NCBI GenBank assembly: GCA_028281825.1
Contig: JANQJC010000100.1
Coordinates: 9,854 to 73,853 of the forward strand
Reading direction: 5' to 3'
Source of the DNA: Flavobacteriales bacterium
GTDB lineage: Bacteria; Bacteroidota; Bacteroidia; JANQJC01
Length of the DNA stretch: 64,000 nucleotides
Below, one piece after another: positions 1-64,000 of the stretch. The position numbers and the translations under genes are program-made. The stretch's first letter is position 1. Every line of letters begins with the position of its first letter. Below the pieces are notes generated by a model. The model worked only from the letters and a program-made list of their open reading frames with translations. It made no database searches and was not told where the DNA came from.

Positions 1-31
1 GTGCACTCGAAACCGAAGAAGAAAACGAATA

Positions 32-613
32 ATGGGTAGCAGGATATACTTGGTTTTGATGGTAGTATTGGTAGCCCTGGTTGCCTGTGAAGAAGAAGTA
101 TACACCCCTAAACCCAAGGCTTTTTTCAGGATTGATTTGCCAGAAAAGAACTACGAAAGAGTTGATTTTGACACCCCATATACCTTTGAGTTACCATCAT
201 GTGTAACCTGGGAGCCTGATAAAGACGCCAATGCCGAAGCTCATTGGATTAATGTGGACTACCCTCAGTTTAGAGGTAGGATACATTTTAGCTACAAGCC
301 TGTGAACAATAACCTGGCTGAATATTTATCTGATGCCCGTAAGCTCACCACCAAACACATCCCCAAGGCGGATATGATAGAGGAGATAGTGGTTTATGCT
401 CCTGAGCGTGAAGTGTATGGTTTGGTATATGATGTGGAAGGTATCGGGGCAGCGTCTACCATGCAGTTTTTTGTGACTGATAGCACCAAACATTTTCTTC
501 GCGGCGCGTTGTATTTCAATGTAGTTCCTAATAACGACTCACTGGCTCCTGTGATTAATTACATCAAGGAAGATATCAGCAATATCATTGGTACCCTTGA
601 ATGGGAAGGATAA
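32..613 (+). CDS. Lipoprotein of unknown function (signal peptide with lipobox LVAC; possibly GldH-like gliding lipoprotein, speculative)
   Basis: N-terminus MGSRIYLVLMVVLVALVAC has the hydrophobic core and Cys of a lipoprotein signal. It is the only long ORF in this region. The GldH assignment rests only on size and lipoprotein character. Confidence 0.5.
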   Translation: MGSRIYLVLMVVLVALVACEEEVYTPKPKAFFRIDLPEKNYERVDFDTPYTFELPSCVTWEPDKDANAEAHWINVDYPQFRGRIHFSYKPVNNNLAEYLSDARKLTTKHIPKADMIEEIVVYAPEREVYGLVYDVEGIGAASTMQFFVTDSTKHFLRGALYFNVVPNNDSLAPVINYIKEDISNIIGTLEWEG

Positions 614-663
614 AAAAGCCCCAACAATTTGCTGAGGCTTTAGGTATATAATGCAATTAGGTT

Positions 664-2889
664 TTAGTTACCGAAGTCAGACAAGAACTGGATTTTTACC
701 AACCTGATTTCTTCTTCACTATAATCATCTTCACCCAATTCCTCCAGGGCAGCTTCTACTGAAGGTGATTCAGACTCACGGAAATATTCAATAATCTCAT
801 CCTGCTTGTCTTCATCTATCACTTCTTCAATAAAGTACTTGATGTTCAGTTTAGTGCCTGAGGTAACAATTCGTTCCATTTCTATTAAGAGGTCATAGAA
901 ATCAATTCCCTTGCTATCAGCAATATCTTCAAGGTCACGCTGGCGGTCAACGTTTTGTATGATGTAAACCTTCAGCCCTGATTTATTCACAACTGATTTC
1001 ACCACCATGTCAACTGGCCTTTCAATCTCGTTTTCTTCAACGTATTCCTTGATAAGGTCAATGAATGGCTTGCCAAATTTTAGCGCCTTGCCATGACCCA
1101 CACCAGTGATTTGGGTCAACTCATCCATTTTTATTGGGTAGTTGATGGCCATTTCCTCCAATGAGGGGTCTTGGAAAATAACGTAGGGCGGTAAATTTTG
1201 CTGTTTAGCAATTTTCTTTCTCAGGTCTTTTAGCATCTTAAAAAGAGCTTCATCGGCACCCCCGCCACCTCCTGACTTTTGAGGACCTTCAATGTCTTCG
1301 TTGTCGTCCTGCTGTTTGTCGTAGTCATGATCTTTGGTAAGCATAAATGAATAAGGCTTTTCAATAAACTCTCTTCCTTTTTTGTCTAATTTAAGTAAAC
1401 CATAATTCTCAATATCCTTGTATAAAAACTTAGCCAATAGGGCTTGCCTAACAACTGCATTCCAAAACTTCTCATCCCTCTCATCTCCCTTTCCAAACAC
1501 ATCAAGTGTATCATGCTTGTATGATTTTACTGCATTTGTCAGACTTCCGGTAAGCACATTTACTACATGCTTAGCCTTAAACTTTTCTTTAACAGCTTCT
1601 ACCGCCTTCAATAAAAGGACCATCTCGTCCTTCCCTTCAAACTTCTCCTTGGGGTGCACACAATTATCACACATCTTGCTCTCGCGGCACTTCTCATCAT
1701 CATATTGTTCGCCAAAATAATGAAGGATGAATTTCCTTCGGCAAGCAGATGTTTCTGCGTATGAAACCGTTTCTAAAAGTAGTTGCTTTCCTATTTCCTG
1801 CTCCGAAATAGGTTTGCCTTTCATAAATTTTTCAAGCTTTTGGATGTCATCGTAGCTGTAGTAGCATATACAGCGGCCTTCACCACCATCACGGCCGGCT
1901 CTTCCAGTTTCCTGATAGTAGCTTTCCAGGCTTTTTGGAATATCATGGTGAACCACAAATCTAACATCGGGTTTGTCAATACCCATTCCAAAGGCAATGG
2001 TTGCAACAATCACATCCACTTCTTCCATCAAAAATTTGTCCTGATGCGAAGAACGCACTGGAGCATCCAACCCAGCATGGTAAGGCAGTGCTTTGATGCC
2101 GTTTACTACCAGGGTTTCGGCTAGTTCTTCCACCTTTTTCCTGCTCAGGCAATACACAATACCTGATTTGCCAGGATGCTGCTTGATGAAACGAATAATA
2201 TCTTTGATTACATCTTTGGTCTTGGGCCTTACTTCATAATAGAGGTTAGCCCTGTTAAAAGATGATTTAAAAACCACAGCATCATTCATGCCCAGGTTCT
2301 TCTGTATGTCCTGCTGCACTTTTTCAGTAGCAGTGGCAGTCAATGCAATAATAGGCACATTACCCAATGTATCTATAATTGGCCTTAACCTGCGGTACTC
2401 AGGTCTAAAATCATGGCCCCATTCTGATATACAGTGTGCTTCATCAATGGCTACAAATGAAATGTTCACCTCTCTTAGGAAATCGGCGTTATCCTGCTTT
2501 GCTAATGACTCAGGGGCTACATAGAGCATTTTAGTGCGGCCCTCAGTAATGTCTTTCTTTACCTTAGTTATTTCAGTCTTGCTTAATGATGAATTCATGA
2601 AATGGGCTATACCATCATCAGTGCCAAAACTCCTGATAGAGTCTACCTGATTTTTCATCAAAGCAATAAGTGGTGATATAATAATAGCGGTTCCCTCAGA
2701 AATAAGGGCAGGCAGTTGGTAGCACAATGATTTGCCACCGCCAGTAGGCATTATCACAAAAGTGTGCCTGCCAGAAAGCACATTATTAATAATGGCTTCC
2801 TGCTCTCCCTTAAAGCCTTTGAACCCAAAATGTTTTTCGAGCTGCTCGCTTAATGAAGTCTCTACCTCCAACATCTTTTCCTCGCTCAT
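664..2889 (-). CDS. recQ: ATP-dependent DNA helicase RecQ
   Basis: Walker A motif MPTGGGKSLCYQLPA and DEAH box VAIDEAHCISEWGHDFRPEY are present. The C-terminal region resembles RQC/HRDC, and the 741 aa length is typical. Confidence 0.9.
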   Translation of the reverse strand: MSEEKMLEVETSLSEQLEKHFGFKGFKGEQEAIINNVLSGRHTFVIMPTGGGKSLCYQLPALISEGTAIIISPLIALMKNQVDSIRSFGTDDGIAHFMNSSLSKTEITKVKKDITEGRTKMLYVAPESLAKQDNADFLREVNISFVAIDEAHCISEWGHDFRPEYRRLRPIIDTLGNVPIIALTATATEKVQQDIQKNLGMNDAVVFKSSFNRANLYYEVRPKTKDVIKDIIRFIKQHPGKSGIVYCLSRKKVEELAETLVVNGIKALPYHAGLDAPVRSSHQDKFLMEEVDVIVATIAFGMGIDKPDVRFVVHHDIPKSLESYYQETGRAGRDGGEGRCICYYSYDDIQKLEKFMKGKPISEQEIGKQLLLETVSYAETSACRRKFILHYFGEQYDDEKCRESKMCDNCVHPKEKFEGKDEMVLLLKAVEAVKEKFKAKHVVNVLTGSLTNAVKSYKHDTLDVFGKGDERDEKFWNAVVRQALLAKFLYKDIENYGLLKLDKKGREFIEKPYSFMLTKDHDYDKQQDDNEDIEGPQKSGGGGGADEALFKMLKDLRKKIAKQQNLPPYVIFQDPSLEEMAINYPIKMDELTQITGVGHGKALKFGKPFIDLIKEYVEENEIERPVDMVVKSVVNKSGLKVYIIQNVDRQRDLEDIADSKGIDFYDLLIEMERIVTSGTKLNIKYFIEEVIDEDKQDEIIEYFRESESPSVEAALEELGEDDYSEEEIRLVKIQFLSDFGN

Positions 2890-3127
2890 TTACAGAATTT
2901 TACGTCTCTCTTAGTTTTGGTGAATTAAATATACATTTTTGGAAACAAAATAATCCAAAAAAGAAAATTATTTTTTCACAAAAAAACCTTTCAAAAAGAG
3001 GCCATTTTCAAATAGTGTGCAAAACTCGGAAATTTGAACCTATTTATCCACCCTTCGTACAAGCAGAATCAAAAAATTCGACTAACAGTAAAATAGATTA
3101 GTTGATTAGCGTAAATATGGCCTATAA

Positions 3128-3174
3128 CCACAACAAACAAGGTACTAGAAATACAATGTTTTGTTTGTTGATGG
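3128..3174. promoter_or_regulatory. Imperfect 13 bp inverted repeat / hairpin (CCACAACAAACAA ... TTGTTTGTTGATGG) in the recQ-GT2 divergent intergenic region
   Basis: Read directly from the sequence: arm 3128-3140 and arm 3161-3174 are reverse complements with one bulged base, with a ~20 nt loop. It lies 45-90 nt upstream of the GT2 start. Both flanking genes diverge, so it is not a terminator. Confidence 0.3.
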
Positions 3175-3198
3175 CTGAAAAATACGGCAACAACTCAA

Positions 3199-3206
3199 TA
3201 TCTTTG
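3199..3206 (+). promoter_or_regulatory. Candidate Bacteroidetes sigma-A -7 element (TATCTTTG, consensus TAnnTTTG) for the GT2 operon
   Basis: The motif matches TAnnTTTG and sits 11 nt upstream of the ATG at 3217. This implies a very short leader. Confidence 0.25.
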
Positions 3207-3216
3207 TGAGTGAAGA

Positions 3217-3942
3217 ATGAGCAAGCGACTAAAAATAGCAGTTGTAATACCAGCTTATAACGAGGAAGAATCTATTTCTTCAGTTGTTGAGCAGGTGAAT
3301 GCCTTAAATACTGGGGAAGGAGCCCGCTACTATGCGGTTGTTATCAACGATTGCTCAAAGGATAGCACAGGAGAAATAATTGACCAGCTTGATTGCCTGC
3401 CGGTTCACCTATCTGTTAATCTCGGTATTGGCGGTGCTGTGCAAACCGGCTGGCGCTTTGCGTTCGACAACAACTTTGATTATGCTATACAGATAGATGG
3501 GGATGGGCAGCATCCACCAAGTGAAATACCCAAGATGCTGCAAGAAATGAAACTACAAGGTTGGGACGTGGCTATAGGCAGCAGGTTTATTACTAAAGAA
3601 GGCTTTCAATCCACGTTCACCCGTAGGATGGGCATTAACCATTTCAGGGTGTTAAATAGGATGCTGGTTGGGGTGGATATAGCTGATAGCACCTCTGGAA
3701 TGAGAATGCTCAATCGCAATGCATTGGCTGTGGTGAGTGAGTATTATCCTGATGAATACCCAGAGCCTGAAGCGATAGTACTGTACGCTACTAAGAAACT
3801 TAAAATAGGTGAAATTCCGGTACACATGAATGAGCGACAAGGTGGGGTGTCTTCAATTAGTAGCTTTGGGGCTGTTTATTACATGTTTAAGGTGACATTA
3901 GCAGTATTATTCACATATTTGAGGTTAAAGAACTCCAAGTAA
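3217..3942 (+). CDS. Family 2 glycosyltransferase, DPM1/ArnC/GtrB-like polyprenyl-phosphate sugar synthase
   Basis: The N-terminus KIAVVIPAYNEEESI, the DxD-type acidic motifs (VINDCSKD, IDGDGQ), the C-terminal membrane anchor and the ~240 aa size fit a GT2 polyprenyl-P sugar transferase. Confidence 0.8.
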   Translation: MSKRLKIAVVIPAYNEEESISSVVEQVNALNTGEGARYYAVVINDCSKDSTGEIIDQLDCLPVHLSVNLGIGGAVQTGWRFAFDNNFDYAIQIDGDGQHPPSEIPKMLQEMKLQGWDVAIGSRFITKEGFQSTFTRRMGINHFRVLNRMLVGVDIADSTSGMRMLNRNALAVVSEYYPDEYPEPEAIVLYATKKLKIGEIPVHMNERQGGVSSISSFGAVYYMFKVTLAVLFTYLRLKNSK

Positions 3943-3943
3943 T

Positions 3944-4300
3944 ATGCCACGGATACAGATAATTACCATTATAGTGAGCCTGCTATTGCTGGCTTTTATA
4001 GCTCGCCTTATCATTAAGGGGAAGTTGCGCGAAGAGTATGCCATTGTTTGGATACTATGCACCTTGCTGTTGGTGGTATTCTCTTTTTGGCGAGAGGGCT
4101 TGGATGTATTAGGTCGTATCATGCAAGTGTATGACCCACCCAACCTGGTATTTACGGGAGCTATAGCAGCCGTACTTATATACTTATTGCATCTCTCGGT
4201 GGTTGTATCCAAACTGCAAGAGCAAAACAAGAGGCTTACCCAGGAGCTGGCCAATATGAAGGCAGAGCAAAAACTTAAAGAGAAGGAAGATGCTGAATGA
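3944..4300 (+). CDS. Small two-TM membrane protein, DUF2304-like (commonly coupled to GT2 polyprenyl-P glycosyltransferases)
   Basis: It has two hydrophobic helices and a charged coiled C-terminus. It starts 1 nt after the GT2 stop. The family assignment is from memory. Confidence 0.55.
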   Translation: MPRIQIITIIVSLLLLAFIARLIIKGKLREEYAIVWILCTLLLVVFSFWREGLDVLGRIMQVYDPPNLVFTGAIAAVLIYLLHLSVVVSKLQEQNKRLTQELANMKAEQKLKEKEDAE

Positions 4301-4688
4301 GCAGGACTTCAACCCTGAGGTCTTTTTCAAATATATATCCAGGCAAGGCCCCGATGAAAAATCTATGCGTTTGTATAAAGAGGCATTGAAGATGCATGCA
4401 TTGCCCTTGGGCAAAAAAGAAGAAAAGCTTTTTCGTCTTTCGGTTAAATATCCCTTTCTCATTCCCTTTTTTGATGGCGGCCTGGCACTTATTGAGCCAC
4501 ACTCACCATACAGGCAAAGGTTATACATAGTTTTAATCATATTGGAGACAAGGCCTGGGTTTTTCTCATTATTGTCTTCATCATCTGATATGAATAGCCC
4601 CAAGATTAGTTTTTTCAAAGCATTTTGGGTGGGTGCCCGTTCAGCCATTCGCGGAATTATAGGCATAATACTGGTAAAGCTACTATGA
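4290..4688 (+). CDS. Hypothetical protein (132 aa) embedded in the glycan-modification operon
   Basis: Its start overlaps the previous stop, and its stop overlaps the next gene start (ATGA at 4685-4688). This operon-style packing favours it over the Cys-rich antisense ORF 4184-4867. Confidence 0.4.
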   Translation: MLNEQDFNPEVFFKYISRQGPDEKSMRLYKEALKMHALPLGKKEEKLFRLSVKYPFLIPFFDGGLALIEPHSPYRQRLYIVLIILETRPGFFSLLSSSSDMNSPKISFFKAFWVGARSAIRGIIGIILVKLL

Positions 4689-6298
4689 GCACCCATCCTA
4701 CATATATTGTAGTGGGCTCGGGTTGCACAGGGGCACAAGCAGCACAAACCTTGGTAGAAGCAGGAGTAGATGTGCTCATGCTGGATGCAGGCAATGCCGA
4801 TAACACCTACAAAAGCTTGATACCTGATAAGAATTTTGTTGATATCAGGGCTAAAGATGAAAGTCAAACCGACTACTTGTTAGGCAAAGAATTTGAAAGT
4901 ATCTCATGGGGCGATATTGGTGGTGGGGCACAATTGACTCCACCCCGCAAATTCATGGTAAGGGATGTAAACCGCTTTTTGGATGTGCTCTCAAAGTCGT
5001 TTTTCCCGGTGGAAAGTTTGGCTTATGGTGGTTTGGGTAATGGTTGGGGCTTGGGTTGTACAGTCTTTTCTGGTTCAGAGTTGGAACAAGCTGGGTTGAA
5101 CCCGAGCAAAATGAAGGATGCCTATCAAGTGGTTTCAGATAGGATAGGGATATCTGGTGGTAATGACGATATCACCCCCTACACAACAGCTCACCTGCAG
5201 GGTATTATGCCACCCGCTGTTGTAGATAGAAACCAGGAAACCTTGAGGCAGAAATACCAAAAACGCAAGCACTGGTTTAAGAGCAATGGATTCGCTTTAG
5301 GCAGAACTTCATTGGCACTCATTACCGAAGATAAGGGCCATCGCAAGGCATACGAAACTTATGACTTGGACTTTTATGCGGATAAAGGTTTGAGTGCATA
5401 CCGCCCATGGATAACGGTGGATGGATTGAAGAACAAGCCCAACTTCACTTACAAGGGTGGGGTGGTTGTAAAGAGCTTTAAGGAGATGGGGAATGGTGAA
5501 GTAGTAGTTACAGCATGGAATAAAGATACGGGCGAAAAAGAAAAATTCATAGCGAAGAAACTGGTGCTAACTCCAGGTCCATTGGGTACTGCACGCATCG
5601 TGCTACGCTCATTAGGGCAAGGGAATGAGAAGTTGCCTATCCTTAGTAATCCATACGGGTATTTCCCATGCATCAATTTCTCACAGTTAGGGAAAAAGAT
5701 AGAGAAGAACATCACTGGCTTTGCACAATTATCACTCTTTCATGATGAAGGAATGAATGGTGATGATATTGCGATGGCTTCCTTATATAGCTATCGTTCA
5801 TTGATGCTTTTTAGGATTATTAAAGAAGCCCCCATAGCATTTCAGGATGGGATACAACTCATGAACTTCCTGATGCCTGCCTTTGTGATTATGGGATTGC
5901 ACCATCCTGAGAAGAGCGGACCAAATAAGTATCTGGCACTTGAGAAAGATAACAGCAAGATTACAGGTGATGTGATGACAGCAAAATACTTGTTGAGCGA
6001 CATAGAACAGCATAAAATAGACAGGCGAAATAAGCTTTTTATGAAAGCCATGAGAAAATTGGGGGCTTTTCCTGTGAGGATGATAGACCCGGGCATGGGT
6101 AGCAGCATCCACTATGCAGGTGTTTTACCATTTGATGACAGCGGAAAATCTTTCACTTTATCTAGTGATGGTAAACTAAATGGTACCCAAAACGTTTATG
6201 TAGCTGATGGTTCAGGTTTTAAATTTTTGCCAGCGAAAGGCCTAACATTAAGCCTCATGGCAAATGCACATATCACGGCACAAAATTCATTGAAGTAA
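4685..6298 (+). CDS. FAD-dependent oxidoreductase, GMC family-like (true start at M21 of the listed ORF, nt 4685)
   Basis: N-terminal Rossmann motif IVVGSGCTGAQAA is present. The C-terminal GMC signature HYAGVLPFDD...NVYVADGSGF...P.KG.T resembles the HxxGT...NLYVxDAS active-site region. Confidence 0.7.
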   Translation: MSTHPTYIVVGSGCTGAQAAQTLVEAGVDVLMLDAGNADNTYKSLIPDKNFVDIRAKDESQTDYLLGKEFESISWGDIGGGAQLTPPRKFMVRDVNRFLDVLSKSFFPVESLAYGGLGNGWGLGCTVFSGSELEQAGLNPSKMKDAYQVVSDRIGISGGNDDITPYTTAHLQGIMPPAVVDRNQETLRQKYQKRKHWFKSNGFALGRTSLALITEDKGHRKAYETYDLDFYADKGLSAYRPWITVDGLKNKPNFTYKGGVVVKSFKEMGNGEVVVTAWNKDTGEKEKFIAKKLVLTPGPLGTARIVLRSLGQGNEKLPILSNPYGYFPCINFSQLGKKIEKNITGFAQLSLFHDEGMNGDDIAMASLYSYRSLMLFRIIKEAPIAFQDGIQLMNFLMPAFVIMGLHHPEKSGPNKYLALEKDNSKITGDVMTAKYLLSDIEQHKIDRRNKLFMKAMRKLGAFPVRMIDPGMGSSIHYAGVLPFDDSGKSFTLSSDGKLNGTQNVYVADGSGFKFLPAKGLTLSLMANAHITAQNSLK

Positions 6299-6302
6299 GC
6301 AA

Positions 6303-7151
6303 TTGGAACGGGACAAACATATCATTATCTCTGGTGCGTCTGGGTTTATAGGGACATACCTCTTGGGCTATTTTAATGCCAAGGGGTATAAGGTTACAGG
6401 CTTGGTGAGAAAAGAACCTATTAGCATTGCTGGAGTTAGCTATAAAATTGCAGACCTTCAAACCCCTCCTGATGTATCCATTTTTGAAGGCGGGGACATA
6501 TTCATTCATTGTGCTTATGTGAAGGGACAGGAAGAGTTAAACATTAAAGGAACTATGCAATACCTGGAGACAGCGCGGCAAGCGGGTGTGAAGAAAAGCA
6601 TTTTTATCAGCAGCATGTCAGCTCACGATGAAGCACTCTCAGCTTATGGCAAGCAAAAGTTTCAGCTAGAAAAAGAGTTTACAGGTAATGATGCTGTGGT
6701 AAGGCCTGGGCTGGTGATTGGCGAAGGTGGTTTGTTCTTCGAAACTGTTAATCATATCAAAACCAAAGGATTTGTGCCGCTTATCGCAGGTGGCAGGCAA
6801 CCTTTGTATACCACCTATATCGAAGATTTGGCCAATGCACTCAATATCATTATTGAAAAAGACTTAAATGGGGCTTATTACGTTTCCGAGCCTGAAGCAA
6901 TAGTTTACAAAGAGCTTTATACTTATCTGGCTAAAAAACTGAATAGAAAAATAAGAATGCTACCTATCTCTTATGGCTTGCTTAATGCCTTTTTCAGAAC
7001 CATGGAAAGATTGGGCGTAAAATTGGGGGTAGGCAGAGAAAACCTTTTAGGGCTCAAAGCTGCCAGGCGATTTGATATACTGCCTGACTTGGATAAACTG
7101 GGTATCCAACCACTAAGCTATCGTGAGAGTGTGAATAGGGTTTTAGGTTAA
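6303..7151 (+). CDS. NAD(P)-dependent epimerase/dehydratase (SDR family)
   Basis: GASGFIGTYLL glycine-rich NAD-binding motif. It follows the oxidoreductase by 5 nt. Confidence 0.7.
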   Translation: MERDKHIIISGASGFIGTYLLGYFNAKGYKVTGLVRKEPISIAGVSYKIADLQTPPDVSIFEGGDIFIHCAYVKGQEELNIKGTMQYLETARQAGVKKSIFISSMSAHDEALSAYGKQKFQLEKEFTGNDAVVRPGLVIGEGGLFFETVNHIKTKGFVPLIAGGRQPLYTTYIEDLANALNIIIEKDLNGAYYVSEPEAIVYKELYTYLAKKLNRKIRMLPISYGLLNAFFRTMERLGVKLGVGRENLLGLKAARRFDILPDLDKLGIQPLSYRESVNRVLG

Positions 7152-7154
7152 TGC

Positions 7155-8915
7155 TTACTTCAACTCCTCCAAACTGGCTTCATCACCTGGTTTGGCTACT
7201 ACGTAATTACCGATAATCAGGTAATCCATATCTGCCCTTTCAAAACTGTGAATGGCATCATAAGGATTGCATACAATCGGCTCCCCTTTGATGTTGAATG
7301 AGGTGTTTACCAGTATAGAATAACCTGTTTCTTTCTTGAAGGTTTCCAACAATTCCCGCATTTGTGGGTTTTCGGTTTTGTTCACTGTTTGTATCCTTAC
7401 TGAATTATCCACGTGGGTAATGGCAGGCAGTTTGCCTAAGTATTTCTCATTGATATTATATACAAACAACATATATGGATTAGGGAAGTCACTGTCGAAA
7501 TACTCCCCACAATCTTCTTCCAAAAGAATAGCGGCAAACGGGCGGAAACCCTCTCGGAATTTAACCCTTGAATTCAATACTTCTTTCATTTCAGGCACTA
7601 AGGGAGAACCGATGATACTCCTGTTGCCCAATGCCCTTGGGCCAAACTCCATCTTGCCTTGAAACCATCCCAATATCTTGCCTTCTGCCAGCTTGCGAGC
7701 AGCAAATTCAGCGTATTTTTTCTCTGTTTTTACGTAAGGCAAGTCAAATTCTTTCAAGGTCTTGGCATAATCTTCGTCAGTGTATCCAGGCCCTAAAAAG
7801 GCAGTGTCCATCACATATTTACGTGGTCGGTCTAATATCATGTGATTGAGCAATAAGGCACTACCCATACTGGTACCTGAGTCGCCAGCGGCAGGTTGAA
7901 TGAAAATATTTTTGAAAAGCCCTTCTTTAGCAATCAATCCATTGGTAACACTGTTGAGCCCAACGCCACCAGCAATACATAGGTTTTCCGAACCCGTGAC
8001 CTTTTTCAGGTGGCGAACCATATGTAGGATAACGTCTTCAACTATGTGTTGGGCAGCAGCAGCTACATTCAGTTCTTTATCCGTCCAGTCTTTCCCCTCA
8101 GTTTTCGAAGGGCCGAACAAGTCTGCGAATTTCTTACTCACACCACTTTTGCGGGTATAGTGATAAGAGAAGTAACTCATATCAAACTTGAAACCCCCAT
8201 CTTTTGTGAAGGTGAAAAGTTTCTTCATCTTCTGGTATTCCTCGCTATCATGGTCGCCGTATGAGGCCAACCCCATTAGCTTACCTGGGCCAGAAATCAA
8301 TTTAAAACCCAAATGTCTTGAAACGGCTTGATAGAAAGCACCTAACGAGTAGGGCGTATCTACAGTAGAAATCTTTTTAATCTTGTTGCCTTGCCCGTGT
8401 GCCAGCATAGATGTTGTCCATTCACCTGCGCCATCAATAGTCAGTATTGCTGCATCCTCATAGGGGGTGGGGTAGTAAGCACTGGCTGCATGACAAAAGT
8501 GGTGTTCCATCAAATGGAACTTGAACTTAGGTTCTTTGCCTTCAGGAAAAAGGCTTTTTAATGTTTGGGGCAGCTTCTTCATATCGCCCAAATAGTTGAG
8601 CATGCCCAGATTCTCTTCTACCGAGAAATTCCTTTGTTCCATCATCAAGCTGGGTATCCTGTACCAATACTTGAAAAGAAAAACAGGCACCTTGCTGTAA
8701 GAAATAGAAGGTTTCCAGAAGAAAGTAACGTGGTCAATATCGCTTAGCTTTAGCCCAGCATGGTCAAGGCAGGCGCGTATGGCATGCTCTGGAACACCGC
8801 CATAATGCTTTTTCCTGTTCATGCGCTCTTCTTCAGCGGCAAAAACTACTTCATCATCTATCACAAGGCATGCCGCCGAGTCGTGTCCATAGCAATTAAA
8901 TCCTAGTATCTTCAT
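7155..8915 (-). CDS. O-carbamoyltransferase, NodU/CmcH (HypF-like) family
   Basis: The N-terminus MKILGFNCYGHDSAACLVIDDEVVFAAEEERMNRKKHYGG is the hallmark of this family. The ~590 aa length is typical. Confidence 0.8.
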   Translation of the reverse strand: MKILGFNCYGHDSAACLVIDDEVVFAAEEERMNRKKHYGGVPEHAIRACLDHAGLKLSDIDHVTFFWKPSISYSKVPVFLFKYWYRIPSLMMEQRNFSVEENLGMLNYLGDMKKLPQTLKSLFPEGKEPKFKFHLMEHHFCHAASAYYPTPYEDAAILTIDGAGEWTTSMLAHGQGNKIKKISTVDTPYSLGAFYQAVSRHLGFKLISGPGKLMGLASYGDHDSEEYQKMKKLFTFTKDGGFKFDMSYFSYHYTRKSGVSKKFADLFGPSKTEGKDWTDKELNVAAAAQHIVEDVILHMVRHLKKVTGSENLCIAGGVGLNSVTNGLIAKEGLFKNIFIQPAAGDSGTSMGSALLLNHMILDRPRKYVMDTAFLGPGYTDEDYAKTLKEFDLPYVKTEKKYAEFAARKLAEGKILGWFQGKMEFGPRALGNRSIIGSPLVPEMKEVLNSRVKFREGFRPFAAILLEEDCGEYFDSDFPNPYMLFVYNINEKYLGKLPAITHVDNSVRIQTVNKTENPQMRELLETFKKETGYSILVNTSFNIKGEPIVCNPYDAIHSFERADMDYLIIGNYVVAKPGDEASLEELK

Positions 8916-10876
8916 TATTGTGAGTCCCTTTTTCCCTTCAGGGCTACATTTAAGTTGTTTTTAAATAGTTGATTGTTAGGATTTAGCTCGACTGCCTTTC
9001 GCCCTGCTGCAATTGCTTCATCCCACATTTTTAACATATTGTAGGCGGAGCACATATTATTGTAAGCCACATCATAATCGGGTTTTAGCTTTAATGCTTC
9101 CTTACACGCTTCGATGCAATCCTTATACCTTTTTAGGTTGTAATATTCCAAACTTAGGTTTAAATATGCTTCAGCACTAGGGTTTTTCTTAATGACTGCT
9201 GCTTTGTCGTCTACTGAAAGTACTTTATCACCCCCCACTTTAAGCACAATATCGTAGTATTGCTGCATTCTGGCGTGTTGCGGGCTTAACCTCAATCCCT
9301 GAGAAAGGACATCTGCAGCTTCCTGATATCTTTTTTGGTCTAACAAAAATTTGCCATAGTAGCTGTAGCACTCGGGATTGTTAGGGTTAAACCTCATTGA
9401 ATTTCTAAAGCTGCTTTCGGCTGCCTTATTATCACCAGTAGCTGCGTGCAGAACACCCATATTAATGTAGGCATAAGAGTACTGGGGCCATAGTTCAATG
9501 GTCTTGTTGAAGCAGACCTTGGCACCTTCATAATCACCCTTTTTCATCAGGGCATTGCCATAATTCATCCACCCGCGTCCATTGAGTGGTGATTTTTCAG
9601 TTACATCTTTCCAAAGGGTTTCTCCACTGCTCCACACTTCATTGCGCATATAAGTACCTGTAGCATGTGCCATAATCGCTATTAAGGAGAGCATTAATGT
9701 TACAAAATTGAATAATTGTCTTGGGAACATGTCCACGTATTTATAGTATAACCTTGCCAATACCCAAACACCGGCTATTACCAAACCTATATAAGGGAAG
9801 AATACGCGGTGGTCATTTAGTACTTCAGCAAAAGGTACCACGGTGGTGGGTATCAAAGCCAAAAAGAACCAAAGAATACCATAGGTGATAGGGCGTGTTT
9901 CTCTTTTTATAGAAGCTTTGACTGCAATACCCAACATCGCTATAATAAAAGTAATACCTACCAGTACCCTATCATCAAAAGGGTTGGTAATCAATGTCCA
10001 ATCAGTATCGGCACTCAGGTTTACAGGAAGGACGAAATTATTGAAGTAGTGAACATATACAAAGGCTTGGGTTTGTATGTAGGTCCATTTGTCTTCGCTG
10101 CCTGAGGTCCAGGTCTCTGGGGTCATTTTTTGGAAAAAAACGAACATCCCGATGGCTATTAGACCAGCTGGAATAACATACAATGCCGGATACCAAACCT
10201 CTTTTTTGAAAAACTTCTTAAAAATCCCTCCGACACTTAAATCTTTCTCAAAGAAAACAATAAGGAAATAAAGCAAAGGGACAGCCATGGCGCCAGTTTC
10301 TTTCACAAAAAAACCAATAACCATGAACATGCAAAAAATGTAGAATTTGCGCCATTTGGGTAGATAGATATAGCTCACAATAGAGGCTACTATCATCAAG
10401 GTGCTAAAGGAGTCTGAGCGGGCTATGATATAGTTGATGGTTTCCGCATTGGCGGTGTGGTAGCAGAAAAAAGCAGCAGCTATTAGTGCTATCCACTTGT
10501 TTGCAGCATGGGGATAGGCTGCGTTAAATATGTATAGAAACAGAAAATAGAGCAATATCCCCAGCAGTACAAAGCTGATAAAGATGCTCAAGTGGAATTG
10601 AAAAGGCTCAGGTTTTTCTTTACCGCTCAACCAAAAATCAATGGCATTAAGAGTAGTTAATCCTGGCCTGTAAGCCTGATTGGCAGGCAAGGAGCTGGTG
10701 GTTGTAGCATCTTTGAAAAAGGTGGGAATGTTACTTATATCCCTTATTGCAGCATTGCTTTCAATGGTATGCGCATCATCAAAATGAAAAGGATTATTGA
10801 AGTGGTTGGAGTATACCAAAGTCAAGCCTGCAATGGCTATCAGTCCTGCTATTAGTAATTTGCTATCCAGTTTCAT
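8915..10876 (-). CDS. GT-C fold glycosyltransferase with C-terminal TPR repeats (TMTC/PMT-like; DUF1736-type)
   Basis: At least 10 predicted TM helices are present. A DD motif (PFHFDDAHTIE) lies in the first extracytoplasmic loop, as in PMT/ArnT/TMTC enzymes. The C-terminal ~250 aa carries TPR-like repeats (WMNYGNALMKKGDYEGA, AYINMGVLHAATGDNKAAE and others). Confidence 0.6.
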   Translation of the reverse strand: MKLDSKLLIAGLIAIAGLTLVYSNHFNNPFHFDDAHTIESNAAIRDISNIPTFFKDATTTSSLPANQAYRPGLTTLNAIDFWLSGKEKPEPFQFHLSIFISFVLLGILLYFLFLYIFNAAYPHAANKWIALIAAAFFCYHTANAETINYIIARSDSFSTLMIVASIVSYIYLPKWRKFYIFCMFMVIGFFVKETGAMAVPLLYFLIVFFEKDLSVGGIFKKFFKKEVWYPALYVIPAGLIAIGMFVFFQKMTPETWTSGSEDKWTYIQTQAFVYVHYFNNFVLPVNLSADTDWTLITNPFDDRVLVGITFIIAMLGIAVKASIKRETRPITYGILWFFLALIPTTVVPFAEVLNDHRVFFPYIGLVIAGVWVLARLYYKYVDMFPRQLFNFVTLMLSLIAIMAHATGTYMRNEVWSSGETLWKDVTEKSPLNGRGWMNYGNALMKKGDYEGAKVCFNKTIELWPQYSYAYINMGVLHAATGDNKAAESSFRNSMRFNPNNPECYSYYGKFLLDQKRYQEAADVLSQGLRLSPQHARMQQYYDIVLKVGGDKVLSVDDKAAVIKKNPSAEAYLNLSLEYYNLKRYKDCIEACKEALKLKPDYDVAYNNMCSAYNMLKMWDEAIAAGRKAVELNPNNQLFKNNLNVALKGKRDSQ

Positions 10877-11025
10877 TAGTGAGTATGAAAACGCAAATAT
10901 GGTAATTTGAACGGGAAACAGGAAAGATGATTATCAAGATAGGTTAAATTGCATAGTATTTTTGCGGCTCCTATATATAACACTTTGATAACGAATACAA
11001 GACCAACGCTGAGCCTGTTTTTTTC

Positions 11026-14000
11026 GTGTTTCTTCACAAGGCCATGAAAACACTATCTTTCTCTTTCAAAATATTGAGTCTATTTCATACCTTTATCCTG
11101 ATGTTTTCATCCATCAAAAAGGGTATAGCCATTGGCTGCATGCTATTTTTCGGTATGCAGTTTTGTGCATTGGCCCAGTTTGAAAACCATATTTGGTTTT
11201 TTGGCAACTCAACCACTGGTGTTCAATTCGACCAGACAACCAATCAGCCTGCTCCGTGGAATGTGCAATACACCCCTTGGGGTGGTGAGGGAACAGGTGT
11301 AGTTACTGACCCCATCACGGGGCAGTTGTTGTTTTACTCGGATGGAGCAAGGGTAATCAATGCCAACCATGTGGTGATGGCCAACGGTGGTGGTATGGTG
11401 GGCAATCCCTCCAGTGCACAGGCGGTGGCTTTTTGCCCTGTGCCAGGCAGATGTAATGAATACTATATTTTCTCCAATTCTGTAGGCTCTGGGTGGCCAA
11501 ATAGCGATGTGCGCTCTACTATCGTTGATATGAATGCCAATGGTGGCTTGGGTAATGTTCCTGCGGCAACCAAAAATATATTGGTAAGGTCAGGAGTGAA
11601 GGAAGGAATGATTATGATACCCCGCCCAGGCTTGGATGAATATTGGCTGCTGGGAACCAACCAGGCAAATGGTAGCTTTTATGTCTATAAAATTGATATT
11701 TCAGGTATCAATTTAGCTGGAACTTACACTTTTGGTAATTGCTCTTATACTTATAACATAAGATATAGCCCAGCATCAGGTAAGATATGTGTGGCTTGCC
11801 CAACGGGACAATATTTCTATACTTTGGATTTTAATGTTGCTACGGGAGTTTTGAGTAATTACCAAGTGATAGACAATATGCCCAACGCTTATGACTCAGA
11901 ATGGTCGGCGGATGGCACTAAGCTCTATTATTCGGCGTGGTCAAATGTGCAAATAAGGCAATATGATTACAACACTGGAACTATAACTCCGCTTTGGTCT
12001 TCTGCTAACTATGGCGGTGGTTTGAAAATGGCGCCAGATGGCAAGATATATCATATACCCAGCAACAATGGTACATTCTTATCTACTATTGATAACCCCA
12101 ACGCGGCAGGAGTGGCTTGTGGGTACAATCTTAATTCATACAACGCAGGAGGAGCAATTGGAGGACTCAAACTGCCAGAGGTACTAAGTGTAGATTATTT
12201 TAATATGGAGCTTACTGGTTTTTCAGAAAACGTAACTTGCAATGGTGCTGCCGATGGAAGGGCATGGGTAGATGTGGTGGGTGGTACGCCACCCTATACT
12301 TATGATTGGAGTGATGGGCAGACAACTGATACAGCTGTTGGACTTGGGCCAGGAATTTATGATGTAATTGTTACTGATGCTGTTGGATGCAGGAACATAG
12401 AGTTTATTAGTGGAGCACTGGAAATTACTGAACCTCCTGTATTGGATATCACAGCAACCATAGTGGATACGGTAAGTTGCAATGGATTGAGTGATGGCAC
12501 GCTTAATGCATCAGCAACAGGTGGCACACAACCCCATACTTACGCATGGAATACAAACCCACCACAAATTTCTCCAACAGCAACTGGAATAGGGGCAGGG
12601 CAGGTTCAAGCAGGAGTAATGGATGCAAATGGGTGTACCGATAGTGTAACTATTACGATGCCAGAGCCAACGGCTGTTTCATTAGACATTTCAGGAAATG
12701 ATGCTACTTGTTTTGGTGGTAGTGATGGTGATGCTACAGTTATAGCTACTGGAGGCAATGGAGGCTTTACTTATAACTGGGACACAAATCCAAGCCAAAA
12801 TACAGCATTAGCATCGGGCTTGGCCGCGGGGCTATATTCAGTTACAGTAACTGATAGTAAAAACTGCTCTGAAGATACTTCTATCACCATAAATGAACCA
12901 TCGGATTTAGTGCTATCCATGAGTATCGGAGCGGTATCTTGCGCTGGTGGTTCAGGAGGGACAGCAACGGTAACACCTCTTGGAGGAACACCTGGATACA
13001 CCTATCTATGGAGCACGAATCCTGCCCAGACTGCAGCTACGGCAACTAACTTACCGGCGGGAAGTTATACCGTTACAGTTACAGACGCTAATCAATGTGT
13101 TAAGACAGCAGATACAACGGTGGTTGAACCCACGCCTTTAGTTGTTAACAAGTTTGACTCAACAGATGTGAGTTGTAATGGTGGCAGCGATGGTACAGCC
13201 ACTGTAACTACCTCAGGTGGTACCATGCCTTATAGTTATACATGGACTGGCGGAGATACCGACTCGATAGGTAATGGTTTTTCAGCAGGCACAGCCACTG
13301 TAACTGTTACAGATGCTAATGCCTGTACTGAAGTGGCCACTTTTGCTATTAATGAGCCTCCTGTTCTTACAGCAACTGTGATTGACTCTGTTGATGTGAG
13401 TTGTAATGGTGGTGATGATGGTGAAGCTACAGTTCAAGAAAATGGAGGTGTCGGGCCTTACAGTTACACATGGTCCTCAAGTGGAAATGCAGCAACAGAA
13501 ACAGGATTAGCTGCGGGTACACACACCGTAACCATTACCGATGACAATGGATGTAATTCAATTGCAACGGTACTTATAGGTGAGCCTACTGCAATTGTGT
13601 TTTCGAGTTATGGAGATACAACAATTTGTATTGGGCAATCAGCAGACATGGGCACTAACACTAATGGTGGAACACCGCCGTATAGTTTTGCATGGAGTAA
13701 TAACGTTTCAGGAGCTACACAATCTGTGAGCCCGACAGTAACCACTGATTATACTGTGACGGTAACCGATGCACAGAATTGTACCGTGCCACCAGAAACA
13801 GTGAGTATTACCGTAAGGCTACCTATTACAGCTGCAGCATCTGAGCCAGATACCATTTGTGAGACATTCAGTACAACGGTGAGTGTAAGCGCAACTGGTG
13901 GTGATGGTAACTTCAGTTACTTGTGGGATAATGGTTTAAGTTCTGGCACGGGACCACACACGGTAAGCCCTGTATCCACAACTACATACACAGTTACGGT

Positions 14001-14841
14001 AACAGATGGTTGCGGAACACCTGCTGATAATGCTTCTGTAACGATATTGGTAAACCCATTGCCAGACGTAGCTTTCGAGGCTATTCCTGAAGAAGGTTGT
14101 ATGCCACTTGAAGTGGAATTCAGAAATCAAACCACTATATCATCAGGTAGTATTGCCAAGTATAATTGGAGTTTTGGTGACACAGTAACCAGTGCCGAAA
14201 CAAGCCCTGTGCATACTTATTTGCAAGATGGTGTTTATACCGTATCGCTAGTGGTAACATCAGCAGCTGGGTGTTCAGACTCATTGACTTATACTGACAT
14301 GATTACGGTATATCCTTTACCAACAGCAGGATTTACTTTTAGTCCGCCAGTAATAGATATGGCAAACCCCGTGATTGATATAAAAGATGCGAGCTCAGAT
14401 GCCATTGCTTGGGATTGGGACTTCGGAGACTTGACATTTTCCACTGAGCAAAGCCCAAGCCATGAGTACCCTGACTCGGGCTTGTATCAAATTACCCAAA
14501 TAGTTACTAACCAGTATGAGTGCACTGATACGGCAACAGATATGGTGCAAGTAGATGGGGCTTTTCTGGTATACATACCCAATGCCTTTACCCCTAGTGG
14601 TGACAGTGATAATGAGATATTCATTGAAAAAGGTATGGGCATCCAGTCAAGGGAAATGCGCATATATAACAGGTGGGGTGAGCAAGTGTTTTTTACCCAA
14701 CAGATGGATGAAGGCTGGGATGGTTTGCATCCAATAACGGCAGAACCCATGGAACAAGGGGTATATGTGTACTATCTGGAACTGCTCTCTATCCTTAATG
14801 AAAGCCACCAATACAGGGGCAAGGTATTACTCATCAGGTAG
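11026..14841 (+). CDS. Large T9SS-secreted cell-surface adhesin with SprB repeats, PKD domains and a type B (CHU_C/gliding-associated) C-terminal domain. The likely start is at 11101 (MFSSIKKGIAIG...)
   Basis: Six canonical SprB repeats (CNGxxDGxATV..GGTxPYTYxW) plus two degenerate ones are present. PKD motifs include YNWSFGDTVTSAETSPVHTYLQDGVYTVSLVVT. The C-terminal motif is PNAFTPSGDSDNEIF...IYNRWGEQVFF. A signal peptide is present. Confidence 0.8.
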   Translation: MFLHKAMKTLSFSFKILSLFHTFILMFSSIKKGIAIGCMLFFGMQFCALAQFENHIWFFGNSTTGVQFDQTTNQPAPWNVQYTPWGGEGTGVVTDPITGQLLFYSDGARVINANHVVMANGGGMVGNPSSAQAVAFCPVPGRCNEYYIFSNSVGSGWPNSDVRSTIVDMNANGGLGNVPAATKNILVRSGVKEGMIMIPRPGLDEYWLLGTNQANGSFYVYKIDISGINLAGTYTFGNCSYTYNIRYSPASGKICVACPTGQYFYTLDFNVATGVLSNYQVIDNMPNAYDSEWSADGTKLYYSAWSNVQIRQYDYNTGTITPLWSSANYGGGLKMAPDGKIYHIPSNNGTFLSTIDNPNAAGVACGYNLNSYNAGGAIGGLKLPEVLSVDYFNMELTGFSENVTCNGAADGRAWVDVVGGTPPYTYDWSDGQTTDTAVGLGPGIYDVIVTDAVGCRNIEFISGALEITEPPVLDITATIVDTVSCNGLSDGTLNASATGGTQPHTYAWNTNPPQISPTATGIGAGQVQAGVMDANGCTDSVTITMPEPTAVSLDISGNDATCFGGSDGDATVIATGGNGGFTYNWDTNPSQNTALASGLAAGLYSVTVTDSKNCSEDTSITINEPSDLVLSMSIGAVSCAGGSGGTATVTPLGGTPGYTYLWSTNPAQTAATATNLPAGSYTVTVTDANQCVKTADTTVVEPTPLVVNKFDSTDVSCNGGSDGTATVTTSGGTMPYSYTWTGGDTDSIGNGFSAGTATVTVTDANACTEVATFAINEPPVLTATVIDSVDVSCNGGDDGEATVQENGGVGPYSYTWSSSGNAATETGLAAGTHTVTITDDNGCNSIATVLIGEPTAIVFSSYGDTTICIGQSADMGTNTNGGTPPYSFAWSNNVSGATQSVSPTVTTDYTVTVTDAQNCTVPPETVSITVRLPITAAASEPDTICETFSTTVSVSATGGDGNFSYLWDNGLSSGTGPHTVSPVSTTTYTVTVTDGCGTPADNASVTILVNPLPDVAFEAIPEEGCMPLEVEFRNQTTISSGSIAKYNWSFGDTVTSAETSPVHTYLQDGVYTVSLVVTSAAGCSDSLTYTDMITVYPLPTAGFTFSPPVIDMANPVIDIKDASSDAIAWDWDFGDLTFSTEQSPSHEYPDSGLYQITQIVTNQYECTDTATDMVQVDGAFLVYIPNAFTPSGDSDNEIFIEKGMGIQSREMRIYNRWGEQVFFTQQMDEGWDGLHPITAEPMEQGVYVYYLELLSILNESHQYRGKVLLIR
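12231..13940 (+). repeat. In-frame tandem SprB-type repeats (~75-85 aa each) inside the adhesin gene
   Basis: The CNGxxDG...GGT.PY.Y.W unit recurs eight times in the translated sequence. The coordinates are approximate. Confidence 0.6.
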
Positions 14842-14886
14842 TTTTCCTATTAGTTATTTCACGCTATCTTTACGGCCATAATTATT

Positions 14887-15714
14887 ATGGCTGAAGAAGA
14901 ACAAGAAGGTAAAGACCTATCATTTCTAGGGCACCTGGAAGAGTTGCGATGGCATTTGATAAAGTCAGTTGCCGCTATAGTTCTTGTTGGTATTGTCGCT
15001 TTTTTAGCCAAAGGGATTGTTTTTGATACCATAATCCTTGCCCCTCAAAGTGAGGATTTTCCTACTTACAGGCTTTTCTGTTGGCTTTCCCATAAGTTCA
15101 ATCTCGGTGATGCCCTGTGTATCGGCAAGCCAGATTTTGAGTTGATTAATATTGAAATGTCAGGTCAGTTTACTACACATATTTTGGTGTCGATAGCTGC
15201 TGGTTTTGTAGTGGCATTTCCCTACGTGATGTTTCAAGTGTGGAGCTTTATTAAGCCAGCTTTGTATGAAGAAGAACAGAAATATGCAACTGGTGCAGTT
15301 TTTTTTACCTCTATTCTTTTTCTGCTGGGTGTAGGGTTCGGTTATTTTATGATAGCTCCATTATCAGTCAATTTCCTAGGTAACTATCAGGTGAGTGAAG
15401 CAGTGCACAACCAAATAAGCCTGAGCTCATTTATATCTACTGTTACCACGCTCACACTCTTAACGGGGCTTGTTTTTGAATTACCTGTTATCATGTATTT
15501 TTTAACAAGGGTAGGATTGGTTACTCCACACTTTTTAAGGCAATACAGAAAGCATGCACTAGTAGTACTATTGATTTTATCTGCCATCATTACCCCGCCA
15601 GATATCACAAGCCAGGTGCTGGTGTGTATTCCATTATTGATACTGTATGAGGTAAGTATTTATGTGTCAGCGGTGGTGATTAGAAACAGGGAAGAGAAAG
15701 ACCGAGGTGTATAA
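14887..15714 (+). CDS. tatC: Twin-arginine translocase subunit TatC
   Basis: LSFLGHLEELRWHLIKS is the N-terminal TatC signature. Six TM helices and ~275 aa. Confidence 0.85.
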   Translation: MAEEEQEGKDLSFLGHLEELRWHLIKSVAAIVLVGIVAFLAKGIVFDTIILAPQSEDFPTYRLFCWLSHKFNLGDALCIGKPDFELINIEMSGQFTTHILVSIAAGFVVAFPYVMFQVWSFIKPALYEEEQKYATGAVFFTSILFLLGVGFGYFMIAPLSVNFLGNYQVSEAVHNQISLSSFISTVTTLTLLTGLVFELPVIMYFLTRVGLVTPHFLRQYRKHALVVLLILSAIITPPDITSQVLVCIPLLILYEVSIYVSAVVIRNREEKDRGV

Positions 15715-15815
15715 AACAATAATAACTTCTTGCCTAAGCCTAAAAGAAAATAGTTGATTATCGCTATTTTTAGCCGATTCTTTCTTCAACCTAGCATAAC
15801 ATTTGGTGATAACCC

Positions 15816-18302
15816 GTGGGGAAACCATTTCACATACATCCATTTGTACTTAGGTGGTTTTGTTTGCTGCTGTTGTTTGTACTAGCCAACCAGGCATCTG
15901 CGCAGATAACCAAAGTAAGCGGACAGGTGGTAGACATTGAAACAGGGGAAGGGCTTTCTTTTGTAAACGTAATTTTTCAGAATTCAACCGTAGGAACCAT
16001 CACTGATTTGGATGGTTACTACAATATTGAGACATCATACCCTACTGATACACTTGTAGCTTCATTTGTAGGCTATGATGTGATGAAAATGCCAGTAGTT
16101 AAGCAAACCAAGCAAAAGATAAACTTTAACATGAAGAGCAGCACCTTTGAAATGGAGGCTGTGGTGGTTAAACCAGGGGAGAACCCAGCCCATCCTATTC
16201 TAAGGAATATTATTGCAAATAAGGACAATAACAACAAGGAGAAACTCAATTATTACCAATACGAAGTGTACAATAAAGTACAGTTTGATATCAATAACAT
16301 CACGGAGAAGTTTGAGAATAGAAAAGTGTTTAAACCCTTCAAGTTTGTATTTGACAATATAGATACTTCGGAGGTAAATGGCAAGCGCTACCTTCCTACC
16401 TTCATCACCGAATCGCTCTCAGATGTATACTACCGCAAAAGGCCTAAGTCTCAAAAAGAATACATCAAAGCGACGCAAGCATCTGGCGTGGATAATGAAA
16501 GTGTGGGGCAGTTTTTGGGAGACATGTACCAAAACATCAACATCTATGACAACTTTATATTGATTATTGGAAAGTCTTTTGTGAGCCCTATCGCCAATTT
16601 TGGTAAGCAGTATTACAAGTATTATCTGGAAGATAGTACCCATATTGGACAGCATTGGGCGTATAAAATCCGCTTTTTGCCTAAGCTCAAGCAAGAGCCT
16701 ACTTTTTATGGGGAGTTTTGGGTGGCTGATTCAACCTGGGCTATATTAAAAGTAGACATGAGAGTATCTGAGCAAGCCAATATCAACTGGGTGCAAGATG
16801 CCGTAGTGTATCAGGAGTATGATTTTGTAGCTGATAGTGCCTGGATGTTAACCAAAGATAGACTGGTGGTTGACTTTGCTGTTGGAGAAAATGGTATGGG
16901 GTTGTATGGCACCAAAACTACTACTTACCGAGACTTCAAGATTAATGAGCCTAAACCCGATGAGTTTTATTCAGGGGTGCAAAATATCATATTGGGGGAT
17001 AATGTTGATGAAAAGCCCGATGAGTTCTGGGAACAGCACAGGCATGAGGGCTTGAGTAAAAAAGAAGCATCCATATACCACATAGCGGATACTATACAAA
17101 CATTGCCAGCCTTCAAAACTTGGTACGATATTGTGAAGCTGGTAGTCAGTGGTCATTACGCAATCGGCAAGTTTGATTATGGCCCTGTCTACACCACATA
17201 CAGTTTCAATCAAATAGAAGGCCATCGCATCAGGTTAGGCGGCAGAACCAATAATGACCTAAGTACTAAGGTAAGGCTAGAAGGGTACGGCGCTTATGGT
17301 TTCAGAGACCAAAGATTTAAGTACGGTGGAGGGGTGCTTATATTCCTTTCTAAAAAACCAAGACAATTAATTGATGCCCATTGTGAATATGATATGGAGC
17401 AACTTGGGCAAAGCCAAAACGCTTTTAGGGAGGATAACCTTTTTGCTTCGTTTTTCAGGCGTAGGCCGTTTACCAAACTCTCCAGGGTAATGGACGTAAG
17501 TGGTAGTTATACTTTTGAGTGGTTCCCAGGTTTCTCACACAAGATTGGTTTTGTGCATAGGGAAATTTCACCTGCGGATACCAATTTTATTGCATACAAA
17601 TACACTGATGACAGTTTTAAGGATAATGAGATAATAACATCGGAAGCCCGCTTTGAAACACGTTTTGCCTTTGATGAAAAATTCATCGATGGTGATTTAA
17701 ATCGCTTGAGTTTAGGCACCAAATGGCCAGTTTTGCAGTTCCGTTATTCTTATGGATTAAAAGGTTTATGGGATGGCCAGTTTGAATATCACAAATTTGA
17801 CTTTAGTGTAGATGATTGGTTTAAGGTGGCGCCTGTGGGATACATATCTTATATCATCACTGCCGGTAAAACTTGGGGAACGCTGCCATTTCCACTGCTA
17901 TTCTTGCATCAGGGTAATGAGACCTATACCTATGACAGTTACGCATACAATATGATGAACTATATTGAGTTTGTAAGTGATGAGTTTGCGAGCCTTTCGG
18001 TTCAGTGGCACTTAAACGGATATCTATTAAATAAAATACCTTTGATGCGAAAATTAAGGCTGAGAGAGGTAGCTTCGGCTAAAGTGCTGACAGGGAGAAT
18101 GGTGCAAGACACTCGCTCCGTAATGGAGTTCTCTGAAGAGTTATACACCTTTGATAATGGGAAACCCTATATGGAAGTAGGAGTAGGTATAGAAAACATT
18201 TTGAACATTTTCAGGATTGACCTGGTTTGGAGACTATCCTATCTCAATCATCCAAACATAGAGCAAATAGGTATTAGAGGTAATTTCTATTTCAATTTCT
18301 AA
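15816..18302 (+). CDS. Carboxypeptidase-regulatory-like domain plus DUF5686-type beta-barrel protein (GTG start)
   Basis: Signal peptide present. A CarboxypepD_reg-like segment ([37 protein letters not shown]) is followed by a ~700 aa aromatic-rich region ending in Phe. The codon at 15816 is GTG. Confidence 0.5.
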
Positions 18303-18304
18303 GC

Positions 18305-19057
18305 ATGAAGTTAAGGGCAGATAATCTGGTAAAACAATACAAAAGCCGCGTGGTGGTAAACCATGTAAGTGTAGAGGTTAATCGTGGTGAGATAGTGGGA
18401 TTGCTAGGTCCAAACGGTGCTGGAAAAACAACTACCTTCTACATGATAGTGGGTTTGGTAAGGCCTAACGAGGGCAATATTTATTTGGATGATGAGAATA
18501 TCACCAAGTTGCCTATGTATAAACGTGCACAGAAGGGCGTGGGCTACTTGGCACAAGAGGCTTCAGTATTCCGCAAACTAAGCGTGGAAGACAACATCAT
18601 GGCGGTATTGCAGATGACCAGGCTCACCAAAAAAGAGCAACAAATGAAAATGGAAAACCTACTGGAAGAGTTTGGTTTAGGCCATGTGCGCAAGAATCAG
18701 GGAGATGTGCTTTCAGGAGGTGAGCGCCGCAGAACCGAAATAGCACGGGCCTTGGCGGTTGACCCCAATTTTATCCTGCTGGATGAACCCTTTGCTGGTG
18801 TTGACCCCATTGCGGTTGAGGACATACAAACCATAGTACATAGCCTGAAAGAAAAGAACATCGGTATACTTATTACTGACCATAACGTACACGAGACCTT
18901 GCGCATAACAGACAGGGCCTACCTGCTTTTCGAAGGCTCTATCCTCAAAGCGGGCACTGCAGAAGAACTAGCAGAGGACGAAAAAGTACGAAAAGTATAC
19001 TTGGGTCAAAACTTCGAGTTGAGAAAGCAAAACCCCTCTGAACGTCAACAGCAATAG
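18305..19057 (+). CDS. lptB: LPS export ABC transporter ATP-binding protein LptB
   Basis: Walker [15 protein letters not shown] signature LSGGERRR and Walker B ILLDEP are present. The ~250 aa size and acidic C-terminal tail are typical. Confidence 0.85.
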
Positions 19058-19244
19058 AGGGTTATTAAAATACACGATGTTATTCAGCGATCAAGATTTT
19101 CCGTGAGTCCCTCGATGGTGTCGATAAAACTTTGTTTACTTTATAAATAAATTGTAATGTACACTCAATTTATAGTAAAGTGTACTTATTAGTTCGCAGG
19201 CATAGACCCGCAATCTCATACTAAAGGCCCTCATTACTAGCGAA

Positions 19245-20762
19245 GTGGGAGCAATAGATTGTTTTTTGTTTCTTTGTTTAGTGATGAAAATGTATGGTTT
19301 CTATATTACATCAATACTATTACTGGTCTGCTATGCATTCTCAATTTATGCACAAATTCAAAGCCCTCAAGCACCAACTTTTGGTACATTTCAAAATGTG
19401 ACAGGGCTTAATTATCCATCTCATCCAAACATGTATCAGCAACGCAATAGCAGTCATTCAATAGGGGCACATGCTAATGATGTAATAGAGCAACAATATC
19501 AGATTAGTCAACAGTATCTGGGGATGTGTATTGACAGGCCATATCTTACCCCTGCTCAAAACCAGCAAGCAAGGATAAACTTCCTTAAACAAAAAGCTAT
19601 AGGCAGCCAGTATTTGCCAGGTGCAAAGGGTGGGTTTGCACAGCAAGTAGGGATGCAAAGAGAAGTGATTAACATCCTCAACGAAGTTCAACAGGCGGAG
19701 CATGATAAAAGAAGGAATTCGAATTATTACTATTCAGCTGAATTTACCACCAAAACTAAATTATACACAGATGCTTTAAGAAAGTTGAATGACATGCTCT
19801 CGGGAAGAAGTAAACTATCCATTAAGGAAGCCTATTTCACCATAGAACAAGCCTATGGTAATTCCTATCTCACAAGAGATGAGTATGATAAAGCAGTCAC
19901 GGAATCCAGTGAGTTTATTAAAGAGTGGTTACGTCAAAATGGGTATGAACTTAAAGATAATACCGCCTTGCATTATGGTATTCAGCAATTTATGAGTGAT
20001 ACCCTAAGTATCAAAGTACCTTTAAAAGATGACGCGGCTAAAACCTATACAAAAGTGCATTTCCCTTTCTCTTATGATTACAAGGATTTTAAAGGTGAGA
20101 TGGACTACCGAAACTACTTCTCCACCAAATGCCTGGCAACGGGCTATGGGCAGTGCAATAGCTTGCCCGCGGTATATAATATCCTGGCTGAAAGTTTAGG
20201 TGCTAAGTCCTACCTTTCATTAGCGCCTAACCATTCTTTTATTAAATACCCTGACAATAAGGGGAACATACATGGTTATGAACCTACCAGCAACTGGCAA
20301 ATATCTGACAGGTGGTATGAAGAGCACCTTTTTATAAGCGCCGAAGCCAAGCGGAACAGGATATACCTGGATACATTGAATTATGAACAAATAGTGGCCA
20401 ACTGTATGCTGGATTTGGCAGTGGGCTATATGGATAAATTTGGCGTGGCCGATGGTGAATTTATAAGAGAATGCGCTCAAACGGCTTTCCCCTATTTCCC
20501 TGGTGGGAAAAATGTGCAGGTTTATATGCTCTACAGCAGTGTGCTGGCAAGGCAGTTGGAAAGGGTGATGTACGCCAGTAATATCACCACACTTGAAGGT
20601 ATAAAGCAGGTGCCTGAGGCTATGCAATTGTATCAGGCTTTAGTGCTCAATGAAAAGATGATTACCCAATTAGGGTATCAGGATATTCCTTCTCAACTTT
20701 ATGAGCAGCTAATGCAACAGCAAGAATTCAAAGGCAATGAACAAAAAAAAACAGCAAGTTGA
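19245..20762 (+). CDS. Secreted protein with a putative papain/transglutaminase-like Cys-His-Asp domain (paralog of 20823-22853). The likely start is at 19287 (MKMYGF)
   Basis: Signal peptide present. The conserved block GYGQCNSLPAVYNILAESLG...PNHSFIKYPDNKGNIHGYE aligns with GTGNCFALTSLFKIFSERLG...PGHVYIRHADDKGIKYNVE in the next gene. Confidence 0.6.
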   Translation: MGAIDCFLFLCLVMKMYGFYITSILLLVCYAFSIYAQIQSPQAPTFGTFQNVTGLNYPSHPNMYQQRNSSHSIGAHANDVIEQQYQISQQYLGMCIDRPYLTPAQNQQARINFLKQKAIGSQYLPGAKGGFAQQVGMQREVINILNEVQQAEHDKRRNSNYYYSAEFTTKTKLYTDALRKLNDMLSGRSKLSIKEAYFTIEQAYGNSYLTRDEYDKAVTESSEFIKEWLRQNGYELKDNTALHYGIQQFMSDTLSIKVPLKDDAAKTYTKVHFPFSYDYKDFKGEMDYRNYFSTKCLATGYGQCNSLPAVYNILAESLGAKSYLSLAPNHSFIKYPDNKGNIHGYEPTSNWQISDRWYEEHLFISAEAKRNRIYLDTLNYEQIVANCMLDLAVGYMDKFGVADGEFIRECAQTAFPYFPGGKNVQVYMLYSSVLARQLERVMYASNITTLEGIKQVPEAMQLYQALVLNEKMITQLGYQDIPSQLYEQLMQQQEFKGNEQKKTAS

Positions 20763-20822
20763 TACAAAAGAAAAAAGATCAATGTTCATTACTTTGTTTG
20801 AATAATTGGTAAATTTATAGCA

Positions 20823-22853
20823 ATGAAAACCAGGCTCATCACCACCCTAATTATTGCATTGCTCAATAGCATTGCTTTTGGGCAACACCCAGCCCCATAT
20901 TTAGCAGCCAGAACTGAGCTGCAAGCCATGCTTAATGGGGATGAACCATTGAGTTATGAAAAAGCCATCTTTTTGATGGAGAATGCCTATTATGATAACC
21001 AATTGAGCTATGAAAATTATCAGGCTGTGCTGGATTTTCATACTTCTAACATTAGAGCATTTATTAAAACCAATCGGGATGCGGAATATGATTTCTCACC
21101 CACCTTACTGGAAACCGAAGAACAAAAAAAGTTGAAGTATGAAAAGGCATTAGCAAATTGGAGTATTTATACCTATATCACAGACACCCTACTATTTGCG
21201 TTTGATGATCAACGTTTCTACTTAAAAGAGCCTTTTAATTATTCTTCACAAGACCCATTTGGCACTGGTGATTGGCAAAATACACAGGTGGTTAACCTAC
21301 TTGATAATGGCACAGGCAATTGCTTCGCTCTCACTTCACTTTTCAAGATATTTTCTGAAAGATTGGGCACTGAAGCCAATATCTGCACAGTCCCGGGTCA
21401 TGTTTACATCCGCCATGCTGATGACAAGGGCATTAAATACAATGTAGAACTAGCCACCCGCTTCTTCCCCGGCACAGGCAGTTTAGAAACCCTCACCTAC
21501 ACCACTGATGAAGCGGTAAGGAACAACATATCCCTCAGGGAGTTAGATTTAAGTCAATCAGTCGCACTATGTCTCGTTTATTTAGCAAAAGGGTATGAGC
21601 ACAAGCACAACATCAAAGGCGGTGATTTTGCATTAGCATGTGCTGAACTGGCACTGCAACATGACCCACTCAACCTCAATGCCTCGCTTTTAAAAGCAGA
21701 AGTATTGGAAGAGAGAGTTATCAGTCAAAACCAGCCAGAAGAAAGTGAGGACTTTAAGGAATACGAGAAATTGATAACCTATCTATATGATTTAGGCTAT
21801 CGCGAAATGCCTTTTGAGATGAAAAGTAAAGTTATTTCAGAAATGCTAGGGGACAATGCAATATTGGCAGCTAATGATTATACACCTACACCGTTTGAGC
21901 ATTTGGGTACGAAAGAAACCAAGTATGCTACCCTTTCCTGGGGCATGTACAACGAGATACAAGAAAACAAGCCTTATGAAAAATACGGCAGAGCTATTTT
22001 TGATACTCAAAAACGAAAAATAACAGGCTTTACACAAGCTGACATACTATACAACCAATATAATTTCGACCCCGTTGTTTTTGCCCTAAGTGTGGATCCA
22101 TTGGCAAGAGATTATCCCTGGAACAGTCCTTATGCGTTTGCGGAGAATCGGGTAATTGATGGAATTGACTTAGAGGGTCTGGAATGGACAAGATTTGAGA
22201 GCACTTCTTTTGATCCAGTCCTTCAAAACTCTTCCAGTGATGAGAGATACTCCTATCAACAGCAATCAGGAGGAGTTGCTACTCTTACTCACGATTTATG
22301 GCTGGGAATACTTGACTATGAAGCTCAAAGGGGTGGAAAACAACTAGATGCTTATTATGATGGCGGAATAATGGCCATGGCGGCTGAAGGAGCAAAACAG
22401 GCTAGATTTGATTTTGCATCGGGTTTTCACTACGGAGCGAAAGATGTGGTTCCTAAGCCAGGGAGTGGTGTTTTGAAGAGTACGAATAATGCAGTTCCTA
22501 AACGTCTAGCTAGAGTAATTAACTCTGAGGATGCTTCTTCTGGTTTACTTGGAGGAAGCAACAGGCCATTTGTGACAGCTGCGGAAGATATTAGTGGAAT
22601 TAATTCAGCAGAAGGGTTGTCACAACGGTTATCTTTGTTTGATGGAGATGGAAAACTTAGACAGGGGCCTTTTAAAGTAATTGAGTTTGATACACCTTCA
22701 CAAGGGATTGCGTCACCAGTAAATATAGCTGAAGAAGGTTTTAACTCAGGTTATGTAGGTAAAGGAAAAACAGCAGGAGGTGCGAGAGAGTTCACAATTG
22801 ATAACGGCCCTGTTAAGGATTTGAAAAATGTTACCATTAAAGATATCGAATGA
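20823..22853 (+). CDS. Chimeric polymorphic toxin: secreted Cys/His/Asp-domain protein fused to an RHS-core terminal motif and an unknown C-terminal toxin domain
   Basis: Signal peptide present. The N-terminal ~360 aa is paralogous to the upstream gene. Residues ~385-450 read KYGRAIFDTQKRKITGF...SVDPLARDYPWNSPYAFAENRVIDGIDLEGL. This matches the conserved end of the RHS repeat-associated core (YYRARYYDPxxGRF...DPLAEKY.W.SPYAY..NNPI.FIDPDG). About 225 aa of unrelated sequence follows. Confidence 0.65.
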   Translation: MKTRLITTLIIALLNSIAFGQHPAPYLAARTELQAMLNGDEPLSYEKAIFLMENAYYDNQLSYENYQAVLDFHTSNIRAFIKTNRDAEYDFSPTLLETEEQKKLKYEKALANWSIYTYITDTLLFAFDDQRFYLKEPFNYSSQDPFGTGDWQNTQVVNLLDNGTGNCFALTSLFKIFSERLGTEANICTVPGHVYIRHADDKGIKYNVELATRFFPGTGSLETLTYTTDEAVRNNISLRELDLSQSVALCLVYLAKGYEHKHNIKGGDFALACAELALQHDPLNLNASLLKAEVLEERVISQNQPEESEDFKEYEKLITYLYDLGYREMPFEMKSKVISEMLGDNAILAANDYTPTPFEHLGTKETKYATLSWGMYNEIQENKPYEKYGRAIFDTQKRKITGFTQADILYNQYNFDPVVFALSVDPLARDYPWNSPYAFAENRVIDGIDLEGLEWTRFESTSFDPVLQNSSSDERYSYQQQSGGVATLTHDLWLGILDYEAQRGGKQLDAYYDGGIMAMAAEGAKQARFDFASGFHYGAKDVVPKPGSGVLKSTNNAVPKRLARVINSEDASSGLLGGSNRPFVTAAEDISGINSAEGLSQRLSLFDGDGKLRQGPFKVIEFDTPSQGIASPVNIAEEGFNSGYVGKGKTAGGAREFTIDNGPVKDLKNVTIKDIE

Positions 22854-23266
22854 TGAGAACACTGATTGAAGGAGAAGAATTTTACCAATTAAAAAAAGAC
22901 CTAAAAGAAGTCAAACGATTTCCTGCTAGGTATATTACTTTTTATATTAGAGAGAATGGAGAAAAATGGGTTCAGGATAAACCACACCCCGAACTTCATG
23001 GTGGAGGTCTATCTAGACTTACATTAGTAGATAAATTTCCTGATTTTGAAAATACAGAATGGAGTTCAAATGAATATTATGGGCAAGAGGCCTTTATTTT
23101 TATTGAAGAACAATTGAAGCTAGTCAAACAAATTCCTGATGAGAGAATACGATACTATATTGATAAAGAAGGACAAAAGTGGGTTGAAGAATATGTCTCA
23201 AATCTCAAAACGGATGGTAATCTGTTATGTTGGATACATACTATAGATGAGTTTCCATGGGAATGA
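22850..23266 (+). CDS. Putative cognate immunity protein (138 aa, internal two-fold repeat)
   Basis: Its start overlaps the toxin stop (ATGA at 22850-22853). The protein is acidic and cytoplasmic-looking. It contains the repeated segment R.I.FYIRENGEKWVQD / RIRYYIDKEGQKWVEE. Confidence 0.5.
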   Translation: MMRTLIEGEEFYQLKKDLKEVKRFPARYITFYIRENGEKWVQDKPHPELHGGGLSRLTLVDKFPDFENTEWSSNEYYGQEAFIFIEEQLKLVKQIPDERIRYYIDKEGQKWVEEYVSNLKTDGNLLCWIHTIDEFPWE

Positions 23267-23474
23267 ATATTCTTATTAAAAACGGATTTAGAAATATTTC
23301 GGAAACTGAAAAGAGCAGTATTATCCTTATTTGCAAGGAAATAAATGGTGTAGTGGAGAAGAATAATGTTATTGAAATTAGTCCAAATGAAAAAATTAAA
23401 AACCCTCCGTCTTCATCAACTGTATAATAAAGTCTGGAATATTGGTAATGTATCAGATTAGTTGACGGGCATAA

Positions 23475-23732
23475 AAACAAAATATAAAGAGATTATATTG
23501 CAGGCTTCCAAGGCATAGAGAAAGCGAAAACGGCAGGCAAAATTTTAAAGGAACTCCTATACAAAAGAATTTGGATAGAGATGAATTTCCACCTGCAATA
23601 ATTAAGACTGATAAGGCATATAGTGTAAAACATACACCCTCAAATGATAATAGAAGTGCCGGACAATCAATCGGTCAACAATTGAAGGGTTTTCCTGATG
23701 GAACAGTCATTAAAGTGGTCCCTGAAGAATAA
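23475..23732 (+). pseudogene. Orphan C-terminal toxin fragment (no start codon; stop-to-stop ORF ...NGRQNFKGTPIQKNLDRDEFPPAII...GFPDGTVIKVVPEE)
   Basis: An ~85 codon ORF without ATG lies immediately upstream of a SUKH-1 immunity gene. This is the classic orphan toxin-tip/immunity arrangement. Confidence 0.4.
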
Positions 23733-24336
23733 AAGAACTATGAATAATCTTATAAGAAGTATGGATTTTAGCTTTAAGAAAGAAAAAATTCAATTGAATT
23801 TTAAGGTGGAAGATGAAAGCTATATTCAATTTTTAAACGAAACAAATGGAGGAAGTTTTTACTCGCAAAGTATTATGTTTTATGGAATTGATACTGGAAT
23901 AAATTGTTACGATATAAATGAAGTAAATGATTTTCTGAGCCGAGTGTATGGAAAAATTTTTACGGGGATATCGATTGGTTGTGATGTTTTTGCGAATCAG
24001 TTTCTGATTAAAGAAAAAGACATTTATTTGTTTAACATTGAATCAGGAACTCTTGAGTTTATAGCGCGAGGGTTTAAAGATTTTGCTGACTTATTGGGTG
24101 AAGATTGGGAGTATTTATCAGGATATCAATACCTTAACCAATGGCAGAAAATAAATAATTCCTTGGGTAAATGTTGTAGGCTCTTGCCTCTCAAACCTTT
24201 TATTATAGGTGGAGAGTTTGATGTAAAACAAATGATAAAGTATGATTTCTTTGACACCTTAAGGTATAATTCTAAGCTTGCTAAGCAAATTTATGATTTA
24301 CCAGATGGACAATCTGTAGAAATTAAGTGGGAATGA
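23698..24336 (+). CDS. SMI1/KNR4 (SUKH-1) family immunity protein. The likely start is at 23740
   Basis: Diagnostic motif YIQFLNETNGGSFY (SUKH-1 FL..NGG signature). The size is ~200 aa. Confidence 0.65.
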   Translation: MEQSLKWSLKNKRTMNNLIRSMDFSFKKEKIQLNFKVEDESYIQFLNETNGGSFYSQSIMFYGIDTGINCYDINEVNDFLSRVYGKIFTGISIGCDVFANQFLIKEKDIYLFNIESGTLEFIARGFKDFADLLGEDWEYLSGYQYLNQWQKINNSLGKCCRLLPLKPFIIGGEFDVKQMIKYDFFDTLRYNSKLAKQIYDLPDGQSVEIKWE

Positions 24337-24362
24337 CTTCAAAAGAGTAATGTGATAGAAAA

Positions 24363-24608
24363 ACTCTTAGTGCAGGAAAAGGTGAGGTTGTTGATCATGA
24401 TCCTCCATTAGTGAAACGTTATTATGAGGGTGACCCTGTAGTAGGAGAAAAACCAGGTTATCAAATGAACCAAAGTGAGCGTTTAAAAAGCGCTAATGAT
24501 AGGACTCGAATGGCAAACCAGCCTACATCAGAGTCCAACAAGCAGGGTGGGGAAATGTCAAATTATTCTAAACAAAAAAAGCAAGAATATTTTAATAATG
24601 ATGAATAG
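24363..24608 (+). pseudogene. Orphan C-terminal toxin fragment (no start codon; ...KGEVVDHDPPLVKRYYEGDPVVGEKPGYQ...)
   Basis: An ORF without an initiator ends by overlapping the start of the next candidate immunity gene. The xVDHxxPL-like motif is reminiscent of HNH-type toxin tips, but the match is weak. Confidence 0.4.
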
Positions 24609-25182
24609 AATGTACCTTAATGAGATGGATTATCAGAATAGTATTATTCAACATTATACAGGTTTTTGGAAAAAGAACCCAAGTTTTTATTATTGGAGTG
24701 AGGGTCCAGTTACTGACCTATCACCTGTTTTTAGGGTACTTGAATTTCCTCCTAATGATATTCATAAAATGTGGACTTATGCGACTTGTTGCATGTCAAA
24801 TATGAATGATCCTAACCCAGTCGAATTGCATTTATTTTCATCAGTTCAAGATACTTCTTTGACAGAGTTGCTCACTATAGTTGCGCATTATCATAAAACA
24901 GGAAGTCCCATTAATTTAGACCATACCATAAACTTCGGAAGACCCTGGCAGAATAGATCAAAATGTGAATATGGATTAGTATCCTTACCATATTTGGATG
25001 GACCAGAACTTGAAAATTTCGAATTAAGTGATAAACAGAAAACAGTGAAATTTTACTGGTTAATACCTATTACTAAGAATGAAGTTGAGTTCAAGAAACT
25101 AAATGGCATAGAACAATTGGAGCAGGAATTTGATAACAAAGAATTTAACTATTTAGACCCTTTGCGTGAGAGTGTGGTTTAG
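24598..25182 (+). CDS. Putative immunity protein (approx. 195 aa, possibly SUFU-like/Imm family); start at 24598, 24601 or 24610
   Basis: It sits directly after an orphan toxin fragment. It is acidic, aromatic-rich and cytoplasmic. The family call is from memory only. Confidence 0.5.
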   Translation: MMNRMYLNEMDYQNSIIQHYTGFWKKNPSFYYWSEGPVTDLSPVFRVLEFPPNDIHKMWTYATCCMSNMNDPNPVELHLFSSVQDTSLTELLTIVAHYHKTGSPINLDHTINFGRPWQNRSKCEYGLVSLPYLDGPELENFELSDKQKTVKFYWLIPITKNEVEFKKLNGIEQLEQEFDNKEFNYLDPLRESVV

Positions 25183-25336
25183 GTAGTGAATCCCTCAGTT
25201 CAATCTAAAAAAGGCGTTTCTGCTAATATGATCAGGTTGAAGACTAATTCTGAACAAATTATATCAAAATGAACCTAAAATTATATTTAGAAGAATTGAT
25301 GGGGATTTTATGTGGTTTAAAGAGGCCTTTATGTAA

Positions 25337-25483
25337 TCTACTAATGGAAGGGTTACTCAAGAAAACATCAATGCTATTTTTAAGAATGTAAGCTTTAATG
25401 GTGGTAATAAAGCTAATGTGGGCAATCCAAGACCACAGTTATATGATAAAGAGAAAGGTTTTAGAGTAGTACAAGAAAAATGA
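25337..25483 (+). pseudogene. Short orphan toxin-tip remnant (48 codons, ...NAIFKNVSFNGGNKANVGNPRPQLYDKEKGFRVVQEK)
   Basis: The ORF has no ATG. Its TGA overlaps the ATG of the downstream lipoprotein gene (ATGA at 25480-25483). Confidence 0.25.
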
Positions 25484-25833
25484 TGAAAATTATAGTATTC
25501 TTGAGTTTGACACTCGTTTTTTTAGGGTGTGGTGTGAGACAAGATGTCATGTCGAATAAGTTTAATAAGAAAAGATGGCTTTCTAGTTCGAATTATAGAT
25601 ATGAGATTGTTAGTCATGAAACCTTTCCTAATCTTGAAGGAAAGACAAAAAAGTACGTAAAAAGAGTATTAGGAAGGCCAAACATTATCCAAGATAATAG
25701 GTTTATCTATTGCCTGGATATATTAGATACAGAGGACTCTGATTTACCTAAGTGCAAGGGATCCTCAATAGTTATAGACTTTGACACTAACCCTTATAGT
25801 GTCACTATTATTAACGTTGAACCAAAAAATTAG
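25480..25833 (+). CDS. Small lipoprotein (117 aa), candidate immunity protein
   Basis: Signal peptide with lipobox (FLGCG). It is the last gene of the toxin/immunity array. Confidence 0.45.
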   Translation: MMKIIVFLSLTLVFLGCGVRQDVMSNKFNKKRWLSSSNYRYEIVSHETFPNLEGKTKKYVKRVLGRPNIIQDNRFIYCLDILDTEDSDLPKCKGSSIVIDFDTNPYSVTIINVEPKN

Positions 25834-25864
25834 GAAGTATAAAAAGTCTCCCCTTAGGTGAGAT

Positions 25865-26116
25865 TTAGAGGGGCTGTACCTCAAAAGCATAGCTCTCCAT
25901 AATGGCGTTGGCAAGTAGTTTTTTGCAAGCTTCTTCCACTTTGCTCTCGGCGGTAGCCTTGTCGGCAGCTTCTATTTCAAGTGTGATGTGTTTGCCGATG
26001 CGCACGTTGTCTACTTCTGGCAGGCCCAGGTTCTTCATGCTTGAAGTTACGGCTTTACCTTGTGGGTCCAACAATTCTTTCAGGGGCATCACATCAATTT
26101 CAGCTTTGAATTTCAT
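25865..26116 (-). CDS. purS: Phosphoribosylformylglycinamidine synthase subunit PurS
   Basis: 83 aa; MKFKAEIDVMPLKELLDPQGKAV...GKHITLEIEA is the typical PurS sequence. Confidence 0.85.
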   Translation of the reverse strand: MKFKAEIDVMPLKELLDPQGKAVTSSMKNLGLPEVDNVRIGKHITLEIEAADKATAESKVEEACKKLLANAIMESYAFEVQPL

Positions 26117-26856
26117 CTTTTGGGTATGTAGGTATTTACGATTGAAATAAGAATGTACAAAAGTATAATTATTGGGATTGCCATGAACTGCAAAAACACA
26201 ATAGATGCCGCAGAAATTATCAACAGCACATAGCGCGGCTCATTGCCTTTCCATTGGAAACTCCTGAATTTAAAGGAAATCAAGGGTAATTCACTCACCA
26301 TCAGGAAGCACATTGCCAAAGTCAATCCCAGTAGAAAATAAGCGTTGGTAATTTCCGCATAAAAGTTCACGTTGCTGATAAAAGGTTGTGCTATCAATAT
26401 CAGTGGGAAAGAAGCAAACAATATGGCATTAGCGGGAGTAGGCACCCCAATAAATGAATCCGTTTGTCGGGTATCCACATTGAATTTGGCTAGCCGCAGG
26501 GCAGAGAATACAGGAATGAGAAACGCCAGGTATCTCAGGTTGAGCAGGGCAGGATTGCCAGCAGCCAACTCGTTCATAGATTGCGAAACTTCAGGGTCCA
26601 GCAAATGATAAACGATAAACCCGGGTGCCATCCCGAAAGAAACCAAATCAGCTAGTGAGTCCAACTGTTTGCCTATCTCTGAATAAGCCTTCAGCATCCT
26701 GGCGGTAAAGCCATCAAAAAAGTCAAACACTGCCGCCAGCAATACCAAAAGGGCCGTAAACTCCAACTGCCCGCCAAAAGCAAAGGTGATGCCAAAGCAG
26801 CCGCAAAGCAGGTTAGCACAGGTAAAGGCATTCGGGATATGCTTCTTGATACTCAT
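26113..26856 (-). CDS. pssA: CDP-alcohol phosphatidyltransferase, probably CDP-diacylglycerol--serine O-phosphatidyltransferase
   Basis: Membrane protein with NAFTCANLLCG...GKQLDSLADLVSFGMAPG (CDP-OH phosphotransferase motif D..AD....G). ~247 aa, as in the Bacteroidetes PssA. Confidence 0.7.
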   Translation of the reverse strand: MSIKKHIPNAFTCANLLCGCFGITFAFGGQLEFTALLVLLAAVFDFFDGFTARMLKAYSEIGKQLDSLADLVSFGMAPGFIVYHLLDPEVSQSMNELAAGNPALLNLRYLAFLIPVFSALRLAKFNVDTRQTDSFIGVPTPANAILFASFPLILIAQPFISNVNFYAEITNAYFLLGLTLAMCFLMVSELPLISFKFRSFQWKGNEPRYVLLIISAASIVFLQFMAIPIIILLYILISIVNTYIPKR

Positions 26857-27992
26857 TTTCGGGAGTAAAAGTAACGCTTCAATTTTAGAAAGTTCATTTC
26901 AAAATATCGGAAACTCAAATAGGCCAATGGTGTTATTATGGCGAGTGCAATACTAGGTTTTATTAGCAATACCGCCAATTGAGAGTCCACTATTCCCATC
27001 ATTTCTATGGCTTTTTGCCCTGCCAATATTCCTAATTCATGAAAACAAAATAACCCATAAGAGACCACTCCCAATGAAGTGAGCCATTTTATCTTCCCGA
27101 ACTTGTAAAAAGAGTTTTTACAAAAATTCTGCTCGAAGATGAAAAAGCCCAGGAGCATTGCAAACACTATCTTTTCTATCACCAAATTAATATCCCCGGG
27201 AATAAAATTCTTCCCAAAAAAAGGCTCGTAGAAAAACAGGCAAGCCACAAAAAGCGCATATATGCTCACTATAACAGGTTTGCTGAAATTTACCAGCCAA
27301 TCAAAAGGCTTGGTCTTAAAGAATGATATATATGCGAAAAGCGCACCTATGGCAATATCAGCCAACAGGAAGAGCGTATGCCAAAAAAGGTTCACCTTAC
27401 CAAAAAGTAGAATGGTGGCAGTCCCAAATACCAGCATCAAAATCGGGAAAAGCCATTTCACCCTGAAGTTGAAAACCAACAGCAGAAAAGGCCACGCGAT
27501 ATAAAATTGCTCTTCAACAGATAGGCTCCACAATACACTCACAATGGGGGAGTAGGGCACTCCATGCTCAATCAGGTAAAAGTTGCCGATGAAAAAGATG
27601 AAATACCAGGGGTTTCCCGAGTCGGGCATCGGCTCTCCCAACCATGACTTGACCAACGGGTAAAGCACAAAACCCACAAAAAGCATCAGGTAGTACAGGG
27701 GCCAGATGCGCAAAGCCCGCCGCACATAGTAGCCAAAGGGTTTAAAATTGCCACCACTATTGCGGTTTTCTTCCAATATCACCCAGGTATTGATATAGCT
27801 GCTAAGTACAAAAGCAAAACTAAAACCCGTTTTGCCAAACAATACAGACCAGTAGTAGGTAGTCTGAAAATCAGCCGATTCCTTTAGTATATCACTTTCT
27901 GTTCCAAGCGCATGCGCCAAAAAAATGAAGAAGAACGACATAAAGCGCAAAGCGTCCAGATTTGTGAAGTATGTTTTGTTTCTTTGCTCCAA
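26853..27992 (-). CDS. Acyltransferase family 3 (OafA-like) integral membrane protein
   Basis: The motif LDALRFMSFFFIFLAHALG and ~10 TM helices are present. It is translationally coupled to pssA. Confidence 0.75.
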   Translation of the reverse strand: MEQRNKTYFTNLDALRFMSFFFIFLAHALGTESDILKESADFQTTYYWSVLFGKTGFSFAFVLSSYINTWVILEENRNSGGNFKPFGYYVRRALRIWPLYYLMLFVGFVLYPLVKSWLGEPMPDSGNPWYFIFFIGNFYLIEHGVPYSPIVSVLWSLSVEEQFYIAWPFLLLVFNFRVKWLFPILMLVFGTATILLFGKVNLFWHTLFLLADIAIGALFAYISFFKTKPFDWLVNFSKPVIVSIYALFVACLFFYEPFFGKNFIPGDINLVIEKIVFAMLLGFFIFEQNFCKNSFYKFGKIKWLTSLGVVSYGLFCFHELGILAGQKAIEMMGIVDSQLAVLLIKPSIALAIITPLAYLSFRYFEMNFLKLKRYFYSRK

Positions 27993-28130
27993 ATGTTGAT
28001 AAGTTCTGCCGTTCCCTGTCTAAAGTATGACAAATAGGAATAATTTTATCGGCAATTGCAATAAATTGCGGCAAATTTGGTTAACTTAATTTTAGAAAAC
28101 ACGTACAGATAACAGAAGCCACAGCTTTTC

Positions 28131-29219
28131 ATGAAATATTTTATTTTCTCCCTATCTTTTCTGGTATTTTCCGCAGGTTTTATTGTAAAGGTTCAGGGGC
28201 AAATTGCTCCAAAATACTCTAATGAGTTCCTCTCTTTGGGCGTTGGCGCACGGGCTTTGGGTATGGCCAACGCACAAGTTGGTGCGGTGAACGACGTTAC
28301 CGCAGGCTATTGGAACCCCGCCGGTTTAGGGCAAATACAAAATAACTTACAGGTTGCGTTGATGCACTCCGAGTATTTTGCAGGCATTGCTAAATACGAC
28401 TACGCGGCGGTTGCAGCTCGCCTTAACCCAAAGTCAGTTGCAGCATTTAGTGTAATTCGTTTCGGGGTAGATGACATCCCAAACACCACCGAGTTGATAG
28501 ATGCTAACGGCAATATTGACTACGATAGGGTAACTTCATTTTCAGCTGCTGATTACGGCTTTATTTTCTCCTACGCCCGTCAGCCTGATGTCGAAGGTTT
28601 ACGCTATGGTGGTAATGTCAAGATAATATACAGGAATGTAGGCGAGTTTGCCCGGGCATGGGGTTTCGGCTTGGATGCAGGGGTTCAGTTTGATAGGGGC
28701 AATTGGCGTTTTGCTGCCATGGGTCGCGACGTTACTTCCACTTTCAATGCATGGAGTTTTTCATTGGATGAGAGAACAAAAGAAGTGTTTCAACAAACGG
28801 GTAATGAGATACCAAACAATTCTTTAGAAGTTACGCTTCCCAAGCTGATATTGGCTGCAGGTAGGCAATTCAAGATGGGGGAGAAGTTCTCGGCCTATCC
28901 TGAAATTAACTTTGATTTAACCTTTGATGGTAAAAGAAACGTATTGGTAAAAGGAGACCCGATAAGTATTGATCCTCATTTGGGTGTTGAATTTGCATAT
29001 TCTGACTTCATTTTTGTGCGTGGTGGTGTTGGCAATGTGCAGCAGGTGACCAATATTGATAATGAGTTAGTGACTACGTTTCAACCCAACGTGGGTATCG
29101 GTTTAAGAATTAAGAATTTTAGGATTGACTATGCACTTACAGATATAGGTGACCAGTCAATTGCATTATATTCAAATGTATTTTCACTCAGGTTCGACCT
29201 GAACAAAAAAGAGAAATGA
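28131..29219 (+). CDS. FadL-family outer-membrane beta-barrel, candidate T9SS protein PorV (alternative: PorP/SprF or PorQ family)
   Basis: Signal peptide present. An N-terminal NPA motif (AGYWNPAGLG) is typical of the FadL-type hatch. The alternating beta-strand pattern ends with an aromatic residue. The stop overlaps the porU-like start (ATGA at 29216-29219). Confidence 0.5.
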   Translation: MKYFIFSLSFLVFSAGFIVKVQGQIAPKYSNEFLSLGVGARALGMANAQVGAVNDVTAGYWNPAGLGQIQNNLQVALMHSEYFAGIAKYDYAAVAARLNPKSVAAFSVIRFGVDDIPNTTELIDANGNIDYDRVTSFSAADYGFIFSYARQPDVEGLRYGGNVKIIYRNVGEFARAWGFGLDAGVQFDRGNWRFAAMGRDVTSTFNAWSFSLDERTKEVFQQTGNEIPNNSLEVTLPKLILAAGRQFKMGEKFSAYPEINFDLTFDGKRNVLVKGDPISIDPHLGVEFAYSDFIFVRGGVGNVQQVTNIDNELVTTFQPNVGIGLRIKNFRIDYALTDIGDQSIALYSNVFSLRFDLNKKEK

Positions 29220-32200
29220 AGCACTTTTACGCGCTGATTTTTTCCATATTGCCCCTTTTATTGGCCGCTCAACCGCACGGCAACGAGTGGATTGACTACG
29301 GACAGGAATACTATAAATTTGATGTAACACAAAACGGTGTTTATCGTCTGGATTACACTACCCTGCAAAATGCAGGCATAAGTGTTGGTAGCATTGACCC
29401 GCGCAACTTTCAAATCTTCGGACGTGGACAGGAAGAATACATTTACGTTGAAGGGGAAAGCGACGGTACTTTCGATACTGGCGATTATATAGAGTTTTAT
29501 GGCAGAAAGAATGACGGATACTTGGATGGCGAGGTATATGATGACCCAGCGCATCAAGGTAACCCATACTACAGCATGTTTAATGATACCGCGGTCTATT
29601 ACCTCACGTGGAATAATTCTACCAGTAATCGCCGCATGACCTTAGAGACGGATGTAGCCTTCAGCAGTTATTCCGCTTCACCGTTTTTCCAAAAGCTTCA
29701 AATAGCTGATTACCACACTGATTATCATTTGGGAGAGGTAAATCCATTGGTGGGTGCCACTTCACCGCAATACACTGAGAGTGAGGGCTGGTATAGTTAT
29801 TCATTTGATGTTGGATGGTTCGATGTGGGGTATAAAACGGTACCCACACCACTTAGAAACACTTCAGGACCCGCTGCCGAAATCAACATAGGATTGGTGG
29901 GCGTTTCTTCTGATATAAGAAGGGTTAACATGCAATTTGCTGGCGTCAACTTCGATACCATTTTTACAGGGCATGTTTTCACTAAGTACTCCTTTAGTGT
30001 TCCTACTTCAAGCTTGGGTTCTACAACTACGCCATTTGACTTTCGCGTGTATGACGTAAACGGGGAGACAGGCTTTGGGCGTAGTGCGGTCACTTATATC
30101 ACGGTCAAGTATCCTCACTCCCGCGACTTGGGCGGCGCCACAAATATGGAAGGCATCTTTGTGCCATACAACAACTCCCAAGCCAAAACGCGGTTCGATT
30201 TTATCAACTTCTCGGGCGGTGGTTCAGTATGGATGTATGATTTGACCAATCATAAAAGGCTTACAGTAAGTGGCAGTGGGACTAACTATCAGGTATTAAT
30301 ACCCAATTCGACCACATCAGGGCAAGAAAACGAGTGCTACATTACAGCATCAAGCCAAATACAAACCATCTCGAACATAACCCCCGTAGGGCCGAATAAC
30401 TCTGCTTTCTTTACCGATTTTGATGGCTTGATTAACAAGCCAAATTTCCTGGTAATCACCCACCAAAGCTTGATGAACGAGGGGCTTGCTTACGCCAACT
30501 ACCGCGATATGAGCGGCTACGAAGCTATGGCTATTGATGTAAACGAATTATACGACCAATTTTCTCACGGCATCAGGAAGCACCCATTGGCCATTCGTCA
30601 CTTGGCAGATTACATGCTCGATGATTGGCCGGCTGATAGCACCCGTCATATCTTTATATTGGGCAAAGCGATATACTCCCACTCCATCAGAAATAATAGC
30701 ACCTTGAATGACCTTTGTTTGGTGCCTACCTGGGGCTATCCACCAGCGGATAACTTGTTTACTGTTGGTCTAAACAACTCGGGCTTAGCTCCAGCTATTC
30801 CTGTAGGTAGGTTGGCCGCTAAAAATCCTTATGAAGCCCAGATATACCTCGATAAAGTTATCCAGCACGAAGCTGCCGCACCAGCCCCTTGGATGAAACG
30901 CGCCTTAAATTTCGTGGGTGGTAATATTGAGCATCAAACACTTTTGGCATATATGAACGTGTACAAGGATGCCATCGAGGATTCACTGTTTGGTGGGCAG
31001 GTGCAAACTATCGAGAAAAACTCTCAAGACCCCATTCAAATAACCTTGGTTGACTCTATCAGGACCCTGGTAAACGAAGGTGTTTCCATGATGAACTTCT
31101 TTGGTCACGCGGCAGGCTCTAGCTTCGACGTAAGCACTGACGACCCATCTACCTATAGCAATAATGGTAAATACCCGGTGCTGTTTGCCATGTCTTGCTT
31201 AACAGGTGATATTCATGCTGCACCACAAGTATTAACCCCATTAAGCGAGTCATGGGTTATCAATGACAACAAAGGCGCGATTGGCTTTATAGCTTCAGTT
31301 GCTACGGCACTTCCACCATATCTGCACGCATATTCAAGCAGGTACTTCAAGAATTTGTGTTATGAGAACTATGGTCAAACCATTGGCCAGGTGATGCAAC
31401 AGACTATTATTGATGCCACTCAACCCAATAATAAGTTAAGCAAGTGGTGTTCTTGGCAAACTACTCTTCACGGAGACCCAGCAATGGTAGTTAACTCATT
31501 CCCGTTGCCCGATTTGAGTATTGCTGATTCAAGTATCTACTTCACTCCATTGGATGTAACAACAGTAACTGACTCATTTGAGGTGAACATCATCATCACC
31601 AATTTGGGAAGAACCTTTAACGATTCTTTCAGGGTAGAGATAGCACGAACCTTACCCAATGGCTTGGCTGCCCCAACTGAGGTGGAGCAATTCGGCCCTA
31701 TCTTTTTTAGGGATACCATTTCCATGCGTTTGCCCGTGGATTTGATTAATGGCGTCGGACTGAACCAATTGAGCATCCGCGTAGATAGCGACTTTATCAT
31801 TGATGAGTTATCTGAAATGAACAATACGGTCAACAAGCAATTGCTCATCAAGTCACCTGACATATTCCCTGTTTATCCATATGAGTATGCAGTAATGCCC
31901 GAACAGGGCATTACCCTTAAGGCGTCTACAGGTGATGCCTTTGCACCATCGCGTACTTACATATTCGAGATTGACACTACCGACCTGTTCAACAGCCCAC
32001 TAAAGCAAACGACATCCATTACCCAGAGTGGTGGGGTGGTAACATGGTCTCCAAGCTTATTGCAGAATATGCCTGATAGTACAGTCTATTTTTGGCGCAC
32101 AGGCTTAGACTCGACCCAATACGGTGCCTACAACTGGAGAGAAAGTTCATTCCAATATATCATTGGTAAAGAAGGTTGGGGGCAAGCCCATTTCTTCCAA

Positions 32201-34225
32201 TTCAAGAATGACAGGTTTGATAATATCGAACACAATCGCACCACCCGCACTTTCGATTTCGTACCGACAACCAAAAACTTGACTTGCCATAATTTGGGTT
32301 ATGATACGCTTTCTTTCAGCAACTATCTGGATGTAGAGTTCCGTATCAATGGAGCCTTGGGTGATTATGGCGGCTGTGCCCTGCCCGATGCCATTCACAT
32401 CGCAGTAGTTGACCCTAATAACCTGCAGCACTGGGAAACCTGCTGGACAGACCCCAATACGGGTATCTTATACAACGGTGAGCATTGCGGTTTGGGCTAT
32501 ACCACCTGTAATGCCAATCGCCCCCATGGTTACTTCATCTTTAGGATGAACCAGTTAGCAGCCATGGAAACATTCATCAATACGCATATCCCTAATGGGC
32601 ACTATGTATTAGCTTACACCTGGCGGAGAGGCAATTTCCAGACGTGGACCCAAAGCCAAAGGGACGCATTCAATAACATGGGTGCACAGGCCATAGATAC
32701 AATCACTGATGGCAGGCCCTGGATATTCTTCTGTAAAAAAGGGGACTTGTCTTCAGCAATGGAGGTGACTGGGGTTGATGGCCATGCAGCAATTGATTTC
32801 GCTACGTTGATTACCGGAACAAATGATGCAGGTGAAATAACTGCCCCATTAATCGGCCCTGCGGCAGAGTGGAACTCCTTCCATTGGAGGCAATATGCTT
32901 TGGAGACACCTACGTTGGATTCCATTCGCATTAATGTGATAGGAGTGAGGGCTAATCAAACAGAGCAAGTGATGTTGGCTGAATTAACGCCCGATACAGT
33001 AATGGATATTCTCAACCTATTCAACTATGTGGATGCGGCAGAGTTCCCCTATTTGAAATTAAATGCCTACACGCAGGACAGCGACTCAACCAGAACGCCA
33101 GCCCAAATAGATAGGTGGCAGGTGCTGTTTGAAGGTGTGCCAGAGGCGGCGCTCAACCCAAGCGCGGCCTTCTACTTCAACGGACCTGAAGTGCCCGAGT
33201 ATGACAGCTTGCGCTGTGCAATAGCCATTGAGAATATCTCGGATTATGATATGGATAGTCTATTGGTGCACTATTGGGTAATAGATGCAGCAGGTGCCAG
33301 GCATGACGTGCCTTACGCAAGGCAAGACTCATTAAAAGTAGGTGAAACATTGCTAGATACGGTGGCTTTCTCAACGGGTGGTTTTGAAGGGCTAAATAGC
33401 TTCTGGATTGAGGCCAACCCCAATAACGACCAATTAGAGAAATACCATTTCAATAATCTGGCTAATATTAGCTTTACAGTTGCTGGCGACCGCATTAATC
33501 CAATACTGGATGTTACATTTGATGGAGTACATATTTTAGATGGTGACATCGTTTCAGCCAAACCCACTATTGTAATGGAACTGGATGATGAAAACGTCAA
33601 CCTGATAATGGACGAACCACAGGATACTTCACTTTTTGCGGTGTTCGTCAGAAGGCCTGACGCTACTGTTCCTGAGCGTGTTTATTTCACCAAGAGCGGA
33701 TTGCCTCAAATGATTTTTACGCCAGCTTCGGCACCTGAAAACAAATGCAAAATTGAGTTCCCGGCAGAGTTCAATCAAGATGGTGTTTATGAGCTAATAG
33801 TGCAGGCAAAAGATAAATCCAACAATAGCTCTGGTGATTTAGACTACCATATCACGTTTGAAGTGATTAACAGGTCCACCATCACAAATGTGTTGAATTA
33901 TCCTAATCCATTTTCTACATCCACCCAGTTTGTATTTGTATTGACAGGTTCAGAAATACCTACCGATTTCAGGATACAGATAATGACTATTTCAGGTAAG
34001 GTGGTCAAGGAGATTGGTTTAGATGAAATAGGCCCCATCCACATTGGTAGAAACATCACTCAATATACCTGGAACGGTAAAGATGAATATGGAGACCAAT
34101 TGGCGAATGGTATCTACCTGTATCGCGTTATCACCAGGATGGGTACGGAGTTCATTGAAAACAGGGCTACTAATGCTGATAAGTATTTCAAGAGTGGTTT
34201 CGGCAAGATGTACCTGATGCGCTAA
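29216..34225 (+). CDS. porU: T9SS C-terminal signal peptidase PorU-like (peptidase C25 family) with type A sorting domain
   Basis: Signal peptide present. The C25 catalytic pair is seen in NFFGHAAGSSF ... LFAMSCLTGDIHA. The C-terminus matches Por_Secre_tail (NYPNPFSTSTQFVFVL...NGIYLYRV). At 1669 aa it is longer than typical PorU. Confidence 0.7.
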   Translation: MKHFYALIFSILPLLLAAQPHGNEWIDYGQEYYKFDVTQNGVYRLDYTTLQNAGISVGSIDPRNFQIFGRGQEEYIYVEGESDGTFDTGDYIEFYGRKNDGYLDGEVYDDPAHQGNPYYSMFNDTAVYYLTWNNSTSNRRMTLETDVAFSSYSASPFFQKLQIADYHTDYHLGEVNPLVGATSPQYTESEGWYSYSFDVGWFDVGYKTVPTPLRNTSGPAAEINIGLVGVSSDIRRVNMQFAGVNFDTIFTGHVFTKYSFSVPTSSLGSTTTPFDFRVYDVNGETGFGRSAVTYITVKYPHSRDLGGATNMEGIFVPYNNSQAKTRFDFINFSGGGSVWMYDLTNHKRLTVSGSGTNYQVLIPNSTTSGQENECYITASSQIQTISNITPVGPNNSAFFTDFDGLINKPNFLVITHQSLMNEGLAYANYRDMSGYEAMAIDVNELYDQFSHGIRKHPLAIRHLADYMLDDWPADSTRHIFILGKAIYSHSIRNNSTLNDLCLVPTWGYPPADNLFTVGLNNSGLAPAIPVGRLAAKNPYEAQIYLDKVIQHEAAAPAPWMKRALNFVGGNIEHQTLLAYMNVYKDAIEDSLFGGQVQTIEKNSQDPIQITLVDSIRTLVNEGVSMMNFFGHAAGSSFDVSTDDPSTYSNNGKYPVLFAMSCLTGDIHAAPQVLTPLSESWVINDNKGAIGFIASVATALPPYLHAYSSRYFKNLCYENYGQTIGQVMQQTIIDATQPNNKLSKWCSWQTTLHGDPAMVVNSFPLPDLSIADSSIYFTPLDVTTVTDSFEVNIIITNLGRTFNDSFRVEIARTLPNGLAAPTEVEQFGPIFFRDTISMRLPVDLINGVGLNQLSIRVDSDFIIDELSEMNNTVNKQLLIKSPDIFPVYPYEYAVMPEQGITLKASTGDAFAPSRTYIFEIDTTDLFNSPLKQTTSITQSGGVVTWSPSLLQNMPDSTVYFWRTGLDSTQYGAYNWRESSFQYIIGKEGWGQAHFFQFKNDRFDNIEHNRTTRTFDFVPTTKNLTCHNLGYDTLSFSNYLDVEFRINGALGDYGGCALPDAIHIAVVDPNNLQHWETCWTDPNTGILYNGEHCGLGYTTCNANRPHGYFIFRMNQLAAMETFINTHIPNGHYVLAYTWRRGNFQTWTQSQRDAFNNMGAQAIDTITDGRPWIFFCKKGDLSSAMEVTGVDGHAAIDFATLITGTNDAGEITAPLIGPAAEWNSFHWRQYALETPTLDSIRINVIGVRANQTEQVMLAELTPDTVMDILNLFNYVDAAEFPYLKLNAYTQDSDSTRTPAQIDRWQVLFEGVPEAALNPSAAFYFNGPEVPEYDSLRCAIAIENISDYDMDSLLVHYWVIDAAGARHDVPYARQDSLKVGETLLDTVAFSTGGFEGLNSFWIEANPNNDQLEKYHFNNLANISFTVAGDRINPILDVTFDGVHILDGDIVSAKPTIVMELDDENVNLIMDEPQDTSLFAVFVRRPDATVPERVYFTKSGLPQMIFTPASAPENKCKIEFPAEFNQDGVYELIVQAKDKSNNSSGDLDYHITFEVINRSTITNVLNYPNPFSTSTQFVFVLTGSEIPTDFRIQIMTISGKVVKEIGLDEIGPIHIGRNITQYTWNGKDEYGDQLANGIYLYRVITRMGTEFIENRATNADKYFKSGFGKMYLMR

Positions 34226-34227
34226 TT

Positions 34228-35712
34228 CTAGTGTAATGGGATAGGCATTCTCTTTTCCACAAATATCCCATCTAATTTATATAGATAACCTTTCTCTTTC
34301 CCCAATTTCTGACTCAATTGCAGAGCTTCTTCATAATTCTCTGCGGGTAACATATTTCGTTTGGCACAGTAAATAAAGTAGTGCAAATGCTCGGGTTTTG
34401 CGCCTTGTATAAAAATGGCTTCATCAGGCTTAGTTGAGCCACTGATAGGTGTCGACATATTAATAATGTAATTCTCCCAGGGGTCTTCGGGTATGTCATT
34501 CCGCAGAAAAACAACAGAAGCATAAATGCTTATTGCCAATGCTCCAGTGGCTATCCATTTAGTCCATGCATTAGGCATGGCTCCAATTATTAACCCAGTT
34601 AATGTTGCAATTACAATCCCCCATTTAGCATGATAAAGGTAATGAGTAACATTAGCGTTAAAGAACACTGCAAAGTGCAGTAAGGCTGGGATTAGTACTA
34701 AAAACAATAAAGGCTGAAAAGCAGGGTTGGGGGTTTTTTCTTTTTTGCGCGCCATTAAACCAAAGGCCACGCTAAGGAGTACAAAAAAGTATCCCACCCA
34801 TTTCAATAAGTGGTGAAACTGTTCAACTAGCATTTGATACGAAGCTGGATTCAACATACTCATTTGTTGGTCGCTGTATGCTTTACCAAAAAAGCCACTT
34901 CTTTCCAAAAAGCGAATGGATATACTGTGCAAGAAAGCCTGCACTCCTGCTATGCTGTTGTATTGAATGAAGATGAGTAGTAAAGCCAATGCAGCAAAGC
35001 CTGTTAACACAGTACTTAGCTTTTTGTATAATTCAGGCTTGCTGACAATTAAATAAGCTAAGGCTGAGATGATAAAAAACACTCCCATCCAATCTGAGTA
35101 TACGAATAGGAAACTTGTTAACCCCAATAGAATCCATTGCCACAAAGCCAATGATTTTTGTTTCGTTGACCAATACAAACTGGCTACGCAAATTGCCCAG
35201 AAACCCAGGCCAACGGTCTCCGAGAAATAATGAAAGGTGAAGCCATACATGAGTATGGGAAAGAACGTACAGACTGCAAAAGCGATAAAGCTACTCCACA
35301 CATTTTTGGATAATAGAAATACCAGCCAGAAAATGCTTGTAGCAGTTATTAGGTGAAACAACAATCCCAATCCTTTCAATATTCTATGAGATGGCTTGCT
35401 CCCAGTAATCCACAAAATAGCATGTGCAAGTTGAAAGGAAAAGGGAGGGTGTGATGTGTAATAGTTATTGCCTTCACTATCCTCCAGTCTTTTGTATAAG
35501 TGCATGTGCTTATCTCCAGCATTAGGCCAGGTATTGATAGGGCTGAAATAACTCTTACTGACGCCTTTTTCATGCCATATCTCGAGGGTGGTGAGCATAA
35601 AAATATTTCCCGTTTGCCAAATATGCACTCTCTCTTCCAGCATGGGTAATCGAACCAATACCGACAGGGCATAAACGGCAATCAAGGCAAAAAACAAAAG
35701 GAATTTCTTCAT
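34228..35712 (-). CDS. Polytopic membrane protein, possibly GT-C family (ArnT/PMT-like) glycosyltransferase
   Basis: About 12 TM helices. The N-terminal loop contains YTSHPPF. It is convergent with porU. The family assignment is weak. Confidence 0.4.
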   Translation of the reverse strand: MKKFLLFFALIAVYALSVLVRLPMLEERVHIWQTGNIFMLTTLEIWHEKGVSKSYFSPINTWPNAGDKHMHLYKRLEDSEGNNYYTSHPPFSFQLAHAILWITGSKPSHRILKGLGLLFHLITATSIFWLVFLLSKNVWSSFIAFAVCTFFPILMYGFTFHYFSETVGLGFWAICVASLYWSTKQKSLALWQWILLGLTSFLFVYSDWMGVFFIISALAYLIVSKPELYKKLSTVLTGFAALALLLIFIQYNSIAGVQAFLHSISIRFLERSGFFGKAYSDQQMSMLNPASYQMLVEQFHHLLKWVGYFFVLLSVAFGLMARKKEKTPNPAFQPLLFLVLIPALLHFAVFFNANVTHYLYHAKWGIVIATLTGLIIGAMPNAWTKWIATGALAISIYASVVFLRNDIPEDPWENYIINMSTPISGSTKPDEAIFIQGAKPEHLHYFIYCAKRNMLPAENYEEALQLSQKLGKEKGYLYKLDGIFVEKRMPIPLH

Positions 35713-35781
35713 AGCTCAATGCGGAAAATTAGGCATTTAAAACTTGAAAAAGAATTGAAAGCCTAGTTGCTCACAATCTTA

Positions 35782-35789
35782 TATCTTTG
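35782..35789 (+). promoter_or_regulatory. Candidate -7 element TATCTTTG upstream of lnt
   Basis: The motif matches the Bacteroidetes TAnnTTTG consensus, 16 nt upstream of the MKRIYS start at 35805. Confidence 0.25.
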
Positions 35790-37424
35790 GGCTGTTACAA
35801 TCCTATGAAAAGAATTTACTCCCTGCTACTTTCAATCCTTAGCGGCTTGCTTTTCACGGCAGCCTGGCCTGAGAATGGTTTTGCCCCTTTGCTTTTTGTA
35901 GCATTTGTGCCGCTGCTTTTTGTGGAGCAAGCCATAGCTGATAAAGGTTACAAATACTCTTTCATTCGTCTTTTGCCTTATGTATACCTTACTTTCATTA
36001 TCTGGAATCTACTGACTACCTATTGGGTGTGGCATTCCTCGCCTGAAGGCTCAGTAGCGGCGTTTACCCTTAATACACTATTTATCAGCATTGTGTTTTG
36101 TTTGGGCCATGTTACTAAAAAACGCTTAGGTTCAACCCCAGGCTATATGGCCATCGTCACCTATTGGATGAGTTATGAATATCTGCATCTGCGTTGGGAG
36201 CTTTCATGGCCTTGGCTCACGTTGGGTAATGGCTTTTCTGAGTACTACACGTGGGTTCAGTGGTATGAGTATACTGGAGTATTTGGTGGCGCTGCTTGGA
36301 TTTTTATTGTGAATATCATCATCTATCAGATATTGAGAAGGGTATTGGTGCTTAAAGAGAGTTTTGCAAGTCAACTCAAGGGGGTAGTGGGTGTAGTATT
36401 GCTGATTGTCATTCCAATTATCATCTCACTGGTAATGTATTCCAGCTATGAGGAGGAAGAAAACCCAGTTGAGATGGTTGTAGTTCAGCCCAATATAGAC
36501 CCATACTTCGAGAAGTTTGATGGTATGACAGCCAAAGCCCAATTGGAGAAATTGCTGGACTTGGGTAGGCAAGAACTCACGCAGAATAGTAAATTCTTTG
36601 TCGGCCCTGAAACTGCGCTTATTGAAGGTATTTGGGAAGGTAGGGAAGAGAACTCTGGTAGTTTTGGTATGCTCAGGGAGTTTTTGGAGGAATACCCTGA
36701 CCTTAGTATCGTGATAGGCCTTTCTACCTACAAAATGTATACAGATGGTGAAAAGCCCAGTCCTACTGCCCGTAAATATCGCGGTAGAGAGGATATGCGT
36801 TATGACGCCTACAATACTGGTATGATACTGGAAAAAGATAGGCCCGCCGTGTTCTATCACAAATCAAAACTGGTGCCTGGGGTCGAGAAAATGCCTTATC
36901 CGAAAATATTCGGCTTTCTTGAAAAACTGGCTATTGATTTGGGGGGCATTTCGGGCAGTTTAGGCATGCAGGATGAGAGGACAGTTTTCTTTTCCAAAGA
37001 CAGCATTGGAGCTGCACCGGCTATCTGTTATGAAAGCATTTATGGGGAGTATGTTACGGATTATATCAGAAATGGAGCCAATTTTATTTTTATAATCACC
37101 AACGATGGCTGGTGGTATGACACTCCTGGCCATAGGCAACACAATAGTTACGCCCGCCTGCGTGCTATCGAAACAAGAAGAAGTATAGCCCGCTCCGCCA
37201 ATACAGGCATCTCATGCTTTGTTAACCAAAGAGGTGACATGCAACAGCAAACGAAGTATTGGACCCCCGATGTCATCAAGGCAAGTATCAACTCTAATGA
37301 TGAGTGGACTTTCTATACCCGTTTTGGGGATTATATTGCTCGCGTAGCTATTCTACTTATGGCTTTACTACTTCTTTGGACCATTGCAGTATCTCTCAAT
37401 AAGACAAAAAGTAGGCTAGGATAA
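35787..37424 (+). CDS. lnt: Apolipoprotein N-acyltransferase Lnt. The likely start is at 35805
   Basis: An N-terminal multi-TM domain is followed by a C-terminal CN-hydrolase domain (catalytic Cys context ICYESIYGEY). Confidence 0.85.
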   Translation: MGCYNPMKRIYSLLLSILSGLLFTAAWPENGFAPLLFVAFVPLLFVEQAIADKGYKYSFIRLLPYVYLTFIIWNLLTTYWVWHSSPEGSVAAFTLNTLFISIVFCLGHVTKKRLGSTPGYMAIVTYWMSYEYLHLRWELSWPWLTLGNGFSEYYTWVQWYEYTGVFGGAAWIFIVNIIIYQILRRVLVLKESFASQLKGVVGVVLLIVIPIIISLVMYSSYEEEENPVEMVVVQPNIDPYFEKFDGMTAKAQLEKLLDLGRQELTQNSKFFVGPETALIEGIWEGREENSGSFGMLREFLEEYPDLSIVIGLSTYKMYTDGEKPSPTARKYRGREDMRYDAYNTGMILEKDRPAVFYHKSKLVPGVEKMPYPKIFGFLEKLAIDLGGISGSLGMQDERTVFFSKDSIGAAPAICYESIYGEYVTDYIRNGANFIFIITNDGWWYDTPGHRQHNSYARLRAIETRRSIARSANTGISCFVNQRGDMQQQTKYWTPDVIKASINSNDEWTFYTRFGDYIARVAILLMALLLLWTIAVSLNKTKSRLG

Positions 37425-37478
37425 CAACTGAACAAATCAAATAGTTAGCGGTTTAATTGCTCAAAACCTCATTTGGGT

Positions 37479-37486
37479 TAATTTTG
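37479..37486 (+). promoter_or_regulatory. Candidate -7 element TAATTTTG upstream of lpdA
   Basis: The motif matches TAnnTTTG and lies 27 nt upstream of the ATG at 37513. Confidence 0.25.
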
Positions 37487-37512
37487 CACCGTCAATAAAA
37501 GAAAATCTTATC

Positions 37513-38919
37513 ATGAGTAAATACGATGTGGCCGTTATCGGCTCTGGTCCTGGTGGATATATAGCAGCAATCAGGTGTTCGCAATTGGGTATGAAAACAG
37601 CAATTATTGAGCGTTACCCCACACTTGGAGGAACTTGTTTGAATGTGGGTTGTATCCCTTCAAAAGCCCTGCTTGACTCATCAGAGCACTATCACAATGC
37701 CCAAACACACTTTGAGACGCACGGTATTAATACAGGTAAGCTAAGCGTAAACTTTGGGCAAATGATAAAGCGCAAGGCAGAAGTAGTGCAGCAAACTTGT
37801 GATGGTGTGGCTTTTCTTATGAAAAAGAACAAGATTGATGTATATGAAGGCCACGGCTCATTTTTAGATAAAAACACTATTGAGGTAGCTAAGAATGATG
37901 GCAAGAAAGAAAAGATAGAAGCTGGAAAAGTAATTATAGCTACTGGTTCAAAGCCAGCCAGCATACCTGGCGTGGAGATTGACAAGAAAAGGATAATCAC
38001 TTCAACTGAAGCATTGAGCCTTTCTGAGATACCAAAATCAATGGTAGTGATTGGTGGCGGGGTGATAGGTTTGGAGATTGGTTCTGTGTATGCACGCTTG
38101 GGAACTGAAGTATCTGTGGTTGAGTTCACCGACTCATTGATTGGTACCATGGATGCTACCATGGGCAAGGAACTTCAGAAAGTATTGAAAAAATTGGGCT
38201 TTAAATTCTATTTAGGCCACAAGGTTACCGAAGTATCTTCGAGAGGCAAAACGGTTACGGTAAAGGCAGAAAACCTAAAGAAAGGCGATACTATTGAGTT
38301 AAAAGGTGATTATTGCCTGGTATCGGTTGGTCGCAAGGCATATACTGATAACCTGGGCTTGGATAAGATAGGTATCAAAACGGACGAAAGGGGAAGGGTG
38401 GAAGTAGATGGAAACCTTGAAACCAATGTAAAAGGCATCTACGCCATAGGTGATGTGGTAAAGGGCGCAATGCTGGCCCACAAGGCGGAAGAAGAAGGTG
38501 TTTTTGTGGCAGAGATTATGGCAGGTCAAAAGCCGCATATCAATTACAACTTAATTCCATCAGTAGTATACACGTGGCCTGAAGTGGCTAGTGTTGGTTA
38601 TACAGAGCAGCAGCTAAAGGAACAAGGCCGTGAGTATAAAACAGGTACTTGCCCTTTCAGGGCCATAGCCCGTGCCCGCGCTAGCATTGACTTGGATGGC
38701 CAGGTGAAGGTATTAGCTGATGCCGAGACGGACGAAATATTGGGTGTTCACATCATAGGCCCTCGCGCTGCCGATATGATAGCTGAAGGGGTAGTGGCTA
38801 TGGAATACCGTGCTTCGGCCGAAGATATTGCTCGTATGAGCCATGCTCACCCTACATTTACTGAAGCCATCAAGGAGGCTTGTTTAGACGCAACTGATAA
38901 AAGAGCATTGAACCTGTAA
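37513..38919 (+). CDS. lpdA: Dihydrolipoyl dehydrogenase (E3)
   Basis: FAD motif VIGSGPGGYIAAI, redox-active disulfide GGTCLNVGCIPSK and the C-terminal interface HAHPT are present. Confidence 0.9.
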   Translation: MSKYDVAVIGSGPGGYIAAIRCSQLGMKTAIIERYPTLGGTCLNVGCIPSKALLDSSEHYHNAQTHFETHGINTGKLSVNFGQMIKRKAEVVQQTCDGVAFLMKKNKIDVYEGHGSFLDKNTIEVAKNDGKKEKIEAGKVIIATGSKPASIPGVEIDKKRIITSTEALSLSEIPKSMVVIGGGVIGLEIGSVYARLGTEVSVVEFTDSLIGTMDATMGKELQKVLKKLGFKFYLGHKVTEVSSRGKTVTVKAENLKKGDTIELKGDYCLVSVGRKAYTDNLGLDKIGIKTDERGRVEVDGNLETNVKGIYAIGDVVKGAMLAHKAEEEGVFVAEIMAGQKPHINYNLIPSVVYTWPEVASVGYTEQQLKEQGREYKTGTCPFRAIARARASIDLDGQVKVLADAETDEILGVHIIGPRAADMIAEGVVAMEYRASAEDIARMSHAHPTFTEAIKEACLDATDKRALNL

Positions 38920-39926
38920 TGGCTAAAACAGGGGTTCTTCTTATAAATCTTGGTACGCCTGATAGCCCCAAAGTGCGGGATGTAAGGCGATATCTTACCC
39001 AGTTCCTGAATGATCCTAGGGTGATTGATATCCCATGGCTTTGGAGAAAGCTATTGGTTAACTTTATCATTGTACCCTTTCGTGCGCCTAAGTCAGCTAA
39101 GATATACCACAACTTATGGACAGAAAATGGTTCGCCTTTATTGTATTACGGTGAGCAAGTCAAGGATAAGCTTCAAACTCATTTAGGGGCTGATTACCAT
39201 GTAGAGTTAGCTATGCGCTATCAAAATCCATCTATTCCATCAATCTTGGACAAGATGCGCAAAATGAACTTCGAGAAGTTGATTATTATTCCGCTTTATC
39301 CGCAATATGCATCGTCATCCACTGGCTCTACCATGGAAGAAGTAATGCACGTGATAAAAAGCTGGTGGGTGGTGCCAGAAATAAGTATAGTTAGCCAGTT
39401 TTATGACCACCCAGGTTTTATCAATGCCTTTACAGAGATTGGAAAGAAATATCCGCATGAGAATTATGACCACGTAATTTTCAGTTTTCATGGCCTGCCT
39501 GAAAGGCAAGTGGATAAGGTCTATGAGAGCGGCTTTTGCACTGATAGGGATTGTAAGCATGAAATAACCCAAGAGAACCAGTTTTGCTACAAAGCAACTA
39601 GCTATGCAACAGCCCGCATGTTGGCTGAGAAACTAAATATCCCTCAAGAGAAATATACCGTTAGCTTCCAAAGTAGGTTAGATGATAAATGGATAAAACC
39701 CTACTCAGATAAAGTAGTGGAGAAGATGGCGAAAGAAGGGGCTAAAAAACTACTTATCTTCTCACCCGCATTTGTAGCTGATTGCCTTGAAACGATTATT
39801 GAGATAGGTGATGAATATGATGAAATATTCAAAGAGCATGGCGGCGAAAGTGTTCAGTTGGTTGAGAGCTTGAATGACCACCCACTTTGGATTGATACGC
39901 TGGCTAATATTGCCAAAACAAGATAG
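38919..39926 (+). CDS. hemH: Ferrochelatase
   Basis: N-terminus KTGVLLINLGTPDSP...YLTQFLNDPRVIDIP is typical of ferrochelatase; 335 aa. Confidence 0.9.
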   Translation: MAKTGVLLINLGTPDSPKVRDVRRYLTQFLNDPRVIDIPWLWRKLLVNFIIVPFRAPKSAKIYHNLWTENGSPLLYYGEQVKDKLQTHLGADYHVELAMRYQNPSIPSILDKMRKMNFEKLIIIPLYPQYASSSTGSTMEEVMHVIKSWWVVPEISIVSQFYDHPGFINAFTEIGKKYPHENYDHVIFSFHGLPERQVDKVYESGFCTDRDCKHEITQENQFCYKATSYATARMLAEKLNIPQEKYTVSFQSRLDDKWIKPYSDKVVEKMAKEGAKKLLIFSPAFVADCLETIIEIGDEYDEIFKEHGGESVQLVESLNDHPLWIDTLANIAKTR

Positions 39927-39930
39927 AAAC

Positions 39931-39962
39931 AAAAAAGGCCCACCATTTAGTGAGCCTTTTTT
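39931..39962. terminator. Bidirectional rho-independent terminator between convergent hemH and the CTD-protein gene
   Basis: A6 run, then a 7 bp stem GGCCCAC/GTGAGCC (one mismatch) with a 6 nt loop, then a T6 run. It can terminate transcription on either strand. Confidence 0.5.
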
Positions 39963-39980
39963 GTTTCTATCTTGAGCTAA

Positions 39981-41585
39981 TTAATTAAGCATCACGCGCT
40001 TGCTAATAGCCTTTTGTTCGTTTCTCAAAGTAAGCATGTAGATACCACGGGCATAGTTGGCTACATTCAACTTCACCTGGTTAGTGCCAGCATAAGTTCT
40101 GCCGCTTTCCTCAATCATCAACCTACCTTGTATATCATAAAGTGTAGCAGTATAAAGATCCCCGTCACCAGCAGTAAAGGCAATGTTCATGTTACCAGTA
40201 CCATCGTCATAAGCTGATATCAGGCCAAATTCATTGTCATTATCAGAGCAACTCACGGCAACCAGGTCTGAGTAGTCAAAGTTACCATCAAAGTCAGTTT
40301 GCTTAATGCGGTAGTATGAAGTACCAGAATACGGATACTTGTCTTCCACTTCGTAGCTGTTCAATTGGCTGGTGGTTCCAGCACCGTCAATTACAGCCAC
40401 TTCTTCAAAGAAGGTACCATCCTGGCTTCTCTCTACTGTAAAGTAATCGTTATTGGTTTCTGAAGCTGTTGTCCAGTTAATTTTTACGGAACCATCATTA
40501 CAATTAGCTGTAAACTTAATTAACTCGATAGGCAACGGGTCACTATTATCAACCAACGTCCACACATCATAATAGTCAAGCTCATTGTTTAAGATAACAG
40601 TAAGCTTGTTTGTTGAAGCATTAGTCAAATCACTATACAACCAATCCAACCAAAGGTCATCAATATCATTGTAGCGTTGCGCTACTAATTGAGACTCGGT
40701 TATTTGGTTAGTTCCCTGGTTCCAATCATCATCGTCATAAGTAAAAGTGTATTCAATTAATGGCCATGTCGTCGTGTAACCATTAGACTGCATATTATTA
40801 TCAATTACCCAGTAGCGGTCAAGTACCCAATCCATGTTATCCTGACCAAAGTCATCTGTCATGTGTTGAACACCAGTTGGCCATGGTAAGTTAGTGGTAT
40901 GGTCCGTAGTTGGGTAAGTAGAAAACTGAACACGACCCATTGAACCACCCGAACCAACATTTTGGATGTCATATTCAAGTTCAAGATTTGTTGGAGTTCC
41001 TTCATTAGTTCCAAAAGGTATAACATAAGTGCCCGGATTGTTGCCAATGTTCCAATCAACAATACCATAACCAGCACCCGGGCCAGTTTCACTGATGATA
41101 TAACCACTCGTTTCTGATATGGCAGTAGTAGCACTGCTTTCTACAAATAGTGTGTTACTATTCAAGTCAAGTTCAGTGCTTGTAATATCAATTTGATTGT
41201 CTACAACCGCATTTACACCATCTAATCTTTTTCTGGCATTTGTAAGGTTCAAATTATAGAAGTTGGTAGGTTGGGAACCCTCAATATCTTGAGCAGACGC
41301 ACCATTTAAGTGAACTGTACCTGAAGCAGATGAGAAAACACCACCAGCGTCGTTGTTTTCCCAATCACCATTTACATAGATATCTCCGCTGTTATCAATC
41401 GTGCCACCACTCTCATTTACAAACTTAACAGTAGAACCGCCTGAGCCTATTACAAGATGGGTGCCTGAATTAACAACAATTTTTGCGTTGTCGTTTATGA
41501 ATTCGCCTTGGGCAAAGGCCGTGGAAACAGCAAAACTTAGCCCTAGTGCTAAAACGAAGTACTTTGAAGTATATAATTTATTCAT
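39981..41585 (-). CDS. T9SS-secreted protein of unknown function with type A C-terminal sorting domain
   Basis: Signal peptide MNKLYTSKYFVLALGLSFAVSTAFAQ. The Por_Secre_tail-like C-terminus reads TATLYDIQGRLMIEE...NYARGIYMLTL. Confidence 0.7.
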   Translation of the reverse strand: MNKLYTSKYFVLALGLSFAVSTAFAQGEFINDNAKIVVNSGTHLVIGSGGSTVKFVNESGGTIDNSGDIYVNGDWENNDAGGVFSSASGTVHLNGASAQDIEGSQPTNFYNLNLTNARKRLDGVNAVVDNQIDITSTELDLNSNTLFVESSATTAISETSGYIISETGPGAGYGIVDWNIGNNPGTYVIPFGTNEGTPTNLELEYDIQNVGSGGSMGRVQFSTYPTTDHTTNLPWPTGVQHMTDDFGQDNMDWVLDRYWVIDNNMQSNGYTTTWPLIEYTFTYDDDDWNQGTNQITESQLVAQRYNDIDDLWLDWLYSDLTNASTNKLTVILNNELDYYDVWTLVDNSDPLPIELIKFTANCNDGSVKINWTTASETNNDYFTVERSQDGTFFEEVAVIDGAGTTSQLNSYEVEDKYPYSGTSYYRIKQTDFDGNFDYSDLVAVSCSDNDNEFGLISAYDDGTGNMNIAFTAGDGDLYTATLYDIQGRLMIEESGRTYAGTNQVKLNVANYARGIYMLTLRNEQKAISKRVMLN

Positions 41586-41870
41586 CTCTTGATGATTTAT
41601 GCAAATTTAACTTTTTGTTGGACTAAAACCCATTTTCCCTAGTTAATTTCATGTAAACTTACGATAAATGAGCCTAACTAAGGAGCCAATATTCTTTATT
41701 ATTTAAGTTTCTGTTGTCTTATTCTTCAGCTAACCAGTTAAAAATCCACTTTCTCAAAAACATTTTTTCTGAACGAAAGATACCTAAAAAAGTTCTTCCC
41801 ATTTGATGTTAATCGACCAACGACAGTCTTCAATTGATTATTAACTTCGCACTCTTCTACTTGAGTTAGT

Positions 41871-43163
41871 GTGAGAAAGTTTAAGAAAATCGACGAACGA
41901 CCATCCCCACAGTTTTGGGATAATTTGATTCTATGGTTAGATAGTAATGAAACATTTGTGTTTCAAAATGCGAATAGTTTCGATTTGAATGGTTACAAGC
42001 CTCGTTTTCAATATGTTGCAGCTGTCGGTAGCCTAAGGCAAACTGAATCTCGGTCAGCTAATGGCTTTGAAGAATTGAAGGAGCTACTTAAAACTAAAGA
42101 TTGGACTTTTGGTTTTTTTACCTACGACCTTAAAAATCAGGTGGAGAATCTGAGCTCCTCCAATGATGATGAAATACAGATGCCTGAAATATACTTCTTT
42201 CAACCCAAATGGCTCTTTTTGATGGACGATAATGGCCTACAAATAGGTTATGATGATGAAAAAAGCACGAAGCAGGAGATAACCCAACTGATAACTGAGA
42301 TAGAAAATTTCAAAGCCCCAAGTCCTAAGGCTAATACTTTTGAGATTAAGAGTAAGGTAAGTAAAGAGAAGTACCTCGATAACATCAGTAAAATCAAGCA
42401 GCACATACAGTATGGGGATGTTTACGAGCTGAATTATTGTATTGAGCATTATGCGGAGAACACACTAATTAGCCCACCCACTGTTTATCAAAAGCTAAAC
42501 GAGGCCAATCCGGCACCATTTTCTTGCCTTTGCAAGGTGGATGGCAAATATCTTATATCAGCCAGCCCTGAGCGGTTTATGAGAAAAGAGGGTAATACAG
42601 TTATCAGTCAACCTATGAAGGGCACTACCAAACGCGGGCAGAATCCCAATGATGACGAAATGTTGAAGAGCCAGTTATACAGGAATCCAAAAGAGCGGGC
42701 AGAAAATGTAATGATTGTAGATTTGGTGAGGAATGATCTTTCGCACTCGGCTCAAAAAGGCAGTGTTGAGGTAGAGGAACTTTTTGGGGTATATACCTTT
42801 CCACATGTACACCAAATGATTTCTACAGTCAAAGCGCAGTTAAAGGAAGATATTCATGTGGTGGACTTGATAAAGCAAGCCTTTCCTATGGGCTCAATGA
42901 CGGGTGCCCCCAAAATAAGGGCTATGGAACTAATAGAAGAATTTGAAGTGACTAAAAGAGGGCTTTTTTCTGGCTCGGTGGGCTATTTCACACCTGACTG
43001 CGATTTTGATTTCAACGTTATCATTCGCAGCATACTATATAATTCTCATAATAAGTATGTATCTTTCAAGACAGGAGGGGCTATAACTATCAACTCAGAT
43101 CCCGAGAGAGAATATGAAGAATGCCTCCTAAAAGCAAAGGCAATGAAGCAGGCTTTATCATGA
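41871..43163 (+). CDS. pabB: Chorismate-binding enzyme, probably aminodeoxychorismate synthase component I
   Basis: C-terminal chorismate-binding motifs DLVRNDLS, PMGSMTGAPKIRAMELIEEFE and GLFSGSVGYF are present. No adjacent trp genes. Confidence 0.7.
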   Translation: MRKFKKIDERPSPQFWDNLILWLDSNETFVFQNANSFDLNGYKPRFQYVAAVGSLRQTESRSANGFEELKELLKTKDWTFGFFTYDLKNQVENLSSSNDDEIQMPEIYFFQPKWLFLMDDNGLQIGYDDEKSTKQEITQLITEIENFKAPSPKANTFEIKSKVSKEKYLDNISKIKQHIQYGDVYELNYCIEHYAENTLISPPTVYQKLNEANPAPFSCLCKVDGKYLISASPERFMRKEGNTVISQPMKGTTKRGQNPNDDEMLKSQLYRNPKERAENVMIVDLVRNDLSHSAQKGSVEVEELFGVYTFPHVHQMISTVKAQLKEDIHVVDLIKQAFPMGSMTGAPKIRAMELIEEFEVTKRGLFSGSVGYFTPDCDFDFNVIIRSILYNSHNKYVSFKTGGAITINSDPEREYEECLLKAKAMKQALS

Positions 43164-44494
43164 TAAAGAAATTCAAAGAGTTCATCAAGAACCATAAGCT
43201 TTTCAAGAAGAAAGAAAAGATACTGCTCACGGTCAGTGGTGGTGTGGATTCAGTGGTGATGTGCCATTTGTTTCGGGAGGCGGGGTATAGTTTTGGTATT
43301 GCTCATTGCAACTTTCAGTTAAGGGGTGAAGAGTCAGATGAAGACGAGAATTTTGTAAAGAAGTTGGCGAAAAAGTTTGAAGTGCCCTTTCATGCCATCA
43401 GGTTTGATACGGCAGCCCACAGCAAAAAACATAAAATCACAATTCAAGAAGCGGCTCGGGACCTAAGGTATGAATGGTTTGAGGAGATAAGGGAAAGCAA
43501 CGGTTATAACTGGATTGCAACCGCTCACCATAAAGATGATTCGATAGAAACATTTGTCTATAACCTTATCAGGGGGACTGGCATTGCTGGTTTACATGGC
43601 ATTATCGAGAAAAAAGGAAAGGTAGTTCGCCCGCTTTTGTTTGCATCAAAGCAGGAGGTAGTAGATTATGCTGAAACCCACAAGTTGAAATTCAGGGAGG
43701 ATAGTAGTAACAAGTCCAACAAATACTCACGAAACAAGATTAGGAACAAGGTAATGCCCTTGCTGCGTGAAGTAAACCAGGCGGCAGACCATCATGTTGC
43801 AATGGAAATTGAAAGGCTTCGCGAGGTAGAAGGCATCTACCAAAGTTGGATGGCCTTTCAGAAAGAGTGGTGCGTGATAAAAAAAGGGAAAGAGACTCAT
43901 ATTGCCATTGAAATACTGCTAGCTTCTGGTTATCCTGAGCCACTTTTGTTTGAGATACTCAAACCCTATGGCTTTCATGGAGAAATAGTCAAGGATATCG
44001 TATTCAATCTCAAGCGCGAAGCTGGCAAAAGGTTTTTTTCTAACAGCCATGAGGTACTCAAGGACAGGGAATATCTTGTATTGAGAAAGAGGACAACTGC
44101 AAAAAACAAAGATTCATACACCATTGATGAGGGTTTAACAGGGCTGAAAGAACCTATTGTGTTGGAATTTGAAAGCACTTCCAATTCAAGAGATTTTAAA
44201 ATCCCACCTGGTAAGAAAATAGCCTGTATAGATGCTGATAAGTTGACATTTCCCTTGACCTTGAGAAAGTGGAAACGAGGAGATTATTTCTTTCCATTGG
44301 GCATGAAAGGCAAGAAAAAACTGAGCGATTTTTTTGTAGATAATAAGCTATCCCTTTTTGATAAAGAAAACACTTGGATTTTAACCTCAGGTAATAAAAT
44401 AGTTTGGATAGTAGGTTACCGCGTTGATAATCGATTTAAAGTTGGAAAAGACACAAAAAAGATTTACCTTTTTACTTTCAAACAACCAACTTAA
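43121..44494 (+). CDS. tilS: tRNA(Ile)-lysidine synthetase TilS. The likely start is at 43160, overlapping the pabB stop
   Basis: PP-loop SGGVDSVV is present. ~445 aa. Confidence 0.85.
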   Translation: MPPKSKGNEAGFIMIKKFKEFIKNHKLFKKKEKILLTVSGGVDSVVMCHLFREAGYSFGIAHCNFQLRGEESDEDENFVKKLAKKFEVPFHAIRFDTAAHSKKHKITIQEAARDLRYEWFEEIRESNGYNWIATAHHKDDSIETFVYNLIRGTGIAGLHGIIEKKGKVVRPLLFASKQEVVDYAETHKLKFREDSSNKSNKYSRNKIRNKVMPLLREVNQAADHHVAMEIERLREVEGIYQSWMAFQKEWCVIKKGKETHIAIEILLASGYPEPLLFEILKPYGFHGEIVKDIVFNLKREAGKRFFSNSHEVLKDREYLVLRKRTTAKNKDSYTIDEGLTGLKEPIVLEFESTSNSRDFKIPPGKKIACIDADKLTFPLTLRKWKRGDYFFPLGMKGKKKLSDFFVDNKLSLFDKENTWILTSGNKIVWIVGYRVDNRFKVGKDTKKIYLFTFKQPT

Positions 44495-44505
44495 AGTTCT
44501 GTTCT

Positions 44506-44799
44506 ATGGAAAACGTTCAATTCCAACCGATTGAGATTCCGAAAGAAATCATCAATCATCTCAGGTTCCCAACAGGTGACGTGCTCAACAGTGAGGAAGA
44601 TAAAGAGGTAAGAAGGCGTAATTTAATGCGCGCGTTGGCCTTGGGCAATCTTGAACACCACAAAATTACTACCTATTTTGAAGACGGTGAAGGCCTTAAG
44701 TACGTAAATACCACTTATTGGGGCGTTACAGATGACAACGTAATCCTTAAATATGGAATGATAATTCCTATCTGTAGGATTCGCCGAATTGTTATTTAA
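44506..44799 (+). CDS. Hypothetical small protein (97 aa)
   Basis: The ORF is tightly packed after tilS and no motif was recognised. Confidence 0.4.
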   Translation: MENVQFQPIEIPKEIINHLRFPTGDVLNSEEDKEVRRRNLMRALALGNLEHHKITTYFEDGEGLKYVNTTYWGVTDDNVILKYGMIIPICRIRRIVI

Positions 44800-44913
44800 T
44801 CCAAAGCCTTTTTTCTTCACCAGCATATTCGACTGAAGGCAGCTTTTTATTAACTCAGCATTACCTTTCATGCAAGTGATGGCGATTTCTGTTACTGCAA
44901 GGGCTTTGTATTT

Positions 44914-47900
44914 GTGATAATAGGTATCTTTGCTCAACAACAAAGATATTTCACTATGAAATTTAAAGTAATTGCCGTTACTCTTTTATCAATTATATCT
45001 ATTGCTGCACTGGGTCAGGCGCCCGTTGCTTATAGTCCTTCAGGGCCATATCCTTGGGGAACACAAACAACATTCTCTTGGAGTTCGGTACCGGGGGCTA
45101 GTTCATATTATGTAGAAATTTCTAGATACAACACATTTGATTGGGGCGCCACTTGGGGTATATCCAATATTTCAGGGACTACAGTGACTTGGAATAACCT
45201 TGCCAATCCTAATAATGGAGAAACGTTTTATTGGCGCGTTAGGGTGAGTAATTCCAGCACATGGTCTAATGTGCGGAGCTACACTTATACCGATCAGCAG
45301 ATTAACTACTACATCAATATTAACCAACCATCTTCCCCCATATCCATATGTGCTGGTGGATCAGTATTTGTAAGCGGATCATCTAACTATTCTGGAGGAT
45401 ACAGTTGGACATTGCCAGGAGCCACGCCATCTAGTTTAAACAGCAGTTCAGGTACAGTAGTATACAATACACCAGGAACTTACAATATCACTTTTAGAAA
45501 AGGCTCTCATACAGAAACCGAGTATAATTATATCACTGTGCTTGCTCCGCCAGACGGTAATATTATTGAAGCTCCTAATAATGGACGTTTTTGTCAAGGC
45601 GGTCAAATCACACTTACAGAAGCACACATCCATGAAAATGGAGATACTTATCAATGGCTTTTGGATGGAAACAATATACAAGGTGCAACTGATACGACAC
45701 TTACAGTCACATCACCGGGTAATTATTCGCTTGAGATAACAAATAATTCATGTGCTTCTATCTCAAACGTTATACCCGTGCAATACTTCAATGCCGACTT
45801 ACTGCAATCACCCACAACCTATCATTGCGATGGTCACACCGTTCCACTTACTAGTAGCACGGGAGTGCCTGGTTGTTCTTATGTTTGGTACAAGGATGGA
45901 AATGTAGTTCCTGGCGCTTCAGATTCTATATTAACCGTGATGGCCCCTGGCGATTACTATGTGGTGGCAGATATGCCTGGCGGGGGATGCCCCACTACTT
46001 CGCAAACAATTACTGTTCAAACTAATACTACTTACCCTACTGCTGATATATTACAGGGGACTTCAACTAACCTGTGTATTGGCGATACGGCAGAACTGAA
46101 TGCTTATGAAGGGGTTAACTATACATATCAATGGCTTTTTAATGATGTTGTTATATCAGGAGCCGATAGCACATCTATAATGGCAAGTCAATCAGGTGAA
46201 TATACACTACAGACTAATTACAATAATTGTATCTCATATGATACTCTTGAGATAATACCTATTGATAACCCAATCGTTACTATAGAGCCTACCCCTGGAT
46301 GTAATGGCCTTAATCAATATGTGCGGGCAGTTTCTCCCAACGCTACTCAGTTTAATTGGCACAACGGTATGCAAGGGGATTCTATTTTCTTAATAAACCC
46401 TGGTTTTGTGAAAGTAATTGCAATCGACAATAATGGATGTGATACAGAGGCAGAATATTTCCCCGACCCTTGCTATTGTTTGGGCGGAACATATAGAGTG
46501 GGTCCAACTGGTGAGATACCAGACATTCAAAAGCTAAATGGAATTTTAGATACAGCCTGCACTATGACAGGCCCGGCCACCTTCTTGTTTGAAACGGGAA
46601 CGTATGCTGGTAGAATCACACAATCGGCTGATAGTATTCTTGGAAACACGGCTGCAAGACCAATTACTTTTGAGTCAGAAAGTGGTATAGCATCTGACGT
46701 GGTAATTGAGTATGACTCCACTACAAATAGAGGAGGTTTAGGGTTTAAATCAAAGTATATGAACCTGAAGAATATGACCTTTACCTTTTTCGAAGACAGA
46801 AATGGACATGTAGTAAGCATAGGTAATTTTGATGGTGACCCAAATGATGCGGCTTATGTAGTAGACAACGTTCATGTGATTGGCGATAGCGTGAGAGGGA
46901 TGGAGTTTGACAAAGGAAAAGTCACATTAACCAATAGTTCCATTGAATGTCACGACTACGAGGGTGTTTTCCTTGATGATTGCATTGATGTTAAGCTAAT
47001 CAATAATGAGATAAAATTCATTGAGGATGATGGTATTAGACTTTACGATTGTATTAATGTTCATTTAAAGGGCAATAAAGTAAAATACAGTCAAAATGTA
47101 GGAAGGCTAAAACATGCAATAAATCTTTTCCGTTGCGGTGGAGAAATAATAATTGAGAAAAACCTAATACAAACAACTAATTCGAGTGGTATATGTGTAA
47201 CATCTCCCTTGCCAGGAGCAAACAATACATTAGAAGTATCCAATAACATGGTATGTATGTACACATCTGGCTTGGCGCAGTTTAGCAGTACTTCTATTAC
47301 TTCAGGTATTAGTTTACTTAATCTTGACTTGCCAACCAAAGTTTATCACAATTCTGTTTCAAACAGGCAATTGGGTGCGCCAGACCACGCAAGGTCGGTG
47401 GCTTTTAGAATTCGGTTTGAAGACCCATATAATAATAGTGGTTTTGATATGGTTGGCAACAGCTCTTATGGGCTAAGTACAAATCTTTATATGACCCAGC
47501 ATGACCCATCTTACAATATCAATATGGATTATAACAACTGGTATCAGACTAATAATAATCACTACCAATTTGCAATTAATAACACAGCATATGGTAGCAT
47601 AAACGTTCTAAGGAATAATACAGATTACGAAGATCATGGGGTGAGTAGGGATCCAGAATATGTATCTATGACATTTACTAATTTGGTGGATTGCGACCTC
47701 CATACTGGAAATAATCTTTTAAGAAATATCGGTGACCCATCCATTGGTGTGTTTGATGATTATGATGGACATGCGCGCTACCAACCAGATTTAGGTGCTG
47801 ATGAATTGACTGTGGCCGATTTGGAAATGACAGACTTATCTGGGGTGAGCCCATCTAGTTGTCAAGGGGTATATGATTTTTCAAATGACAGTATCTTTAC

Positions 47901-48915
47901 TGTAACTATGGTGAATAATGGTTATGGGCCTTTTCCTGGCGGTTTTCCTTTAGTAGTATCTTGCACGGTCAATAATGTAGTTCAAGTAAGTGATACCGTT
48001 GTGCTTTCAGCAGACTGGCCTCAGGGACAAACAATGAGTCATACCTTTAGCCAGGCAATTCATTTATTGCCAAATGGGCCAAATGATATTACGGTAAGCA
48101 TAGGGCATCATGATGATGTGCCAGGAAACGATGCAATCAACCAGTTAGCAGGTAACTATGCACCACCAGTAGCCGATTTTAATGTGTCCAGCCAATGTCA
48201 GGATGCTGTGGTTTTTGAGAACATATCTACAACACCAGCAGGCACCTTGACTTATAATTGGGATTTTGGTGATGGTAACACATCATCCGAGCTAGATCCA
48301 ACACATTCATACACAAGTACAGGCAATCAAACCGTAACATTAATGGCTATTTCTAATACTGGTTGTCAGGATACAACTGAGCAAGTAATAGATGTATATC
48401 CTGCACCAAATGTTAGTCTTTCGCCCTTGAGTGTGGTATGTATCTATCACCAGCCTTTTAGTTTATCTAATGGTAGTCCTTCGGGCGGTACTTACTCAGG
48501 CAATGGAGTTAATAATGGCTACTTTAACCCTGATGCGGCCGGATTGGGTAATCATATCATCACCTACTCTTACACCAATTCCGATGGCTGTTCAGATCAA
48601 TCGTCAACCGTTTTGCAAGTGAGTGAATGTGTGGGAGTGGAAGAGTATGAACTTGGTAATCTTCAAGTTTATCCTAACCCAACTCATGGCTTTGTGAATA
48701 TTGAATTGCCACAAGGCGTGATGTCTGGTATTATATCCAATGGAAATATTAAAGTGAATGATATCCGCGGGAAATTGGTTTACAACAGTAACTTGCAATG
48801 GAACAATAATCCCAGGCTTACCCTTGATTTAAATGGTATTAGTCCAGGGGTATACTTCCTGGAGTTGACGGTTGGCGAAAAGTCAGGTATTACTAAGTTG
48901 GTTATCAGCGAATAA
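44914..48915 (+). CDS. Large T9SS-secreted protein with Ig-like and PKD domains, right-handed beta-helix repeats and a type A sorting domain. The likely start is at 44956
   Basis: Signal peptide MKFKVIAVTLLSIISIAALGQ. A central region has parallel beta-helix-like repeats (NNEIKFIEDDGIRLYDCINVHLKGNKV...). PKD motif YNWDFGDGNTSSELDPTHSYTSTGNQTVTL. The C-terminal Por_Secre_tail reads VYPNPTHGFVNIEL...GVYFLEL. Confidence 0.7.
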   Translation: MIIGIFAQQQRYFTMKFKVIAVTLLSIISIAALGQAPVAYSPSGPYPWGTQTTFSWSSVPGASSYYVEISRYNTFDWGATWGISNISGTTVTWNNLANPNNGETFYWRVRVSNSSTWSNVRSYTYTDQQINYYININQPSSPISICAGGSVFVSGSSNYSGGYSWTLPGATPSSLNSSSGTVVYNTPGTYNITFRKGSHTETEYNYITVLAPPDGNIIEAPNNGRFCQGGQITLTEAHIHENGDTYQWLLDGNNIQGATDTTLTVTSPGNYSLEITNNSCASISNVIPVQYFNADLLQSPTTYHCDGHTVPLTSSTGVPGCSYVWYKDGNVVPGASDSILTVMAPGDYYVVADMPGGGCPTTSQTITVQTNTTYPTADILQGTSTNLCIGDTAELNAYEGVNYTYQWLFNDVVISGADSTSIMASQSGEYTLQTNYNNCISYDTLEIIPIDNPIVTIEPTPGCNGLNQYVRAVSPNATQFNWHNGMQGDSIFLINPGFVKVIAIDNNGCDTEAEYFPDPCYCLGGTYRVGPTGEIPDIQKLNGILDTACTMTGPATFLFETGTYAGRITQSADSILGNTAARPITFESESGIASDVVIEYDSTTNRGGLGFKSKYMNLKNMTFTFFEDRNGHVVSIGNFDGDPNDAAYVVDNVHVIGDSVRGMEFDKGKVTLTNSSIECHDYEGVFLDDCIDVKLINNEIKFIEDDGIRLYDCINVHLKGNKVKYSQNVGRLKHAINLFRCGGEIIIEKNLIQTTNSSGICVTSPLPGANNTLEVSNNMVCMYTSGLAQFSSTSITSGISLLNLDLPTKVYHNSVSNRQLGAPDHARSVAFRIRFEDPYNNSGFDMVGNSSYGLSTNLYMTQHDPSYNINMDYNNWYQTNNNHYQFAINNTAYGSINVLRNNTDYEDHGVSRDPEYVSMTFTNLVDCDLHTGNNLLRNIGDPSIGVFDDYDGHARYQPDLGADELTVADLEMTDLSGVSPSSCQGVYDFSNDSIFTVTMVNNGYGPFPGGFPLVVSCTVNNVVQVSDTVVLSADWPQGQTMSHTFSQAIHLLPNGPNDITVSIGHHDDVPGNDAINQLAGNYAPPVADFNVSSQCQDAVVFENISTTPAGTLTYNWDFGDGNTSSELDPTHSYTSTGNQTVTLMAISNTGCQDTTEQVIDVYPAPNVSLSPLSVVCIYHQPFSLSNGSPSGGTYSGNGVNNGYFNPDAAGLGNHIITYSYTNSDGCSDQSSTVLQVSECVGVEEYELGNLQVYPNPTHGFVNIELPQGVMSGIISNGNIKVNDIRGKLVYNSNLQWNNNPRLTLDLNGISPGVYFLELTVGEKSGITKLVISE

Positions 48916-48971
48916 TTTCCTTGTGGGTTTAATTCTTATTTTAGCCAGCACTATCGTTTAAACGTCAGGCA

Positions 48972-49718
48972 TTGGCTTCAGGAATATTAGAAGGCAGTAG
49001 CCCAAAAAGCTACGCTCCCAAATTTGATTCAAGGCAAGTTAAGTTTGCCAACAGGCTTTATCTACTTTTAGCGGGCTTGTTTGTCACTGCATTAGTTACC
49101 TGTAACCTTATCGCCAACAAATTTATTACAGTTGACTTAGGTTTTAAAGAGTTTACCATTTCGGCAGGTGTATTGCCTTATCCCATCACATTTTTAATCA
49201 CGGATATCCTATCGGAGATATACGGCAAGAAGAAAACCAATATGGTAGTGTATGTGGGTTTTTTCGCCTCGATTTTCGTGCTGTTTATCTTATGGTTGGG
49301 TAGTCAATTCAATGCCATACCTGATTCCCCGGTAAGCGATGAATACTATGATGTAGTCTTCCAAAACTCTTGGAGGGTAATCTTGGCATCAATGGCAGCC
49401 TACCTTACAGCTCAATTAGTGGATATAAGGCTTTTTCATTTTTGGAAAAACTTGACCAATGGAGAGAAACTCTGGCTAAGGAATAATGCTTCTACAGTGG
49501 TCTCACAGTTGGTAGATACCACACTGGTGGTTTTAGTGTTGTTTGTCGGAACGCTACCTTTTGGAACCATGAGAGGCTTTATCTTAGATGGATGGATTTT
49601 TAAAATGCTGTGCGCATTTGTGGACACTATATTCATATATGCAATAGTGGGATGGATAAGAGGTAAGCTCGATTTGAAAATGGGTGAGGAGATAGTATAT
49701 GATGATGGGGTTATATGA
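48972..49718 (+). CDS. yhhQ: YhhQ/DUF165 family queuosine-precursor transporter
   Basis: Six TM helices. LRNNASTVVSQLVDTTLVVL corresponds to E. coli YhhQ LAPTASTLFGNVSDTLAFF. Confidence 0.7.
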   Translation: MASGILEGSSPKSYAPKFDSRQVKFANRLYLLLAGLFVTALVTCNLIANKFITVDLGFKEFTISAGVLPYPITFLITDILSEIYGKKKTNMVVYVGFFASIFVLFILWLGSQFNAIPDSPVSDEYYDVVFQNSWRVILASMAAYLTAQLVDIRLFHFWKNLTNGEKLWLRNNASTVVSQLVDTTLVVLVLFVGTLPFGTMRGFILDGWIFKMLCAFVDTIFIYAIVGWIRGKLDLKMGEEIVYDDGVI

Positions 49719-49804
49719 CCATTTTTGGCGCGGAATTTGTGGCAAATAACCAGCCTTACAGTAAGGATTAGTATTTTTGTATTTCTTATAGCCAAAGCAT
49801 TGAT

Positions 49805-52009
49805 ATGAGTAACGTTAACATGAAAAAGCTTTTTGGGTCAATCTTTGTGCTGCTACTAGCAGCTTTTGCCTTCTTGATAGTATCCTGCACTTTTAGTGAG
49901 CAACCTGTAAACAGGGTTGAAGCAACTCCTCAAATATTCGATCCAGTCAAATGGAGCTTTTCTACTGAGCCTGGAGGCGACAGCGAAATAGTACTTGTGT
50001 TTACTGCCAAAATTGAGGAAGGCTGGCACCTTTACTCTCAAGATATCCCTGAAGGTGGCCCAATAGCCACCTCTTTTAGCTTTAATGCCAGTAATAAATA
50101 TGAGTTGGTGGGCAAGGTAACAGAACCTGAGGCCATTGAAGAGGAAGACCCAAACTTCATGATGGTACTCAAGTATTTCGAGCACGAAGTAAAGTTCAAG
50201 CAAAAGGTAAAAGTAAAATCAGACAAGAAGTTTACCCTTGATGGCGAGTTGGAGTTTATGGTGTGTGATGACCAGCGTTGCTTACCGCCAGACTACTATG
50301 AGTTTAAGTTTGATATAGAGCCGCCCAAAAAGAAAAAAGACGGAGAAAAAGGTAGTGTGGAACCTGTTTCCAATCAGGAAAATGACAGCAACCCCACAGC
50401 AAAAGCAGGGACAGTTGAGCCAGAAAAGCTGCCAGAAGAAGTTATTAAGGAAGAAGCTGTTGCAGTGGCTCCCCATAAAAAGGAAGTAATCAAGCAGGCT
50501 GAGGAGGAAACTGTTGTTGAAGTTCCTGTGCATGAAAGCGAAACAAGCAATCTCTCTTTTTGGATGATATTTATCAAAGGCTTTATTGGGGGGCTATTTG
50601 CGCTTCTCACACCCTGCGTATTCCCAATGATACCAATGACGGTGAGCTTCTTCACCAAACGCAGCAAGGACAGGGCAAAAGGAATAACCAATGCATTTGT
50701 TTATGGCTTTTTCATTATTGCCATATACACAGGTTTGGGTTTGGCTATTACTTTAACCTTAGGTGCTGACGCACTGAATGATATGGCAAGTAGTGCCTTT
50801 TTCAACCTGCTCTTCTTTTTTATACTTGTGATTTTCGGCCTTTCTTTCTTGGGTGCTTTTGAGATAACCTTGCCCAGCTCATGGATAAATAAAGCGGACA
50901 CAGCTTCGGATAAAGGTGGTCTTTTAGGAATTTTCTTTATGGCCTTTACACTCTCTTTGGTATCGTTCTCCTGCACAGGGCCAATCGTGGGCACTTTGCT
51001 TGTGGATGCAGCCTTGGGTGGTAATGTGGCTGGTCCGGCGGTGGGTATGTTCGGTTTCTCATTGGCGTTGGCATTACCATTCGGTCTTTTTGCCGCTTTC
51101 CCAGGTTGGATGAACTCTCTACCAAAATCTGGTGGTTGGTTAAACTCAGTAAAAGTCACTTTAGGTATTTTGGAGTTGGCCTTAGCACTCAAGTTTCTCT
51201 CCAATGTTGACTTAGCCTATCATTGGGGTATCATCACCAGAGAGGTATTTATCGCTCTCTGGATAGTGATATTTGGAACTTTGGGTTTTTACTTATTGGG
51301 AAAAATACGTTTCTCCCATGATAGCAAAACAGAGTTTATTTCCATACCAAGGTACTTAATGGCAGTGGTGACTTTTGCCTTTGTAGTATATCTGATACCT
51401 GGTTTATGGGGAGCGCCTCTGAAGTTGATTAGCGGTTTTCCTCCACCAAGTTTTTATACTGAAGGGTGGAATTTCTCATCAGCAGGTAATGAGGGGGGCA
51501 ACCAAGGCGACATAGGATATATTGAGGGTGTTGATAGGGAGCATTGTCCCCATGGCCTAACCTGTTTTCATGACTATGAGCTGGCATTGGAATATGCTCG
51601 TAAAGTGAACAAACCGCTAATGGTGGACTTTACTGGTTGGTCTTGCGTTAACTGTCGTAAGATGGAAGACAACGTATGGATAGACCCTCGCGTATGGGAA
51701 AGGCTGGAAAACAAGTATGTACTGGTATCCCTATATGTAGATGATAAAACACCTTTGCCCAAAGACCAGCATTGGGTTTCTGAAGTAACAGGTAAGAGAA
51801 TAAACACCCTTGGCAGGAAATGGAGCGAGTTCCAGACCAGGGTTTATAAGACCAACTCACAACCCTACTATGTATTACTTGACCATGAGGAAAAGCCATT
51901 GGCAAGTACCCGCGCCTACGACCCTGATATCGAAGAATACATCAACTGGCTGGATAGTGGGGTTAAAGAGTTTGCCAAAAGAGAAAAGCAAGAGTTAAGC
52001 AGCCTTTAG
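49805..52009 (+). CDS. dsbD: Thiol:disulfide interchange protein DsbD (alpha domain, CcdA-like TM domain and thioredoxin domain)
   Basis: The alpha-domain Cys pair is FMVCDDQRC, the TM Cys residues are LTPCVFP and SFSCTGP, and the thioredoxin CxxC is WSCVNC. An unusual ~90 aa K/E/P-rich linker separates the alpha and TM domains. Confidence 0.85.
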   Translation: MSNVNMKKLFGSIFVLLLAAFAFLIVSCTFSEQPVNRVEATPQIFDPVKWSFSTEPGGDSEIVLVFTAKIEEGWHLYSQDIPEGGPIATSFSFNASNKYELVGKVTEPEAIEEEDPNFMMVLKYFEHEVKFKQKVKVKSDKKFTLDGELEFMVCDDQRCLPPDYYEFKFDIEPPKKKKDGEKGSVEPVSNQENDSNPTAKAGTVEPEKLPEEVIKEEAVAVAPHKKEVIKQAEEETVVEVPVHESETSNLSFWMIFIKGFIGGLFALLTPCVFPMIPMTVSFFTKRSKDRAKGITNAFVYGFFIIAIYTGLGLAITLTLGADALNDMASSAFFNLLFFFILVIFGLSFLGAFEITLPSSWINKADTASDKGGLLGIFFMAFTLSLVSFSCTGPIVGTLLVDAALGGNVAGPAVGMFGFSLALALPFGLFAAFPGWMNSLPKSGGWLNSVKVTLGILELALALKFLSNVDLAYHWGIITREVFIALWIVIFGTLGFYLLGKIRFSHDSKTEFISIPRYLMAVVTFAFVVYLIPGLWGAPLKLISGFPPPSFYTEGWNFSSAGNEGGNQGDIGYIEGVDREHCPHGLTCFHDYELALEYARKVNKPLMVDFTGWSCVNCRKMEDNVWIDPRVWERLENKYVLVSLYVDDKTPLPKDQHWVSEVTGKRINTLGRKWSEFQTRVYKTNSQPYYVLLDHEEKPLASTRAYDPDIEEYINWLDSGVKEFAKREKQELSSL

Positions 52010-52107
52010 TGGTCAAAAAGAAGGGTGTAAGCGCAATTCGTGCCTGATTTTCAAGCAATTATTTCATTAATGGTTATATTCGGGGGAAATTTTCAAATTA
52101 TTTCCCG

Positions 52108-53682
52108 ATGGAGACTACTGCAACACAAACTATTGACGTTGTAAATCCTATTACACTTGAGAAACTATACCACATAGAAGAAACTTCTCAGGAAAAGGTT
52201 GACCAAATTTTTAAAACTGCTCGCGAAGTACAGCCTAAGATAGAGGATATGAGCGTGGAGCAAAGAGTAAACGAAGTACTCAAGATTCGTGACTATATCA
52301 TTGAGAACCGTGAGGCTATTCTCACACGCATTATTCAGGAAACAGGTAAATCCCGTGTGGATGGAATGACCTCTGAGGTGTTCGAAATCATTGATGTGAT
52401 TGATGTATTCCGCAAGTTGACACCCAAAGTGCTGAAGTCAAAAAGTGTTGCCACTCCTATTGTGTTAGTGGGTAAGAAGTCTGAAGTATGGTACGAGCCA
52501 TTGGGAACCATCCTGGTTATCCCACCTTGGAACTATCCATTGTATCAAGCATTAGTGCCTTCAATCATGGCCTTCCTATCTGGCAATTCGGTTGTTGTAA
52601 AACCATCAGAGGTAACTCCATTGCAAGGTTTGATAGAGGAGATTATCGACAAGAGTGGGTTCATGAAAAATGCCATTCAAGTAGCGTATGGTTCTGGTAT
52701 CACCGGTGTTAAATTAATAGACGCCCAACCAGATAAAATTCACTTTACAGGCAGTTGCAAAACAGGTAAGAAGATAATGGCTCAGGCATCTCAATATCTC
52801 ATTCCTGTTGACTTGGAATTGGGTGGTAAAGATGCCGCTATAGTATTTGACGACATTAATATTGAAAGAACGGTAAACGGTATCATGTGGGGTGGCTACA
52901 CTACAGGAGGTCAGTCTTGTACTTCAGTAGAGCGTTGCTATGTGCAGGAAGGTATTTACGATAAGTTCGTTGAAATGATAGTAGATAGAAGTAAAAAACT
53001 TCGTCCATCACATGCTAATAGAAACATTGAAGACCCTGAAGATTGCGATGTAGGTACTGTAACTACGGAGTTCCAGGTGAAGATTATAGAAGACCATATT
53101 AAGGATGCTGTAGAGAAAGGTGCCAAAGTATTGTGTGGTGGCAGCCGTGAAAGTAATACTCGCCACTTTCCTCCTACAGTGATAGTAGATGTTACCCATG
53201 ATATGAAAATCATGATAGACGAAACTTTTGGTCCCGTTATCCCAGTTATGAAATTCAAGACTGAGGAAGAAGCCATTCGCTTGGCGAATGATAGCGAATA
53301 TGGACTAGGTGGCAGCGTTTGGTCTAAAAACTTAACAAGGGCAAGAAGGGTGGCAGGTAAGATTAAAACGGGTAACCTTTCTATCAATAACCACATGTTG
53401 AACGAAGGTAATCCAAATCTACCTTTCGGTGGAACTAAGAACAGTGGTTTTGGTCGCTACAAAGGTGACTTAGGACTTTATACCTTCTCAAATGCTAAGT
53501 CTGTATTGGTAGATAAAGATAGCTCCAATATTGACCCTAACTGGTACCCATTCACAAAAACTAAGTACACCCTTTTGAGTCAAATTATAGACCATCTTTT
53601 CTCAAGGAAGAAGAACCTTATAAAGTTCGCCTTGGTAGGTTTGAAAATTAATTCCATTGGTAAGAAAGAGAAATTAAATTGA
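52108..53682 (+). CDS. NAD(P)-dependent aldehyde dehydrogenase
   Basis: ALDH motifs VIPPWNYP, the Glu motif ELGGKDAAIV and the catalytic Cys context GGQSCTSVER are present. Confidence 0.85.
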   Translation: METTATQTIDVVNPITLEKLYHIEETSQEKVDQIFKTAREVQPKIEDMSVEQRVNEVLKIRDYIIENREAILTRIIQETGKSRVDGMTSEVFEIIDVIDVFRKLTPKVLKSKSVATPIVLVGKKSEVWYEPLGTILVIPPWNYPLYQALVPSIMAFLSGNSVVVKPSEVTPLQGLIEEIIDKSGFMKNAIQVAYGSGITGVKLIDAQPDKIHFTGSCKTGKKIMAQASQYLIPVDLELGGKDAAIVFDDINIERTVNGIMWGGYTTGGQSCTSVERCYVQEGIYDKFVEMIVDRSKKLRPSHANRNIEDPEDCDVGTVTTEFQVKIIEDHIKDAVEKGAKVLCGGSRESNTRHFPPTVIVDVTHDMKIMIDETFGPVIPVMKFKTEEEAIRLANDSEYGLGGSVWSKNLTRARRVAGKIKTGNLSINNHMLNEGNPNLPFGGTKNSGFGRYKGDLGLYTFSNAKSVLVDKDSSNIDPNWYPFTKTKYTLLSQIIDHLFSRKKNLIKFALVGLKINSIGKKEKLN

Positions 53683-53685
53683 TAC

Positions 53686-54098
53686 ATTGCTAAATTGTCA
53701 AACTGTTGAAGGGTTCAGGTTTTTTGAAATTAAATGATATTGGGGCTTACAAAAAGTCTTTCCATTTAAGTAACTATGTTTGGAACATTGTGCTTGATTG
53801 GGATCATTTTCAAAAATCAACAGTTGGACATCAATTTGTAAGGTCTGTGGATTCTATTTCTGCAAATGTGGCAGAAGGTTTTGGAAGATATAGCAAGAAA
53901 GATAAGATTAAGTTTTATAGAATAAGTCAAGGTTCCTTGTTGGAATCTCTCAATTGGAATGAGAAAGCAAGGGTAAGACAATTACTCAAAGAGGAAGAAT
54001 ATCAAAAAATTCTCAATGAGTTGAAAGAACTTCCAAGGGATATTAACTCCTTGATTAAGTTCACAAATGATAAATTAACAATTTAACAGTATAGCAAT
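53686..54098. mobile_element. MITE-like cassette 1: 13 bp terminal inverted repeats (ATTGCTAAATTGT / ACAGTATAGCAAT) flanking a four-helix-bundle protein gene
   Basis: The TIRs are read directly from the sequence at 53686-53698 and 54086-54098, with 11/13 complementarity. The element is wedged into a 31 nt gap between ALDH and the GMC oxidoreductase. Confidence 0.45.
53706..54086 (+). CDS. Four-helix-bundle protein (TIGR02436-like, historically 23S rRNA intervening-sequence protein); TTG start
   Basis: The motif SANVAEGFGRYSKKDKIKFYRISQGSLLE is the hallmark of this family. ~126 aa. Confidence 0.8.
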   Translation: MKGSGFLKLNDIGAYKKSFHLSNYVWNIVLDWDHFQKSTVGHQFVRSVDSISANVAEGFGRYSKKDKIKFYRISQGSLLESLNWNEKARVRQLLKEEEYQKILNELKELPRDINSLIKFTNDKLTI

Positions 54099-54113
54099 TT
54101 AACAATTAATTAG

Positions 54114-55493
54114 ATGTACGATTTTATTGTAATTGGCTCCGGTTCATCAGGCGGTACACTGGCAAGAAACCTTCATGAGTCAGGTGCTAAAGTGCTTTTG
54201 CTAGAAGCAGGAAAGTTTTTTCGTAAAAACACTTTCCCAAAGTCAGAAATGGACTTCTCAGCCCAATTATTTTGGGGTGGGGGTATTGAGTTTGATGTAG
54301 ATGCCAAAACAGCATTCCTAAGAGCTAAAACAGTTGGTGGAACTACTATCGTCAATCAGTGTTTGATGGATAGGTTTGATGACAGCGCCTGGGATGATTG
54401 GAAGCAGCGAAGCGGGGTAGACTACTTTACAGTAGACCAAATGACTCCCTATTATGAGCGAGCAGAAGCCAAATTGCAGTTGAGAACTTTTACCAATGAT
54501 AATTTCAACAAGAATGCTAAACTATTCACAGAGGCATGCGATAAACTAGGCCACGGCTGGAAACACCTGAGAAGGGGAGAAAGCGATTGTAAGCATGAAG
54601 ATGGCAATGATTGTATTGGCTGTTTGGGTGGTTGCTTTCGAGATTCAAAACAAAGTTCATTGGTATCTTCAATTCAGGTGGCTGAGCAAAAAGGCTTGGA
54701 GATAAAAGCCGAGTTTGAAGTAGATAAAATTGAGCATCACGATGACCATGTAGTGCTCCATGGTAATCATAAAGGACAAAAGGAAGCCCTGAAAGCAGCT
54801 AAAGTTTGTATTGCAGGTGGCTCTTTTGGTACCACTAAAATGATGTTGGCTTCGGGATATAAATCCAAGCTACCGGCCTTGGGTAAAGGTTTTTGTCAGC
54901 ACCCGCAATTTATGCTGTTTGGTATGTTTGATGATTATGTAGATGCCCACAAAGGAGCTTTCCAAACAGTAGCTTCTTATGACCCAAATTTTAGGAAGAA
55001 AGGCTTTAAACTAGAAAATGTATATGCACAACCCATTTCTGTGGGTATGTTATTCAATGTGTATGGCAAAGACCATCAAGAAATCATGCGTAACTATCGC
55101 AAAATGTCATGTATAGAAGTGGCCGTGCGTGACCAACCAGAAGGTGGTGAAATAAGCATGGATAAAAAGGGTAATCTTAAAGTGAAGAAGGTGCTTACCG
55201 AGCAGGATAAAACCCGCCGTGATGAGGGCTTGGATACCATTCGCAATATTTTGAGTGCACAGGGGGCCAAAAGAGTAGTCGACTCACCTTTCTATTTTGG
55301 TTTGCATTTGATGGGCGGTTGTGCTATTGGTACAGATGCTGATAAGTCAGTGGTGAATCCTGACTTCCAGGTGCATGGGCATAAAAACCTATACATCGCA
55401 GATACAAGCGTTTATCCAAGCGCACCGGGCATCAACCCGTCATTAACCGCAATGACGTTATCTCAAAAACTAAGTGAAGAACTTGTGAAATAA
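54114..55493 (+). CDS. GMC family oxidoreductase
   Basis: FAD motif DFIVIGSGSSGGTLA. The C-terminal GMC signature is HLMGGCAIG...NLYIADTSVYPSAPGINPSLTAMTL. Confidence 0.85.
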   Translation: MYDFIVIGSGSSGGTLARNLHESGAKVLLLEAGKFFRKNTFPKSEMDFSAQLFWGGGIEFDVDAKTAFLRAKTVGGTTIVNQCLMDRFDDSAWDDWKQRSGVDYFTVDQMTPYYERAEAKLQLRTFTNDNFNKNAKLFTEACDKLGHGWKHLRRGESDCKHEDGNDCIGCLGGCFRDSKQSSLVSSIQVAEQKGLEIKAEFEVDKIEHHDDHVVLHGNHKGQKEALKAAKVCIAGGSFGTTKMMLASGYKSKLPALGKGFCQHPQFMLFGMFDDYVDAHKGAFQTVASYDPNFRKKGFKLENVYAQPISVGMLFNVYGKDHQEIMRNYRKMSCIEVAVRDQPEGGEISMDKKGNLKVKKVLTEQDKTRRDEGLDTIRNILSAQGAKRVVDSPFYFGLHLMGGCAIGTDADKSVVNPDFQVHGHKNLYIADTSVYPSAPGINPSLTAMTLSQKLSEELVK

Positions 55494-55901
55494 ATGGTTG
55501 TACTGTCATATTGCTATATTGTTGGAACGATGAGTTATCTTAAATTGAATGATATAAATGTCTATAAAAGAGCATTTCATTTGAGTAATTATGTTTGGGA
55601 AATTGTAATGCAATGTGACCAGTTTACTAAGAGAACTCTAGGTCAACAATTTGTGAATGCCGTCGATGCAATCTCAGCAAATGTGGCTGAAGGATTTGGA
55701 AGGTATAGTAAGAAAGACAAAATTCGCTTTTACAGGATAAGTATGGGTTCTGTTATGGAAGCACTTGATTGGAATGAGAAAGCCAAAACAAGGAGAATAA
55801 TAAATGAAGACCAATACTCCAAAATATTGCAAGAATTAAAGGAGTTTCCAAGAGAGATTAATCACTTGATTAAGTTTACAAATGAAAAATTAGCAATATA
55901 A
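55494..55901 (+). CDS. Four-helix-bundle protein, second paralog. The likely start is at 55530 (MSYLKLND)
   Basis: ISANVAEGFGRYSKKDKIRFYRISMGSVMEA. It shares ~60% amino-acid identity with copy 1. Confidence 0.8.
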   Translation: MVVLSYCYIVGTMSYLKLNDINVYKRAFHLSNYVWEIVMQCDQFTKRTLGQQFVNAVDAISANVAEGFGRYSKKDKIRFYRISMGSVMEALDWNEKAKTRRIINEDQYSKILQELKEFPREINHLIKFTNEKLAI

Positions 55902-55913
55902 CAGTATAGCCAT
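55510..55913. mobile_element. MITE-like cassette 2: TIRs ATTGCTATATTGT / ACAGTATAGCCAT flanking the second four-helix-bundle gene
   Basis: The TIRs lie at 55510-55522 and 55901-55913. The 3' TIR overlaps the ATG (55912) of the downstream gene. The 5' and 3' flanks are conserved with copy 1 beyond the coding region. Confidence 0.45.
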
Positions 55914-56310
55914 GTCTAAAATATTAAGTAAATCCGCAGTAAAAGCCTTAACAAGAATAGGTGATATACTTTGTCCAAAAAATGGTGACTTCCCAGCCTA
56001 TTCTGAAGTGGGTTGTATAGAACATGTAGATGATGTGATTGGTTATGCGCCAGCTTCAGACATTGGAGACTTAAATATGCTGCTTTCCATACTGGCCTAT
56101 ATGCCAGCGGGTGCGCTAAACTGGCTAGTTAAAACCATGAATGATAGCCATAATAAAGAAGGTGGTTTCGCTACCTTAATGCGCCAGCTTGACTTCGGAC
56201 TTAAGGGAATAATATATGGCACTTACTACTCAGGTAAAGTAGGGGCCAACTACAAAGGAAAAACCCCACAAGAAGTTATCGAGTTTGATATCGTAAGGAT
56301 GGAAAACTAG
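55912..56310 (+). CDS. Hypothetical small protein (132 aa), possible accessory subunit of the GMC oxidoreductase
   Basis: It lies directly downstream of the GMC gene (after cassette 2). Its size is similar to gluconate 2-dehydrogenase subunit-3-like partners, but no Tat signal was seen. Confidence 0.4.
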   Translation: MSKILSKSAVKALTRIGDILCPKNGDFPAYSEVGCIEHVDDVIGYAPASDIGDLNMLLSILAYMPAGALNWLVKTMNDSHNKEGGFATLMRQLDFGLKGIIYGTYYSGKVGANYKGKTPQEVIEFDIVRMEN

Positions 56311-57266
56311 TTTCCTGAAATACTCTTCACCACTATATCATGGTAGCTGGGTAGTGCTTCGTAGCAGTAGTCCACTTTTATATTACTGTGGTAATCATAG
56401 GATACCCATAAAAAAGGCTTTCTATCAGTCTTAATGGTGTATTTAGTGTCCGTATCTGCTACCACATATTTAAGCGGGATATCCCTGTCATATTTGAACT
56501 GTTCTGGGTAGAGCAGGTGTCCTATGGTTGCAGTATCAAAGGGGTTAAAACCTTTTTTAGAACCCAGGAAAATCTTCCAAATTTTTCTCCAATCGTTTAG
56601 TTGACGATATAACCACCTATTACCAGGTATTTTATTGGCTTTGATTTTTTTAATGTCTTCCTTATTCAACCAGATGTATGATGATGCTTCATAACAGGAG
56701 AGCGTGGTTTTGATGTCTTTTTCAATCAAGAATTTAAAAGCTGCTGTATCCAACTCAAAGTTGTAGTCACTGATTTTTATCTTTCCCTTTCCAGGATTGA
56801 AAAGCATTTCAGGCCTACGTCCTGCGCAGTAAACTACTTCAATAATCTGTTTTTCCAACTCAGGATGAAGCATCAATACAGTTGCCAGGTTGGTGGCTGG
56901 TCCTAATACCGCAATCGACATTTTATCTTTTCTCAAGGCTTCGGCAAGTGCCTTTGTAGCATCATTTTCCTTACCTAATTCGGCCTCTGTTTTGGCGCCT
57001 TTATACACAGGAATTGCCTTTCCTGAATTGTACCATCCAAGCATTTTTTGCGTGATTTTGTATCCATGGTCAACCCTATGGGTTAGGGTAATACCCACTA
57101 TCTCCACACCTTCACAACGCAGTGCCATGAGCAGCGCAAGCCCATCATCTACATCTCTCCCCAATGGACCAATCATAATATCGGTATCAATCCAAATCTT
57201 TCTTTTTTCAGCATCTGCTGAAGCAAAAGTGAGGGTAAGCACAAAAAGTAGCAATAACTTTCTCAT
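56307..57266 (-). CDS. Secreted inosine-uridine-preferring nucleoside hydrolase
   Basis: Signal peptide MRKLLLLFVLTLTFASADA. The IU_nuc_hydro aspartate cluster is KIWIDTDIMIG...DVDDGLAL. Confidence 0.75.
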   Translation of the reverse strand: MRKLLLLFVLTLTFASADAEKRKIWIDTDIMIGPLGRDVDDGLALLMALRCEGVEIVGITLTHRVDHGYKITQKMLGWYNSGKAIPVYKGAKTEAELGKENDATKALAEALRKDKMSIAVLGPATNLATVLMLHPELEKQIIEVVYCAGRRPEMLFNPGKGKIKISDYNFELDTAAFKFLIEKDIKTTLSCYEASSYIWLNKEDIKKIKANKIPGNRWLYRQLNDWRKIWKIFLGSKKGFNPFDTATIGHLLYPEQFKYDRDIPLKYVVADTDTKYTIKTDRKPFLWVSYDYHSNIKVDYCYEALPSYHDIVVKSISGN

Positions 57267-58372
57267 AGCACTTTTGAAAATCGGGGTTCCAACAATAGGT
57301 TGTGAGCCTCTTGCAATAACCCCTTTTTCCTCTCTAGGTTAATTGACATGGGTAGCTGCGCTAAGCCAATAATTCGTCTCATTATCTCAATGCCTATAAA
57401 CTGATTGAGTAAATGACCATCCAATTCTGCGCTGTGCTCATAAAGGTCAATCACTCGTGCTTGAATTTCTTCTGATTGTTCAGCCATTTTAAGGTGTGCC
57501 AGCATCACCCCTAGTTCAAACTCCCGTAGCCCTGAAAAACTAAACTCGGGGTCTATCACTTTTATACCTTGTGTAGTCCTTAACCAACTACCTGGATAGT
57601 AATCGCCATGCAATAGGTAGTCACCGTCGGCCAAGTATTTTTCACCTAATGTTTTGGCGACTTCCTTCAGGTGTCCATCAGTTTTGTATGTCATTGCAAC
57701 TTCTTGCAAGCCATTCTCGATGTCATCCAGGTTAAGGCCATTTTCTTCCAAAAAAGGATAAACAAAAATATGCTCGTGGTTAAGTTGTCTCATGGAAGAG
57801 TTTTGTAATCCCTTCCCCGTGAAGTTTCCATGGAGTGCATTTAAAAAAACCATCAAGGCTTCCAGTTCATTTTTGTTTAATGCCTTATCTGACGCATACA
57901 GGTCTGTGTAATCGCTTGATACACCCAAGTCCTCGAATACCAACAAGAAAGAACTGGGGTCTTTTCCCAATACTTCAGGAGTTAATTGTTTCAGTTTTTC
58001 ATGGTTGGAAATGATATCGTAAAACTCTCCTTCAATAATTGACCGCTCAACTGGAGCATCTATTTGAGGATACTTCTCTACCCAGGGACGTGCCTGTTTG
58101 ATAATAAAAGTCCTGTCTTTGGCTTGCACCCTCAGGGTAAGGTTCATATTACCTTCACCAGCTTTTTCCAATGAAGTAATTCCTTCATCCAGCCCTAACC
58201 AATTGTGATTGCGCAAATAATTCTCAACATCTGCGATTTCTTCTGCGTCAAGAAAGTAAGCATTGGAATGCTCTTTTTTAAATCGTTCCTCCAGTGTCAT
58301 GGACTTTGGTTTTCGCCCTGCCAAGATAATGCATGGAACAAAAATGTAAAAAAAGCCCCGCCATTTTTTCAA
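57263..58372 (-). CDS. Methylthioribose kinase (MtnK)-like phosphotransferase, APH fold. The likely start is at 58300 (MTLEE)
   Basis: [14 protein letters not shown]...[26 protein letters not shown] corresponds to MtnK EIGDGNLNYVF...[37 protein letters not shown]...[11 protein letters not shown] corresponds to LIHGDLHTGSI...KVIDPEFAFYG. The listed N-terminal extension overlaps a terminator hairpin. Confidence 0.65.
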   Translation of the reverse strand: [369 protein letters not shown]

Positions 58373-58382
58373 CGACGGGGCT
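58341..58382 (-). terminator. Rho-independent terminator for the minus-strand gene ending at 58402
   Basis: Stem AGCCCCGCC/GGCGGGGCT (one mismatch) with an 11 nt loop. It is followed on the minus strand by TTTTTTTACATTTT. Confidence 0.5.
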
Positions 58383-58401
58383 CTTAAAATAGATTAAAGC
58401 T

Positions 58402-58899
58402 TTATCGTTTAAAGATATATCTGGTGATGAAAATCCCATTTCCATCTTTATCACCAGCGTCACTTTCTACGCCACTTGCTACAAAAGCCAATGTCCATCC
58501 TTCTGATGCTAATTGATTAATTTTTGAAGTAATTACAGCATCATTTGAAGCAATGTTTTTCATGTTGATGCCTACCAGGCTGTAAAAGTTCAAAAGCATG
58601 GTTTCTTCATAGTCATCAATCTTTACCTCTTTTCTTGATGCCTTCTTTTTTGATTTCCCATCTTCAGTATTTTCTCGGCTTAGGGCGGCTGCATCTTGTG
58701 TTTCTTTGGGCATCAAAATTCTTGAGCGGCCAAGCCCACCTGGCACGATAGACTCAAAGCTGGTTACAACTAGATACTCTTCCTGGGCATAGGATTGGGT
58801 TGCAAATGCCATTAAAGCAATTGCTGCAATGAATAATTTTTTCATATTGATTTTGGTTTGATAAATAACTGGGGCAAAGTAAAGCAAATCTTGGGCCAA
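58402..58899 (-). CDS. Small secreted protein of unknown function. The likely start is at 58845 (MKKLFIAAIALMAFATQSYAQ)
   Basis: Clear signal peptide, a K-rich central segment, and a terminator downstream. Confidence 0.5.
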   Translation of the reverse strand: MAQDLLYFAPVIYQTKINMKKLFIAAIALMAFATQSYAQEEYLVVTSFESIVPGGLGRSRILMPKETQDAAALSRENTEDGKSKKKASRKEVKIDDYEETMLLNFYSLVGINMKNIASNDAVITSKINQLASEGWTLAFVASGVESDAGDKDGNGIFITRYIFKR

Positions 58900-58972
58900 T
58901 AAGGTTAACTAAAGTCAATAGATTTTCAGAATAATTGTTTTGTCCTAAATTTGAGACAACCAAGTCAAAGTA

Positions 58973-59431
58973 ATGAGTAAAAGATTTCGTTCAAGAGTAA
59001 GTGTAATGCTAGTAGCCTTTCTTGTAGTAGTTACTTTATTGACGCTCATTTTACCTATAAAGACTGGTCAAACTCCGGCACTTGCGGTTGGGCTAGGTGG
59101 GTTGGGAGCGGCTCTACTTATCATTTTTGGTATCAGTTATGAGATAAATGATAATGATTTGGTGATTAGAATAGTTGGCATTAAATACTTTAGTGTTGCT
59201 ATCACCGAAATTGAATCTATCAAGCGCTCCTATATTTTGCTTTCATCACCAGCAGCCTCATTAAAGAGGCTAAGATGTAACATTAAAGGCCGCAAAATAT
59301 TTTCATACGTATTGATATCTCCCGTGGATGAAGAAGAATTTTTGGAACTAATCAAGCGGCGCAATCCCAATGTCAAGTTAGACGTTACCAATGCCAAAGG
59401 CGCCTGGCGCTTCTGGGACTGGGATATTTAA
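58973..59431 (+). CDS. Membrane protein with two TM helices and a bacterial PH-like (YdbS-type) domain
   Basis: Two N-terminal TM helices are followed by a ~90 aa soluble domain (DLVIRIVGIKYFSVAITEIESIKRS). Confidence 0.45.
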   Translation: MSKRFRSRVSVMLVAFLVVVTLLTLILPIKTGQTPALAVGLGGLGAALLIIFGISYEINDNDLVIRIVGIKYFSVAITEIESIKRSYILLSSPAASLKRLRCNIKGRKIFSYVLISPVDEEEFLELIKRRNPNVKLDVTNAKGAWRFWDWDI

Positions 59432-59438
59432 ACCAAGA

Positions 59439-60911
59439 TTATTCTTTGTCCTCTTTCTTACTTTCCACTTTTGGTGCATCAGGGCATCCGCTGTGCTTGG
59501 CTTGTCCTGGTTCTTCTGGGCATTTGTCAGCTTTGTTCAGGATGCCATCACCATCAAGGTCACCGCGTGGACCTTTATCCCTTGCTTCTTTTCTGCCAAA
59601 TACTAAATTGATACCTGTACGGAGGTGTATATTTTGAGTGTGCTGTGGAACAAACATGCCCATTACATTATCACTTATCATATACCATTGCACGGCTCCA
59701 AAGTTGAATAACATGCCAGCACCTATGTTATTGGTAGTGCCGTTGATGATTGAATAACTGGCAGTAAGGTTTATTACATTACCCAGTTGCTGCATGATTG
59801 AAGCAGATAGTGAAGGGTACATCTTTCCTTTGAAAACTTCTCCATATGCGGTTAGGTGCAAGTCACTGGTATTGGTAAAACGCCACGTGCCACCAATATA
59901 AAACTTAGGGTTCAGCTTCGTAGAATAGGCAGTTGAACTTTCTTGCAAATCAAATGCTTCACCCAAAGAATCAACCAGTTCTTTCATATAATCCACAGAA
60001 TCTTCCTGATTCATAAATTCTGTAACATCAATACCAGCGAAAGTAAATTCTGCACCTTCAGTCGAGTAGTTTTTAACCTGATTTTTCCAGTTTATTTTAC
60101 CTAAATCGGTGGCACTAGCATGTACTGTAAAATTTTCATTAATATCCCACTGGGCACCCAAGTCAATCGCAAAACCATTATTAGCAGAACTCATCAGGTA
60201 ATTGCCAGCGTTAAAGCTTTCACCATCTATCAGGTTGGCAATACCAGCTGTATTGGCTTTAATATCAGCTTTAGCAGTCAAATCAAAAGTGTTGGCATCC
60301 GTGTATAAGCTAATGTCTGTTTTCTCAGTACTTGCATTGGCTAGGCCTTGCAAATATTTGGCCCTTACACCAAAGGTTAGTTGGTCCATAAAGGTTCTTG
60401 AATAACCAACACCCCACTCCCTGTAATGGGTTACGTCAACATTTATCCTTGAGAAATCTGCTGTCTGTCCTAAGAATTCAGCATTACCTTTAAACAGAAA
60501 GCGAAACAAGTCTTTTGGGTAAGTTTGCTGGTAGATTACCTTTTCCGTAGCATTAAAAGAAAAGTGGTTTTTTCCAACCCTGAAACCGAAATTCACTAAA
60601 TCCATATTTAACCTGAATGACATATAATTGCTGGCTTTCATTTGTGATAGGGCATTTTCAATGTCAACCATTAATGAGTCGTCATCTCTTTTCCTTATCA
60701 AATCGCTGTATGCAAAGCCAGTATGTGTAAAAGAAAGGCTTGTGGAACCTAAGCCTGGTATTCCAACATACCATTTAGCATCAGGTGTTTTGGCTGGGTT
60801 AGCATAACTTGCCTGTGGCAATGACGAAAAAGTAGTGCTTATCAACTCTTGTGCAGCAGCCGGAAGACTAAACACAAATGATAAGGCTACTATGGCTGTT
60901 AAATTTTTCAT
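59439..60911 (-). CDS. Outer-membrane beta-barrel protein with N-terminal NPA motif (FadL/PorV-like) and C-terminal TSP3-like acidic repeat
   Basis: Signal peptide MKNLTAIVALSFVFSLPAAAQ. The motif SYANPAKT is present. Alternating amphipathic strands are seen. The C-terminal tail is DLDGDGILNKADKCPEEPG. Confidence 0.5.
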   Translation of the reverse strand: MKNLTAIVALSFVFSLPAAAQELISTTFSSLPQASYANPAKTPDAKWYVGIPGLGSTSLSFTHTGFAYSDLIRKRDDDSLMVDIENALSQMKASNYMSFRLNMDLVNFGFRVGKNHFSFNATEKVIYQQTYPKDLFRFLFKGNAEFLGQTADFSRINVDVTHYREWGVGYSRTFMDQLTFGVRAKYLQGLANASTEKTDISLYTDANTFDLTAKADIKANTAGIANLIDGESFNAGNYLMSSANNGFAIDLGAQWDINENFTVHASATDLGKINWKNQVKNYSTEGAEFTFAGIDVTEFMNQEDSVDYMKELVDSLGEAFDLQESSTAYSTKLNPKFYIGGTWRFTNTSDLHLTAYGEVFKGKMYPSLSASIMQQLGNVINLTASYSIINGTTNNIGAGMLFNFGAVQWYMISDNVMGMFVPQHTQNIHLRTGINLVFGRKEARDKGPRGDLDGDGILNKADKCPEEPGQAKHSGCPDAPKVESKKEDKE

Positions 60912-60942
60912 CTTCTTTCAGTTTATCGGTTTCCTTGAAGAA

Positions 60943-62562
60943 TTACAGGCTAATGTTCAACTTGGTTTGTGCTCCAACTCTCACGTCAAGAGTGTAGTCA
61001 GAATAGATTTTAACCGGGGTTGAGCCTTGCTGTGATGTAGACAAATCACCACGGATAATCACCTTTTCCACCTGGCGGATGTTAGCAATTCTTTCAGTGT
61101 CCATAAATACATCAGTTACCTTTTTGCTAGGTTGACTAACCCTACCGTTAGACCCAAGAACCCCTGAACTGATGATAGAAGTATTGCCGATAATAAGGCT
61201 ATCCAATACGTTGTGGTAGGCATCAGTAAAGTATAGCTGTACCTTGGCATCAATTGGGAAACCATTTTCAATATCTAACCTAAACATGGCTTCTTCAATC
61301 ATATTGATATCTTGCTTAAAATTGAAACCCAAAGTGTCTTGTATCACTAGGTTGCTCACAGCACCATGTAGGGGAAGTTCCATTTCTATTTCCACGTCCA
61401 CCTTGCTTGAGTCGGTTGCAAAGTTGTTACTGGTTTGCCCATTAGGATTACCTAAACCATTCATTTGGTAGATAATTTGATGCGGCTTACTGTTCAATAT
61501 TTCAGCAATGTTGCTGTTGTTTCTATCCAGATATATTTCAGTAGTTACTGACTCACCAATTTGACTCATGTTTGGGCTATTCACATTCAACTGTCCCGGA
61601 ATATTTGGACCGTTAAATGCAATAGTTCCTGAATTGGAGATGGCATCAAACTGAACAACTTCTGCTGCCACCGGCATACCAAATGAGTTGTGAATAATTA
61701 AATTAAACCTAGGGTCTTCAAGCGTAAAGTTGCCAGCTATTGAGTTGTTAAACAGGTTAACATCAATGCTATCGGCAGGGATTTCCATATTATGTTGACC
61801 CAAGTATCCAAACAGGGCTGAAAACTTCAGGTCATTAAAACTGATAAGAAGATTAACGGCATCAGTTGGTAGCACAGTATTACCAGAATTTTCAAGTGCT
61901 AATTCATATTGTATTTCAATCTCATTGCCACCGCCTTGTGCTTCCATTTCCATCTGATAACCAGACAGGTAAGCCGATTGCTCAACAGTCAAAGGCACTG
62001 AGCCAGTATAATTTAGGGGTATCACCATCCTAAAGGGAGTGCCCACTTTCTTTACTTTAGGTAAAATGATGGTAAGGGTGCCACTTTGCTGAAATTGGGA
62101 AGATAGGTTTACCTGTACAGCTCCTGACTTAATGTTCATTGAGGTGATTTCAGCTTCTCCGCCAGTATCAAACTGAAAGTTATCGACCCTATCTGCCTGA
62201 ACTGAACCATTTGTAATAAGTGCAGCTTGTTCTGTGGCATCTAATTGTATACTTTTTGGCAAAGCTTGATTGGGTATGTCCACCAATTCTCCCACTTCCA
62301 TGGTATATATCTTGCTTTTGTAGTAAAGGCTGATAAAGTTGTTTTCATCAACTTGCACTAAGTCTTCATTGTCATACTCAGCAATCATGTTTTCCATGTT
62401 TAAGCTTGAGTTTACCAAGGGAGCAGCCAGGCTGGGATTCCAATTCCCATCAGCTACATTATCCATATCAAAGTAATCCTTAGTGCATGAGTTCAGCGTC
62501 AATGTGGCAATGACAGCAAGTGCCGTATATTTCAAGTATGTCTTATAATTTGGCATATCCAA
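60943..62562 (-). CDS. Lipoprotein of unknown function (539 aa)
   Basis: Signal peptide with lipobox (TLNSC). The downstream region is Ser/Asn/Gly-rich and beta-rich. Confidence 0.5.
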   Translation of the reverse strand: MDMPNYKTYLKYTALAVIATLTLNSCTKDYFDMDNVADGNWNPSLAAPLVNSSLNMENMIAEYDNEDLVQVDENNFISLYYKSKIYTMEVGELVDIPNQALPKSIQLDATEQAALITNGSVQADRVDNFQFDTGGEAEITSMNIKSGAVQVNLSSQFQQSGTLTIILPKVKKVGTPFRMVIPLNYTGSVPLTVEQSAYLSGYQMEMEAQGGGNEIEIQYELALENSGNTVLPTDAVNLLISFNDLKFSALFGYLGQHNMEIPADSIDVNLFNNSIAGNFTLEDPRFNLIIHNSFGMPVAAEVVQFDAISNSGTIAFNGPNIPGQLNVNSPNMSQIGESVTTEIYLDRNNSNIAEILNSKPHQIIYQMNGLGNPNGQTSNNFATDSSKVDVEIEMELPLHGAVSNLVIQDTLGFNFKQDINMIEEAMFRLDIENGFPIDAKVQLYFTDAYHNVLDSLIIGNTSIISSGVLGSNGRVSQPSKKVTDVFMDTERIANIRQVEKVIIRGDLSTSQQGSTPVKIYSDYTLDVRVGAQTKLNISL

Positions 62563-62631
62563 GAGTTTTGGTATGCCTTAAGGAACGGGATGTGCTACTG
62601 CTAGTTAAGTCGTTTATCGAAAGAGGATAAA

Positions 62632-64000
62632 CTACTCAATCGGGTAAATGGTGATGATATTGTCCCCTGTGCCTGTTGCCAAGGTTAATGGTTGCTTGGA
62701 ATTAATCACAGAAATATCAAATGGGGTATTACCTTGAATTGGAAACCCACCAACCAGTGTGCCGTCCGCATTGTAAAGGAATATCTCATTAGTCAAATCA
62801 GATACTACTCCTATTTTCCAAGAGCCATCTGCGTAGCGGAAGAATTGGGGCCCATACTTTATTTGGTCATCAAACCTTATTTTGTAATCAAGTGTCCTGT
62901 CTTCTTTAAACACACTTAGTTGGTTCAAATCAAAAAAGATGTATTCAGGTTTATTATCGCCTGCAAAATCCAGCACCTTGAAATAATGTTTGCCCGTAAA
63001 TTCTTGCAGTTTAAAAGTCTCTACCTTGCCAGTAAATGATATTTGATAAATTTTACCAGTGGTATCTGTAGCTATAATATCTGATGTTTTTGGATCAGAA
63101 GTTTTCCAGATACTCAACTGATTATTGGGCGAGAAGTCTATATTATCATTGAATTTCATTCGGGTTTTTCCACGCCTATCAACGCCATATAACCTACCAT
63201 CCACATCATAATTTACTATGTAATCCTTCCCTTTAATCAGTACATGTTGAAATGGGTGAATAAATGTAGCTTTAGCCTTTTTGAATTTCCAACCTCTAAC
63301 TTCCTTTCCCGTCTTGTTATAATTGTACACCTCAAGGTCTTCACACCCTATCACAAAGCGATAGTCCTTATTCTTTACATAATCAAAAACTGCAACGGGG
63401 CAGGTTGCTGGTGACTTCAGTTTAACAGGGAAATTTTCCACATCGTCCCCATTCCTATCAACCAGGTATAGGTAGTTTTTGGTGTTAAAGAATAGCTGGA
63501 ATTTGTTGTTTTTATACACATCCACTTGATGCACTTCGCCCATGATTTTCTCTGGGAGCTTCTTGCTCCATAACACCTGTCCAGTATTATTCAATAAGTA
63601 TATAGTGTTCCCATCATCTTGAATGAAAATCTCATTTTCATCTGAGTAGTGATTTACGAAAATAGTAGGTGCCACGCTAAAAGTGGTATCCAATCTGGCT
63701 TCAAGTGAAGACGATGCGCTTGCCTCTCTGGAAGGGTTGTATTTGATATATGCGTTATTGTAGAAAGAACCCGTATTCGCGCTTATTTGAATAGAAAGTG
63801 CTTCAAAATTATGGAACAGGTCTTTTTGCTCATCCAACAAATCAGTGGCACTTTGGTTGGTATATGATTTATAGATGTTCTTAGACTTACTGAAGTTGGA
63901 ATAAAGAAAGATATTGAACTGGTCAGAGAGATTTTCAGAAAAGTCAGCGTAGTATAAATCCTTGTTGAGTGTTTTATCAGAAAGGTAGCTATTGATGAAT
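62632..64000 (-). CDS. Hypothetical protein, 5'-partial in the window (the reading frame stays open to the window edge; the listed TTG at 63840 is probably not the true start)
   Basis: Translating the minus strand upstream of 63840 continues without a stop to position 64000. The protein is beta-rich and repeat-like, possibly a beta-propeller. Confidence 0.5.
   Translation of the reverse strand, partial: FINSYLSDKTLNKDLYYADFSENLSDQFNIFLYSNFSKSKNIYKSYTNQSATDLLDEQKDLFHNFEALSIQISANTGSFYNNAYIKYNPSREASASSSLEARLDTTFSVAPTIFVNHYSDENEIFIQDDGNTIYLLNNTGQVLWSKKLPEKIMGEVHQVDVYKNNKFQLFFNTKNYLYLVDRNGDDVENFPVKLKSPATCPVAVFDYVKNKDYRFVIGCEDLEVYNYNKTGKEVRGWKFKKAKATFIHPFQHVLIKGKDYIVNYDVDGRLYGVDRRGKTRMKFNDNIDFSPNNQLSIWKTSDPKTSDIIATDTTGKIYQISFTGKVETFKLQEFTGKHYFKVLDFAGDNKPEYIFFDLNQLSVFKEDRTLDYKIRFDDQIKYGPQFFRYADGSWKIGVVSDLTNEIFLYNADGTLVGGFPIQGNTPFDISVINSKQPLTLATGTGDNIITIYPIE

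Follow-up and report, generated by a model that had tools for sequence, protein, structure and literature searches.

The window analysed here is a 64,000-nucleotide stretch of DNA from a Flavobacteriales bacterium. It contains a predicted active toxin-immunity pair followed by three units, each made up of a toxin remnant and an immunity gene (Table 1). The sequence-only reading of the window had described this region as an array of displaced toxin tips with their own immunity genes, attached to a non-canonical toxin carrier, and had taken it for the classic stockpile seen at rhs and CDI loci. The locus is known from one genome, of which Logan contig L001 holds an identical copy; a genome scan for related loci returned none that is more than 57% identical.

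Table 1. Features of the toxin locus, in positions of the window.
Feature	Position	Strand	Basis
Secreted carrier-body paralogue ('partner'), 505 aa	19245..20762	+	27% identity to carrier residues 26-340, E 2e-25
Full-length polymorphic toxin, 676 aa	20823..22853	+	Ntox10 tip, carrier-family relatives, junction HMM
Predicted immunity gene for the full-length toxin, tandem Imm27, 138 aa	22850..23266	+	Pfam Imm27 x2
54-aa ORF	23263..23427	+	start overlaps Imm27 stop (ATGA)
Fragment 1: last ~70 aa of a ~125-aa NucA/NucB-like DNase toxin tip	23475..23732	+	homology 23505-23726
SUKH (SMI1/KNR4) immunity gene, intact, 198 aa	23740..24336	+	weak SMI1_KNR4 match, homologue in L007
Fragment 2: last ~80 aa of a ~100-aa toxin tip	24351..24608	+	homology 24354-24590
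SUFU-family immunity gene, intact, 194 aa	24598..25182	+	Pfam SUFU, homologues after P0009/P0010
Fragment 3: last 46 aa of a ~225-aa HExxH toxin tip	25337..25483	+	homology 25340-25474
Lipoprotein immunity gene, intact, 117 aa	25480..25833	+	lipobox LVFLG|C, homologues after P0024/P0053

The full-length toxin starts with a signal peptide, which is followed by a transglutaminase-like body of ~450 aa, a junction and an Ntox10 tip. Within the body, the residues GNC167...H193 include a cysteine (Cys167) and a histidine (His193) that are invariant in the family. The junction motif (VVFALSVDPLARDYPWNSPYAFAENRVIDGIDLEGLE, at ~22074-22184) lies directly before the tip and has the consensus DPLxxxYPxxSPYxxxxNNPxxxxDPDG (in short form DPLxxxYPxxSPY...DxDG). 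A junction HMM matches the end of the core in RHS toxins, and the junction corresponds to the final 33 residues of the Rhs-associated core. Bacteroidota Rhs/YD toxins, which combine DUF6443, RHS repeats and an Rhs-associated core, likewise carry the last ~33 core residues before the tip, and an HExxH tip is common to both kinds of carrier. In contrast to these toxins, the 676-aa protein has no match to RHS_repeat (Pfam) or to TIGR03696/Rhs_assc_core (NCBIfam, E<=0.1); therefore, nothing supports the presence of an RHS shell, or of the aspartyl self-cleavage part of the core, in this carrier. Given the same lack of RHS_repeat and Rhs_assc_core matches, assignment of the carrier as an RHS, CdiA or MAF protein was rejected. 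To this extent the description as non-canonical holds. The carrier is not wholly unknown, on account of its Rhs-core tail junction and of the Ntox10/Imm27 entry in Zhang et al. 2012 (PMC3482391).

The carrier belongs to a large Bacteroidota family that is little studied, and this family is polymorphic: a constant N-terminal body is joined to a hypervariable C-terminal domain. Across 476 relatives, conservation is confined to the first 62-79% of the query (mostly 63-68%); in the family alignment (A1) it extends through G452, and the sequences become unalignable straight after the junction. The Pfam toxin domain differs from tip to tip; examples are Peptidase_M91, an EC869-like CDI nuclease, Tlde1 and Hint. 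In Zhang et al., Ntox10 is listed for Bacteroidetes together with a T2SS (signal-peptide) route, Imm27 and a transglutaminase domain. That work describes transglutaminase domains that have no catalytic activity and precede RHS repeats, whereas the present family has an invariant Cys167 and His193 and no RHS repeats.

By predicted function, the 676-aa toxin and the Imm27 gene form the active unit of the locus. The Ntox10 match (22479-22820) reaches 76.8 bits against a cut-off of 26.8 (E 2.7e-21). Imm27, given as the primary immunity family for Ntox10 in Table 2 of PMC3482391, matches the downstream gene in two stretches with 36.8 bits (cut-off 27.3; E 3.7e-9). This gene has the same orientation as the toxin, its start overlaps the toxin stop (ATGA) and its product has a pI of 5.0; it is the start-overlapping gene that had been proposed as the immunity gene. 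The 54-aa ORF that follows has no homologue but itself among 5.8 billion proteins, and no family match at any curated cut-off.

The remainder of the array consists of three fragments and their followers. The coordinates of the fragments are those of stop-to-stop open frames on the + strand, with a stop codon directly before each. In all three, the toxin-homologous stretch has no ATG, GTG or TTG at its 5' end or close to it, and some internal ATGs occur. The three ORFs had already been recognised as lacking initiator codons, with the second begun at 24363; its open frame extends further upstream. The followers are, as had been noted, small acidic genes in two cases (pI 4.8 for SUKH, 5.1 for SUFU) and a lipoprotein gene with a lipobox in the third. 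As judged by homology, the fragments are the C-terminal ends of toxin domains that tip full-length polymorphic toxins elsewhere, and their followers are full-length immunity genes; only the immunity halves of the units look functional. Full-length toxins ending in these tips were found for all three fragments, and toxin-type and immunity-type neighbours pair in the same way elsewhere (L007, L004, L005, L003, L002). The opposite outcome, namely fragments unlike the C-terminus of any full-length protein and followers from housekeeping families, did not occur.

Fragment 1 has 548 matches at E<=1e-3 among 1.84 billion proteins (best E 8e-16), located on RHS/DUF6443 proteins; 144 of 150 matches stop <=15 residues from the C-terminus of the subject. 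In the alignment, the fragment lacks the N-terminal ~55 aa (~45%) of the domain, including 'IDGxKHPESAxH...VDRxG', and the junction is also gone; a TTG occurs internally at 23571. The fragment itself scores 13.4 bits with DNase_NucA_NucB (PF14040), below the gathering score of 23.8. Its full-length relatives lie close to this threshold, P0220 (33.3) and P0244 (24.1) above it and P0157 (22.9) and others just under it. The gene that follows most likely starts at ATG 23740, 7 nt past the stop of the fragment, rather than at the overlapping ATG 23698. SMI1_KNR4 (PF09346) matches with 23.3 bits (E 1.1e-4), just under the cut-off of 25.4, and the product contains FLNETNGG (FLxxxNGG), the SMI1/KNR4 motif that had been pointed out earlier. 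Over 181 aa, the product shares 36% identity (E 1.6e-33) with that of the gene right after the NucA-like RHS toxin P0157 in L007, which is likewise just a weak SMI1_KNR4 match and is of similar length (209 vs 198 aa). This neighbourhood identifies the SUKH gene as the predicted cognate of the fragment 1 toxin type, and SUKH is listed with Tox-NucA in PMC3482391.

For fragment 2, 22 matches were found with 57-71% identity over the fragment; their HMMER E-values (9e-29 to 1.6e-13) refer to a query of all three fragments concatenated, searched against 5.8 billion proteins. All but one (21/22) stop <=15 residues from the subject C-terminus. The homologous stretch begins 18 nt beyond the SUKH stop codon and contains an internal GTG (24411). 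The invariant DH and ~80% of the domain are kept; the front ~20%, with the conserved N-terminal 'PYNRxxHYGxTP', is missing. No Pfam model exists for this tip family; it probably adopts an HNH/beta-beta-alpha-Me fold. The suspected SUFU-like follower is a clear member of that family (PF05076), with 58 bits against a cut-off of 25 (E 1.4e-15) over profile positions 6-171 of 172. If it starts at ATG 24598 or 24601, it overlaps the fragment by 8-11 nt, which makes this one of the two units with the reported stop/start overlap. Genes right after P0009 and P0010 encode homologues of 185-191 aa with 52% and 41% identity (E 2e-70 and 6e-43). By this criterion of position and homology the SUFU gene is the predicted cognate of the fragment 2 toxin type; in PMC3482391, SuFu is listed with HNH-fold nucleases.

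Fragment 3 is the shortest remnant. The same concatenated query against 5.8 billion proteins gave three matches to it (E 3e-9 to 3e-7), with 72-79% identity to the C-terminal ends of P0023-P0025, which are RHS-core carriers. Two relatives of the 676-aa toxin from its own carrier family, P0053 and P0035, have ends that are 74% and 49% identical to the fragment; all five matches stop <=15 residues from the C-terminus. The alignment places the metal-binding HExxH ('HELNHGYGG') within the ~80% of the domain that has been lost. The lipoprotein start overlaps the fragment 3 stop (ATGA), the second of the two overlaps, and the product has a pI of 9.0. It is 49% identical to the product of the gene right after P0024 (E 1e-28) and 35% identical to that after P0053 (E 2e-14), these homologues being 122-132 aa long, and further copies follow the HExxH-tipped carrier in L031. 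The lipoprotein gene is accordingly placed, by homology, as cognate to the fragment 3 toxin type. Complete proteins of this carrier family (P0053, P0035, L031) end in the same tip type. Among 56 related genome loci and the 120 nearest carrier relatives listed, neither the fragment 1 nor the fragment 2 tip was found on a full-length family member; both tips were found on RHS-type proteins only.

In their organisation, the units resemble the orphans of Poole et al. 2011 (PMC3150448): start-less 3' fragments, related to full-length toxin tips of other bacteria, are arrayed behind a full pair, and each has its own small immunity gene. More generally, toxin loci typically contain cassette arrays with adjacent immunity genes, and the median is about three cassettes for each active toxin (PMC3482391). 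In classic rhs/CDI orphans, the demarcating motif (VENN, or PxxxxDPxGL in Rhs) is usually retained together with a complete active toxin domain, and often some upstream homology as well (PMC3150448). Here, unlike in those orphans, the junction motif, carrier homology and domain fronts are all missing (~45%, ~20% and ~80% of the three domains lost). A six-frame search of 22850-25900 with the junction HMM gave no meaningful match (best E 0.14, 0.9 bits), tblastn with the carrier detected no carrier sequence in the array, no DNA repeats are common to the array and the main toxin gene, and no upstream parts of the fragments were found in other reading frames. Without junction motif, domain fronts or DNA homology to the main gene, the array is therefore read as a record of replacement and not as a re-usable stockpile; of the earlier description, the displaced units stand, and 'stockpile' goes too far.

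It is accordingly very unlikely that the fragments are reserve cassettes which can be recombined onto the carrier to switch its toxin, in the manner of the Salmonella orphan Rhs module. Orphan CT/immunity modules of rhs and cdi are functional, and one has been activated by recombination (PMC3150448, PMC3967940); fragment 2 retains ~80% of its domain and the invariant DH, but misses the nearly invariant 'YNRxxHYGxP' residues. Fragments 1 and 3 have lost far larger portions, in the latter case with the HExxH, and the absence of junction motif, carrier sequence and shared DNA repeats also speaks against a reserve.

The reading favoured here, with a probability of roughly 0.75, is that the array records successive tip replacements, with retention of the old immunity genes, at a Bacteroidota polymorphic-toxin locus. 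A new cassette of tip and immunity gene would repeatedly have recombined onto the constant carrier. As the distal crossover would have lain within the toxin domain then in place, the incoming cassette would be followed by the 3' end of the former toxin gene and by the complete immunity gene that belonged to it. The likely mechanism is homology-facilitated illegitimate recombination, as modelled for Vibrio T6SS immunity arrays (PMC5361080); both the order and the mechanism of the replacements are proposed. In V. cholerae T6SS arrays (Kirchberger et al. 2017, PMC5361080), earlier immunity genes persist 3' of the current pair, in some cases together with the 3' portion of the displaced effector gene, and the orphan immunity genes here similarly match those of complete pairs elsewhere. 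The Vibrio proteins, in contrast, are T6SS effectors of a proteobacterium, whereas the present one is a Sec-signal-bearing fusion toxin of Bacteroidota, with no T6SS genes near the locus. The carrier family holds a second example: in L013 the end of a tip remains, with the cognate immunity gene behind it. The phenomenon is textbook toxin swapping, here on a little-studied Bacteroidota carrier.

The remnants lie only 14-155 nt from the preceding immunity gene, a spacing more readily explained by insertion and displacement than by three separate deletions, each of them clean. Such deletions would be needed if complete carrier-toxin genes had once stood in tandem and decayed to their toxin ends and immunity genes. 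Second or partial carriers do occur downstream in L013 (16037-17998), L042, L053, L055 and L060, but the stretches between the units have kept no trace of carrier body or junction, and this origin is considered extremely improbable.

Base composition bears on a further scenario. From Imm27 onward, GC is 0.29-0.38 across the array; the carrier has 0.41 and the flanks 0.42-0.44. The composition of the array thus looks foreign, which counts in favour of tip replacement. This low GC, common to all units, would fit a single recombination that brought in the Ntox10 tip, Imm27 and the whole array, so that the history of displacement would be that of a donor lineage; such events are reported as an alternative route in PMC5361080. 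The Ntox10 tip, however, has a GC of 0.41, which equals that of the carrier body and not that of the array, and no donor locus was found among the related genome loci. As import en bloc also leaves the original formation of the array unexplained, it is regarded as unlikely.

If the array arose by successive replacement, the toxin remnants would be dead, with start codon, junction and complete domain all missing. All three fragments are still open across their full homologous length, and may be under some residual constraint or in use. The SUKH, SUFU and lipoprotein genes are most likely expressed by read-through from the toxin operon; no terminator-like site is present on the + strand of 22853-25480, and promoter and terminator scans were no better than shuffled controls. 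Their products would guard the cell against neighbours firing NucA-like, HNH-like and HExxH toxins.

The partner gene belongs to the context of the locus and lies outside the orphan array. Pfam gives a weak Transglut_core2 match and nothing else, and no mention of a conserved upstream paralogue was found in the portions of PMC3482391 used here. Essentially all related loci contain a partner homologue directly upstream of their carrier gene.

Behind the active toxin–immunity pair lies a trail of toxin ends, truncated but with their immunity genes retained; it adds a new case to a well-described phenomenon. The array belongs to a compact gene row at 19.2–25.9 kb of the window, all in the same orientation on the + strand. 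The row is flanked upstream by an ABC ATPase and a DUF5686 gene, and downstream by purS and a CDP-alcohol phosphatidyltransferase gene on the opposite strand; SprB/CHU_C-type proteins are also encoded in the flanks, and these, together with the Bacteroidota origin of the toxin's relatives, point to a host in that phylum. GC content falls from 0.41–0.44 to 0.29–0.38, with the drop beginning at the first immunity gene. Promoter and terminator scans gave counts equal to those in shuffled sequence and are uninformative, the sigma-70 consensus being poorly suited to Bacteroidota.

Features of the toxin–immunity locus (positions in the window)
Feature	Position	Strand	Description
Partner gene	19245-20762	+	505 aa; secreted paralog of carrier body, 27% identity over ~340 aa; directly upstream of toxin gene
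Toxin gene	20823-22853	+	676 aa
Junction	22074-22184	+	~33 residues, between carrier and tip
Small ORF	23263-23427		54 aa
Fragment 1	23475-23732	+	Start-less open frame; NucA-like toxin end
SUKH gene	23740-24336	+	Follows fragment 1
Fragment 2	24351-24608	+	Start-less open frame; unmodelled toxin end
SUFU gene	24598-25182	+	Follows fragment 2
Fragment 3	25337-25483	+	Start-less open frame; HExxH toxin end
Lipoprotein gene	25480-25833	+	Follows fragment 3

The 676-aa toxin has a signal peptide; in Pfam searches its long N-terminal body matches Transglut_core2 only weakly, and its C-terminal domain is Ntox10 (E 2.7e-21). The following gene, which overlaps the toxin's stop codon, codes for a protein with two Imm27 repeats (E 3.7e-9). 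In the table of Zhang et al. (2012, PMC3482391), Ntox10 is entered for Bacteroidetes with the T2SS route, has Imm27 as its primary immunity protein and is associated with a transglutaminase domain; the window's Ntox10, Imm27 and transglutaminase-like body are exactly the combination tabulated there. The start of the 54-aa ORF overlaps the Imm27 stop codon (ATGA). This ORF matched nothing but itself among 5.8 billion proteins; it could be a genuine small gene, a decayed remnant or noise.

The three start-less frames had been read from sequence alone as displaced toxin tips (C-terminal toxin domains), and they are indeed toxin ends, matching the C-termini of full-length proteins. An exhaustive HMMER scan with fragment 1 found 548 proteins at E<=1e-3 (best 8e-16), including RHS/DUF6443 proteins of 1,100–3,900 aa; among the matches listed, the match ended no more than 15 residues from the subject's C-terminus in 144 of 150. 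Several subjects lie at or near the DNase_NucA_NucB threshold. Fragment 2 matches the C-terminal ~80 residues of 22 proteins at 57–71% identity; some of these have an Rhs-associated core. Fragment 3 matches three RHS-core proteins over their last 46 residues (72–79% identity), as well as the ends of P0053 (74%) and P0035 (49%), two members of the window toxin's own carrier family. An origin as chance ORFs is ruled out by these E-values and by the C-terminal position of the matches.

Neither the tips of fragments 2 and 3 nor their full-length relatives match Pfam. The fragment 2 tip family also lacks a match in NCBIfam or, in a profile search from the tip alignment, among PDB sequences; its AlphaFold model has pLDDT >90 over the domain and places an invariant Asp-His at a strand end, and the tip is probably HNH-like. 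The HExxH tip family of fragment 3 (P0023-P0025, P0035, P0053 and L031 12524-13156) carries a conserved ‘HELNHGYGGxNK’ and is a putative zinc peptidase; its partner is a family of small lipoproteins, for which there is likewise no model.

The sequence-only reading also took the following genes for the cognate immunity genes, and comparison with contigs fetched for full-length toxins bearing each tip type bears this out: the followers are homologs of genes behind toxins with matching tips. A 209-aa gene follows the NucA-like RHS toxin P0157, its product 36% identical to the window SUKH protein (E 1.6e-33); SUFU genes follow P0009 and P0010 (52% and 41% identity), and small genes follow P0024 and P0053 (49% and 35% identity to the window lipoprotein). 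All three window genes are full-length relative to these homologs. Pairings of SUKH with Tox-NucA and of SuFu with HNH-fold nucleases are recorded by Zhang et al. (PMC3482391). Immunity genes, carrier and partner gave no NCBIfam match. The locus thus offers three clean pairings for test: NucA-like with SUKH, the unmodelled and probably HNH-like tip with SUFU, and the unmodelled HExxH tip with the lipoprotein.

An array of orphan tips with immunity genes was essentially the right description; what did not hold is the idea of a stock of usable toxins. Classic cdi/rhs orphan modules retain the demarcating motif and an active toxin domain, and are often homologous to the main gene further upstream (PMC3150448), whereas the window array lacks junction and carrier homology and its toxin domains are all cut short. 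The fragment 1 domain spans ~125 aa in the alignment, of which the last ~70 aa are present and the ‘IDGxKHPESAxH...VDRxG’ half is missing; the fragment 2 domain (~100 aa) opens with ‘PYNRxxHYGxTPTxxDR’, and the window copy begins at ‘DR’; the HExxH tip measures ~225 aa, with its conserved ‘HELNHGYGG’ upstream of the part kept. Searches of the array with the junction HMM and the carrier body found nothing, a search for DNA repeats that link main gene and array, as possible recombination handles, gave short chance-level matches only, and tblastn with 21 full-length tips at a lax E-value gave one expected match each and no frameshifted remains upstream of the fragments. The toxin halves therefore look dead and not easily recombined back, while the immunity halves look alive.

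Such retention is already on record from Vibrio T6SS, rhs and cdi loci, and an array like this one is in itself to be expected at polymorphic toxin loci; retained immunity genes behind a swapped tip are now seen in a Bacteroidota toxin family outside RHS, CDI and T6SS. In the model of Kirchberger et al. (2017, PMC5361080), homology-facilitated illegitimate recombination puts an incoming effector–immunity module in place of the resident effector. The old immunity gene remains, in some cases together with the 3′ end of the displaced effector. The window array has the same pattern. Here, an incoming tip and immunity module would displace the resident tip, while the old toxin's 3′ end and immunity gene would stay. 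The tight junctions fit this model; fragment 2 homology, for instance, begins 18 nt past the SUKH stop codon. The sequence of events, expression of the array and protection by its genes are inferred.

Remnant-plus-immunity units recur in the carrier family. At one related locus (L013, 13181-17998), a carrier and an LRR immunity gene stand before the C-terminal 57 residues of another tip, which is complete on the carrier of locus L014 and on other family members; then come a homolog of L014's immunity gene, a 189-aa gene and an N-truncated second carrier. Several other loci also carry partial carriers. Among the loci fetched, none has an array as long as the window's, which has three units. An apparent orphan at L014 proved to be a complete lipoprotein gene matching the end of P0049, and was excluded from the orphan count. 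L042, L053, L055 and L060 hold two or three partial carrier genes each, with junction motif and tip kept, and these resemble the classic orphans more closely than the fragments in the window do. A serine recombinase gene (L014, 13617-15296) lies downstream, ~600 bp from the last gene of that toxin–immunity locus, which hints that some loci of the family travel on mobile elements.

The carrier itself is non-canonical, as had been proposed: it has no RHS repeats (Pfam) and no TIGR03696 match (NCBIfam). Its first ~450 residues define a large family: the protein search gave 476 matches, and species-representative genomes supplied 56 loci, with Bacteroidota (Chitinophagales, Flavobacteriales and others) accounting for nearly all. 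The family keeps Cys167 and His193 without exception and has no RHS repeats, whereas the transglutaminase domains treated in PMC3482391 are inactive and situated before RHS repeats. A PDB sequence profile search with the carrier alignment found nothing, and the literature searched yielded no description of the family beyond the 2012 table entry (PMC3482391). A homolog of the 505-aa paralog lies directly upstream in essentially every related locus fetched, and the two look like a conserved two-gene unit. It is possible, if doubtful, that this widespread Bacteroidota unit of carrier and secreted ~505-aa paralog is the new thing here, rather than the array. Next to the paralog, the unit would comprise a secreted body of ~450 aa, transglutaminase-like and with Cys and His conserved, that ends in the last 33 Rhs-core residues and then a swappable tip. 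If true, this would mean an undescribed toxin export and delivery route without RHS shell, T6SS, CdiB or T9SS signal, and a carrier that trades tips with RHS toxins via a shared junction. The locus draws attention to this large, uncharacterised family and its conserved partner gene, and the family, which is under-described, may be worth study for its own sake.

The family aligns through ‘FDPVVFAWxIDPLAxxYPxxSPYxFxxNNPIxxxDxDG’ and is unalignable beyond; its tips include Peptidase_M91, EC869-like CDI nuclease, Tlde1 and Hint-containing domains. The junction HMM matches the extreme end of the Rhs-associated core in RHS toxins, and the carrier/tip junction corresponds to the last ~33 residues of that core in Bacteroidota RHS toxins (P0023, P0157 and others). 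‘DPDG[RE]SG’ precedes the same HExxH tip on RHS-core and transglutaminase-like carriers alike; together with the shared junction, this suggests that the two carrier types exchange tips.

What the first reader, a model, noticed from the sequence alone, without database searches (positions are those of the whole stretch)
53686..55913. Two MITE-like cassettes with 13 bp terminal inverted repeats, each carrying a four-helix-bundle (TIGR02436-like) gene
In both copies the coding region is bounded by 5' ATTGCTA(A/T)ATTGT and 3' ACAGTATAGC(A/C)AT. The two flanks are reverse complements at 11/13 positions. Conservation between the two copies extends beyond the start and stop codons. Each ~410 bp unit therefore looks like a discrete mobile or formerly mobile module. 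This may explain why this protein family is multi-copy and inserts in intergenic gaps and rRNA intervening sequences in many genomes.
Basis: seen in the sequence. Interest (0 to 1): 0.65.

Follow-up and report, generated by a model that had tools for sequence, protein, structure and literature searches.

The report
Gene cassettes with mirrored repeat ends
Two copies of a small, highly conserved gene are wedged between the genes of one operon, each bracketed by mirror-image runs of an 8-base repeat. The same package sits at about fifty other sites in distantly related bacteria, so it looks like an undescribed mobile gene cassette related to the insertions that interrupt ribosomal RNA genes.

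Summary
The arrays run forward upstream and reverse-complemented downstream of each TIGR02436/PF05635 four-helix-bundle gene. They are the only such arrays in the 64 kb window.

In 80 loci from other genomes (Patescibacteria, Bacteroidota, Ignavibacteriota and others) plus 15 metagenome contigs, the same gene subfamily (about 70% identical) nearly always has the same inverted arrays. The cassette sits in about 52-55 different intercistronic contexts and is almost always in the sense orientation (64:1).

Relatives of this operon have a 1-26 nt spacer where copy 2 sits, so that site is empty in them. Array length changes in whole units. Gene-less elements with the same arms exist. The protein is under strong purifying selection (dN/dS 0.03-0.07).

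I read these as promoter-less palindromic cassettes. They resemble the ORF-carrying 23S rRNA intervening sequences but sit in mRNA operons. The arms are predicted to close into a 20-30 bp stem.

How they move is unknown. I found no transposase, no target-site duplication, and no sign that RNA pairing itself is the selected feature. "MITE-like" is partly right. I found no published description.

The parts
52108..53682 (+). Host operon gene 1: aldehyde dehydrogenase. Its TGA stop codon lies inside the first octamer of the copy 1 array.
   Evidence: PF00171, E=6e-127. Sequence read. Orthologues in L082, L084 and L093.
53678..53707 (+). 5' arm of cassette 1: four forward octamers, ATTGATAC ATTGCTAA ATTGTCAA ACTGTT.
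Evidence: Array scan of the window. Conserved in the orthologous cassettes of L084 and L093.
53706..54086 (+). Four-helix-bundle gene, copy 1 (126 aa, TTG start; the orthologue in L084 starts with ATG).
   Evidence: PF05635 E=2.5e-24. TIGR02436 91.9 bits. AlphaFold model pLDDT 89.7 with four helices. Foldseek 2GSC TM 0.82-0.89. dN/dS 0.03-0.07.
54077..54106 (+). 3' arm of cassette 1: four reverse-complement octamers, AACAATTT AACAGTAT AGCAATTT AACAAT. The arm starts inside the last codons (L-T-I-stop) of the gene.
   Evidence: Pairs with the 5' arm in the predicted RNA fold.
54114..55493 (+). Host operon gene 2: GMC-family FAD oxidoreductase, flanked by the two cassettes.
   Evidence: PF00732 and PF05199. 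Orthologues at 46-94% protein identity.
55494..55523 (+). 5' arm of cassette 2: ATGGTTGT ACTGTCAT ATTGCTAT ATTGTT. It starts on the base after the GMC stop codon.
   Evidence: The orthologous arm in L093 is shown.
55530..55901 (+). Four-helix-bundle gene, copy 2 (123 aa). The database call of 135 aa starts at 55494, inside the array.
   Evidence: PF05635 E=2.2e-23. TIGR02436 86.9 bits. The start is placed by homology.
55892..55913 (+). 3' arm of cassette 2: AGCAATAT AACAGTAT AGCCAT. Its last unit overlaps the ATG of the next gene. The orthologue in L093 is exactly two units (16 nt) longer.
   Evidence: A 22-bp closing stem with the 5' arm appears in both the MFE and the centroid fold.
55912..56310 (+). 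Host operon gene 3: conserved 132-aa partner ORF of the GMC oxidoreductase. It has no Pfam or NCBIfam match.
   Evidence: It follows the GMC gene in all 10 related loci that extend past the 3' end of the GMC gene, after a spacer of 1-26 nt in most of them.

Best explanation
Each unit is a promoter-less palindromic gene cassette. It has the same kind of architecture as the ORF-carrying intervening sequences (IVS) of 23S rRNA, but it sits between the cistrons of an mRNA operon.

Shown:
- A ~125-aa basic four-helix-bundle protein gene (PF05635/TIGR02436, Avd-like fold) is bracketed by mirror-image arrays of the octamer ATTGYTNN.
- The package was inserted precisely between the stop codon of one gene and the start codon of the next.
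- It occurs in about fifty unrelated contexts in several phyla, almost always in the sense orientation.
- The arrays evolve by gain and loss of whole units.
- The protein is under strong purifying selection.

Inferred:
- The cassette has no promoter and is transcribed by read-through from the host operon.
- In that transcript the two arrays pair into an imperfect stem of about 20-30 bp that closes off the whole cassette. By analogy with the Coxiella and Leptospira IVS, this stem would be a substrate for RNase III. Cleavage would separate the flanking cistrons and release a stem-capped four-helix-bundle mRNA.
- The hexamer core is conserved across phyla while the 2-nt spacers and the coding DNA drift, and the protein is the only thing that travels with the arrays. 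I therefore infer that the protein, probably a pentameric ring like its solved homologues, recognises the arrays of its own element as DNA or RNA.

The DNA-level step that creates new copies is unknown.
For: Anatomy:
- The octamer core is about 10-fold enriched and strictly oriented: 46.8/kb forward upstream and 42.7/kb reverse downstream, against 4.4-4.7/kb background.
- In an unbiased count, ATTGTT and AACAAT are the top 6-mers at 34-fold enrichment. Period-8 autocorrelation is 0.52 against 0.27.
- Of 82 cassettes, 75 have the arrays on both sides, as do 15 of 15 further contigs.
- There are no arrays elsewhere in the window or in 53 kb of control loci.

The arms are related to each other:
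- Cognate arms share 8-mer variants more than non-cognate arms: Jaccard 0.195 against 0.079, reached by 0 of 2000 permutations.
- ATGG and other unit variants correlate between the two arms: rho 0.37-0.40, p<0.001.
- Cognate duplex energy is -30.9 kcal/mol against -25.4 for non-cognate pairs.

Insertion:
- The GMC-to-partner-ORF spacer is 1-26 nt in L082 and L086-L089, against 418 nt in the window.
- L064 has an empty site where L048 and L057 carry a gene-less hairpin.
- The cassettes occupy 52-55 distinct contexts.
- The two window copies are no closer to each other (68%) than to copies in other phyla, which reach 75%.

Dependence on host transcription:
- 64 cassettes are in sense and 1 in antisense orientation within co-directional gene pairs. 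Median gaps are 46 and 52 nt.
- Real gene calls show the same orientation.
- There is no -7 motif, sigma-70 match or terminator in the junctions.

Stem:
- The closing stem appears in both the MFE and the centroid fold for both window cassettes.
- 65 of 82 cassettes have 12 or more long-range pairs, median 28.5, against a median of 4 when the flank is swapped.

Protein:
- dN/dS is 0.03-0.07, and dN is lower than in the neighbouring GMC and partner genes.
- Median pI is 9.4 with net charge +5.
- The fold matches the pentameric Xcc0516 (2GSC), BT_0352 (2RLD) and DGR Avd (4DWL, 8UB7).

Precedent:
- The Coxiella IVS (428 nt, S23p ORF) has a 28-bp terminal stem and variable tandem heptamers before the ORF, and is cut by RNase III (PMC4990558).
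Against: - Nothing shows that pairing of the sense RNA is the selected feature. The antisense strand folds equally well (-30.3 against -30.9 kcal/mol; 76 of 82 cassettes). Mismatches that would be G.U in sense RNA are no commoner than those that would be G.U in antisense RNA (57 against 65).
- The arms are only about 87% complementary over about 25 nt, and the 2-nt spacers often mismatch.
- A core conserved across phyla points to sequence recognition rather than mere pairing. That fits a DNA-level role at least as well as an RNA-level one.
- No column of the protein alignment co-varies with the ATTG/ATGG repeat variant, although only 6 loci are variant.
- Many insertions are ancient and syntenic, so mobility is rare.
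- No transcript, cleavage or binding data exist.
- None of the sampled copies is in an rRNA gene.
Confidence: 0.5

Rival explanations
1. The cassettes are a classical DNA transposon derivative. The arrays are multi-site terminal inverted repeats bound by a transposase encoded elsewhere in the genome. The four-helix-bundle gene is passenger cargo, and the gene-less hairpins are the true MITEs.
For: - The ends are inverted, with repeated subterminal units.
- Gene-less elements share the same arms, including one 2 kb from a full cassette with a near-identical 5' arm.
- Empty sites exist.
- The two strands show no asymmetry, as expected for a DNA-level signal.
Against: - No target-site duplication: the longest shared direct word in cognate flanks is 4.5 nt against 4.2 for non-cognate flanks.
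- No transposase, integrase or RT in the 64 kb, and none noticed in the sampled ORFs and gene calls of the 5-kb loci, which were not screened systematically.
- A passenger gene would not be the most conserved gene of the locus, nor be present in nearly every copy across phyla.
- A 64:1 sense bias is not expected from a symmetric DNA element.
- The same trans-acting enzyme would have to exist in Patescibacteria, Bacteroidota and Ignavibacteriota.
Confidence: 0.2
2. The cassette is a resident, vertically inherited regulatory gene and not a mobile element. The arrays are operator or RNA-binding sites through which the protein controls its own expression or that of the flanking cistrons. The spread across contexts reflects ancient events only.
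For: - Strong purifying selection.
- Long-lived syntenic insertions across families.
- Pairwise identities form a plateau near 70% regardless of taxon.
- The protein is basic and related to a nucleic-acid-binding family.
- It is absent from phage and viral contigs and nearly absent from plasmids.
Against: - About 52-55 unrelated contexts with precise stop-to-start placement.
- Presence and absence differ among close relatives: copy 2 is in the window and in L093 but not in L084.
- The two copies in one operon are not each other's closest relatives.
- Gene-less copies of the arms lie in neighbouring spacers.
Confidence: 0.12
3. The resemblance of the flanks is chance, or it is a generic promoter or terminator motif of an AT-rich genome.
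For: The bare 13-mer with up to 2 mismatches is no more frequent than expected (9 against 8.0). The genome is 41% G+C.
Against: - All four arrays of 3 or more units in the window flank the two genes, with 0.5 expected.
- The same arrangement holds in 75 of 82 and in 15 of 15 independent loci.
- There are none in 53 kb of control loci.
- There is no terminator-like T-run and no -7 motif in the junctions.
Confidence: 0.01

Closest known systems
ORF-carrying intervening sequences (IVS) of 23S rRNA (Coxiella burnetii, Leptospira, Xanthomonas, Brucella; S23p ORF)
   Same: - Same protein family (PF05635).
- Same size class: 428 nt in Coxiella against about 420-430 nt here.
- The ORF lies in the loop of a stem made by terminal inverted repeats.
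- Short tandem repeats, variable in number, lie just before the ORF: GACAGAT heptamers in Coxiella.
- Sense orientation within a host transcript.
- Patchy distribution that suggests horizontal spread (PMC4990558; 10.1101/2024.02.27.582315).
   Different: - These cassettes are in intercistronic spacers of protein-coding operons, not in helix 25 or 45 of 23S rRNA.
- The ends are arrays of one conserved octamer shared across phyla, not a lineage-specific stem.
- The ORF is under strong purifying selection, whereas the Coxiella ORF is decaying and apparently untranslated.
- RNase III cleavage has not been tested here.
Co-transcribed bacterial palindromic repeats: Neisseria Correia/NEMIS, enterobacterial ERIC/YPAL, pneumococcal BOX and RUP
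   Same: - Small intergenic elements with inverted ends.
- They sit inside operons, are transcribed with the neighbouring genes, and fold into RNA hairpins.
- In the case of Correia elements the hairpin is cut by RNase III, changing mRNA stability.
- BOX elements also have a variable number of internal tandem modules.
   Different: - Those elements are non-coding, restricted to one genus or family, and present in tens to hundreds of copies.
- Correia elements have a TA duplication.
- The elements here carry a conserved gene, span phyla, and show no duplication.
Eukaryotic Foldback (FB) transposons (from my own knowledge)
   Same: The terminal inverted repeats are themselves built of short tandem sub-repeats whose number varies. 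Some copies carry ORFs and many are ORF-less.
   Different: They are eukaryotic, far larger, and have unrelated proteins. The resemblance is architectural only.
Avd, the accessory protein of diversity-generating retroelements
   Same: It is a homologous basic four-helix bundle (Foldseek TM about 0.7 to 4DWL and 8UB7). Avd is a pentamer that binds a reverse transcriptase and structured RNA (PMC10053308).
   Different: There is no reverse transcriptase and no template/variable repeat pair in the 64 kb. Sequence identity to Avd is about 10%.
Integron gene cassettes
   Same: A promoter-less single ORF with an imperfect palindromic site, expressed from an upstream host promoter.
   Different: In integrons the ORF lies outside the palindrome (attC), the cassettes are stacked next to an integrase, and the cargo genes are diverse. 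Here one gene family lies inside the palindrome and there is no integrase.

Membership tests
TIGR02436 / PF05635 four-helix-bundle (23S rRNA IVS protein) family | Score above the curated HMM cut-offs | tested here: met
   PF05635 scores 85.9 and 82.9 bits against a cut-off of 33.8. TIGR02436 scores 91.9 and 86.9 bits against a cut-off of 24.
TIGR02436 / PF05635 four-helix-bundle (23S rRNA IVS protein) family | Four-helix-bundle fold like Xcc0516 and BT_0352 | tested here: met
   The AlphaFold model has pLDDT 89.7 with helices at 9-30, 34-58, 64-90 and 96-123. Foldseek gives 2GSC TM 0.82/0.89, rmsd 1.3, and 2RLD TM 0.73-0.88. The profile also hits 2GSC and 2RLD by sequence.
TIGR02436 / PF05635 four-helix-bundle (23S rRNA IVS protein) family | Homopentameric ring assembly | not tested
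   Only a monomer was modelled. Both solved homologues are deposited as five chains.
23S rRNA intervening sequence (IVS) element | Located inside a 23S (or 16S) rRNA gene, typically helix 25 or 45 | tested here: not met
   Both window copies lie between protein-coding genes, and Rfam finds no rRNA in the window. In all 82 sampled cassettes and 15 further contigs the neighbours are protein-coding ORFs or a contig end; none lies in an rRNA gene.
23S rRNA intervening sequence (IVS) element | Terminal inverted repeats that pair into a stem enclosing the ORF | tested here: met
   The closing stem appears in the MFE and centroid folds of both copies. 65 of 82 cassettes have 12 or more long-range pairs, against a median of 4 in the control. 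This is a prediction only.
23S rRNA intervening sequence (IVS) element | Excision from the transcript by RNase III | not testable with these tools
   This needs RNA-end mapping in a wild-type strain and an rnc mutant.
MITE (miniature inverted-repeat transposable element) | Terminal inverted repeats | tested here: met
   The median inverted repeat is 25 nt at 87% identity.
MITE (miniature inverted-repeat transposable element) | Target-site duplication | tested here: inconclusive
   Cognate flanks share no more direct repeat than non-cognate flanks (4.5 against 4.2 nt). The array boundaries are fuzzy. A possible 3-nt ATG at copy 2 cannot be told apart from an ATGGTT unit.
MITE (miniature inverted-repeat transposable element) | Non-coding, non-autonomous | tested here: not met
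   Each unit carries an intact, selected 123-126-aa gene. Gene-less relatives do exist in other genomes, but not in this window.
MITE (miniature inverted-repeat transposable element) | A parent element with a transposase sharing the same ends | tested here: inconclusive
   Pfam scans of 45 ORFs found none in the 64 kb. The rest of the genome is not available.
Diversity-generating retroelement | Reverse transcriptase plus a template/variable repeat pair next to the Avd-like gene | tested here: not met
   There is no RT domain in the window. The cassette neighbours are metabolic genes.
Integron cassette | attC site downstream of the ORF and an adjacent IntI integrase with attI | tested here: not met
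   There is no integrase in the window. The repeats bracket the ORF on both sides and are tandem octamers.

The most novel reading that the evidence does not exclude
The cassette is an autonomous element of a new class, and the Avd-like four-helix-bundle pentamer is its only dedicated protein. In this reading the protein binds the telomere-like inverted octamer arrays, roughly one unit per subunit and about 4-5 units per arm. It directs their copying or insertion with host enzymes, possibly a host reverse transcriptase, as Avd does in DGRs. The ORF-carrying rRNA intervening sequences, the four-helix-bundle genes scattered inside cas and other operons, and the gene-less array hairpins would then be one lineage of mobile elements with a so far unknown, transposase-free mechanism.
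Probability: 0.2. Interest if true: 0.85.

Novelty: new variant of a known kind. Interest (0 to 1): 0.6.

Why it matters
PF05635/TIGR02436 proteins are abundant and multi-copy, and they have had no assigned function for 30 years apart from the DGR cofactor Avd. Their genes have been read as cas-associated (PMC3936711) or as prophage content (PMC5524665) simply because they sit between other genes.

This work shows that one very large, very conserved subfamily always travels with mirror-image arrays of a single octamer. It is inserted stop-to-start in the sense orientation and has gene-less derivatives. That gives a concrete cis-element to test against the protein.

It offers a path to the origin and mobility of the rRNA intervening sequences. 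It identifies a likely source of mRNA processing sites inside operons of Patescibacteria and Bacteroidota. It is also a practical warning for annotation and for guilt-by-association studies.

Tried and rejected
- Rfam at gathering thresholds on the whole window: no match.
- PADLOC defence models: nothing significant.
- Phage records and IMG/VR contigs: none, or a single 29% match. A phage vehicle is therefore unsupported.
- Plasmids: one 41%-identical cyanobacterial homologue without arrays. The arrays are therefore subfamily-specific.
- Strand-asymmetry tests for RNA pairing, using duplex energy and wobble-type mismatches: no asymmetry.
- Target-site duplication search: nothing above background.
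- Covariation between protein columns and the ATTG/ATGG repeat variant: none convincing, with only 6 variant loci.
- Search for rRNA contexts among short Patescibacteria contigs: all were pilB-pilC or other protein-coding operons.
- Bacteroidetes -7 motif, sigma-70 and terminator scans of the junctions: nothing in the spacers.
- Full-text search for the octamer strings and for IVS-like or 23S_rRNA_IVP terms: no description of these arrays.
- Ralph & McClelland 1993 is not held. Its report of inverted repeats in the Leptospira IVS is cited only through PMC4990558 and from memory.
- The metagenome scan with the GMC protein gave only 7 loci. These were enough to show empty sites but too few for gain/loss dating.
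- Integron and DGR readings were rejected for lack of an integrase or RT.
Full report
**What is at the coordinates**

The region is a co-directional operon in a Bacteroidota chromosome; GldD, SprB and type IX secretion domains occur elsewhere in the window. The gene order is as follows:
- aldehyde dehydrogenase, 52108-53682
- a 126-aa ORF, 53706-54086
- GMC oxidoreductase, 54114-55493
- a 123-aa ORF, 55530-55901
- a conserved 132-aa partner ORF, 55912-56310

The two small ORFs match PF05635 and TIGR02436 well above the cut-offs. They are 68% identical and are the only copies in the 64 kb.

**What the flanks really are**

The 13-mers are fragments of tandem octamer arrays. Upstream of copy 1 the sequence reads ATTGATAC ATTGCTAA ATTGTCAA ACTGTT. 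Downstream it reads AACAATTT AACAGTAT AGCAATTT AACAAT. Copy 2 has ATGGTTGT ACTGTCAT ATTGCTAT ATTGTT upstream and AGCAATAT AACAGTAT AGCCAT downstream.

A scan for three or more such units at 8-nt spacing finds exactly these four runs in the window, against 0.5 in shuffles.

The cassettes fill the intergenic space completely:
- The aldehyde dehydrogenase stop codon lies in the first unit of the copy 1 array.
- The array of copy 2 begins on the base after the GMC stop codon.
- The last unit of copy 2 overlaps the ATG of the next gene.
- The last codons of each small ORF (K-L-T/A-I-stop) are themselves the first unit of the 3' array.

**Generality**

A protein search found thousands of relatives. 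The best 120 are all 65% or more identical to the query, and their source labels include Patescibacteria, Bacteroidota and Ignavibacteria. I fetched 80 genome loci.
- The core A[TC][TG]G[TCA][TC] occurs at 46.8/kb in the forward sense in the 80 nt upstream. It occurs at 42.7/kb in the reverse sense just downstream. Background is 4.4-4.7/kb. Of 82 cassettes, 75 have two or more units on both sides.
- Without assuming a motif, ATTGTT and AACAAT are the most enriched 6-mers (34-fold). The only periodicity is 8 nt, with autocorrelation 0.52 against 0.27.
- The unit consensus is A-T-T/g-G-T/c-T-N-N, with a median of four units per arm and up to 15.
- Fifteen further metagenome contigs all show the same arrays.
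- 53 kb of control loci without the gene show none.
- A 41%-identical homologue on a Pseudanabaena plasmid has no arrays. The arrays therefore mark this conserved subfamily, not PF05635 as a whole.

**The two arms belong together**
- Cognate arms share full 8-mer variants more than arms from different loci: Jaccard 0.195 against 0.079, reached by 0 of 2000 permutations.
- Their predicted duplex is stronger: -30.9 against -25.4 kcal/mol.
- Unit variants such as ATGG correlate between arms (rho 0.37-0.40). This holds even within one group of orthologous insertions in Chitinophagales.
- In the window, unit variants are mirrored in order in copy 2: ATGG, then ACTG, then ATTGC from the outside inwards on both arms.
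- Arrays change by whole units. The orthologous copy 2 in L093 is exactly 16 nt, or two units, longer. Unit order is permuted in the copy 1 orthologue.

**Evidence of insertion and of age**
- Where the window has the 418-nt copy 2 region, five related operons have spacers of only 1-26 nt between the GMC stop and the partner ORF start (L082, L086-L089).
- By GMC DNA identity the three closest genomes relate as ((window, L084), L093). L093 has both cassettes. L084 has copy 1 only and carries an unrelated 172-nt palindrome at the copy 2 site. This points to loss or replacement in L084.
- The 82 cassettes lie in 52-55 different flanking contexts. Ten or eleven contexts are shared by several genomes, so many insertions are old and vertically inherited.
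- The two window copies are not each other's nearest relatives. Pairwise identity across 205 proteins sits on a plateau near 70%.
- Some MAG taxon labels are doubtful. I rely only on Patescibacteria, Bacteroidota and Ignavibacteriota/Chlorobiota.

**Orientation and packing**
- 72 of 77 upstream neighbours and 71 of 76 downstream neighbours are co-oriented with the cassette. Inside co-directional gene pairs the count is 64 sense to 1 antisense. Median gaps are 46 and 52 nt.
- Real gene calls on 17 further loci agree.
- No sigma-70-like site, Bacteroidetes -7 motif or terminator lies in the junctions.
- I infer that the cassettes have no promoter and depend on read-through from the host operon.

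**Gene-less relatives**
- Several loci carry hairpins made only of the two arrays with a short loop: L047 1815-1912, L048 3180-3254, L057 2372-2462, L058 1145-1208 and L066 1793-1861.
- L064 shows the empty site for the L048/L057 hairpin.
- L099 has, one gene upstream of a full cassette, an element with a near-identical 5' arm. Its loop is a 130-nt structured non-coding sequence.
- Solo arrays occur at some gene ends (L027).

**The protein**
- dN/dS for copy 1 is 0.03-0.07. Its dN (0.056) is lower than that of the neighbouring GMC gene (0.074) and partner ORF (0.138) over the same genome pair.
- 37 of about 121 alignment columns are 95% or more conserved. Median pI is 9.4 with net charge +5.
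- The AlphaFold model (pLDDT 89.7) is a four-helix bundle. It superposes on Xcc0516 (2GSC), BT_0352 (2RLD) and DGR Avd (4DWL, 8UB7), all deposited as pentamers.

**RNA or DNA?**
- As RNA, both window cassettes fold with a terminal stem that closes the whole unit, in both the MFE and the centroid structure.
- 65 of 82 cassettes have 12 or more long-range pairs, median 28.5, against 4 with a swapped flank.
- The antisense strand folds just as well. Mismatches that would be G.U in the sense transcript are no commoner than the opposite kind (57 against 65).
- Pairing is therefore predicted, but there is no signature that pairing of the sense RNA is what selection maintains.
- A hexamer core conserved across phyla beside drifting 2-nt spacers suggests sequence-specific recognition.
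- No protein column tracks the ATGG variant.
- No target-site duplication was detectable.
- No transposase, integrase or RT is present in the 64 kb.

**Comparison with what is known**

The closest known thing is the ORF-carrying 23S rRNA intervening sequence. It has the same protein family and the same size. Its terminal inverted repeat forms a stem around the ORF. Tandem heptamers of variable number lie before the ORF. RNase III excises it (Coxiella, PMC4990558). PF05635 ORFs also occur in 16S and 23S insertions of Patescibacteria.

The cassettes here fail the defining location test for an IVS, because they are in mRNA operons. They fail the non-coding criterion for a MITE. They lack the partners required of DGRs and integrons.

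Earlier papers recorded such genes between cas genes (PMC3936711) and between gmk and nadD in a supposed phage region of Flavobacterium columnare (PMC5524665). Neither noted the repeats. Full-text searches for the octamer strings found nothing relevant.

**Verdict**

The interpretation of a discrete, formerly mobile module with inverted ends is right in outline. It is wrong in detail on three points: the simple 13-bp TIR, the MITE label, and the explanation for all PF05635 genes and for the rRNA IVS.

My best reading, at confidence about 0.5, is a promoter-less, IVS-type palindromic gene cassette. It is expressed from the host operon. Its arms form an RNase III-sized stem and are probably recognised by the encoded Avd-like protein. 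The mechanism that creates new DNA copies remains open.

Noticed in passing
L084 4384-4555 (the site equivalent to window 55494-55911): The closest relative has, in place of cassette copy 2, a 172-nt palindrome built of CTTTGTG(G)/CCACAAAG units with no ORF. It is unique among the 107 loci fetched. The same stop-to-start junction has therefore been colonised by two unrelated palindromic elements.
   Followed up: partly
L083 1542-1634; L063 about 2640-2790 (alignment A3, columns 340-500): Other intercistronic spacers carry different period-8 arrays: ATGAATTA/ACGAATTA in a Bacteroidota relative and AATTCGTT in a Patescibacteria-like genome. Octamer-array elements may therefore come in several sequence families.
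   Followed up: no
L099 940-1165: A gene-less element has a 5' arm almost identical to that of the full cassette 2 kb downstream. Its loop is about 130 nt and contains its own small inverted repeats, with no remnant of the four-helix-bundle ORF.
   Followed up: partly
L082 2083-3000: In a Flavobacteriales relative, an ORF6N-domain gene and a 154-aa ORF are inserted after the aldehyde dehydrogenase gene. They are bracketed by a direct duplication of about 30 bp from the dehydrogenase 3' end (GGACAGTATTGGGAATAAGGA...).
   Followed up: no
window 54077-54086 and 55892-55901: The conserved C-terminal residues K-L-T/A-I and the stop codon (AAA TTA ACA ATT TAA) double as the first unit of the 3' array. 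The conservation of the protein's tail may therefore be driven by the DNA or RNA repeat rather than by the protein.
   Followed up: partly
window 55494-55529: The public gene call for copy 2 (P0063, 135 aa) starts at an ATG that belongs to an ATGGTT repeat unit directly after the GMC stop codon. Homology places the real start at 55530.
   Followed up: yes
window 20823-25182: A polymorphic-toxin cluster is present: a 676-aa protein with a C-terminal Ntox10 domain, followed by an Imm27 immunity gene and a SUFU-like (immunity-type) gene.
   Followed up: no
L011 2485-2509: The four-helix-bundle ORF of a Falkowbacteria MAG has an in-frame TAG at codon 8, although the rest of the gene is intact. This could be a pseudogene, a sequencing error or recoding.
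   Followed up: no
L027 1718-1755 and 4908-4945: Solo forward arrays with no reverse partner sit at the 3' ends of a dehydrogenase gene and an aconitase-like gene in an Ignavibacteriales genome. The host stop codon lies inside the array.
   Followed up: partly
L073, L065, L068 (record titles): Some MAG taxon labels look unreliable. A 'Magasanikbacteria' contig shares flanking genes with Chitinophaga loci, and a 'Gammaproteobacteria' bin shares them with a Falkowbacteria locus.
   Followed up: no
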